IMG/VR virus record: IMGVR_UViG_3300044983_000100
Coordinates: 1 to 36,091 of that record
Direction: 5' to 3' (one strand)
From: a virus
Taxonomy: Duplodnaviria > Caudoviricetes
DNA length: 36,091 nt
Part shown: piece by piece, positions 1 through 36,091 of the stretch
Layout: every line of letters begins with the position of its first letter
Position numbering within the stretch: position 1 is the stretch's first letter
Made by a program: the position numbers and the translations under genes
Notes under the pieces: generated by a model
The model's input: the letters and a program-made list of their open reading frames with translations, nothing else
The model's database searches: none
Told to the model about the DNA's origin: nothing

Positions 1-20
1 CGCCGCCGCGGCCGCGCGGG
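1..20. other. Candidate cos site (10-nt core CGCCGCCGCG plus right flank)
   Basis: Joining the window end to its start gives CGCTCGGC[CGCCGCCGCG]GCCGCGCG. The flanks are a 7/8 inverted repeat around a 10-nt core, located between the HNH and terL genes, where 3'-cos sites normally lie. Confidence 0.55.
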
Positions 21-34
21 AAATCTCCCCCCCG

Positions 35-90
35 GTCGTCCGAAATCGAGTTTTGGGCGGCGGCTTGATCCAAAAAAGAGTTTTGGACGA
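35..90. repeat. Two tandem imperfect palindromes TCCRAAA-NNGAG-TTTTGG, 30 bp apart
   Basis: GAGTTTTGG at 48-56 and 78-86; TCCGAAA at 39-45 and TCCAAAA at 69-75 pair with the TTTTGG halves. Confidence 0.7.
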
Positions 91-1547
91 TGAAGGGCGT
101 CCAGGAGGCGTATCCCGCCGAGATCGTCGCGATCCGGAAGATGCCGTACGGATTGCGCGGCTTCCGCCGATTCGCGAAACTCCTCGGACTGAGGGTCTAC
201 CCGTTCCAGGCGTTCCTGCTCGCGTTCTACTTCGCCGGGGTGATCGAGCTCATCATCCTGATCCCGAAGAAGAACGGGAAGACGACGCTCCTGTCGGTCC
301 TCGCGCTCTACCACCTGCTGATGATCCCCCGAGCCGAGGCGGTGATCGGGGCGGCGTCGAAGGAGCAGGCGGCGATCCTCCATCGGCAGGCGACGCTCCT
401 GATCGAGTCCGCCGGCCTCGAGCGCCGAGCTCTCCCGCACGAGTACGGGAAGCGCGCCGGACCGACCCGGTACGAGGGAGTCTTCGAGGTCCGCGAAGGG
501 ATGCACGTCATCCGGTTCGAGCAGGGCCGGCTCCGGGTCATGCCGCACGAAGCGCGCACCGGGGACGGCGTGATCCCGACGCTCGCGCTCGTCGACGAGC
601 TCCACCGGCATCCGACGGGTGAGCTGTACCAGGTCTGGCGGAACGGTCTGCTCGCCGGCTCGCAGATGATCACGATCTCGACCGCGGGCTCCGATCTCGA
701 CTCGCCTCTCGGGAAACTGCTCACGAAGGCCCGGGAGAGCTACGCGGTCGAGAAGGTTCGCAAGCGCCGGACGTACCGCTCCCCGAGCGGGCAGGTCGTC
801 CTCGTCGAGTACGCGCTCGATCCCGACGACGACCCGGACGATATGAGGCTGGTCCTCCAGGCGAACCCGGCGCCGTGGGTCACGCGGGAGGTCCTCCAGG
901 GCCGGAAAGACTCGCCGATGGAGACGGTCGGGTCCTGGGCGCGGCTCGCCTGCAACCTCTGGATCGCGGGCGACGACGGGCCGGTCGTCGACGGGCCGAC
1001 CTGGGACGCGCTGCGGGTCGACGTCGGCGGCCTCGCGGACGGGGATACGGTCTACCTCGCGACCCGCATCACGCAGCAGGGCGGCGTAGGGATCGGGATC
1101 GCCGCGCCGAAACCGGAGGGCCGGATCGCGGTCCGCGCCGAGATGCTCCCGTACGACTTTCCCGGCCTCGAGTTCGCGTTGCGGCGGCTCGCGGATAGGT
1201 ACGACGTCCGCGTGATCTACGGGTACGCGCCGCAATACGGCCTCGGGGGCGTCCAGGTCATCACCGACGGCGGGCTTCCGCTCGAGGATCAGGCCCAGTC
1301 GCCGAGGGTCCTGATGGAGGCGACCTCGACCTTCATGGCGTTAGTCGCGTCCGGGAAGCTGATCCACGACGGGGACCCCGAGCTCCGCAAGCAAGTGATG
1401 TCCGCGCTCGTCAAGGAGGCTCCCACGGGCTCTTACTTCGTTCCGTCGAAAGAGGTCCAGGGGTTGATCGCCGTGATCCTCGCGGCGGACCAGGCCTCGC
1501 AGCCTCCGAGCAAGCCGACGATCCACGTCTGGAAGGGGACCGGCTGA
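90..1547 (+). CDS. terL: Terminase large subunit (HK97/Terminase_1 type); nuclease domain appears degenerate
   Basis: Walker A IPKKNGKTT, Walker B LALVDELH, coupling motif ITISTAG, C-terminal IHDGDPEL; lies upstream of the portal gene. Confidence 0.93.
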   Translation: MKGVQEAYPAEIVAIRKMPYGLRGFRRFAKLLGLRVYPFQAFLLAFYFAGVIELIILIPKKNGKTTLLSVLALYHLLMIPRAEAVIGAASKEQAAILHRQATLLIESAGLERRALPHEYGKRAGPTRYEGVFEVREGMHVIRFEQGRLRVMPHEARTGDGVIPTLALVDELHRHPTGELYQVWRNGLLAGSQMITISTAGSDLDSPLGKLLTKARESYAVEKVRKRRTYRSPSGQVVLVEYALDPDDDPDDMRLVLQANPAPWVTREVLQGRKDSPMETVGSWARLACNLWIAGDDGPVVDGPTWDALRVDVGGLADGDTVYLATRITQQGGVGIGIAAPKPEGRIAVRAEMLPYDFPGLEFALRRLADRYDVRVIYGYAPQYGLGGVQVITDGGLPLEDQAQSPRVLMEATSTFMALVASGKLIHDGDPELRKQVMSALVKEAPTGSYFVPSKEVQGLIAVILAADQASQPPSKPTIHVWKGTG

Positions 1548-2821
1548 TGGGCCTATGGTCCTGGCTGACCGGCGGCGTCAACCACTCCGGCGAGATCGCG
1601 AACGCGAACCCCCCGGCAACCCCGTCGACCGTCGGAGCCGGCGAAGCAAGCGGCGACCCGAACGGGGTCGAGATCGTCGGCCCCGACGTCGAGGCGCGGT
1701 CCCTGCCGGCGTTCTATCCGTCGCCGTGGAACGGCTGGCCCTCGAGCTGGTCGACGCCGAACTGGGACGGCGAGTCGAGGTTCAATGAGCTGATCGACGT
1801 CGCATGGACCTGCATGGATAAGAACGCTTCGGTCCTCTCGACGCTGCCGGTGTTCAAGACCCGCGGCGGGAAGGTCATGTCGCCGAGCTCCTGGATGATC
1901 AACCCCGACCCGTCGATCTACTCCTCCTGGGAGGAGTTCGCGAACCAGCTCTTCTGGGACGTTCAACTCGGCGAGGCGTTCATCGTGGCGATGAGCCGAT
2001 TCTCGGACGACTACCCGATGCGCTTCCGCGTGATCCCCGGGTGGGCGTTCCACGTCGAGATGGTCGGCGGTGTTCGCCGATACAAGCTCGGGGGCGAGAC
2101 CGGGATCGACGTCACAGAGGACGTCCTTCACATCCGGTACAAGTCGACGACCGACAGCGCGCACGGCGTCGGTCCGCTCGAGGTCGCTGGCGGGAGGATG
2201 CTCACCGCGGGGCTGATCGCGAAGTACGTCCGGGAGATGGCCGCGACCGGCGGGGTTCCGACCCGGACCATCGAGGCGGCCGACGCTCTGACGCCGGACG
2301 AAGCCCAGAGGCTGATGGACGCCTACATGACGGCGCGGGTCCAGAACGCGACCGCGCCGCCCGTCTTCGACAACGGGGCGACGCTCAAGGATCACCCCGC
2401 GGTGTCCCCGAAAGAGATGGCGATGCACGAGCTCGAGCAGTTCAACGAGGCTCGGATCGCCGTCCTGCTGGGCGTCCCGCCGTTCCTCGTCGGGCTTCCC
2501 TCCGGCGGAGACTCGATGACGTACTCGAACGTCTCGACGCTGTTCGACTACCACGACCGTCAGAAGCTCCGGTCGCTCGCCGTCAAGGTGATGAGCGCGC
2601 TCTCGTACTGGGCGCTCCCGCTCGGCCAGCAGGTCGAGATCAACCGCGACGAATACAGTCGGCCGCCGTTCGATCAGCGCGCGGAGGCCTGGTCGAAGCT
2701 GATCGCGTCGGGCGTGATCACGCCGGAGGATGTCGCGGTGTACGAGAACTTCCAGGGCGCGGCGCCGGGTCTGCCGACCGTGACCGAGCCGATGGACGCG
2801 ATCACCGGCGGCGAACAGTAG
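1547..2821 (+). CDS. Portal protein, HK97 family
   Basis: 424 aa with DVLHIRY, GVGPL, IAVLLGVPPFLVG and TYSNV motifs; overlaps the terL stop codon. Confidence 0.93.
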   Translation: MGLWSWLTGGVNHSGEIANANPPATPSTVGAGEASGDPNGVEIVGPDVEARSLPAFYPSPWNGWPSSWSTPNWDGESRFNELIDVAWTCMDKNASVLSTLPVFKTRGGKVMSPSSWMINPDPSIYSSWEEFANQLFWDVQLGEAFIVAMSRFSDDYPMRFRVIPGWAFHVEMVGGVRRYKLGGETGIDVTEDVLHIRYKSTTDSAHGVGPLEVAGGRMLTAGLIAKYVREMAATGGVPTRTIEAADALTPDEAQRLMDAYMTARVQNATAPPVFDNGATLKDHPAVSPKEMAMHELEQFNEARIAVLLGVPPFLVGLPSGGDSMTYSNVSTLFDYHDRQKLRSLAVKVMSALSYWALPLGQQVEINRDEYSRPPFDQRAEAWSKLIASGVITPEDVAVYENFQGAAPGLPTVTEPMDAITGGEQ

Positions 2822-2841
2822 TGCCGAGGAGGCGATGACCT

Positions 2842-3600
2842 ATCCCGTGGCACATCGAGAAGCGCGACGACGAATACTGCGTGATCAAGGACGCCGACGG
2901 GAAGACCGCCGGCTGCCATCCGACCGAGGAGAAGGCGAAGGCGCAGCTCGCGGCGTTGTACGCCTCGGAGAAGACCGAGAGCCGTAAGGAGGCGCCGATC
3001 GAGTCGCGGGCGGCGACCGTCGAGGGCGTGAACTTCCCGGAGCGCCTGATCGAGGTGCTTGCGATTCCGTACGAGCAGGAGGCGATCGTCGAGTACCGCG
3101 GGCAGATATGGCGCGAGACGATCGAGCGCGGTGCGTTCGACGGGATCGAGAAACGGCCGGAGAAGTTCCAGGTCCAGGTCTTCCGAGGCCATGAGGCCGG
3201 AGAGCATTTCCAGAGCAGGCCGGAAACCTCGGGCCTGATCGGGAAGGTCGTCAGCTTCGCGCCCGAGCCGCCCGAGGGGCTGATCGCGAAGGCGAAGATC
3301 GCGAAGACCCCGCTCGGAGACGAGACCCTGACGCTCGCCGACGAGGGCGTCCTCGGCGTGTCCGTCGCCTTCGGGGTACGAGGCTCCGATCAGGTGCTCG
3401 ACCGGATACACCAGAAGCGTCGTATCCGGCGGGCGTTCGTCGATCACCTCGCGTTCCCGGACCGCGGGGCGTACCAAGGCGCGCAGGTGCTCGACGTCCG
3501 CAGCAAGCGGCGTCAAGCCGAGGAGCTCGCGCCGCTGGAAACCCCGCGCCTCGACGAGGTCGTGGCGTGGATGGAGGAGCGAAGGCTCCGCTCGCACTAG
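2842..3600 (+). CDS. Prohead maturation protease (HK97 gp4-like) with short N-terminal domain; start probably non-canonical (ATC 2842), GTG 2881 is the alternative
   Basis: ETIERGAFDG, FRGH, GVSVAF and DHLAFPDRGAYQGAQVLDVR motifs; the frame reads PWHIEKRDDEYCVIK upstream of GTG 2881; SD GAGGAGG at 2826-2832. Confidence 0.85.
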   Translation: MPWHIEKRDDEYCVIKDADGKTAGCHPTEEKAKAQLAALYASEKTESRKEAPIESRAATVEGVNFPERLIEVLAIPYEQEAIVEYRGQIWRETIERGAFDGIEKRPEKFQVQVFRGHEAGEHFQSRPETSGLIGKVVSFAPEPPEGLIAKAKIAKTPLGDETLTLADEGVLGVSVAFGVRGSDQVLDRIHQKRRIRRAFVDHLAFPDRGAYQGAQVLDVRSKRRQAEELAPLETPRLDEVVAWMEERRLRSH

Positions 3601-3725
3601 GGACCCCTCGTAGGAGGAAGGTCGCGCGCAGGCGCGGCGGGTCGGTGCTCGTTGGCCGAGAGGGCCGAGACCTATCCGTAGGCGCGCGCCCGCGCGCCCG
3701 AACCTCCGAAAGGGGGGAACCGCTG

Positions 3726-4958
3726 GTGGAAGAGAACACCAAGACCGATGCCATGATCAATCGGCTCGAGCGAGAGATCGCCGAACGCGATTCGTTCATC
3801 CAGGGCACGGTCGCCAACGCGCAGGACACCGAGCGCGACCTGACCACCTCCGAACAGGAGCTGGTCACGGAGTCTCGGAAGCGCATCGAGGTCGTCGAGG
3901 AGCAACTCGACTCGCTCCGCGCCGCCTCGGTGCGATCGCAGCAGGCCCGACAGAAGGCCGCCGATGTCCAGGCCCAGATGGCGAAGATGCGCCATGAGGT
4001 CGACCAGGGCGAGATCAGCTATCGCTCGGCCGGCGAGTACGTGATGGATCAATACAACGGGCACCTCGGCGATCGGCAGGCGTTGGAGCGCCTGGAGATC
4101 TACAACCGTGCGGCAGCGCACCAGAAGACCTCGGACAACGCCGGGCTCATCCCGACGCCGATCCTGGATGGAGTGATCAACTTCATCGACGCGGCTCGGC
4201 CTCTGGTCAGCCTCATCGGACCCCGGTCGATGCCGGCCGCCACATGGTTCCGACCCCTGGTGACCCAGGGAACGTCGGTGGCGGTCCAGGGGTCGGCGGG
4301 AGCGGCAGCGGATGAAAAGGCCGAGCTCGTGTCGCAGAAGATGACGATCTCCAAGCTCACGGCGAACGCTGTGACCTACGGCGGATACGTCAACGTCTCC
4401 CGGCAGAACATCGACTTCTCGGCGCCGGGGATCATGGACACGATCATCAACGACCTCGCCGCTCGGTACGCCGTGCAGACGGAGGCGGCGCTCGGGACCA
4501 ACCTCGACGCCTCCACGTCGACGAACGTCGGCTACGGTGCTTCTCCGACCGCCGCGACGATCCGTGCGGCGCTCTGGACGGCAGCGTCGACGGTCTACAC
4601 GGCCACCGCCGGCCTGGGTCGGGTCGTCTTGGCGCTGTCGCCCGGACGCCTTCCGGTGTTCGGTCCGCTGTTCGCCCCGATCGTGAGCGTTGCCCAGACC
4701 GGAGACGGTCTGTCCGCGGGCGACTTCTCGCAGGGCCTGATCGGTGCCGTCGCCGGGATCCCGACGTACATGTCGGCCGGCCTCGGCACGAACAAGGCCT
4801 TCCTGTTCTCGACCGCCGCGGTGGAGGTCTACGAGCAGAGGGTCGGAACGCTCCAGGTGACCGAGCCTTCGGTGCTCGGCGTCCAGGTGGCATACGCGGG
4901 CTACTTCACGCCGCTGCGTCTCGTGGACAACGGCGTTATCGAGCTCACCGCAACGTAA
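3726..4958 (+). CDS. Major capsid protein, HK97 fold, with N-terminal coiled-coil delta domain
   Basis: GTG 3726 after AGGGGGG; coiled-coil first ~100 aa; GLIPTPI, TYGGYVNVSRQNID; position after the protease. Confidence 0.92.
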   Translation: MEENTKTDAMINRLEREIAERDSFIQGTVANAQDTERDLTTSEQELVTESRKRIEVVEEQLDSLRAASVRSQQARQKAADVQAQMAKMRHEVDQGEISYRSAGEYVMDQYNGHLGDRQALERLEIYNRAAAHQKTSDNAGLIPTPILDGVINFIDAARPLVSLIGPRSMPAATWFRPLVTQGTSVAVQGSAGAAADEKAELVSQKMTISKLTANAVTYGGYVNVSRQNIDFSAPGIMDTIINDLAARYAVQTEAALGTNLDASTSTNVGYGASPTAATIRAALWTAASTVYTATAGLGRVVLALSPGRLPVFGPLFAPIVSVAQTGDGLSAGDFSQGLIGAVAGIPTYMSAGLGTNKAFLFSTAAVEVYEQRVGTLQVTEPSVLGVQVAYAGYFTPLRLVDNGVIELTAT

Positions 4959-4962
4959 GCAG

Positions 4963-5014
4963 TCCCGGCTCCGGGGGCGGGGCCATCATCTGCATCCCCG
5001 CCCCCGTACCGGGG
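4963..5014 (+). terminator. Long GC hairpin after the capsid gene (terminator or mRNA stabiliser)
   Basis: CGGGGGCGGGG 4972-4982 pairs with CCCCGCCCCCG 4996-5006, with an outer CCCGG/CCGGG extension; no U-tract. Confidence 0.6.
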
Positions 5015-5035
5015 AGACCGAAAGGAGAAGAGGGA

Positions 5036-5365
5036 ATGGCGGAGGACATCAGCGTCAAGGCCGACCCGACCCCCGACCCGACGCCGGAGGAAGCGGCGCG
5101 GCTGCGGCTGCAGCTCGAGCGCGACCTCGCCATGCAGGAAGGGATCGGAAGGACCGACGAGGCCAAGGCGATCAAGGCGCGGCTCAAGGATCTCCCCGCG
5201 CCGGCAGCCCCGGTCGAGATCGAGGCCGAGGCCGAGGAGTCCGACTTCGGAACCGGGAACTATGAGGACCGGACGGTCGCGCAGCTCAAGGCGCTCGCCT
5301 CGAGCAAGGGCCTCCCGACCTCCGGCACCAAGGATGACCTGATCGCGACCCTCAGGGAGGGCTGA
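5036..5365 (+). CDS. Small head-region protein with C-terminal SAP/HeH-like domain
   Basis: YEDRTVAQLKALASSKGLPTSGTKDDLIATL; SD AAGGAGAAG. Confidence 0.8.
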   Translation: MAEDISVKADPTPDPTPEEAARLRLQLERDLAMQEGIGRTDEAKAIKARLKDLPAPAAPVEIEAEAEESDFGTGNYEDRTVAQLKALASSKGLPTSGTKDDLIATLREG

Positions 5366-5673
5366 TGGCTACCACGATCTTCCGCAGAGACCATCTCCTT
5401 CGGCGCATCCTCAACCCGGGGACGACGGCGACGGACTACCTCGGCCGTCTGACCACGGCCACGCTCGACTCGACCGGCCGAGCGCTGGTCGCGATCGACT
5501 GGCCGGGAGCGGTTGCGAACGCACTCAACGACTACGTGGACATCGTCGCGACGAGGATCGTCTACAAGTGCGTGGCCGCCGGCACGTCCGCGGCGGGAAC
5601 TCCGACCGCTCCGGGGGTAGGGAACACCGTCGTCAGTGGGACGACAACGTGGCTCCAGATGACGAACGGCTAG
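5365..5673 (+). CDS. Putative head decoration protein with CBM5/12-like C-terminus
   Basis: W...VYKCVAAGTS...P...GTTTW pattern; translationally coupled. Confidence 0.6.
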   Translation: MATTIFRRDHLLRRILNPGTTATDYLGRLTTATLDSTGRALVAIDWPGAVANALNDYVDIVATRIVYKCVAAGTSAAGTPTAPGVGNTVVSGTTTWLQMTNG

Positions 5674-6297
5674 ATGACCTACGCCGTCGCCGCCGACTTC
5701 CGGGAGGCTTCGAGGAAGCCCTGGACGAAGTCCCTCGTCCTGACCGAGGGCGACTGCTCCGACGCCGAGCTCGACCTCCTGATCGCGCAGGTTGCCGGGC
5801 TGATCGAGCTCGAGCTTGACGACGACTTCGATCCCCCGAACCCGGACAACGACGAGACGATCATCGTCGAGGGAACGATCGGGTCGCGGCTGTGGGTCCC
5901 TCGCCGCGTTCGGTCTCTGACCTCCGTCGGGACCCGGAGCCTCGCCGGCGTCGTGACCGCTATCTCCTCGACGGCGTACCGACTCCACTCGTCACTCGTC
6001 GGCGGGACGGCGATGGTCGACGGGAACCGGAAGCGGGACTGGCTCGACTCGCTCTCCTCGACGACGTGGGCGGACGACGGTGTTCAGCTCGTCGGGAAGT
6101 TCGGCTGGGCCGCTCCCCCGAACGACATCCGGAGGCTCGTCGCGCTCCGGGTGTACGACATGGTCAAGCCGACGGGCGACCCGCTCTCGTCCGTCGTGCA
6201 GCGACAGACCGCGGATGGCTCGCTGGTGATGGGCGAGAGCCGGGAGATGGCGCGGATCGTCGCGGCCTACGGCCGGAAGATGGCGGTCACGGCGTGA
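5674..6297 (+). CDS. Head-tail adaptor/connector
   Basis: MTYA start, GKFGWAAPPNDIR motif, synteny. Confidence 0.75.
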   Translation: MTYAVAADFREASRKPWTKSLVLTEGDCSDAELDLLIAQVAGLIELELDDDFDPPNPDNDETIIVEGTIGSRLWVPRRVRSLTSVGTRSLAGVVTAISSTAYRLHSSLVGGTAMVDGNRKRDWLDSLSSTTWADDGVQLVGKFGWAAPPNDIRRLVALRVYDMVKPTGDPLSSVVQRQTADGSLVMGESREMARIVAAYGRKMAVTA

Positions 6298-6662
6298 ACG
6301 CCGTCGTGATCTGGCACCCCGAGCCGCTGACCGCGAAGCTGACCCTTGCCGCGGCCCCGGCCCGCGTGCAGTGGGCGGCGCTCGCCCGCGCGCGGTGTAC
6401 GTCGAAGCGGGTGTCGTCCTCGATCCGGGTCGCGGGGGACGTCGTCGCGGCGACGCACCCGCTGGCGCCGATCATCGAGAAAGGCTCCGGCCCGCATACG
6501 ATCGGGGAGCGGGGGAAGGTGCTCCGGCTCGCGGACGGCCGGTTCATCACCGGCCCGGTCAAGCACCCGGGGACGCCGGCGAAGCCGTTCCTCCGTCCGA
6601 CCTTGCCCGCCTGGGTTCCGCTCTATCGACGCGCGGCGATGGGTGCGTTCCGTGGCTTCTGA
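6294..6662 (+). CDS. HK97 gp10-like neck/tail completion protein
   Basis: GTGA overlap; IIEKGSGPH and VKHPGTPAKPFLRP motifs. Confidence 0.75.
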   Translation: MNAVVIWHPEPLTAKLTLAAAPARVQWAALARARCTSKRVSSSIRVAGDVVAATHPLAPIIEKGSGPHTIGERGKVLRLADGRFITGPVKHPGTPAKPFLRPTLPAWVPLYRRAAMGAFRGF

Positions 6663-7128
6663 CTGGTCGACGTTCATCGACGCGGTCGTCGACGATCTGA
6701 CGTCGCTCGTCCCCGCCTTCGCCGACCCGTCGCTGATCGTCCATCGCTATTCGCCGTACGACCCCGGGCAGCTCGTCGCCGACGCGGGGGAGCGGCACCT
6801 CTCGGTCTTCGTCGTCGCGGACGTCCCGGAAGAGTCGACCCCGTTCACGACGGCGCCGGGCGGGTCGTTACTGACCCAGACCTACCGGATCGTCTACTGG
6901 GAGCACGCCGGCGACGAGTCGAGCCGGGGCATCTCGGAGGAGCAGGCGGCGGCCGCGCTGCTCGAGCTCGCGCAGGCGACGCGCGACCGTTTCTTCGTCA
7001 TCGCGAACCTGACGCTCGCCGACGCGACCCAGGTCCGGTACCTCGGCATCCAGTTCGCGGAGCGCTCGGGTTCGGTCCGGTGGTTCGCCCTCGGCGTACG
7101 GGCGATCCGAGTCAAGCAGGCGACGTAG
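6652..7128 (+). CDS. Putative tail terminator
   Basis: GTG 6652 (MASDWSTFIDAVVDDL), 158 aa, position before the tail tube gene. Confidence 0.6.
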   Translation: MASDWSTFIDAVVDDLTSLVPAFADPSLIVHRYSPYDPGQLVADAGERHLSVFVVADVPEESTPFTTAPGGSLLTQTYRIVYWEHAGDESSRGISEEQAAAALLELAQATRDRFFVIANLTLADATQVRYLGIQFAERSGSVRWFALGVRAIRVKQAT

Positions 7129-7139
7129 GAGGAGGAACG

Positions 7140-7352
7140 ATGCCGAAGTACAAGGCCGAGCCCGGGACCGAGGTCAACGGAGTCGATCACCAGGGCAACG
7201 TCTGGCCGAAGCCGTTCGTCTTCGGCAAGGACGGGACGCTCTCGGTCCCCGACGACCAGCAGGACGTCGTCTCCGCGCTCGAGTCGGCGGCCGATGCCGG
7301 AGCGATCAAACGAGTCAAGGAGCCCGCGCGCTCCCCGAACGAGAAGGAGTAG
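7140..7352 (+). CDS. Small hypothetical tail-region protein
   Basis: Strong SD AGGAGGAGG before ATG 7140; 70 aa. Confidence 0.75.
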   Translation: MPKYKAEPGTEVNGVDHQGNVWPKPFVFGKDGTLSVPDDQQDVVSALESAADAGAIKRVKEPARSPNEKE

Positions 7353-7355
7353 CAG

Positions 7356-8357
7356 ATGCCGATCGCACCCTCCGCAGGGGCGTACGAAGTCGGGATCGCG
7401 AAGCAGACGAACGAGTCGACGATCCCGTCCGTCGCGACCTACTCGATGCCGGTCTTCTCCGGCCGTCCGAGGCCGGTCCAGACGACGTCGCGTGTCGAGG
7501 TCACCGATGCCGCGTCGATCGTCGGCGACGAATACAAGAACCCCGACGTGCACTGGGAAGCCGATATCACCGTGCCCGCCTTCGCCGCCCCGCTCGGGCT
7601 GCTGCTCGTCGCGCTCTGGCCGACGGACACGATCACCGGCGCCGGCCCGCTCTACACGCACACGTACTCGGGTCTCGGCGCGACCGCGCCCTGGATCGCG
7701 ATGTACGACGACTTCACGAACGCGACGAAGAAGGCGACGTACGAGGCCGGCCAGTGTTCGGGGATAACGTTCTCCTGCACCGAGGCCGGCGGCCCGCTCC
7801 AAATCGGCTTCCGCGCGGTCGGGAAGCGCCCGATTGACGCGACGTATACCGTCACGACCGCGGCGAGCCTCGCCGACGGGTACTTCCAGGCGGTCGGCGC
7901 GACGATGCAGTTCGATGAGGATACATCGACCCCCATCACGCACACGAACATCCAGCAGCTCTCGGTCAACGTCGACAAGCCGATCAACGCGCTCGCGACC
8001 GTCAACGGCGCCTCGGTCTCGAACCTCGGGATCACCCGCCTGACGCCGTCGATGACCATGTCTCTTTACTGGGAGAACTGGGAGGCCTACAAGAACACGT
8101 TCTTCGGGACGATCACGGGCACGACCCCGCTCTCGACGTACCAGTCGGGCAAGGTCGTCTTCAACTTCGTCCACACGACCCAGCCGACCTGGACGTTCGC
8201 GCTGTCGCTGGACAAGGTCTGGCTGCGTATCACGCCCCCCGACCCGGACGCGGCCGGCAACCCGCTGATCCTCGCGGTCGAGGGCTCGGTCCTCAAGCCG
8301 GCCTCGGGCGACCACGTCAAGCCGGTCCTCGCGAACGGCGTCACCCCGGCGTACTAA
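7356..8357 (+). CDS. Major tail (tube) protein
   Basis: 333 aa, T/S-rich beta protein with VGIAKQT and YTHTY; precedes the chaperones and TMP. Confidence 0.85.
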   Translation: MPIAPSAGAYEVGIAKQTNESTIPSVATYSMPVFSGRPRPVQTTSRVEVTDAASIVGDEYKNPDVHWEADITVPAFAAPLGLLLVALWPTDTITGAGPLYTHTYSGLGATAPWIAMYDDFTNATKKATYEAGQCSGITFSCTEAGGPLQIGFRAVGKRPIDATYTVTTAASLADGYFQAVGATMQFDEDTSTPITHTNIQQLSVNVDKPINALATVNGASVSNLGITRLTPSMTMSLYWENWEAYKNTFFGTITGTTPLSTYQSGKVVFNFVHTTQPTWTFALSLDKVWLRITPPDPDAAGNPLILAVEGSVLKPASGDHVKPVLANGVTPAY

Positions 8358-8524
8358 GTCCTGGACCAGAACGTCCACCAGGCCCAAATCCACCGGCCCA
8401 GGGATTCCTTCAAGTATGCCCAAGCAAACATCGGGTCCCCTTCCTAGGACCCGACCCTATCACCCCCCCATCGAGACGCCGCACGCGCTCCGTCCCCCGG
8501 AGCCGCGGCGAAAGGGAGGCACAG

Positions 8525-8965
8525 ATGGACCCGCTCGAACTCGTACGGTCTAAGAACCGCGCCGACATCGAACTCCCCTCGGGGTACGGCGCTACGATCG
8601 GCCGCGTCCGCATCCGGGAGGCCGTGCTTTCCGGCATCATCCCGCTTCCGGTCCTGCGGGAGTGGGACAAGCTGACCGAAGCCGCGACGCGCTCGGCGAA
8701 CGGGCAGGCCGACAAGGCAGCGATCGCGAAAGCTATCGACGAGGCCGACCCGTCCCCTGACGCGATCCGCGCGGAGGTCGAGATGCGCCGCGAGGTCGTC
8801 CGACGATCGCTCAAGCGTCTCGCGCCGTCGGTCTCCGAGCTCGACGGTCCCGAAGTCGAGATGCCGATGGAGGTCATCGACGAGCTGGACCAGGAAGACT
8901 TCGACGTGCTCGCGGGCTACGCGATGCGAGACGTCCCTTTCCCGGTGGCGAGCCTCTCGACGTGA
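8525..8965 (+). CDS. Tail assembly chaperone (G-like)
   Basis: Between tail tube and TMP; SD GGGAGG; slippery heptamer near the 3' end. Confidence 0.8.
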   Translation: MDPLELVRSKNRADIELPSGYGATIGRVRIREAVLSGIIPLPVLREWDKLTEAATRSANGQADKAAIAKAIDEADPSPDAIRAEVEMRREVVRRSLKRLAPSVSELDGPEVEMPMEVIDELDQEDFDVLAGYAMRDVPFPVASLST

Positions 8966-8976
8966 GAGCGCTCGCC
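8935..8976 (+). promoter_or_regulatory. Programmed -1 frameshift signal (C CCT TTC plus 3' hairpin)
   Basis: In-phase X XXY YYZ heptamer at 8935-8941; 5 nt later the hairpin GGCGAGC-CTCTC/GAGAG-c-GCTCGCC; the -1 frame runs open into ORF 8962-9183. Confidence 0.8.
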
Positions 8977-9183
8977 GCCTTCGCCGCGTCCGAGACCGGC
9001 CGTTACTACGCCAGGCTGCACCGCGCCTACGGCACTGACCCTGCGGCGTTCCTCGAGGAGGAGGACGACCTGATGGCGTTCAACTTCCGCGCGGCCCTGA
9101 CGAGAACGCTCGCCTCGGAGGCCGAACCCGAACCCGAAGACGGGCCGCAGATGCTCCGGCTCGCGACACGAGCCGATGGCTGA
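8962..9183 (+). CDS. Tail assembly chaperone T-part (C-terminus of the frameshifted G-T product 8525-9183)
   Basis: In the -1 frame relative to 8525-8965; ends overlapping the TMP start. Confidence 0.75.
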   Translation: MRALAAFAASETGRYYARLHRAYGTDPAAFLEEEDDLMAFNFRAALTRTLASEAEPEPEDGPQMLRLATRADG

Positions 9184-12088
9184 CGCCCTCGGCTCGTTTC
9201 TCGGAGGCGCCGGCGCCGGCGTGATCGGTAAAGCCATCGTTCAGCTCGAGCTCGACACGGCGAAGTACCAAGCCGAGATGCGGGCGGCCCAGGCCGAGAC
9301 GGTCTCGAGTACGAACACGATGGCGGCGAGCCTCTCGAAGGTCGGGACGATCGGCCTCGCCGGCCTCGGCCTGCTCGGGGGGATCGCGGTCAAGCTCGCG
9401 CTCGACTTCGACCGATCGTTCACGCGGATCGCGGCCATCACGAACACGTCGGGCGAGGCTATTGAGGGGATGAAGGAGAGCGTTCTTTCGCTCTCCGGCG
9501 AGACGGCGCAGGCCCCGACCGAGCTCGCCGACGCTCTGTTCTTCCTCTCCTCCGCCGGCCTCGACGCGGGACAGGTCATGCCGGCCCTCGAGGCGGCGGC
9601 GAAGGGCTCGGCCGTCGGGCTCGGGGAGACGGCCGACGTCGCGAACATCGTCGCGTCGGCGCTCAACGCCTACTCGAAGTCGGGCCTGACGGCCGCGAGG
9701 GCGACCGATATCCTCGTCGCCGCCGTTCGAGAAGGTCGTGCCGAGCCGGAGGAGTTCGCGAACGCGCTCGGACGCATCCTCCCGATCGCCTCGACCGTCG
9801 GCGTGACGTTCGACCAGGTCGCCGCCTCGATGGCTGCCCTGTCGAACATCGGCCTGGACGTGAACGAGGGCGTGACCGCGATGCGCGGGGTCCTCCAGGC
9901 GATCGCTGCGCCGGGGACGATGGCCGCCGAGGCACTCGACAAACTCGGGCTCTCGTCGCAGCAGCTCCTCGACGTTATCTCCGAAGACGGGATCATCGGC
10001 GCGATCCGGCTCCTCGACGAGACGGCGCAGCAGCAGACGAACACGCAGGCCGATTACAACAACGTCCTCCGGCAGATCATCCCGAACGTCCGGTCGCTCA
10101 CCGGCGTCCTCGGTCTGACCGCCCAGGAGGCGGAGAAGGTCGACGGCATCTTCCAGGCGGTCCTGAACTCGAGCGGCGATCTGGCCGCGGCGTTCCGGAC
10201 GACCGCCGAGCAGGAATCGTTCCAGCTCCAGAAGTCGCTCAACGACGTCGCGGTCGAAGCGACCCGGCTCGGCGGAGACCTCCTCCCGCAGGTCGTTCGG
10301 ATCCTGAAGGTGCTCGGCCCGGCCGTCGGCTTCGCGGCCCGGAACTTCGAGCTCCTGGTCGCGGCGTTCCTCGGGATGAAGGCCGTCGCGTTCGTCCCGA
10401 AGCTCCTGAGCGCGATCGCGACCGGCATAGGGGAAGTCTCGCTCGGGGCGGCGGGGTTCACGGCCGGCGGCGGCTTCATCGCGGGTATCGGCGCGCTCGC
10501 GGCCGCGCTCCCGAAGCTCGCGACCAGCGCCCCGATGGCGGCAGCCGGGATCGTCGAGTTCTGGGAGGCCCTCCACCCGACGGAGAACTTCGCGACGCCG
10601 ATCATCGAGGCGAACGTCGCCCTCTCGGCGCTCTCGGAATCGGCGCAGGCCGATATCGCTTTCATCGGTATGCACTGGGAGGACGCCGGGCGGAGCGCCG
10701 AGAGCTTCCAGACCCAGATCGACTCGATCAACGAGGCCCTCGCGGACGCGGGGATCAAGTACACGCTGACGACCGGGGCACTCGAGGCGCTCGCGAACGA
10801 GCAGTCGATCACCGGCCTCGGGGCCGGGCAACTCGTCGAGGCCCAGGAAAAGGTCGCGGAGATCATGGACAAGGCGGGTCCCGCGGCCCGGCGCTTCGGG
10901 ATCACGTCGAAGGCAGCGTTCAGCGAGTTCAAGGAAGGCGTCGTCTCGTCGACGCGCGTCGCGATCGGCCAGTTCAAGAACCTGAACGAGGTCTTCTCGG
11001 TCACGCCGGACGAGCTGCGGACGCAACTGCGAACCGCGATCGCGATCGCGCGGCGGTTCGGCTCTGACCTCAAGGCGATCCTCTCCGACAAGTCGCTGAC
11101 GACGGAGCAGAAGAAGGCCCTCGCGGAGCTCCCCCCGGAATACCGGCGGGCGTTCGTCGAGGCGGGGAAGGAGGGGAAGCAGCAGCTCGCGCAGGACGCC
11201 GTCACGCTCGCGAACCTGAACAAGCGGAACTGGGGCGACTTCGCTACCAAGGCCAAGCCGGCGGCGAGGCAGGGCGGTAAGGAAACTGGCGCTGCGATGA
11301 TGTCCGGCGCCGTCACGGGGATCGTCGAGGGGGCGGGCGCCGTTCGACGGGCCGCCGAGGCGGCGGTGCTCGACGCGATCCAGGCCGCGAAGGACGCGGC
11401 GAAGGTGGAGTCGCCCTCGAAAGTGATGCGTGTCCTCGGCCTCGACATGATGCAGGGCCTCTCCGACGGCATCTCCGACGGCGCGCAGCACGTGATCGAC
11501 ATCGCTCGCGACGTTCTCGACAAGGCGATCGACGAGATCGGCGCGCAGCTCGACAAGATCAAAGGGAAGGCGTCGGGGTTCTCCGATTCGATCCGGAGCG
11601 GTTTCTCGGAGTTCCTCGACATCGGAGGGAGGCTCGAGGACTTCGGCGGGAACCTCGACGCGACGATCATGGCGGCGCTCGGCGGTGCCTCGCAGCTCGC
11701 CGACGTGCTCAAAGAGCTCAAGCGGCAGGGCGCGGGCAAGGCGCTCCTCGCCCAGGTCGCGGAGAATCCAGAACTCGGCTCCGCACTGCTCGCCGGCGGG
11801 CGTGAGCAGATCAACGAGGCGAACGAGGCGCTCAAGGAGATCGCGGAGCTCTCCCGGCAGACGGGCAAGGCTCTTTCGGAGCAGTTCTTCGGGAACAAGA
11901 TCGAGAAGCTCGAGGGCAAGCTCGACCGGCTCCACGACGACCTGAAGGAACTTACGCAGGTCGAGCGCCAGGGGCACTCGCACGACATCGTCCTGGAGGG
12001 AGAGAAGGTGTCGACGACGACCGAGAGGGGCCTCACCCGGATTCTCGACCGCCGGGGGTCGCTCTTCGACGGCGCGGTCCGGAAGTGA
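9176..12088 (+). CDS. Tape measure protein (TP901-like core)
   Basis: 970 aa, Ala-rich helical; ELADALFFLSSAG, ATDILVAAVREG and ESPSKVM motifs. Confidence 0.93.
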   Translation: MADALGSFLGGAGAGVIGKAIVQLELDTAKYQAEMRAAQAETVSSTNTMAASLSKVGTIGLAGLGLLGGIAVKLALDFDRSFTRIAAITNTSGEAIEGMKESVLSLSGETAQAPTELADALFFLSSAGLDAGQVMPALEAAAKGSAVGLGETADVANIVASALNAYSKSGLTAARATDILVAAVREGRAEPEEFANALGRILPIASTVGVTFDQVAASMAALSNIGLDVNEGVTAMRGVLQAIAAPGTMAAEALDKLGLSSQQLLDVISEDGIIGAIRLLDETAQQQTNTQADYNNVLRQIIPNVRSLTGVLGLTAQEAEKVDGIFQAVLNSSGDLAAAFRTTAEQESFQLQKSLNDVAVEATRLGGDLLPQVVRILKVLGPAVGFAARNFELLVAAFLGMKAVAFVPKLLSAIATGIGEVSLGAAGFTAGGGFIAGIGALAAALPKLATSAPMAAAGIVEFWEALHPTENFATPIIEANVALSALSESAQADIAFIGMHWEDAGRSAESFQTQIDSINEALADAGIKYTLTTGALEALANEQSITGLGAGQLVEAQEKVAEIMDKAGPAARRFGITSKAAFSEFKEGVVSSTRVAIGQFKNLNEVFSVTPDELRTQLRTAIAIARRFGSDLKAILSDKSLTTEQKKALAELPPEYRRAFVEAGKEGKQQLAQDAVTLANLNKRNWGDFATKAKPAARQGGKETGAAMMSGAVTGIVEGAGAVRRAAEAAVLDAIQAAKDAAKVESPSKVMRVLGLDMMQGLSDGISDGAQHVIDIARDVLDKAIDEIGAQLDKIKGKASGFSDSIRSGFSEFLDIGGRLEDFGGNLDATIMAALGGASQLADVLKELKRQGAGKALLAQVAENPELGSALLAGGREQINEANEALKEIAELSRQTGKALSEQFFGNKIEKLEGKLDRLHDDLKELTQVERQGHSHDIVLEGEKVSTTTERGLTRILDRRGSLFDGAVRK

Positions 12089-13830
12089 GCTTAGAGCTCC
12101 TCTTCGCCGGCGCCGGGACTCCGCCGGCTCCGGCACCGGCTCCCTCGCTCACGCCGGCGCCCGGGCTCCGCGTCCTCGCCACGCTCTCGGGTACGACCGA
12201 GACCGACGTTACCGCGGACGTCCTGAGCCTGACGATCACCCGGGGGCGCGCGCGCGAGCGAGAGACGATGGCCCCCGGTCGCTGCCAGATCGAGCTGTGG
12301 AACTTCCGAGGCGACTACGACCCGGACAACGTCTCCTCCCCGCTGTATCCGAATATCCGGCCGAACAAGCTCATCCGCGTCGTCGCCGACGTCCTGACGA
12401 CGGGAACGCCGTTCACATGGGGCAGCTCTGGGCTCGGGGGAGGGCTTGCCTTCGGAGCTGGCGCCGCGAAGGAGATAGCCCTGTTCACGGGTCGCCTCGA
12501 GGGGGGGGCTTTCACCTACGACGAGGGGGGGCTGCAGCCGAAGGTCATATGGAACGCGATCGACGCCTCGAAACGGCTGAACCGCGACCGATCGACGACC
12601 GGCTACGGGACGGCTGGCGACTTGACCGGCGAGCGCGTCGCCGCGGTCCTGGACGGGACGACCCCGACCTGGCCGGCGACCGAACGAGAGCTCGCTCCGG
12701 GGACCCGGACCGTCCAGGCCGAGACGGGCGATGCGGGTCGCTACGACTACATGGTGCAGGTCGCGGCGTCGGAGTTCGGTGCGTTCTTCATCTCGAAGGA
12801 GGGCTGGGCGGTCTTCCGCGACTCGACGTGGACTCCCGCGCCGGCGATCCCCATCCTCGGGTACGGGGTCGGTGAGCACCCGTTCTCGAGGATTGCGACC
12901 GTCGACGACGAGGCGGAGATATACAACGCCGTCACGGTCTCGGCGCCGGGGCTCGTCGATCAGGTCGCGGAGGACACGGGCTCGCAGGTCGAGTTCGGAC
13001 GTTCGGACCTCCCGGTTCCGACGATTCTCGACTCGACCGGCGACATGAGCGACGTAGCGACGACCCTTATCGAGGCGTACTCAAGCCCCCGCCGGCGGAT
13101 CAGCTCGCTCCGGATTGACCGAATCGCGACCGACTGGTCGTTCATCCTCTCGAGGGAGCTCCAGGACCGCGTGATCGTCCGGCATCGGCCGATCTACGGC
13201 GGGCTCTTCGAGCAGCTCTCGGTGATCCAGGGTATCCAGATCGAGGTCGAGGACTCCGAGAACTGGGCCGTCACCTGGAACCTCGCGCCCCCGATCGACG
13301 TCGTCTCAAACCCGAATCTCCTCACCGCGAATCAGTCGAGCATCGAGACCGATGCCTCGGGCTGGGCGGTCTCGTTCACGGGGATTCCGAGCGGTAATGG
13401 CATCGTCATCGACGGTCGGGTGGCCGGTCCTTACGGGGCGCTCGTCGGTGGTTTCGGACTCGAGGTTCGCACGTTCGGGATCGCGCAGATTCAAGGCGGC
13501 ATCCGGACCACGCCGTACACGACCGCCCCCGTCGTCGTCGGGGAAACCTACCGAGCGAGCGCCTGGACTCGTGACGCCGGATGGCTCTCGGAGTGGTGGT
13601 ACGTCGTCCTGAACTTCCACAACTCGGGCGGGACGATCGTCCAGTCCTACACGAGCGGGGCGTTCGGGGGGTACTTCACCCATAGCAACGAATGGCAGCA
13701 AGGTTCGATCGAGGGCGTCGCCCCAGCGTCCGCGGCATACGCCACCGTCGAACTGACAGTCGTTGAGAACGACAACGGCGGCCACATCTACTTCGTCGAT
13801 TCTGTCGAGCTCCGCCACGTCGGAGCATAG
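12085..13830 (+). CDS. Minor tail/baseplate hub protein with C-terminal carbohydrate-binding-like domain
   Basis: Directly after TMP; LTITRGR, GAFFISKEG and IYNAVTVS motifs; NPNLLTANQSSIETDASGW opens a CBM-like jelly-roll. Confidence 0.75.
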   Translation: MSLELLFAGAGTPPAPAPAPSLTPAPGLRVLATLSGTTETDVTADVLSLTITRGRARERETMAPGRCQIELWNFRGDYDPDNVSSPLYPNIRPNKLIRVVADVLTTGTPFTWGSSGLGGGLAFGAGAAKEIALFTGRLEGGAFTYDEGGLQPKVIWNAIDASKRLNRDRSTTGYGTAGDLTGERVAAVLDGTTPTWPATERELAPGTRTVQAETGDAGRYDYMVQVAASEFGAFFISKEGWAVFRDSTWTPAPAIPILGYGVGEHPFSRIATVDDEAEIYNAVTVSAPGLVDQVAEDTGSQVEFGRSDLPVPTILDSTGDMSDVATTLIEAYSSPRRRISSLRIDRIATDWSFILSRELQDRVIVRHRPIYGGLFEQLSVIQGIQIEVEDSENWAVTWNLAPPIDVVSNPNLLTANQSSIETDASGWAVSFTGIPSGNGIVIDGRVAGPYGALVGGFGLEVRTFGIAQIQGGIRTTPYTTAPVVVGETYRASAWTRDAGWLSEWWYVVLNFHNSGGTIVQSYTSGAFGGYFTHSNEWQQGSIEGVAPASAAYATVELTVVENDNGGHIYFVDSVELRHVGA

Positions 13831-13842
13831 GGAGGAAACGCC

Positions 13843-14604
13843 TTGGCCTTCACGATTCCGAATGTCTCGGTCGCCGGTTTCACCGACCAGGCCGAACCCG
13901 ACTCCGTTGATATCGACATCCTTACGGCGGGCTACGCCGGGACGGGGGTAGCTACCGGCTGTGCGGTCACGGCGCAGGGTACCCCCGACATGACGGTGGC
14001 CGTGGCTTCGGGGTCGGTCATGGTTACGAACAGCAAGGCGGCCGTGTCCGCGGGCAACGTGACGATCACCGCGGCTCACGCCACGCTTCCGCGGAAGGAC
14101 ATCGTCGTCGTCGATAACGTCGGAAACAAGTCGGTGAGCGCTGGGACACCTGCAGCTCAACCGCTCAAGCCGACAGTTCCCCCGCAGTCCGCGGTCCTGG
14201 CCGAGATATACGTTCCCGCCGCCGATACGGCAATCAACGCGAACCAGATCACCGACAAGCGGGTGCTCCTCACGGCCGCGATCTTCACGATCGAGCGTCT
14301 GATGGAGGGAGCTCCTCCGGCGAACGGATTCCGTATGTTGTGGCGCGCGCCCTTCGCCTGCACCGTCGCCGCGATCCGCTCCCACTTCGACGCCGGAACG
14401 AACTGCGTCGTCAACGCCCGGAAGAACCAGGCGCTCAACTTCATGTCGGCGAACTTCACGAACAGCACCGCGAACTCCTGGGGGTCGGGAACCGTCGATC
14501 AGAACCAGGGGCTAGTAGCGAGCGATGACATCGAGGTGCAGTTGGTATCCACATCCGGGGCAGTAACCAAGGTCAACATCCAGATCGACCTGACGAGACC
14601 CTGA
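13843..14604 (+). CDS. Minor tail protein
   Basis: TTG start after GGGAGG; GCAVTAQGTPDMTVAVASG, LPRKDIVV and LAEIYVPA motifs typical of actinophage minor tail proteins. Confidence 0.7.
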   Translation: MAFTIPNVSVAGFTDQAEPDSVDIDILTAGYAGTGVATGCAVTAQGTPDMTVAVASGSVMVTNSKAAVSAGNVTITAAHATLPRKDIVVVDNVGNKSVSAGTPAAQPLKPTVPPQSAVLAEIYVPAADTAINANQITDKRVLLTAAIFTIERLMEGAPPANGFRMLWRAPFACTVAAIRSHFDAGTNCVVNARKNQALNFMSANFTNSTANSWGSGTVDQNQGLVASDDIEVQLVSTSGAVTKVNIQIDLTRP

Positions 14605-14617
14605 GAAGGGGGACTGA

Positions 14618-15613
14618 ATGGCTGACGCCGATATCCAAATCCCGGTAACAGGGACTGGCGACACCGGCCCGAAGAAGGTCGATACGCGCACCGTCGGTGC
14701 TGGCGCTGACGAGCACCGCCAGGTCGTCGTCATCGGCTCACCGACTACGGCGAGCGACGTGGCCGGGACAACCGCAGCGAATGGTCTAGCGGTAGATGTC
14801 ACCCGTATCGCGGCGGGTCAGAAGATCCAACTCACCGACGGCACGTCAGACGCCACGGTCAGAAACCTCGCTGCGAACGATGCGCTGAATGTCGCCATCG
14901 TGGATGGTACGGGGGCACAGGTCACGTCATTTGGAGGCTCGGGCGGTACAGCCTCGAACGACGGGACAACGTTTACGGCAGGGACAACTCCTGGCACGCC
15001 GATGGAGGGAGTCTATGAGTCTGCCCCGACCTCAATCACTGACGGCAAGTTGGGGGCTATCGGCGTTGACCAGAACCGAAGGGTCAAGGTCTCGGTAGAT
15101 GCCTCGACGCTGGACGTGGCACACGATGCTGTTGACTCGGGCAACCCAGTCAAGATCGGCGGGAAGGCTCAGAGTTCTTTCGGAACCGCCGTGGCGGCGG
15201 GCGACCGGACGGATGCGAAGTTCACCCTCCAGGGACAGATGCTCACCAGCCACATCGCACCGGAGCAGTTCGTCTGGAAGCAGGTCGAATATACCTCGGC
15301 TCAGACCGGAACGACGATCTGGGATCCCACTGCAGGCAAGCGGATTGCCGTCACGAACTTTCAGATTGGAACGGGTGGTACGACTGCCGCATTGGTCACC
15401 CTGTGGTTCGGCGACAACGCAGACACGACGTTCACCCAGGGCACCGACCAGGTCCTCTTCCGGGGGTCGGTGACTCCGACCTCCACCTCGACTCCCGGCG
15501 TCGTATCGAACAAGACACACCCGACCTTCTGCTTGACCGCTGACCGCGAACTTCACATCACGACCTCAGGAGCGGCCACGGTGTATGTGGTCGTGGAAGG
15601 CTACGAGTTCTAA
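14618..15613 (+). CDS. Putative tail fibre/adaptor protein
   Basis: G/T-rich 331 aa within the tail cluster; beta-sandwich-like C-terminus. Confidence 0.6.
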   Translation: MADADIQIPVTGTGDTGPKKVDTRTVGAGADEHRQVVVIGSPTTASDVAGTTAANGLAVDVTRIAAGQKIQLTDGTSDATVRNLAANDALNVAIVDGTGAQVTSFGGSGGTASNDGTTFTAGTTPGTPMEGVYESAPTSITDGKLGAIGVDQNRRVKVSVDASTLDVAHDAVDSGNPVKIGGKAQSSFGTAVAAGDRTDAKFTLQGQMLTSHIAPEQFVWKQVEYTSAQTGTTIWDPTAGKRIAVTNFQIGTGGTTAALVTLWFGDNADTTFTQGTDQVLFRGSVTPTSTSTPGVVSNKTHPTFCLTADRELHITTSGAATVYVVVEGYEF

Positions 15614-15614
15614 G

Positions 15615-16895
15615 GTGAGCCTTCGCATCAGGCGCGGAGGGGGCAACGTCCAGGGCGGGGGTGGTGCTGGGCCGATATTCGGGCCTACCGCCGGCGCAGC
15701 GGCGGTACGTTCGGGAGCGGGAGCGAGGACTGTTACGAACCCCGGTGGGGGCATCTCGTTCAACTCCTCCGCCTCTCTCCAGTCGGCCATCAATGCGAAC
15801 GCCACGGGCTCGACGTTCGTCTGTTCGTCGAACAACCCCGTGTGGAACAGCCAAGTCGATACCGGGACCAAGGCTCCAACGATCATCTTCCCCGGCATCG
15901 TCGGGCAGCAGGTGATTGAGGGCAACGGTGGGCAGTTCTTCCCCATCGTCCTGGGTATCAACGCCACGCTCAAGGGTGGGACTTGGCAGAACTTCGGAAC
16001 GGCCTCCACGATCCACGGCATCCGTATGGCCGGCGACAACTCCGCCGTCCAGGATGCCGTCGTCTCGGGGATGTACGACACCGGCATAGCCCCGGTGGGC
16101 AACGGCTGCACGATCTCCCACTGCGTGATGAAGAACAACGGCCTGGCCGGGTACGGCGGAGCCACGGGGAACGACATCACCCTCGAGTACTGCGAGGTCT
16201 ACGGGAACAACACCCGGCAGGTGAACCCCGGCAACGAGGGCGGGGCGGGCAAGATCGAGACGAGCATCGGGGGTTGGTTCCATCACAACTGGCTTCACGA
16301 CAACCTCGGTTTCTCGATGTGGTGGGACACCGGATGCCGCGACTACCTCATCGAGGAGAACGTCTCGGAGGACAACTGGCGTGCCGGTGGGTTCTACGAG
16401 GCCAACGACCTGTCGGTGATCCGGCACAACTACAGCGCGAACAACGGCAGGGCAGCGACCATCGGCGGGCAGACCAGGACGCATGAGAACTGCGTGCAGT
16501 TCCGCATCGCCGACTCCAACTGCGTGTCCGGTCGGGGGAGCTTCGAGTTCAACCTCCTGGACTACACCCTCGGCGGCGCTGACTCGGAGCTCGGGATGCT
16601 GTTCATGCTGTGGGACCACACCGGCACGGTGGCAAGGTCGTGTCAGAACTGGGACGTACACGACAACCAGTTCTGGCTGAGGACTTCCTTCAACCAGCGT
16701 GTAGGGGGGCAGGACACGGCGACGGGATCGTTCCCGGTCTGGGCCAATAACTCCTTCTTCAGTAATCACTACAAGGTGCTCTCGACCTCCAACTCCTACT
16801 GGAAGTGGGACAGCGGAACCGGAAGCGGCGTGTCGAAGACCTGGGCCGAATGGCAGGCGTTCCACTCCGGCGACACGGATAGGACTCTGATCTAG
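15615..16895 (+). CDS. Right-handed parallel beta-helix protein (tailspike/depolymerase candidate)
   Basis: Asn-ladder repeats CVMKNNG, CEVYGNN, HHNWLHDN, IEENVSEDN, IRHNYSANN, VHDNQF. Confidence 0.75.
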   Translation: MSLRIRRGGGNVQGGGGAGPIFGPTAGAAAVRSGAGARTVTNPGGGISFNSSASLQSAINANATGSTFVCSSNNPVWNSQVDTGTKAPTIIFPGIVGQQVIEGNGGQFFPIVLGINATLKGGTWQNFGTASTIHGIRMAGDNSAVQDAVVSGMYDTGIAPVGNGCTISHCVMKNNGLAGYGGATGNDITLEYCEVYGNNTRQVNPGNEGGAGKIETSIGGWFHHNWLHDNLGFSMWWDTGCRDYLIEENVSEDNWRAGGFYEANDLSVIRHNYSANNGRAATIGGQTRTHENCVQFRIADSNCVSGRGSFEFNLLDYTLGGADSELGMLFMLWDHTGTVARSCQNWDVHDNQFWLRTSFNQRVGGQDTATGSFPVWANNSFFSNHYKVLSTSNSYWKWDSGTGSGVSKTWAEWQAFHSGDTDRTLI

Positions 16896-17612
16896 ATGGC
16901 GATCTCCATCACCAGCGTTACCGGGACCGGGACCGGGGTCGATGCGACCTCGTTCTCGGTGAGCCTCACGACCGACCCGGCCACTTTGTATGTCGCGTGC
17001 CTCGAGGCTTCGCGGGATACATCGAACCCCCCGACACCGACCGTGACCCATGGCGGCATCACCGCAACCCAGGTAGCTACCCTGTTGTGGATCACGACCG
17101 GGGCGAGCCGCAGGCAGCTTTGGATATATGCATGGGACAGCGGGCCGGGTAGCGGACCGGGCACATGGCTCGCTGACTTCGGCGTCACCATGTCTGGCTG
17201 CTCGATGGGCATTCTCAAGGTGACGGGCAGCGACATAGCCAATGGCCTCGTTCAGACCTTCGTTCAGACAGCCGCGACCGGGGCGGATTTATCGGGCACG
17301 TCGGGTGCGACCGGCACACTCTCGGCTGCTGGTGACTCGAACAACCGCGTGATGGCTCTGTTCTGCCACCAAGCCAACGAGGAATCCACCGTTGAGGGAG
17401 GCTGGACGGCGCTCACGAACCAGACCCACAACAACCCTTCGTCGGGGATGAAGCCGGGGTGGCACGCCAGCACGTTCGATACCACCCCCACGATGTCCTG
17501 GACGACCTCATCCCCCTACGGCGGGCTCGCGGCCGAGATCAAGGTTGCTGGTGCCGGTGGTGGAGGTGGCGTCTCGGACCCCTTCGGTATGAGCGGCTTC
17601 TTCGGAGGATAG
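16896..17612 (+). CDS. Putative fibre/receptor-binding protein
   Basis: T/S/G-rich beta protein ending in a Gly linker and DPFGMSGFFGG. Confidence 0.55.
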   Translation: MAISITSVTGTGTGVDATSFSVSLTTDPATLYVACLEASRDTSNPPTPTVTHGGITATQVATLLWITTGASRRQLWIYAWDSGPGSGPGTWLADFGVTMSGCSMGILKVTGSDIANGLVQTFVQTAATGADLSGTSGATGTLSAAGDSNNRVMALFCHQANEESTVEGGWTALTNQTHNNPSSGMKPGWHASTFDTTPTMSWTTSSPYGGLAAEIKVAGAGGGGGVSDPFGMSGFFGG

Positions 17613-18326
17613 ATGGAACTTCCTTATGCACTCGGAGCCAAGCGTGACCGTCCGGACCCGCGGGACCTGCTGGTCAACACCGCCGCGCTCGCTCCCCAGG
17701 CGGCGCTGATCGACCGAAAGATGTACACGATGGTCAGCCCGGACTTCCGGATCAACCAGGGACCCGAGGGGACGTGCGTCGGTCACGGAGACACGAACCT
17801 GCTGATGGCCGGCGCCTCGGAGCACCGGACCTACCCGGAGTTCGCGACCGAGGAGTCGGCGCACCAGTTCGCTCGCAAGCTCTACTTCGAGACGACCGGG
17901 GACGCCACCTACAAGCAAGGGGCGAACCCGCGCGCCGCCTGCGCAAAGCTCCTCGAATGGGGCCTGATCGACTCGTACTGGTCGGTCCCCCAGGTCGACG
18001 ACGTCGTCACGACCCTGCTCACGTTCGGGCCGGTCGGCCTCTGTCTCCCCTGGTACTTCTCGATGTACGACAACCAGGCGTCGATGTCGAAGGTCTACGG
18101 CAACTGGTGGATCAAAGTGAACCTGGACTCGGACCTCGCCGGGTATCACTGGGTCGTCGCGACCGGCGTCGATCTCGATCCGGACGACGGCGCTCTCCCG
18201 TGGCTCCGTATCCAGAACTCCTGGGGCTCGGGCTGGGGGTACAACGGGACGGCGCGGCTCACGATCGAGAACTTCCGAATCCTCAACCAGTGGAACAACT
18301 GGACGTTCGCGGAAAGGTCGTTCTGA
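17613..18326 (+). CDS. Papain-like (C1 family) cysteine peptidase
   Basis: NQGPEGTCVG (Gln and catalytic Cys), GYHWVV (His), IQNSWGSGWGYNG (Asn). Confidence 0.85.
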   Translation: MELPYALGAKRDRPDPRDLLVNTAALAPQAALIDRKMYTMVSPDFRINQGPEGTCVGHGDTNLLMAGASEHRTYPEFATEESAHQFARKLYFETTGDATYKQGANPRAACAKLLEWGLIDSYWSVPQVDDVVTTLLTFGPVGLCLPWYFSMYDNQASMSKVYGNWWIKVNLDSDLAGYHWVVATGVDLDPDDGALPWLRIQNSWGSGWGYNGTARLTIENFRILNQWNNWTFAERSF

Positions 18327-18853
18327 TGGCCGTCGACTTCGACACCACCCAGCCTAAGCGTCTCCAGATCAAGCTCACCGCGGCAATCTCCCGGCTCGAG
18401 AAGACCGCTGCCTACAAGGCGCCGCTCGAGATCCCCTCCTGCGACAGGGATCACCCCGCCGGACTCATCACCCGCAGTTTCAAGTACAAGCGCGACGGCA
18501 ACGCCGCGGTGGTGCTGGTGACCTGTCACGCGAAGGTCATGGTCGGTCTACTCAAGGCGATGCGGAAGGAGCCCGGCATCCAGGTCACCGTCTCCTCGAC
18601 GAGCATGTACTCGGGGAGCTACCGGACCTGGGACCAGCAGAACACCCTCTACCAGATGTACAAGGCCGGCACCGGCTACAAGGCGGCGTCGCCTTGTCTC
18701 GGCTACCACCGCCAGGGCCGCGCACTCGATCTGTTGGAGACCACGAAGGCCGAACAGGATGCCGTCGAGAGTGTTCGAGTGGACGGCCTCCGCTTCTACA
18801 ACGGTGCGGGCTTCGGCGATCCCCGGCACAACACCCTCGGCGCGTATGGCTGA
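18326..18853 (+). CDS. M15-family Zn peptidase (endolysin candidate)
   Basis: ATG overlaps the previous stop; SYRTWDQQ..LY, GYHRQGRALD and DPRH motifs. Confidence 0.8.
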   Translation: MAVDFDTTQPKRLQIKLTAAISRLEKTAAYKAPLEIPSCDRDHPAGLITRSFKYKRDGNAAVVLVTCHAKVMVGLLKAMRKEPGIQVTVSSTSMYSGSYRTWDQQNTLYQMYKAGTGYKAASPCLGYHRQGRALDLLETTKAEQDAVESVRVDGLRFYNGAGFGDPRHNTLGAYG

Positions 18854-19580
18854 CGAGCAGCCGGACCCTCCCGCCCTAGCTCGCGGCAACTCCGGGAACC
18901 GCTACCCGGTCCCGGACCCGACGACGCTGACGACTGAGGCCCTGCGCCGCGAGGTCGAAGCGCTACAGCTCCTCGTCGAGCAGCGGATCGCGGCGCTCAA
19001 AGAGCTGCAGGAGCAGGTCACGAACTCGCTCAAGCAACGCTCGGACGAGAAAGAGCTTCGCCTCCAGGAGCAGCTCGGGGCGCTCGAGTCTCAGACGCGG
19101 GACCTGATCGCGGAGGCGATGCGGAGCTGCGACACCCAGTTCGAGCACGTGCGGCATCAGTTCAAGCAAGTCGAGGCCCTCCGGCTGGAGCAGAAAGCCG
19201 ACACGAAGGCCGCCGTCGACGCCGCCCTGACCGCTCAGAAGGAGGCCGTCAAGGAACAGACGGCGGCGTTCCGGGAGGCCGTCGAGAAGTCCGACGTCGC
19301 GACGGAGAAGCAGATCGAGACGATCGCGAGCGCAGCGAATCTCGCGCGGGAGGAACTGCGCCGACGGGCGGACGAGAACAAGGGGAGCATCGTGGACCTC
19401 GAACGGTCGCTCCGCGCGGAGATCGGGAAGGTCGACGCGAAGGTCAACAGCGCCACCTCGGCCCGCACCGGGGAGAAGGAAAGCAAGAGCTCGACCTACG
19501 CGACGATCGGCGTGGTCGTCGCGATCCTCGCGGTCGGGCTCGCGGTTCTCGGAGCACTCGCCGCTCGAGGCGGGCCGTAG
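18846..19580 (+). CDS. Coiled-coil protein with C-terminal TM anchor (lysis module)
   Basis: Long E/K/Q/A heptad region followed by TIGVVVAILAVGLAVLGAL. Confidence 0.75.
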   Translation: MADEQPDPPALARGNSGNRYPVPDPTTLTTEALRREVEALQLLVEQRIAALKELQEQVTNSLKQRSDEKELRLQEQLGALESQTRDLIAEAMRSCDTQFEHVRHQFKQVEALRLEQKADTKAAVDAALTAQKEAVKEQTAAFREAVEKSDVATEKQIETIASAANLAREELRRRADENKGSIVDLERSLRAEIGKVDAKVNSATSARTGEKESKSSTYATIGVVVAILAVGLAVLGALAARGGP

Positions 19581-19593
19581 GAAGGAGGAGGAG

Positions 19594-19680
19594 ATGATCG
19601 CAGCGGGCTCGGGTCTGTTCATCACGATCCTCGTCGTCGTTCTGATCGTCGCGCTCGTTCTCTTCATCGTCCGTAGATAG
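19594..19680 (+). CDS. 28-aa single-TM micropeptide (not in ORF track)
   Basis: SD AAGGAGGAGGAG; MIAAGSGLFITILVVVLIVALVLFIVRR. Confidence 0.75.
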   Translation: MIAAGSGLFITILVVVLIVALVLFIVRR

Positions 19681-19689
19681 GAGGAAGTT

Positions 19690-20094
19690 ATGACCGGGAA
19701 AGAGGCACTCGGAGTATTCACGCGGACGTTCCTCGTTCTCGCAGGCGCGGTGCTCGTCTCCGTTCAGGGGCTCGAGTGGGCCGACTCGACGCTGATCGGG
19801 AACAACGTTCTAACCCTCGGGCTCGGCTTATTGTCGGCCGCGATCGGCGGGGTCCTCGCGGTCGCCGCCGCCTATCTGATCCATCCGTCGGCGTCGAAGC
19901 TCGAGAAAGCCATCCGCGCGTTCCTTGAGAAGATCATCTCGGCTGGGCTGGTCATCACATTCTCGAGCGTCGCCGACCTCGTCGCGTTTGGGAAGCTCCT
20001 GCCTCCGCTGCTCGTCGCTGCGGCGTTCTCGTTCGTCATCACGTTCATCTCGGTCGAGCCGCCACCGCAAGCACCAGGCGCGGCCACCGGATAG
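19690..20094 (+). CDS. Holin-like multi-TM membrane protein
   Basis: About 4 hydrophobic segments; last gene of the lysis module; SD GGAGG. Confidence 0.7.
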   Translation: MTGKEALGVFTRTFLVLAGAVLVSVQGLEWADSTLIGNNVLTLGLGLLSAAIGGVLAVAAAYLIHPSASKLEKAIRAFLEKIISAGLVITFSSVADLVAFGKLLPPLLVAAAFSFVITFISVEPPPQAPGAATG

Positions 20095-20117
20095 CAGTCG
20101 CGCTCCGCGCGGCCCCC

Positions 20118-20170
20118 AGCGCCCGTCTCCGACCGTTGTTCCTCCCTCGCGGTCGGGGGCGGGCGCTTTC
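20118..20170. terminator. Hairpin terminator between the convergent lysis and recombinase genes
   Basis: 18-bp stem 20118-20135/20150-20167 with two G-U pairs, 14-nt loop, followed by TTC. Confidence 0.75.
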
Positions 20171-20176
20171 GCGCGT

Positions 20177-21034
20177 TCAGAGCACCTTCACGGCGCCGGC
20201 CTGGTCCCCGTCGAACAGGCCGAGGTAGATCCCCGTCGTGGCGACGCTCTCATGGCCGAGGAAGTCCTGTATCACTCGGCTCGGGACGTTCGCGTGATCC
20301 ATCACCGTCGCCGCCGTCGCGCGGAGGGTATGCGTCCGGCACTTCCGTCCCTCGAAACCGCAGTCCCGGGCGGCCTGGGAGACCCACGCCGCGAACTGGA
20401 CTGGGCGGATCCCGAGCAGGGTCCCCGGGACCGTTCCCCGCGGTTCGGGGCCGAGCTCCAGGAGCTCCCGCAGCGCGTGGGCGGCGAGCGGCCCCACGTT
20501 GATTCGCCGGATCTTCGGTCCCTTGCCGACGACTCGGACCTTCCGGCCGTCCCAGTCGATATCCGACTCGGTGATGCCGGCGAACTCCGAGCGCCGCGTA
20601 CCGAGGGCGTAGCAGGCCAGGATGGCCGCTCCACGCCGCGGATGGCGAAGGTGTGCCCTGATGACCAGCGCGGCGAGCTCGTCCCGGGAGAAGGGCTCCT
20701 GGGGGGTTCGACGAGGTGGCCGCGGCTTCACGATGGCGGTCGGGTCCCGCGGGATCTCGCCGCGGGCATAGAGCCAGCCGAAGAACGAGCGAAATGCCTT
20801 GACGTACTGCTGCCTTGAGTGGGCCTTGGCGCCGATCGCTACGGCGAGGAAGGTCGAGATCTCCAGGTCGGTAATCGTCCGGAGGTCGCGGCCGATGATG
20901 CCGGGGTGGTTCCCATCCCCCGGCCACGCCGCGAACTTCATCAGCGCGTAGCCGTAGTCCCAGACCGTCTTGGCCGACAGACTGTTCGCAGTGAGCCAGA
21001 GAGCCCAGTGGTGCAGGAGTTGACCGTTGTCCAC
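20177..21034 (-). CDS. int: Tyrosine recombinase/integrase, XerC-like, no N-terminal arm-binding domain (ORF could extend to 21088)
   Basis: GTRRSEF (R), GKGPK (K), HTLR (HxxR), FLGHES and GIYL (Y). Confidence 0.9.
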   Translation of the reverse strand: MDNGQLLHHWALWLTANSLSAKTVWDYGYALMKFAAWPGDGNHPGIIGRDLRTITDLEISTFLAVAIGAKAHSRQQYVKAFRSFFGWLYARGEIPRDPTAIVKPRPPRRTPQEPFSRDELAALVIRAHLRHPRRGAAILACYALGTRRSEFAGITESDIDWDGRKVRVVGKGPKIRRINVGPLAAHALRELLELGPEPRGTVPGTLLGIRPVQFAAWVSQAARDCGFEGRKCRTHTLRATAATVMDHANVPSRVIQDFLGHESVATTGIYLGLFDGDQAGAVKVL

Positions 21035-21106
21035 CGCCGCCTCGCGGTCTCCTCCCGCGTGACCAGTATGCAGTAGCTTAATCGGCACCGCCGTCGCCTC
21101 GGTGGG

Positions 21107-21442
21107 CTACCTGCCGACCCCGGCGAAGCCTAGGACGGAAGACTCCTCAGAGTTCACCCATTCGCGGAGACTGACCTTCCTGGCCGTAGACGAGTCCGCT
21201 GAATCGGGCTCGAGCCAGGGTACATCGTCGCCGAGAGCGCGCATGATCTTGGCGAGGTTGACGGTTCCGGGGTCGTTCTCGCCGCGTTCGTAGGCGCCGA
21301 TCTGACGGGCGGGGACCCGGGCGCGGAACGCGAGCTGGTCGATCGACCACCCGAGCTCGTTCCGCCGTAGGCGGATGTACTCTCCGGCGCTTCTCGGAAG
21401 CGTGGCCTTCCGCTTCCCCTGTCCTGACTGAGCGGCACCCAT
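21107..21442 (-). CDS. XRE-family immunity repressor
   Basis: IRLRRNELGWSIDQLAFRARVPARQIGAYERGENDP HTH; divergent from cro. Confidence 0.85.
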   Translation of the reverse strand: MGAAQSGQGKRKATLPRSAGEYIRLRRNELGWSIDQLAFRARVPARQIGAYERGENDPGTVNLAKIMRALGDDVPWLEPDSADSSTARKVSLREWVNSEESSVLGFAGVGR

Positions 21443-21451
21443 CAGGGGGAC

Positions 21452-21481
21452 ACTTTGCACCGGACACCCACCTCCTGTCAA
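21452..21481 (-). promoter_or_regulatory. Putative repressor promoter
   Basis: Minus strand TTGACA-18 bp-CAAAGT, 9 nt before ATG 21442; TCCTGTCA direct repeat (21473-21480, 21483-21490) overlaps the -35. Confidence 0.5.
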
Positions 21482-21510
21482 ATCCTGTCACTCTTCATGT
21501 CCTGCGACGC

Positions 21511-21539
21511 TTGACCGGCGATATCTATCCTGCTACATT
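21511..21539 (+). promoter_or_regulatory. Early lytic promoter (sigma70/SigA type) for a leaderless cro
   Basis: TTGACC-17 bp-TACATT with extended TG; GTG start 8 nt after the -10 with no SD. Confidence 0.75.
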
Positions 21540-21547
21540 CCTCCCCC

Positions 21548-21739
21548 GTGAACAAGGTCAAGGAACTCAGAGAGGCCCGTGCCATGTCGCAGGAGCGCCT
21601 CGCCTACGCATCCGGCGTCGCCGTGAAGACGATCCAGCGCCTCGAGCAGACGGGCCGCGCCAACTCCGAGACCCTCCGCGCGGTCGCCGCTGCGCTCGGC
21701 GTCGGTCTGGATGACCTGTTCGAGCCGGTGGCGTCGTGA
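21548..21739 (+). CDS. cro: Cro-like XRE HTH protein
   Basis: VKELREARAMSQERLAYASGVAVKTIQRLEQ; 63 aa. Confidence 0.88.
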   Translation: MNKVKELREARAMSQERLAYASGVAVKTIQRLEQTGRANSETLRAVAAALGVGLDDLFEPVAS

Positions 21740-21849
21740 CCGAGGACCTGTTGGCACTTGCGCGCGGCCTCCGTCTCCTCAGCCTCGTCGTCGGTGTTGC
21801 GCTGGGGCTGCTGATTCTGGTTCTGATCGTGAGAGGGGTAACAGGATGA
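21736..21849 (+). CDS. 37-aa membrane peptide (not in ORF track)
   Basis: GTGA and ATGA overlaps at both ends; LLSLVVGVALGLLILVLIV. Confidence 0.7.
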   Translation: MTEDLLALARGLRLLSLVVGVALGLLILVLIVRGVTG

Positions 21850-22226
21850 AACGCGCACTGATCACCCTGCTGGTCGGGTTGACGATCCTGATCGGGTTCT
21901 CGGTGCCCGCACGCGCCGAGGGAGCACCTCCGCCGGCCGGACACTGCGAGCACCACTATGCCCTGAGCTACATCGACTGCACCTCAGCCGGTCTCCGGTG
22001 GATCTCGTCGGCAGAGAAGACGCGCGTAGACCGGGTCCGCTGCGAGATCCCGAGCAACTACCGGGTGGTGTGCTTCAACTACACGCCGTACGTGGTCCGG
22101 GTCCGGGTGAACATGTTCACCACGAACGGCCTCTACGTCCGGTACATCCGGATCCCCTACACCCGCAAGGTCATCTACTCACCGGCCTACATCAACCGCA
22201 TCACCTGGCGCTGGTGGTGGGCGTGA
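21846..22226 (+). CDS. Secreted protein with Sec signal peptide
   Basis: MKR, hydrophobic core, ARA cleavage site; 4 Cys; Tyr/Arg-rich beta mature part. Confidence 0.75.
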   Translation: MKRALITLLVGLTILIGFSVPARAEGAPPPAGHCEHHYALSYIDCTSAGLRWISSAEKTRVDRVRCEIPSNYRVVCFNYTPYVVRVRVNMFTTNGLYVRYIRIPYTRKVIYSPAYINRITWRWWWA

Positions 22227-22414
22227 TCGTCCTGTCGCCGACCGAGCGCCGCGTGTTCGAGTTGTTCCTTCGGGGCAACTCGCTCGATCAGATCGCCGTC
22301 GTCTGCTGCATCTCGTTCTACACCGCGCGCGAGCACCTCAGCGCGGTCGTGCGGAAGTTCGGAGTCCGATCCCGCGCGGAGCTGCTGTACGTGACGAGTG
22401 GGAGGGCGGCGTGA
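22223..22414 (+). CDS. Stand-alone LuxR/GerE-type HTH regulator
   Basis: LSPTERRVFEL..G.S..QIA....IS..TAREHL..V.RKFGVRSRAEL. Confidence 0.85.
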   Translation: MIVLSPTERRVFELFLRGNSLDQIAVVCCISFYTAREHLSAVVRKFGVRSRAELLYVTSGRAA

Positions 22415-22632
22415 AGCGCGATCCCATCCTCGGCGCGTGGGACCACACGCCGACCTCGGTCACCTATCGCTGCAGCTTCTGTCGGCGCCTGTGCAAGGGT
22501 CCGCTCGGGCTCGAGGGCACGCGGCACGAGGAGTGCGGCAGCGGACGTCTGACGACGATCGCCCACGTGACCCGAGCCATGTTGCGTGATCACGAGCTGT
22601 CGGATGCGATCGTCGAGATGGACGACGCCTGA
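22411..22632 (+). CDS. Hypothetical protein (CxxC)
   Basis: GTGA coupling; 73 aa. Confidence 0.6.
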   Translation: MKRDPILGAWDHTPTSVTYRCSFCRRLCKGPLGLEGTRHEECGSGRLTTIAHVTRAMLRDHELSDAIVEMDDA

Positions 22633-22868
22633 TGCCGGGCTATCGTCCCTACACCGAGTGGTCCCGCTGCGCCGAATGCAACGGCGTCGACGTCCTGAGC
22701 ATCGGCGTGATCCATCACCGCGCCGGCTGCTCGCAGGATCCCGATGGCACCCCGGGCCAGACAGCGGTGCCGCTCGAGCGGCCCAAGCCAGCGTTGGTTC
22801 GGCGTAGGGACCGTATCGCGCCGTCGGCGCTGGCTCGGCTCCGAGAGTTGCGGACGGTGAGTCGATGA
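22632..22868 (+). CDS. Hypothetical Zn-binding protein (CxxC...HxxxC)
   Basis: TGATG coupling; 78 aa. Confidence 0.6.
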
Positions 22869-23290
22869 GCCAGTCGCTTGAGTCCAGACTCCGAGAGTCC
22901 ACCGAGATGCGCAGCGACGGATGCCGGATTTGGACCGGGGCCTGCAACACGAATGGTTACGGCCGGATCTCTTTCAACAACCAGAAGCACTATGTCCACA
23001 GGCTCTCCTACGAGCTGCGCGTCGGACCGATTCCGCCGGGGCTCGTTCTCGACCACCTATGCCGCAATACACTCTGCGTCAATCCCGGTCACCTTGAGCC
23101 CTGCACCGATCGCGTCAACATCCTTCGTGGTGTCGGCTGGACGGCGGAACAGGCTCGGAAGACGCGCTGTGTTCGAGGGCATGAGTTCACGCCCGAGAAC
23201 ACATGGATCAGTCCACGTGGACACCGAGGCTGTCGAGCCTGCAACCGAGAGAACCAGCGCCGTCGGACCGCGCAGCGGGCGGTCGCCTGA
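22865..23290 (+). CDS. HNH endonuclease (HNH_3 type) with C-terminal Zn knuckle
   Basis: [33 protein letters not shown]...N and CVRGH...CRAC. Confidence 0.9.
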
Positions 23291-24408
23291 TGTCGCCTAT
23301 CCAAGGCGTAGCGCCTCGCCTGCTCGAAATCGGGCGGATCCGTATGGGGAAGAAGGGTGCGAAGGGCGAGCCAACCAAGCTCCAGAACTGGCGCCTGACA
23401 TCGGCCTATCTCGATTCCCTCAACGCCGCGGCGAAGATCTGGGGCGGTGTCGTCGGCGAGTGGGAAGGCGGCTACGAGCTCCTCACCGAGAGCAGCGTCC
23501 TCGAGGTCCTGGTCCCGCCGAATGCCTTCACGTCCTATATGGAAGCATTCACGGCCGCCGGCATCCAGCGCCGATGCGACGGCCTGACCGAGCTCATCAC
23601 CGGGGACGAGTGTCTGTGCAACGCCGACGGGGATCAGGTCTGCGAGCCGTCGACGAACCTGCGCGTCCTGCTCCCGCAGCTCCCGGGGATCGGCTCGTGG
23701 AGACTGGCGACGAAGGGATGGACCGCCGCCGCCGAGCTCCAGGGAACGATCGAGCTGCTACAGAAGACGGCGCATCGGAGCGAGTGGCCCGCCGCCGAGC
23801 TGTTCCTGGACCAGCGCTCCAAGGTCGTTGCAGGGCAGACCCGCCGGTTCATCGTCCCCGTGCTGCGTCTGCCGTACTCACTCGCCGAGCTCGGCGCATC
23901 AGAGACACGCTCGCTCGGCTCCGGAGCCGTCGTCCGTGTCGACACGGTCACAGGTGAGATCAATCCTCTTGAGTCTCCTTCGCGGGAGACGCCCGCCGGG
24001 GTTCCCTCTCTTTCCGCGGCGGGCGAACAGTCGGCACCGATACGTGGGCGCAGCGCTGGTGCCGATGGGGTCGGTCGGGTCGATACCAGATCCCCGGCCG
24101 GCCCCGAGTCGTCGGAGGAGGGTACAACCGCGGCGGACGAACAGGGACATCGGGGAACGACTGCGGACCCCTCCTCCGATCATGTACCCCCGGCCGCAGG
24201 ACCACGGCGTGAGGCGAAGTCGCCGAGTCGAGGCGTAGCGACCAAGGGGGAGGCTGGCGACCACGGGAAACCGGCGTCCGCGGCCTCCCCCGCCGGGGGT
24301 CGTAAGCAGTACCCGATCGCCGTGAAGGACTGCCTGCACACGGTCGGCGTGGACGTGGAAGGACGCTGCACCGATTGCGGCGCGCTCATCGCGGAGGCGG
24401 CGTCGTGA
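23290..24408 (+). CDS. phiC31 Gp3-like (RDF-like) recombination protein with low-complexity tail
   Basis: EIGRIRMG, P.KL..WRLTS, RRCDG, C.C..C.PST.LRVLLP.LPG.G.WRL.TKGW.AA.EL. Confidence 0.75.
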   Translation: MSPIQGVAPRLLEIGRIRMGKKGAKGEPTKLQNWRLTSAYLDSLNAAAKIWGGVVGEWEGGYELLTESSVLEVLVPPNAFTSYMEAFTAAGIQRRCDGLTELITGDECLCNADGDQVCEPSTNLRVLLPQLPGIGSWRLATKGWTAAAELQGTIELLQKTAHRSEWPAAELFLDQRSKVVAGQTRRFIVPVLRLPYSLAELGASETRSLGSGAVVRVDTVTGEINPLESPSRETPAGVPSLSAAGEQSAPIRGRSAGADGVGRVDTRSPAGPESSEEGTTAADEQGHRGTTADPSSDHVPPAAGPRREAKSPSRGVATKGEAGDHGKPASAASPAGGRKQYPIAVKDCLHTVGVDVEGRCTDCGALIAEAAS

Positions 24409-24584
24409 GCTGGGTCACGGAACTGCGCTGCCAACACTGCGACTGGACCATCAGCGCCGAGAACGCCTCTCGCCGCGACGGATGGCGCGCGCTCGCCGGC
24501 GACTTCGCCGAACACATCAAGACCCACGAGGGCCACGTGAGCCCGATCGAGATGAGGGTGGAGCAATGGAAGGCGGCGTCGTAG
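24405..24584 (+). CDS. C2H2-like zinc finger protein
   Basis: CQHC...HIKTH; GTGA coupling after GGAGG. Confidence 0.65.
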   Translation: MSWVTELRCQHCDWTISAENASRRDGWRALAGDFAEHIKTHEGHVSPIEMRVEQWKAAS

Positions 24585-24603
24585 CCGCAGAGAGGAGAAG
24601 GCC

Positions 24604-25077
24604 ATGTTCACTAAGCGCGACAAGGAGGAGCTGGTCGAGGAGATCGCCAAGCTGCGCGGCGAGATCAAGCTCTTACGCGAGGAGAAGAAGGCTGTTGGCA
24701 AGGCCGCCGACCTTCAGGAAGAGATCAACGACCTCACGAAGAAGCTGACCGACCTCCAGATCGAGGAAGACCGCGTCACCGAGAAACACGCCCGTGAGCG
24801 GCGTGAGGTCGAGCACATGGTCGGGCTCGAGCGCAAGCGCCAGGAGTTCGAGGTCGAGCAGGCCAAACGGGAGACCCAGGTAGAGCTGCGCGAGGCCGCT
24901 CTAACGGAGCAGCGCAAGCGGTTCGAAGAGCAGATGAAGTTCATCGAGAACCGTCTCGCCGACGAGGTGAAGTATCTGAAGGACGACATCGTCAAGGCCC
25001 TCCTCAAGGCCATCCCGAGCTTCCGCGTCGACCGCAAGGAGACGGTCGGCGCCGGAGCAAACGGGGATGGGGAGTAG
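24604..25077 (+). CDS. Coiled-coil hypothetical protein
   Basis: SD GAGGAG; E/K/R-rich heptads. Confidence 0.75.
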   Translation: MFTKRDKEELVEEIAKLRGEIKLLREEKKAVGKAADLQEEINDLTKKLTDLQIEEDRVTEKHARERREVEHMVGLERKRQEFEVEQAKRETQVELREAALTEQRKRFEEQMKFIENRLADEVKYLKDDIVKALLKAIPSFRVDRKETVGAGANGDGE

Positions 25078-25081
25078 GCCG

Positions 25082-25327
25082 ATGGCCGGTGCGTACTTCA
25101 ACTGGCCATATAACGTTTCGTCCTCCTCGGTAACGAACGCCGTCTACACGATCGGGACAACATGGGATAGCACGACCGCGGCCCCACGAGCTGTTGAGTG
25201 GAACGGTGCAGCGATCCGGCTTGGTCCATCGGCAGTCGTAGCGGCACCGTCTGAGGAATCCCCGACCGAGTGGTTGCGTCGGCGTGTCGAAGAGATGCGT
25301 GTCGATGTCCTCGCGGAGGCTGCGTGA
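25082..25327 (+). CDS. Hypothetical protein
   Basis: SD GGGGAG; ends EWLRRRVEEM...AEAA. Confidence 0.6.
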   Translation: MAGAYFNWPYNVSSSSVTNAVYTIGTTWDSTTAAPRAVEWNGAAIRLGPSAVVAAPSEESPTEWLRRRVEEMRVDVLAEAA

Positions 25328-25512
25328 ACGACTACGCCGTCCTGTTCGCCTTCATCGCTGCTGCTCTGCTCGTCGAGTTCATCCTCGTCATGCTCGCGGC
25401 GGGCCGGCAGCTCCGAGCGTTTGCTCGTTCCTTCTCCATGTATCAACCGCGTGATCCGAAGGTCCGTCTCTACGGCGGGGTCCACGATTGGGAACGGGAG
25501 GGGGAGCTGTGA
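25324..25512 (+). CDS. Small membrane protein
   Basis: GTGA coupling; N-terminal TM segment. Confidence 0.6.
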   Translation: MNDYAVLFAFIAAALLVEFILVMLAAGRQLRAFARSFSMYQPRDPKVRLYGGVHDWEREGEL

Positions 25513-25940
25513 CGGATGAGGACCTCCTGAACTCAACCCAAACCGCGGAGGTATTGGGGATCGGGCGCACGTACGTATACGAACTTGTACGACGTGGTGA
25601 TCTCACACCTAAGAGAACGCACCCCAATCGCTTCACACGGGAGGACGTAGAGCTTCTTGGTGATGGTTGGCGGAGGAAGCGAGGGCCTACACACGGCCTT
25701 GCTTCCACGTATCGCGGTTACGGGTGTCGATGCGATGAGTGCACCCGCGCCAACACAGAGCGGACTCGGTTGGAACGAGCCGACCGCTTTAGCCGACAGC
25801 CGCCCAAGGGCTCGCATGGTAAGGCCACAACGTATTCGAACTGGGGTTGCCGCTGCGGGCGGTGCCGCAAGGCAAACACGGCGTACAACGCGCCTTATGC
25901 GCGCGCCTATCAAACCCGACAGAAGGCGATGATGTCGTGA
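25509..25940 (+). CDS. Excisionase-like (HTH_17) protein fused to two HG-STY-GCRC-xx-C Zn repeats
   Basis: LLNSTQTAEVLGIGRTYVYELVRRGDL; HGLASTYRGYGCRCDEC and HGKATTYSNWGCRCGRC. Confidence 0.75.
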   Translation: MTDEDLLNSTQTAEVLGIGRTYVYELVRRGDLTPKRTHPNRFTREDVELLGDGWRRKRGPTHGLASTYRGYGCRCDECTRANTERTRLERADRFSRQPPKGSHGKATTYSNWGCRCGRCRKANTAYNAPYARAYQTRQKAMMS

Positions 25941-26158
25941 GCCTCGCCGACATCCGCGTCCCCGCCCCCGTGATGACCCCAGAACGCCGACGCCGTATCG
26001 ACATGCTCCGGCGTGACTACCTCAGCAACGAAGCCAAGCAGTACCTCGTCACGAACGAATGCGCTGACCTCGGTCACATCCCGAAGGTGGACAAGCCGAT
26101 GGGGGAAAAAAGGGATTGGGAGAAGGGCTGCGTCTGCTCGGCGAGGAAGTGGATCTGA
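25937..26158 (+). CDS. Hypothetical protein
   Basis: GTGA coupling; C..GH...C.C pattern. Confidence 0.55.
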   Translation: MSLADIRVPAPVMTPERRRRIDMLRRDYLSNEAKQYLVTNECADLGHIPKVDKPMGEKRDWEKGCVCSARKWI

Positions 26159-26706
26159 GTGAAGTATCGGACGATCGTCGTCGACCCACCGTGGTTCTAC
26201 AGCCGAGCGGTGAAGGGCGGGCCGAAGGCTGGTGACGACGTGCACCACGCCCCCTTCCCCTACCCGACCATGACCGTTCCCGAGATTGCGGCATTGCCTT
26301 TGGTTGACCTCGCCGACGACGACTGCGCGCTGTGGTTGTGGGCGACGAACGCCTATCTGCCCGATGCGTTCGGTCTGCTGTTCGGCTGGGGTTTCAAGTA
26401 CCGCCAGACGCTCGTATGGGGAAAGCACAATCCGATGCCGGTCGGAAGAGCGTTGCTCCATCGGGCGCGGAGTTTCTCCTATTCGCCAAACGCGGCCAAC
26501 CGAAGATGACCTGGGCGTGGCCCAACTCTGTCTTCATGCTCGCCCGACCCCTGCCGCGTCGCCACAGCACCAAGCCCGAATCGTTCATGGACTACATCGA
26601 GGCGAGCAGTCCTTCACCGCGACTTGAGATGTTCGCGCGACGTCAACGACTCGGCTGGGATACCTGGGGCAACGAAGCTCTTGAGCATGTGGAGTTGGCG
26701 ACATGA
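26159..26706 (+). CDS. MT-A70-family adenine methyltransferase split over two frames (programmed -1 shift, or pseudogene/assembly indel)
   Basis: Frame 1: IVVDPPW, YPTM, LWLWATN, TLVWGK; -1 frame: EFLLFAKRG, HSTKP, LEMFAR, GWDTWGNE. Confidence 0.85.
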
Positions 26707-26948
26707 GCGCCGCGATCTGTTCGCACCCGTCCCACACAGGCTCCCGCCTCGTCGAACGCCGAGACCTCCTCGAGGAGCGCACCGAATGGCGCGACGTGGT
26801 GACCCAGGCCAGGTTCCTGGTCCGCAATCGCCGACGGGTCTGCCGTGACTGCGCTCGGCGTGACGTTGCGCGGATAGACGGCGTGACGACCGAAGACACG
26901 CAGCAGACGCTTGAGCACTTGGCAACGAAGCTGGGGCTCGACTCGTGA
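26703..26948 (+). CDS. Hypothetical protein (CxxC)
   Basis: ATGA coupling; 81 aa. Confidence 0.55.
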   Translation: MSAAICSHPSHTGSRLVERRDLLEERTEWRDVVTQARFLVRNRRRVCRDCARRDVARIDGVTTEDTQQTLEHLATKLGLDS

Positions 26949-27628
26949 GCGGCGTTCTTGTTCAGCTCACGAAGGCGGTGCAGCTCCTCTCGCAGGCGCG
27001 GACCTTCGACGACGTCATGGACATCCGGTCCTTCGCCACGGCCGCCGAAGCCTACGCCCGAGCCGAGAAACTCGGCGACGAGGCCGAGCGGTACGCCCGG
27101 GAGATTCGTGTGCGTGCAGCTCGCAAGGGCGGCGAGCTCCTCGGCGAGATGAAGAAGAACGGTGACCTCGAGCAGGGGCGACCGCCGAAAACGTCATCGG
27201 GTGGTGACGTTTATCTCACGGACCTGGGCATCACCCGAAACGAGTCGTCCCGCTGGCAGAAGATCGCGGCCGTCCCCGAGGAGGACTTCGAGCGACGCGT
27301 GGCCGCAGGACAGACCGAGCGGGACATCGCTCGAGCAGTACGGCTACAGCGCCCGAGGACACCGACGAACCTGTCCCCGAAGGCGAAGACGAACGGCTAC
27401 ACGTTGCAGCAGAGTCTCCGCGGCCTCCAACAGGCCGCCATGCAGGTTCAGGGACTCGCAGAGGCGCTCGATGGGCAGATGCTCGGCGACTGGTCGCGCC
27501 TGTACGACGAGCCCGACGCGCAGCCCTGGTTCGATGCGATCGAGCAGAGTTTGCCGGTCCTGGCCGCACGTCTGAAACGCGTGCTACGTGAGAGGGGGAG
27601 GGATGTCGCAGACCGCGATATTGGGTGA
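26945..27628 (+). CDS. Hypothetical DNA-binding protein resembling the N-terminal module often fused to phage methylases
   Basis: DVMDIR..A.A..AYAR.. and LTDLGITRNESSRWQKIA. Confidence 0.6.
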   Translation: MSGVLVQLTKAVQLLSQARTFDDVMDIRSFATAAEAYARAEKLGDEAERYAREIRVRAARKGGELLGEMKKNGDLEQGRPPKTSSGGDVYLTDLGITRNESSRWQKIAAVPEEDFERRVAAGQTERDIARAVRLQRPRTPTNLSPKAKTNGYTLQQSLRGLQQAAMQVQGLAEALDGQMLGDWSRLYDEPDAQPWFDAIEQSLPVLAARLKRVLRERGRDVADRDIG

Positions 27629-28397
27629 GGGGCAGTTCCGCGCGGTTCGCCTGGCGGACCTCGTGACCGATGGACGGTTCAACCGAGACGTATCGAACAC
27701 GGCAGTCGAGCGGATTCTCAGTGCGTTCGACGCGCAAGCCTTTGGGACGATCACCGTCTGGGAGCGAGACGACGGGGCGCTCGTCATCATCGACGGGCAG
27801 CACCGTGTCGAGGCGGCGCGGCGCCGGGGTATCTCCGAGACGGCCAAGTGCATCCCGGCGGTGGTTCACCGTGGGCTAACCCTCGCCGAGGCCGCTGCCC
27901 TGTTCGTCGAATCGAACGCGACGAAACTCGTCAGCGCCTTCGACAAGTACCGGGCGCTGCTGACCGCAGGCGATCCCGAGACCACGGCGATCCATGCCAT
28001 CGTCAGCTTCCGAGACCTCACCATCACTCGGTCGGTCGGCGACGGCTCGATTGGGTGCGTTGATGCAGTCCGGTGGGCCTATCGCACCGGCGAGCCTGAG
28101 GGCTCTGTCCTGGCATTGACCTTGCTGGCGATCCAGTCCGCATGGGGGCCAGCTTCCGAGGCGTACCGCTCGGCCATCGTCCGTGGGGTGGCGCTCTACT
28201 TCCACGAGCATCGCGACATCGAGCCGACGGACCTGGGCGACGCCCTCGCTCGAGGGCCGGGTGCCCCGATCAACCTAATCGCGTGGGCGAAGACGATCGC
28301 TGGCACGCAGCGGATGCCACTCGACCGGGCGATCGCTCAGGTCATCGAGCAGCGCGTGATGAAGCGTCGTCCCCGTCCAAGGGCTGCCGAGCGATGA
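27603..28397 (+). CDS. ParB/Srx-like N-terminal domain protein
   Basis: FNR, FGTITVWER, IIDGQHRVEAA and EAAALFVESN; SD GGGGAGG. Confidence 0.8.
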   Translation: MSQTAILGEGQFRAVRLADLVTDGRFNRDVSNTAVERILSAFDAQAFGTITVWERDDGALVIIDGQHRVEAARRRGISETAKCIPAVVHRGLTLAEAAALFVESNATKLVSAFDKYRALLTAGDPETTAIHAIVSFRDLTITRSVGDGSIGCVDAVRWAYRTGEPEGSVLALTLLAIQSAWGPASEAYRSAIVRGVALYFHEHRDIEPTDLGDALARGPGAPINLIAWAKTIAGTQRMPLDRAIAQVIEQRVMKRRPRPRAAER

Positions 28398-28912
28398 CCT
28401 CGCTCAACCTCACTTGCCCGGATTGCGGTGGCGCAATCGCTCATCAGTGCGGCGCAACTCGCGGCGCAACTCGCGGCGCAATACCCGACGCAAACGCTCC
28501 GCAAATCGTGGCGCAAATCCCCGGCCAAGCACAGATTGCGCATGTCTCTCAGATCTTCAAACCGCCATCTCCGAACAAGGGCAAGACCTACAACCAAGGC
28601 TACGATGCGCATTTCGGTGAGTTCTGGAAGGTGTACCCACTACGCCGAGACAAGCGCAAAGCGTTCAAAGCATGGCGCAATGCCGTCGCAAGACTCGGCG
28701 CAAACGCCGACGCAAGAGCCGCAATCATCGCTGGCGCAATCCGCTACCGCGACGACCCGAACCGGCTCGACCAGTTCACGAAGTACGCCGAGGGCTGGCT
28801 GAACGCCGACGGCTGGGAAGACGAGCCTCTGCCGACACGGCTGAACGGCAAGGAGCCGGCCCACCGCGAGATCACCGAGGCCGACTACGAAGCGGCACGG
28901 AGGCAGACGTGA
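28394..28912 (+). CDS. Putative replication initiator/replisome organiser with N-terminal Zn ribbon
   Basis: CPDC..HQC; FGEFWKVYP..RDKRKAFKAW and KYAEGWLN..GWEDE motifs; contains iteron-like repeats. Confidence 0.75.
   Translation: MTSLNLTCPDCGGAIAHQCGATRGATRGAIPDANAPQIVAQIPGQAQIAHVSQIFKPPSPNKGKTYNQGYDAHFGEFWKVYPLRRDKRKAFKAWRNAVARLGANADARAAIIAGAIRYRDDPNRLDQFTKYAEGWLNADGWEDEPLPTRLNGKEPAHREITEADYEAARRQT
28431..28740 (+). repeat. Iteron-like CGCAA array (putative replication origin)
   Basis: 14 same-strand CGCAA copies at 28432, 28453, 28465, 28477, 28489, 28500, 28512 and 28655, 28676, 28687, 28699, 28711, 28720, 28735. Confidence 0.75.
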
Positions 28913-29133
28913 CCACCCTCCGCGCCGACGCCGCCAAGGCTGCCGAGGAGGCCGCGATCAAGCTCGCTCACATCCGCGGCTGTTCGAAGGTCGAAGCGTC
29001 CCAAGCCGTCGCCCAGACCTACGCCGAGAACCTCCGGCTGTCCAGGACCACGACGATGGAGCCGTACTGGCGGCTGATGGTCGACGTCGCCGAGCAGCAG
29101 GTGGGCGCGGCGCTGGGGGAGTCGGGCCGATGA
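28909..29133 (+). CDS. Hypothetical protein
   Basis: GTGA coupling after GGAGG. Confidence 0.6.
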   Translation: MTTLRADAAKAAEEAAIKLAHIRGCSKVEASQAVAQTYAENLRLSRTTTMEPYWRLMVDVAEQQVGAALGESGR

Positions 29134-29561
29134 GTACCCTCACCCGCCCGCCGAAGCCGCGCGCCGGCCCCTACGCCGGCAACGCCGACCGCTGCCAACG
29201 CTGCCCGAGACTCGCCGAGATCCTGCAGTGGTGCAGGCATCACGCCGAGGAGGTCGCCGATCAGCGTGTCTCGAGGTTCGTCCGCCGGCGTGATGGGGCC
29301 TGCGTCATGTGCGGCGAGCGAGCCCCGTGGCTCCTGGAGGCAGCTCACATCCTGAGACGCCGCTACATGCGCGTCCGCTGGAACCCGGCGAACCTCCTCG
29401 CGCTCTGCAACTCGTGCCACTACGGCTTCGACCACGAGCCGAAGACCGGACGCGCTTGGTTACGTGACAACCGACCCGGGCTCCTCGAGCAGCTCGAGGC
29501 GTTGAAGGACTCGGCGCCGATCCCCGACGTCGGCGAAGTGATCGTGAGGTACGCGGCGTGA
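29130..29561 (+). CDS. NinG/Rap-like HNH nuclease
   Basis: SRFVRRRDGACVMCG, EAAHILRR, RWNPANLLALCNSCH. Confidence 0.75.
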   Translation: MSTLTRPPKPRAGPYAGNADRCQRCPRLAEILQWCRHHAEEVADQRVSRFVRRRDGACVMCGERAPWLLEAAHILRRRYMRVRWNPANLLALCNSCHYGFDHEPKTGRAWLRDNRPGLLEQLEALKDSAPIPDVGEVIVRYAA

Positions 29562-30184
29562 GCGACGTGAACGCGTTCGAGGAGTCTGACCGCGCCGTTC
29601 GCGCTCGCCTCGAGGATGAGTTCGCCGAGCAGATTGCGCGCGGCCTCCAGCTTGCCAGCGAGGTTGAGCGCCTAGAGGCCGAGGTCGAAGGCCAGACGGA
29701 CAGAGCCGACGCGCTTGAGGAACTAGCCCGCATCACCCGCGAGAAGTTGGAGCAAGCCGAGGCCGAGGTCGAGCGGCTGCGGGACAAATACGACGAGTGC
29801 TGGGCGGACTGGAACGCAGCGACGAATGAGGTCAAGAGGTTAAAGAAGAAGGCTGATTGGCTCGTTGGTGCATTACGTGCCGAAGAAGCGGTTAGCCGCG
29901 ACCGAGGAGCCGAGGTCGAACGGCTGCGGGCTGAACTACGCGGCGCCCGCCTGGTGTTCCCGGAGTACGACACCCTGAAAGACGAGGTCGAGCGGCTGCG
30001 TGCGAATCTCCAGACGACGGTCGAGAACCGAGATGCATGGTTGGCCGCGGTCGAGCAGCTGCGGGCGGCGCTCAAACCTGCGATGGAGTGGGCAGCAGGC
30101 TACCCACTCGGCGGCGATATGGACGAGCGTGCCGCCGCCGACGTGTACGAGCGAGCCCGCAACGCCCTATCGACGAGCACCTGA
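29558..30184 (+). CDS. Coiled-coil protein with repeated EVERLR motifs (Ead/Ea22-like)
   Basis: About 6 EVERL-type repeats. Confidence 0.65.
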   Translation: MSDVNAFEESDRAVRARLEDEFAEQIARGLQLASEVERLEAEVEGQTDRADALEELARITREKLEQAEAEVERLRDKYDECWADWNAATNEVKRLKKKADWLVGALRAEEAVSRDRGAEVERLRAELRGARLVFPEYDTLKDEVERLRANLQTTVENRDAWLAAVEQLRAALKPAMEWAAGYPLGGDMDERAAADVYERARNALSTST

Positions 30185-30261
30185 CCGAGGAGGTGACGCC
30201 CATACACACCGATCCGTAGGCCGTGGCGCCGGGAGCGCCCGACGACGACGGAGGTGCAAGC

Positions 30262-30729
30262 GTGAAACGAGCACTCAGGACGGCCGCGATCGCCGTGACC
30301 TTGGCAGGGATAGCGATCGGGCCGCCAGGCAACCCAGCAGAAGCCCGGCGTTTGGAGGATAGACCGAGAGTGGCAAGGTGTGCAGAGCATCATCCGTGGA
30401 CCCACGTGGGCGAGCGCGAGGGGCTGATCTGGTGCATCGCGCACCTCTTCAACTCCCCCGGCTCGCCGCGCACGGCGGTCGAGGTCGGACACTGTGAATC
30501 CGGGAGCGACCTTCAGGACGCGAACCTGAGCGACGCGAGGGGAGGAACGTTCCAACACTCAACGTCGTCGTGGCCGGGTAGGTGGAGAACGTGGGGTCAG
30601 AGGATCGGCGTGTCCTCGTCGATCACGAACGTCCTGTCGCAGGCCGTCGTCTCGGTTCGGATGGCGATCTCCCTCGGGACGTGGAACAGTGCGGCCGGCT
30701 GGAGCTGGTCGGCGTGGTGCTGGTCGTGA
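30262..30729 (+). CDS. Secreted lysozyme-like (SLT/Rpf-like) protein
   Basis: MKR...AEA signal peptide; VGHCESG (catalytic Glu), GGTFQH, W-rich C-terminus; SD GGAGG. Confidence 0.7.
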   Translation: MKRALRTAAIAVTLAGIAIGPPGNPAEARRLEDRPRVARCAEHHPWTHVGEREGLIWCIAHLFNSPGSPRTAVEVGHCESGSDLQDANLSDARGGTFQHSTSSWPGRWRTWGQRIGVSSSITNVLSQAVVSVRMAISLGTWNSAAGWSWSAWCWS

Positions 30730-30742
30730 TTCAGGAGACGCC

Positions 30743-31150
30743 GTGACCATCCGCTCCCTCGCCGAGATTCAGACTCACATGCTCAACGCCGCCGCAGCCT
30801 ACGTCCGCATCCAGGAGCAGTACCAGTGGGCGGTCAACTACTCGCACGCGCCGACGAAAGCGAACGGTCAGGGATCGGGCCAGATCGCGTATTCCAACCC
30901 GGTCCTCGGCGTGGTCGCCGACGAACAGAAGGCCGAGGTGCGCGAGCTCCTGGAGGCCTTCGACGACGCGGTGCAGCGCGTCGACACCGAGCTCACGCGG
31001 ATCCGGAAGGGGCTCGACCGGCGACTCGGTCCGGAGGACCCGAAGAAGCCCCGCGGCACGTTCCCCCGATCGGTCGGCAAGACCGAACTCGATAAGCTGA
31101 AGGAAGCCCGAGACCGTCGGCGGATCAGAGCGGAGCACTATGGGAACTGA
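30743..31150 (+). CDS. Hypothetical protein
   Basis: SD AGGAG; 135 aa. Confidence 0.65.
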   Translation: MTIRSLAEIQTHMLNAAAAYVRIQEQYQWAVNYSHAPTKANGQGSGQIAYSNPVLGVVADEQKAEVRELLEAFDDAVQRVDTELTRIRKGLDRRLGPEDPKKPRGTFPRSVGKTELDKLKEARDRRRIRAEHYGN

Positions 31151-31307
31151 TCGGCACCTGATTACGCTCCTCGGTTACCCGATCGGGACAGCGAGCGACG
31201 AGGTCATCGACTCAGAGCGCATCGGCGCCGTCCTCGAGGAGGTCGCGCGGAACGGCGTCCGTTGGCTCGGTCACGATTGGAAGCCGCCGGCCAAGGGGAA
31301 GGCTTGA
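31140..31307 (+). CDS. 55-aa hypothetical protein (not in ORF track)
   Basis: MGTDRHLITLLGYPIG...; overlaps neighbours at both ends. Confidence 0.5.
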   Translation: MGTDRHLITLLGYPIGTASDEVIDSERIGAVLEEVARNGVRWLGHDWKPPAKGKA

Positions 31308-31504
31308 CTCTCTGCCGAACCTGTGGCGATTCACAAGCCCAGGTCGCCGGCCAGTGCCGAGCCTGCTACGTCTACGCTCGGCGTACGGGGGAGGACCGAT
31401 CCGACTACCTGGCCCGCCTCGAGGCTCGGCGTGAGGCGGCCCGGGACCGCGCTTGGAGGCGGTTACGGATCCGGTGGATGTCGGAGGCCCGGGGTAGCAT
31501 GTGA
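31304..31504 (+). CDS. Zn-finger protein (CxxC...GxCxxCY)
   Basis: TTGA coupling; CRTC...GQCRACYVYARRTG. Confidence 0.65.
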   Translation: MTLCRTCGDSQAQVAGQCRACYVYARRTGEDRSDYLARLEARREAARDRAWRRLRIRWMSEARGSM

Positions 31505-31544
31505 GGTCAGGAAGTGCCCCGGCGCTGTTGGCGCAGCCCGGGGC

Positions 31545-32060
31545 ATGGCCGACAGCCGCCAAGGACTGCCGACAGTGGACCAACCTAGCATCCCGGGCCT
31601 TCCGGCTGAGGAGCGTCGGCTATGTCCTGGTTGTCAGACCGTCCGCGCCGTCTCCGACTTCCGGGCCGCTTGCACCTACTGCCGGTTCTGCTTCCGATTC
31701 CAGAACTCCCTGCGGCTGGCTGTGCCCTATGATCGCCTGCTCCGCGAGCAGGACGGGCTTTGCAAGATCTGTGGCGTCGAGCTCGGCCAGGACCGTCGTG
31801 CAGATGTTGACCACATTCACGTCAAGCCGGAGGACCGGGATGGCTTCGTCTACGTACGTGGTCTTCTCTGCTCCCGCTGCAACAACCTGATCGGCGCTGC
31901 CGAGGACCGGCCGGAACTTCTCCGGTCGGCTGCCATCTACCTGGAAGCACAGGCCGAGCGCTTCTATCTCCCGGTGGTCCGAGTGAAGCGCAAGCACCGG
32001 TCACACGGCCCGCGTCAGGTAACCGGCAAACAGGCCGGAAAAGGTATCCCATCGTTGTAA
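31545..32060 (+). CDS. Endonuclease VII-like protein
   Basis: QDGLCKICG, VDHIH, VRGLLCSRCNNLIG, AAIYL. Confidence 0.88.
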   Translation: MADSRQGLPTVDQPSIPGLPAEERRLCPGCQTVRAVSDFRAACTYCRFCFRFQNSLRLAVPYDRLLREQDGLCKICGVELGQDRRADVDHIHVKPEDRDGFVYVRGLLCSRCNNLIGAAEDRPELLRSAAIYLEAQAERFYLPVVRVKRKHRSHGPRQVTGKQAGKGIPSL

Positions 32061-32083
32061 TCCACCCCCGGGTTTGGCACAAT
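32055..32083 (+). promoter_or_regulatory. Putative late promoter
   Basis: TTGTAA-17 bp-CACAAT with extended TG, upstream of the structural operon. Confidence 0.6.
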
Positions 32084-32143
32084 CTCTCAGGATCCGCAGG
32101 CCTTGCGCCCCGGATCTCCCTCGGTCCACCGGCCGAGAACCTC

Positions 32144-32180
32144 CGAAGCGCCGTCCACGGGTGGGGCGGCGCTTCGCTTT
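32144..32180 (+). terminator. Terminator-like hairpin in the late leader
   Basis: 13-bp stem 32144-32156/32164-32176 followed by CTTT. Confidence 0.6.
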
Positions 32181-32192
32181 GGGGAGGGGTCC

Positions 32193-32399
32193 ATGCCCAG
32201 ACCAACCTCGCGCCATGCGCGCTCATGGGCGAACGGCTACGAGCCCGGATCGGTCTACGCCCAGATGACGCCGCGCGAACAGAAGGCCTACCGCCAGTGG
32301 CTCAAGGAAAGGGCCGCCGACGCTAGGGTCTACGAACGCGGTCTGCGCGGCACGACTCAGAAGGGCCGATCGGCTGGCGCCGACTTCGCGGAGGTGTAG
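32193..32399 (+). CDS. Small basic hypothetical protein
   Basis: SD GGGGAGGGG; 68 aa. Confidence 0.6.
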   Translation: MPRPTSRHARSWANGYEPGSVYAQMTPREQKAYRQWLKERAADARVYERGLRGTTQKGRSAGADFAEV

Positions 32400-32403
32400 C
32401 GCG

Positions 32404-32553
32404 GTGAGGGACTGGCTCCTAACTCGGCGCGACTTCCTCAAGAGCTCGGGGCTGATGTTCATCTTCCCGTGGACCGGGCAGCGTAGGCCCCGCAACCGGC
32501 GTCCGTCGACGACCGTCGGTCTCCTGCTCCTCCTGCAGCAGAGGACGGTTTAG
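32404..32553 (+). CDS. 49-aa peptide with twin-arginine (Tat) motif (not in ORF track)
   Basis: SD GGAGG; MRDWLLTRRDFLKSSGLMFIFPW...; stop codon abuts the next ATG. Confidence 0.65.
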   Translation: MRDWLLTRRDFLKSSGLMFIFPWTGQRRPRNRRPSTTVGLLLLLQQRTV

Positions 32554-32982
32554 ATGCCCGACGTCAAACACAAGTTCACGACCGCGATCCCCGACGACGG
32601 CACGCCGGTTGGCGGGGTCGGCAGTGACGAGTGGAACGATCTCCACGTCTGGCCGACGAACTCGACGATCGGCAACCTGACGCTGGCCGATGGCGACTTC
32701 GCGATCCACTTCTACGAGATCGCCCTGACCGGCGAACTCGTCCTGGCCGGCACGGCGGAGATTTCGGTCCTCGGCTGGAACGACACGAAGGTCTACAACG
32801 TCCTCGGCAACCCTCGCACGCCGAAAGCTCCGTTCCGCATCCCCAACGGGCATGACTACACGGAGGTAGACGAACTCGGACTGACGGGCGAGATCGAGGC
32901 CTTCATCGAAGGTGATGCCGAACTCTACATCGCCAACTTCAACGAGATCTCCGAGACCATACTCGCGGGAAGGACGTTCTAA
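32554..32982 (+). CDS. Acidic putative virion accessory protein
   Basis: KHKFTTAIPDDG...SDEWNDLH N-terminus; short beta-like repeats. Confidence 0.6.
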   Translation: MPDVKHKFTTAIPDDGTPVGGVGSDEWNDLHVWPTNSTIGNLTLADGDFAIHFYEIALTGELVLAGTAEISVLGWNDTKVYNVLGNPRTPKAPFRIPNGHDYTEVDELGLTGEIEAFIEGDAELYIANFNEISETILAGRTF

Positions 32983-33621
32983 ATGGGAACAGCGCTCTTC
33001 GATAACCAGGCTGTGCCAGCGACGCCGGCGGCGGGCAAGTCCCGCGTCTTCGTGGACTCGACGACGAAGCGGTTGGCCCAGTTGGATGATACGGGGGCCG
33101 TTGGAAAGAGCACTTACATCTCGGGGAACGACTCGACGGCCTCGCAGGTGCTTCCCTCAGGCGGTGAGACCTACATCACGAACTCGGGTCTCCTGATTCC
33201 ATCCTTCGGCATGAAGGCCGGACAGTTGTACCGCTGGTATCTGTACATCAGTAAGACGGCTGCGGGGACTGGTGCTGCTGTCTTCAGGCTCAAGCAGGGT
33301 GCCAACCAGACCACTGCCGATACCACGCGGGCAACGATCACGTCGGCCGCTCAGACGGCAGCCGTGGACAGCGGTGTATTCATGTTCATGTGTCACGTGC
33401 GGTCGGTGAGTGCTACGGGCCAGGTGGTGTTCAACTACGCTATTGCTGGCAAGAGGGCGGCTGATGCCGTTGGATTCGGAAACTCGTCCCTGAGCAACAT
33501 CCCCGCCACTTTCGACAACACGGCGCTTGCAGGGACGTATGTCGGGCTCTCCATCGATACCATCGTTACCGGTACCCCGGTGTGGACCATTGAAGTTGTT
33601 GAATGCAAGCTCACCGGCTAG
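32983..33621 (+). CDS. Putative fibre/receptor-binding protein
   Basis: PATPAAGKSRVFVDS.TKRL..DDTG N-terminus; T/S/G-rich beta body. Confidence 0.6.
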   Translation: MGTALFDNQAVPATPAAGKSRVFVDSTTKRLAQLDDTGAVGKSTYISGNDSTASQVLPSGGETYITNSGLLIPSFGMKAGQLYRWYLYISKTAAGTGAAVFRLKQGANQTTADTTRATITSAAQTAAVDSGVFMFMCHVRSVSATGQVVFNYAIAGKRAADAVGFGNSSLSNIPATFDNTALAGTYVGLSIDTIVTGTPVWTIEVVECKLTG

Positions 33622-33629
33622 GAGGCTAG

Positions 33630-33782
33630 ATGCTCGAGAAGCTCAAGGCTCGAATCCGCCGCAAGCCGAAGGCGACGCAAACCCTAAGCGCCAAGGTCAT
33701 CCGAGCAAACGGAACCGTGGAAGACCTCGGGGTGATCTCCGAGACCAAGAGCGAGGGATGGGGAGTGAAGGCCGATGGGTGA
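33630..33782 (+). CDS. 50-aa hypothetical protein (not in ORF track)
   Basis: SD GGAGG; SAKVIRANGTVEDLG. Confidence 0.65.
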   Translation: MLEKLKARIRRKPKATQTLSAKVIRANGTVEDLGVISETKSEGWGVKADG

Positions 33783-34146
33783 CGTCCTGACCAACCTCGG
33801 CGAGGAATGGGCAGCCAGTCGCCTCCTGGGGTCTGGGTCGCTCAACGTCGCCGCGACACACGGTGGGTTCGGAACAGCCGCCGGTGCGGCTGCTAAGACG
33901 GACACCACGCTCGGTACCGAAGTAGAGACTCGCGGCGCCGTGACTCCAACCCTAACGGGGTCAGGAGCGACCGCGAAGGCTCAATACGTCTGGACCAACA
34001 CGGCGACCGCAGGACGAGCCATCGTGGAAGCCGGGCTGTTCACCGCGTCGTCCGGCGGCACGATGCTCACGTCGCACGACTTCACGGTGATCAACCTTCT
34101 CTCCGGTGACGCGATCCAGTTCACCCTGACGATCGACCCGGCGTAG
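33775..34146 (+). CDS. Putative fibre/collar structural subunit
   Basis: LTN.G, GFGT, DTTLGTE, IVEAGLFTASSGGTML and INL.SGDAIQFT pattern of small beta-sandwich virion proteins. Confidence 0.65.
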   Translation: MGDVLTNLGEEWAASRLLGSGSLNVAATHGGFGTAAGAAAKTDTTLGTEVETRGAVTPTLTGSGATAKAQYVWTNTATAGRAIVEAGLFTASSGGTMLTSHDFTVINLLSGDAIQFTLTIDPA

Positions 34147-34152
34147 CCCCCG

Positions 34153-35247
34153 ATGGCTGGAGCCTTCCAGTCAAACGTCTTCCAGAACAGTGCGTTCCAA
34201 ACCGGCGGAGCAACGACTGTCCCGAAGACGCTCACCGTCGGCGTCACCTATACGACAGCCCTACAGAAACGGGCGAACAGGCTCCTAGCGGTCGCGACCG
34301 TCTACGCCGTTCCGCTCCTCAAGATCGTCGCCAAGAGCCTCGGGCTCGGCGTGACGTATTCCGTGGTCCTGGTCGCGCTCAAGGTAGTCCAGAAGGCGCT
34401 CGCGGTTTCGGCGACGTACACGGTGGCGTTGCAGAAACAAGCCAACAAGGTCCTCGTCCTCGCCGCGACGTACGCAACGGCGCTCGTTCGCAAGGCGCTG
34501 AAGAATCTGGTCGTCGGAGCGACTTACTCGCTCGCGTTCTCGAAGCTGGTGCTCAAGGCACTCCTCGTCGCGGCGACGTACACCCCAGTCCTCGTCGCCC
34601 TGAAGGTCTTCCAGAAAGCGCTGTCGGTAGGGGTCACCTACACCGTCGCGTTGACGAAGCGAGCGAGCAAGGCGTTCGCCCTCGCGGCGACCTACACCAC
34701 GGCGCTGACGAAGCTCGTCTCGAAGCCGCTCGCCCTCGCCTCGACGTATACGCCTGTCCTACGGAAGCAAGCCTCGAAGCTCCTCGTCCTCGCCGCGACC
34801 TACTCCCCGGTCCTCGCGGCGCTCAAGGTCTTCCAGAAGGCTCTGACCGTCTCGGCGACCTACACCGTGGCCCTAAGCCGGCAGACGAGCAAGGCGCTGG
34901 CCGTGGCCGTGACGTACGCCGCAACCGTAAGTAAGCGGATCTCGAAGTCGATCGTCCTCGGAGCAACCTACACGGCGTCCCTCGTTCGGACTCGAGCGAA
35001 GGCGCTGATCCTGGCCGTTTCCCACGCCGTCTCGCTCGTGACCCAGTTCATCCCCTACGGGGGGCCGTCGGCCGGCCCGGTCCGGACCCCGACGTACGCG
35101 GTCCCGGTCTCGACCGCGGACGACGTTCTCGCTCTGACCGGCGCGAACCGTGGTAACGGGGCAACCTCCGAGAACGGCGCAGGCGTACTGACCGGCGCGA
35201 ACCGAGGGAGCCCTCGGACGACGAGCAACGATGCGGAGGTGCCGTGA
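34153..35247 (+). CDS. Basic tandem-repeat protein (15 repeats of 18/20 aa)
   Basis: KxLxVxATYxxxLxK repeats; N-terminal AFQ/VFQ/AFQ motif. Confidence 0.8.
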   Translation: MAGAFQSNVFQNSAFQTGGATTVPKTLTVGVTYTTALQKRANRLLAVATVYAVPLLKIVAKSLGLGVTYSVVLVALKVVQKALAVSATYTVALQKQANKVLVLAATYATALVRKALKNLVVGATYSLAFSKLVLKALLVAATYTPVLVALKVFQKALSVGVTYTVALTKRASKAFALAATYTTALTKLVSKPLALASTYTPVLRKQASKLLVLAATYSPVLAALKVFQKALTVSATYTVALSRQTSKALAVAVTYAATVSKRISKSIVLGATYTASLVRTRAKALILAVSHAVSLVTQFIPYGGPSAGPVRTPTYAVPVSTADDVLALTGANRGNGATSENGAGVLTGANRGSPRTTSNDAEVP

Positions 35248-35426
35248 TGGCGATCCAGACGAACATGACCGTGAAGGTTCGGCGGCTCTGGGTAGCGCGG
35301 ATCGCGCTCTGGCTCCTGACCCTTCCGAGGGTCGAGGTCCACGCTGGTCGGCGCAGGATCGCCTCGAAGCCGCTTCCGTTCGCGATCTCGGCCGACAGCG
35401 TCGAGGTCGGGAAGATCGAGCCGTGA
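35247..35426 (+). CDS. Small hypothetical protein
   Basis: SD GGAGG; TGATG coupling. Confidence 0.55.
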   Translation: MAIQTNMTVKVRRLWVARIALWLLTLPRVEVHAGRRRIASKPLPFAISADSVEVGKIEP

Positions 35427-35785
35427 GCCAGACCGCCTGGGAGCGACGACCCCCCGACCACACGGTGACCCAGAACGACGTCTCGGTCCTGATCGAGGAC
35501 GTCCTCCGAGACTCGAAGGGCGTGATCGTCGACCTCACCGGCGTCACGGAGGTCCGGTACCAGGCACGCCTCCCCGGGCAGGCGATCTCGGCGGGGATAG
35601 ACCAAGCCGCGACGGTCGTGGCCCCCGCTACGGGCGGGACGGTACGCCGCACCCTCGTCGCCGGGGATACGGACACCTCCGGAGACCTGATCGAGCAGTG
35701 GAAGGTGACGTTCTCCGGCGGGCAGATAGAGCGCTTCCCCGCCCGTAAGCACAAGCTGCGGATCGTCCCGGACTCGGTGGTATGA
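35423..35785 (+). CDS. BppU-N-like (Ig-like) virion adaptor protein
   Basis: QND....L.D..G.IVDLTG, G.V......DTDTSG, WKVTFSGG..ERFP. Confidence 0.7.
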   Translation: MSQTAWERRPPDHTVTQNDVSVLIEDVLRDSKGVIVDLTGVTEVRYQARLPGQAISAGIDQAATVVAPATGGTVRRTLVAGDTDTSGDLIEQWKVTFSGGQIERFPARKHKLRIVPDSVV

Positions 35786-36054
35786 AGCCCCGGCGTAGGC
35801 AGTTCGGCAGAGGGTACGGCCCCGGCTCCCCCTCGGGTAGGTACTCCTGGTACCACCGCAAGCTGGCGAGGGAGGTAGTAGCCAACGCTGTGTGCGCCTG
35901 GGTAGATCGAGGTGGGTGCGACGGTCCCCTCGAGGCCGACCATATCCTCCCCCGGGACTGGGGTGGGCAGAGCACGAGGGAGAACCTGCGTCCCCTCTGT
36001 CGGCGGCACAACCGACAGCGCGGCGTCGAGACGAAGAAACAGAAACGGAAATGA
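35782..36054 (+). CDS. HNH endonuclease, HK97 gp74-like (packaging-associated)
   Basis: C......C...EADHILP...GG....NLRPLCRRHN; last gene before the cos-like junction. Confidence 0.88.
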   Translation: MKPRRRQFGRGYGPGSPSGRYSWYHRKLAREVVANAVCAWVDRGGCDGPLEADHILPRDWGGQSTRENLRPLCRRHNRQRGVETKKQKRK

Positions 36055-36091
36055 AAGTCGGCGTCGATTTTTTTTCAATACTGCGCTCGGC

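Follow-up and report, generated by a model that had tools for sequence, protein, structure and literature searches.

A predicted nuclease-dead large terminase beside a candidate cos-cutting HNH endonuclease in a tailed phage lineage

Known terminases and the locus under study

In the accessible text of reviews, the cutting of concatemers is assigned to the large terminase (TerL), and the sole dead nuclease named is that of phi29 (PMC9410871, PMC13595911, PMC13595956). HK97, with its TerL gp2 (6z6d) and its HNH protein gp74, provides the best structural match to the TerL described here. The catalytic residues of HK97 TerL are given as D302, D388 and D471 (PMC9410871); HK97 keeps all three and has a small terminase (TerS), and gp74 is described as only stimulating cleavage by TerL (PMC13595911). 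One model, as set out in the part of its source that is available, has an HNH protein nick one strand of cos and TerL the other; the same source calls the need of many cos phages for an extra HNH obscure and reports that purified sk1 HrdP cut non-specifically (PMC12967558). The Bacillus phage gamma-type HNH and the Skunavirus HrdP are likewise encoded by small genes beside cos or terminase, and the accessible descriptions treat them as one-strand nickases or non-specific helpers of TerL, not as the sole cutter. The TerL of phi29, gp16, combines an ATPase with an inactive nuclease domain and operates without a TerS, packaging unit-length, protein-capped DNA that needs no cut.

The window analysed here is a stretch of 36,091 nucleotides (positions 1 to 36,091 of the 36 kb phage record IMGVR_UViG_3300044983_000100), and its first gene encodes a TerL (Pfam TerL_ATPase, PHROG 9). 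It has in common with HK97 an HNH gene beside cos, the gene order TerL-portal-protease-capsid and, with a polarity that is probable for the window, 3' cohesive ends, but it lacks the triad, apparently has a 4-nt overhang and yielded no TerS. Tail tube and tape measure genes lie downstream of the capsid gene (the positions of the features discussed are in Table 1). The window also encodes an integrase, several nucleases, two repressor-like proteins and a replication-initiator-like protein, and we therefore take it to be a temperate tailed phage. Relatives in GTDB genomes (32 loci) come mainly from Solirubrobacterales and other Actinomycetota assemblies, and the host is probably a soil actinobacterium. 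No close cultured phage was found, the tblastn identities reaching ~22–27% at best among the best 30 of 152 records. The virion-like genes at the right genome end stand apart from the main tail module, and in three relatives (L027, L035 and L036) genes like this set seem to precede the HNH gene as well.

Table 1. Positions of the features discussed, in nucleotides of the window
Feature	Position	Strand	Remark
Left physical genome end (right half of cos)	1..25	.	Conserved cos motif 12–14 nt inside; 89 nt before TerL start
TerL, 485 aa, HK97-like	90..1547	+	Intact ATPase and predicted nuclease-dead RNase H-like domain
Walker A (Lys64) to Walker B (Asp169-Glu170)	264..605	+	Conserved
C-terminal RNase H-like domain	987..1499	+	Fold retained, catalytic residues lost
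Arg326 at first catalytic Asp position (HK97 D302, inferred)	1065..1067	+	
Tyr379 at second catalytic Asp position (HK97 D388)	1224..1226	+	
Gln457 at third catalytic Asp position (HK97 D471)	1458..1460	+	
Portal gene	1547..2821	+	Directly 3' of TerL
Protease gene	2881-3600		After portal
Capsid gene	3723-4958		After protease
Small SAP-domain protein	5036-5365		Immediately after capsid gene
Papain-family peptidase	17613-18326		Near putative lysis region
Large coiled-coil membrane protein	18759-19580		Beside papain-family peptidase region
HNH_3 gene	22865-23290		
MT-A70-like methyltransferase	26159-26706		Apparently split; overlapping frames 26159-26509 and 26332-26706
NinG-like HNH gene	29130-29561		
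Endonuclease VII-like gene	31323-32060		
Virion-like genes	32554-35785		At right genome end, just before HNH
Gp80-like fibre protein	33775-34146		
Repetitive Ala/Val/Leu/Lys-rich ORF, 364 aa	34153-35247		
gp74-like HNH endonuclease, 90 aa, His54 and Asn77	35782-36054	+	Candidate cos-cutting enzyme
Right genome end (left half of cos)	36060..36091	.	T-tract

The likeness to phi29 does not extend far beyond the motor itself. Replication of unit-length genomes in the manner of phi29, with no cut needed, is scarcely credible for this phage: the vestigial nuclease domain reported for phi29 TerL (PMC9410871; PMC13595956) would be in its favour, but the scanned ORFs include no protein-primed polymerase, the genome carries repressors, an integrase and a replication-initiator-like protein, IMG/VR reports no end repeats for the record, and end-to-end junction DNA exists in a close relative (L002). 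Whereas phi29 DNA is packaged uncut, the window appears to belong to a temperate phage with junction DNA and cut cos ends.

ATPase, fold and catalytic positions of TerL

A first-pass annotation of the window had read its TerL as a pure translocase, with intact ATPase motifs and a full-length C-terminal domain that carries other residues where three acids are expected, and this description held. The ORF contains zero internal stops, its ATPase domain matches PF03354 (E 2.9e-12), and in all TerL groups conservation stands at 99–100% for Lys64 of Walker A and Glu170 of Walker B. We define the HK97-like cos TerL class by PF03354 together with the Pfam nuclease domain PF20441; the latter is matched by 43 of 73 aligned C-domains and has no match in the window TerL. 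A single-sequence PDB search aligned the C-domain weakly, and its structural model (pLDDT 96) presents a full RNase H fold, for which the best match is the HK97 nuclease domain 6z6d (Z 19.5, rmsd 2.3, 167 residues).

Among aligned homologues (the best 120 of 1061), intact relatives carry G-V-D, F/Y-D-P and I-D-A at the columns of Arg326, Tyr379 and Gln457, and the three codons read as the annotation had claimed. Alignment to the HK97 profile, which it had proposed as a check, places Tyr379 on D388 and Gln457 on D471, on the assumption that the numbering of the PDB chain is offset by 10 residues; D302 lies outside this HMM alignment, and Arg326 is assigned to it from the intact homologues and from the end of strand 1 in the model. 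The Asp of a D-x-T motif after site 1 is absent too, the loops beside sites 1 and 3 are shortened, and the position of HK97 K463 appears to align with Pro452. No conserved acid occupies the catalytic columns in the dead group, where the nearby Glu455 is acidic in just 29%, and alignment and secondary structure together suggest a pocket with no substitute acid.

TerL might still nick DNA through a rebuilt or composite site, made up of Glu361, Glu455, Asp427, Asp429 or residues from a bound HNH. We think this improbable. Glu361, Asp427 and Asp429 are acidic in 97–100% of fully dead TerLs, and one or two of the triad acids are kept in 73 of 188 TerLs, both of which favour such a site; by secondary structure, however, these three residues lie on helix A and the H-D-G-D turn rather than on strand 1, strand 4 or the last helix, and intact relatives often carry the same acids. 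The residues that replace the triad are bulky, basic or variable, and the genome end is shifted where the triad is lost, as described below. The TerL nuclease is very probably dead; a nuclease-dead TerL that serves only as a translocase is the best reading that the sequences support, and cleavage of cos by TerL itself is predicted to be absent.

This condition extends well beyond the window. A set composed of the 120 proteins and loci L001–L116, restricted to lengths of at least 400 aa and with duplicates removed (188 of 223 retained), contains 53 TerLs with a full triad, 62 with none of it and 73 with one or two acids, although the labels of the distant rows L092, L098 and L180 may reflect misalignments or frameshifts. 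A 123-row clade that includes the window TerL is without any full triad (support 98, SH-like, FastTree), and on a nuclease-domain FastTree built with the catalytic columns masked the triad state changes five times in all; the loss is, on these trees, old and lineage-wide. Replacements vary among dead TerLs (R/Y/Q, S/P/R and R/D/A, for example). The search of homologues for the window's own combination, another suggested check, recovered R/Y/Q in 15 of the 188 sequences, so the change is not a sequencing error. The annotation had spoken of three separate substitutions as an argument against error or decay: the residues are as it described them, but they are not private to the window, belonging instead to an old clade-wide loss with varied replacements.

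The domain that has lost its catalytic residues is nevertheless under purifying selection. Its dN/dS is 0.09–0.20 in eight pairs, compared with 0.12 and 0.21 in two intact pairs (values were obtained from 10 of 15 pairs, and several have dS > 1), and structural positions, among them Trp305, His426, Gly428 and Ala461, are 97–100% conserved. Together with the recurrence of the same residues in homologues, this selection rules out sequencing error or decay. The ATPase tree (10 state changes) and the C-domain tree (5) disagree, which suggests exchange of dead C-domains among ATPase lineages. Seven proteins (P0037, P0040, P0043, P0046, P0048, P0049 and P0063) carry a near-identical dead C-domain on a very different ATPase with a variant Walker A, an arrangement that also points to domain swapping within TerL.

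The cos site, its ends and its overhang

Window base 1 is exactly where contigs from the runs X1 (possibly the run that yielded the window), X2 and X4 start; in a further run, X3, a contig of the L002 type starts at the homologous base. Many viral contigs of relatives begin within ~100 nt of TerL, and contigs that bridge the junction are present in X3 and X4. At the other end, the X2 contig stops 16 nt short of the X1 right end, and the far ends of four further records (G004 and G006–G008) are unlike cos ends. The genome is cut at a fixed cos site and has cohesive ends, the length and polarity of which we infer.

Two further readings are a defective element and a satellite for which a helper phage's terminase does the cutting. 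The CheckV completeness of 49% and the failure to find a small terminase are compatible with either, but both are very unlikely, as head, tail, lysogeny and replication genes are all present, the TerL ORF is unbroken and subject to purifying selection, the phage turns up in several runs, and its ends differ from those of intact relatives.

That difference emerged from an unsupervised motif search of 75 contig starts, which found a CGCGAGAAA-like motif near the left end. Among motifs scoring at least 7, the offset from the left end is 6 nt in 14 of 18 intact loci and 11–14 nt in 22 of 26 dead loci; overall, the left end lies 11–14 nt before the conserved motif in dead loci versus 6–8 nt in intact relatives. 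The offset agrees with TerL state in 46 of the 47 loci of a selected set (37 of these loci, with offsets of 6–14 nt, plus 10 that carry a second type of motif; loci whose motif was weak or far from the end were omitted). L132 has a dead TerL with an offset of 7 nt, and the end shift of the main clade is also seen in two small dead lineages that fall outside it (L040/L078 and L149/L172). An independent-pairs test of whether the shifted end goes with a dead TerL was not significant, and since it comprises just one or two independent starred pairs it is unable to reach significance. At 23 dead cos sites anchored by eye, the sequence leans towards GAG-N4-NTC symmetry (14–20 of 23 per position); the window's own cos is weakly symmetric and a poor fit to this pattern. 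A scan with a 14-nt upstream motif returned mostly unrelated loci.

Several comparisons of ends converge on 4 nt. In L002, whose TerL is 96% identical to that of the window, 4 nt separate the points that match the window's right and left ends. The ends of G001 leave 4 nt when set against the junction-bearing L205, L019 and L035, and the right end of L369 and the left end of L008 leave 4 nt in L009. G010 has the same 4 nt at both ends, beside non-matching low-complexity letters, a pattern that we take to reflect a library type retaining 3' overhangs. The TerLs of the phages with a 4-nt gap or overlap are all triad-less (four dead phages). The same comparison gives 9 nt at the two ends of the intact G005, and in six intact close relatives an AC-C(C/G) step ~7 nt before the left end would correspond to an overhang of about that length. 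A 4-nt 3' overhang is likely for phages with a dead TerL, its polarity being deduced from contig ends and not from raw reads.

The HNH nuclease, the proposed mechanism and its parallels

Between the end of the HNH gene and the right genome end there are 37 nt. With a profile seeded largely from the TerL loci under study, we looked at non-duplicate main-clade loci in which 600 nt or more precede Walker A, and found an HNH upstream in 17 of the 18; the exception, L049, starts at cos. Counting every triad-less locus, the figure is 21 of 25. His54 is invariant in 25 aligned HNHs. HNH genes adjoin intact TerLs as well, so the presence of the gene does not discriminate dead from intact. The full HNH alignment was too diverse for use in scanning; a scan with A3 returned just two already known loci, and records G004–G008 gave no HNH match. 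Among hand-picked, right-ended HNH contigs of distant phages (L208–L232 and L388–L444), 25 of 30 end in AC, which matches the nick site reported in the accessible text for cos-adjacent HNHs (PMC3592412), and TerL is intact in all three of the contigs in which it was checked. These ends support the view that, in ordinary HNH-cos systems, the HNH makes a conserved nick at the right end.

Other enzymes could in principle act on a genome whose TerL is dead. That an endonuclease VII-like protein, a NinG-like HNH, HNH_3 or a host enzyme makes one or both nicks seems unlikely to us, even though genes for the first three are encoded in the window and, in L009, an endonuclease VII-like gene (read by eye) is placed between HNH and cos. 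The gp74-like HNH alone is seen consistently beside cos, and a fixed, partly symmetric site with shared geometry suits a single conserved phage enzyme.

No small terminase gene lies between cos and TerL, a gap of 89 nt, and there is no PF05119 match, no match to a three-sequence TerS-like profile and, in 68 ORFs, no PHROG TerS, though a divergent TerS may be encoded elsewhere. Many intact relatives also lack room for TerS between cos and TerL, which means that its absence there does not depend on whether the triad has been lost. Four of them (L045, L065, L080 and L083) have no small terminase gene there, as is true of most of the window TerL subfamily, nuclease intact or not; L069, L079, L082 and L049 have a short TerS-like gene.

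With a TerL that lacks catalytic acids, and yet fixed ends and a likely 4-base overhang, the neighbouring HNH likely makes both cuts. Our preferred reading, which we regard as reasonably probable, is that TerL only pumps and that the cos-adjacent HNH makes both nicks, with a predicted 4-base 3' overhang. In intact relatives the HNH would nick one strand and TerL the other, leaving a longer overhang (9 nt in one phage and perhaps ~7 nt in six). The HNH would then have gained the ability to place nicks in both strands at a spacing of 4 nt, two copies probably acting together on a site of loose symmetry, whereupon the active site of TerL would have become dispensable. Dimeric His-Me nucleases typically leave short 3' staggers. 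It is likely that the dead domain persists as a structural part of the motor, in contact with the portal or with DNA as described for phi29, and because no small terminase was found the HNH may also supply recognition of cos. A wider proposal, which we advance tentatively and with some doubt, is that of a two-protein packaging machine: the 90-residue HNH would replace both TerS and the TerL nuclease, recognising cos and cutting both of its strands, much as dimeric restriction enzymes do, so that 4-nt ends result, with TerL acting as a pure pump. Such machines may have arisen on more than one occasion, including in cultured phages such as Omega.

If this mechanism is correct, a large natural lineage produces precise genome ends, with an altered overhang, in spite of having lost the TerL active site, and an HNH protein can be a true maturation nuclease. 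The type of genome end would be predictable from TerL sequence, the HNH would be a very small candidate for a site-specific double-strand cutter, and a short cos fragment and the two small proteins would allow a direct test of which enzyme nicks which strand. We found no prior report of a nuclease-dead TerL in cos phages, in literature whose coverage stops short of most subscription papers and supplements.

A second TerL family, from cultured actinophages, is also of interest. In many of its 16 aligned members (Corndog gp32, L463:13529-15040; Omega gp11, L464:4412-6964; and L465–L478) the RNase H acids look missing or incomplete. Judged by eye, the Omega and Redno2 TerLs are without all three acids in the C-domain and Corndog keeps the first. 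The triad of a P. acnes phage TerL also looks degenerate by eye, and Hammy, which we take to be a cluster K phage, keeps the first two acids in the alignment. Overhangs of 11 nt are reported for the P. acnes phage group (PMC6025933) and ends of 10–11 nt for cluster K phages (PMC3203893), in the text available for each. An apparently degenerate P. acnes TerL in a group with 11-nt ends indicates that a dead TerL is not always paired with 4-nt ends, and a universal rule equating the two is not accepted.

The closest parallel among cultured phages is with mycobacteriophage clusters J (Omega) and O (Corndog), for which 4-nt 3' overhangs are described in papers whose accessible portions make no mention of a dead nuclease (PMC3706429, PMC4351075). 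Cluster O, like the window, has an HNH near the terminase. The Corndog TerL, however, belongs to a different family from that of the window (a weak PF03237 match), and clusters J and O encode Ku, whereas the window genome contains no Ku gene. We treat this parallel as a lead and not as proof; from the sequences compared, nuclease-degenerate TerLs may be widespread, an idea that is testable in cultured phages.
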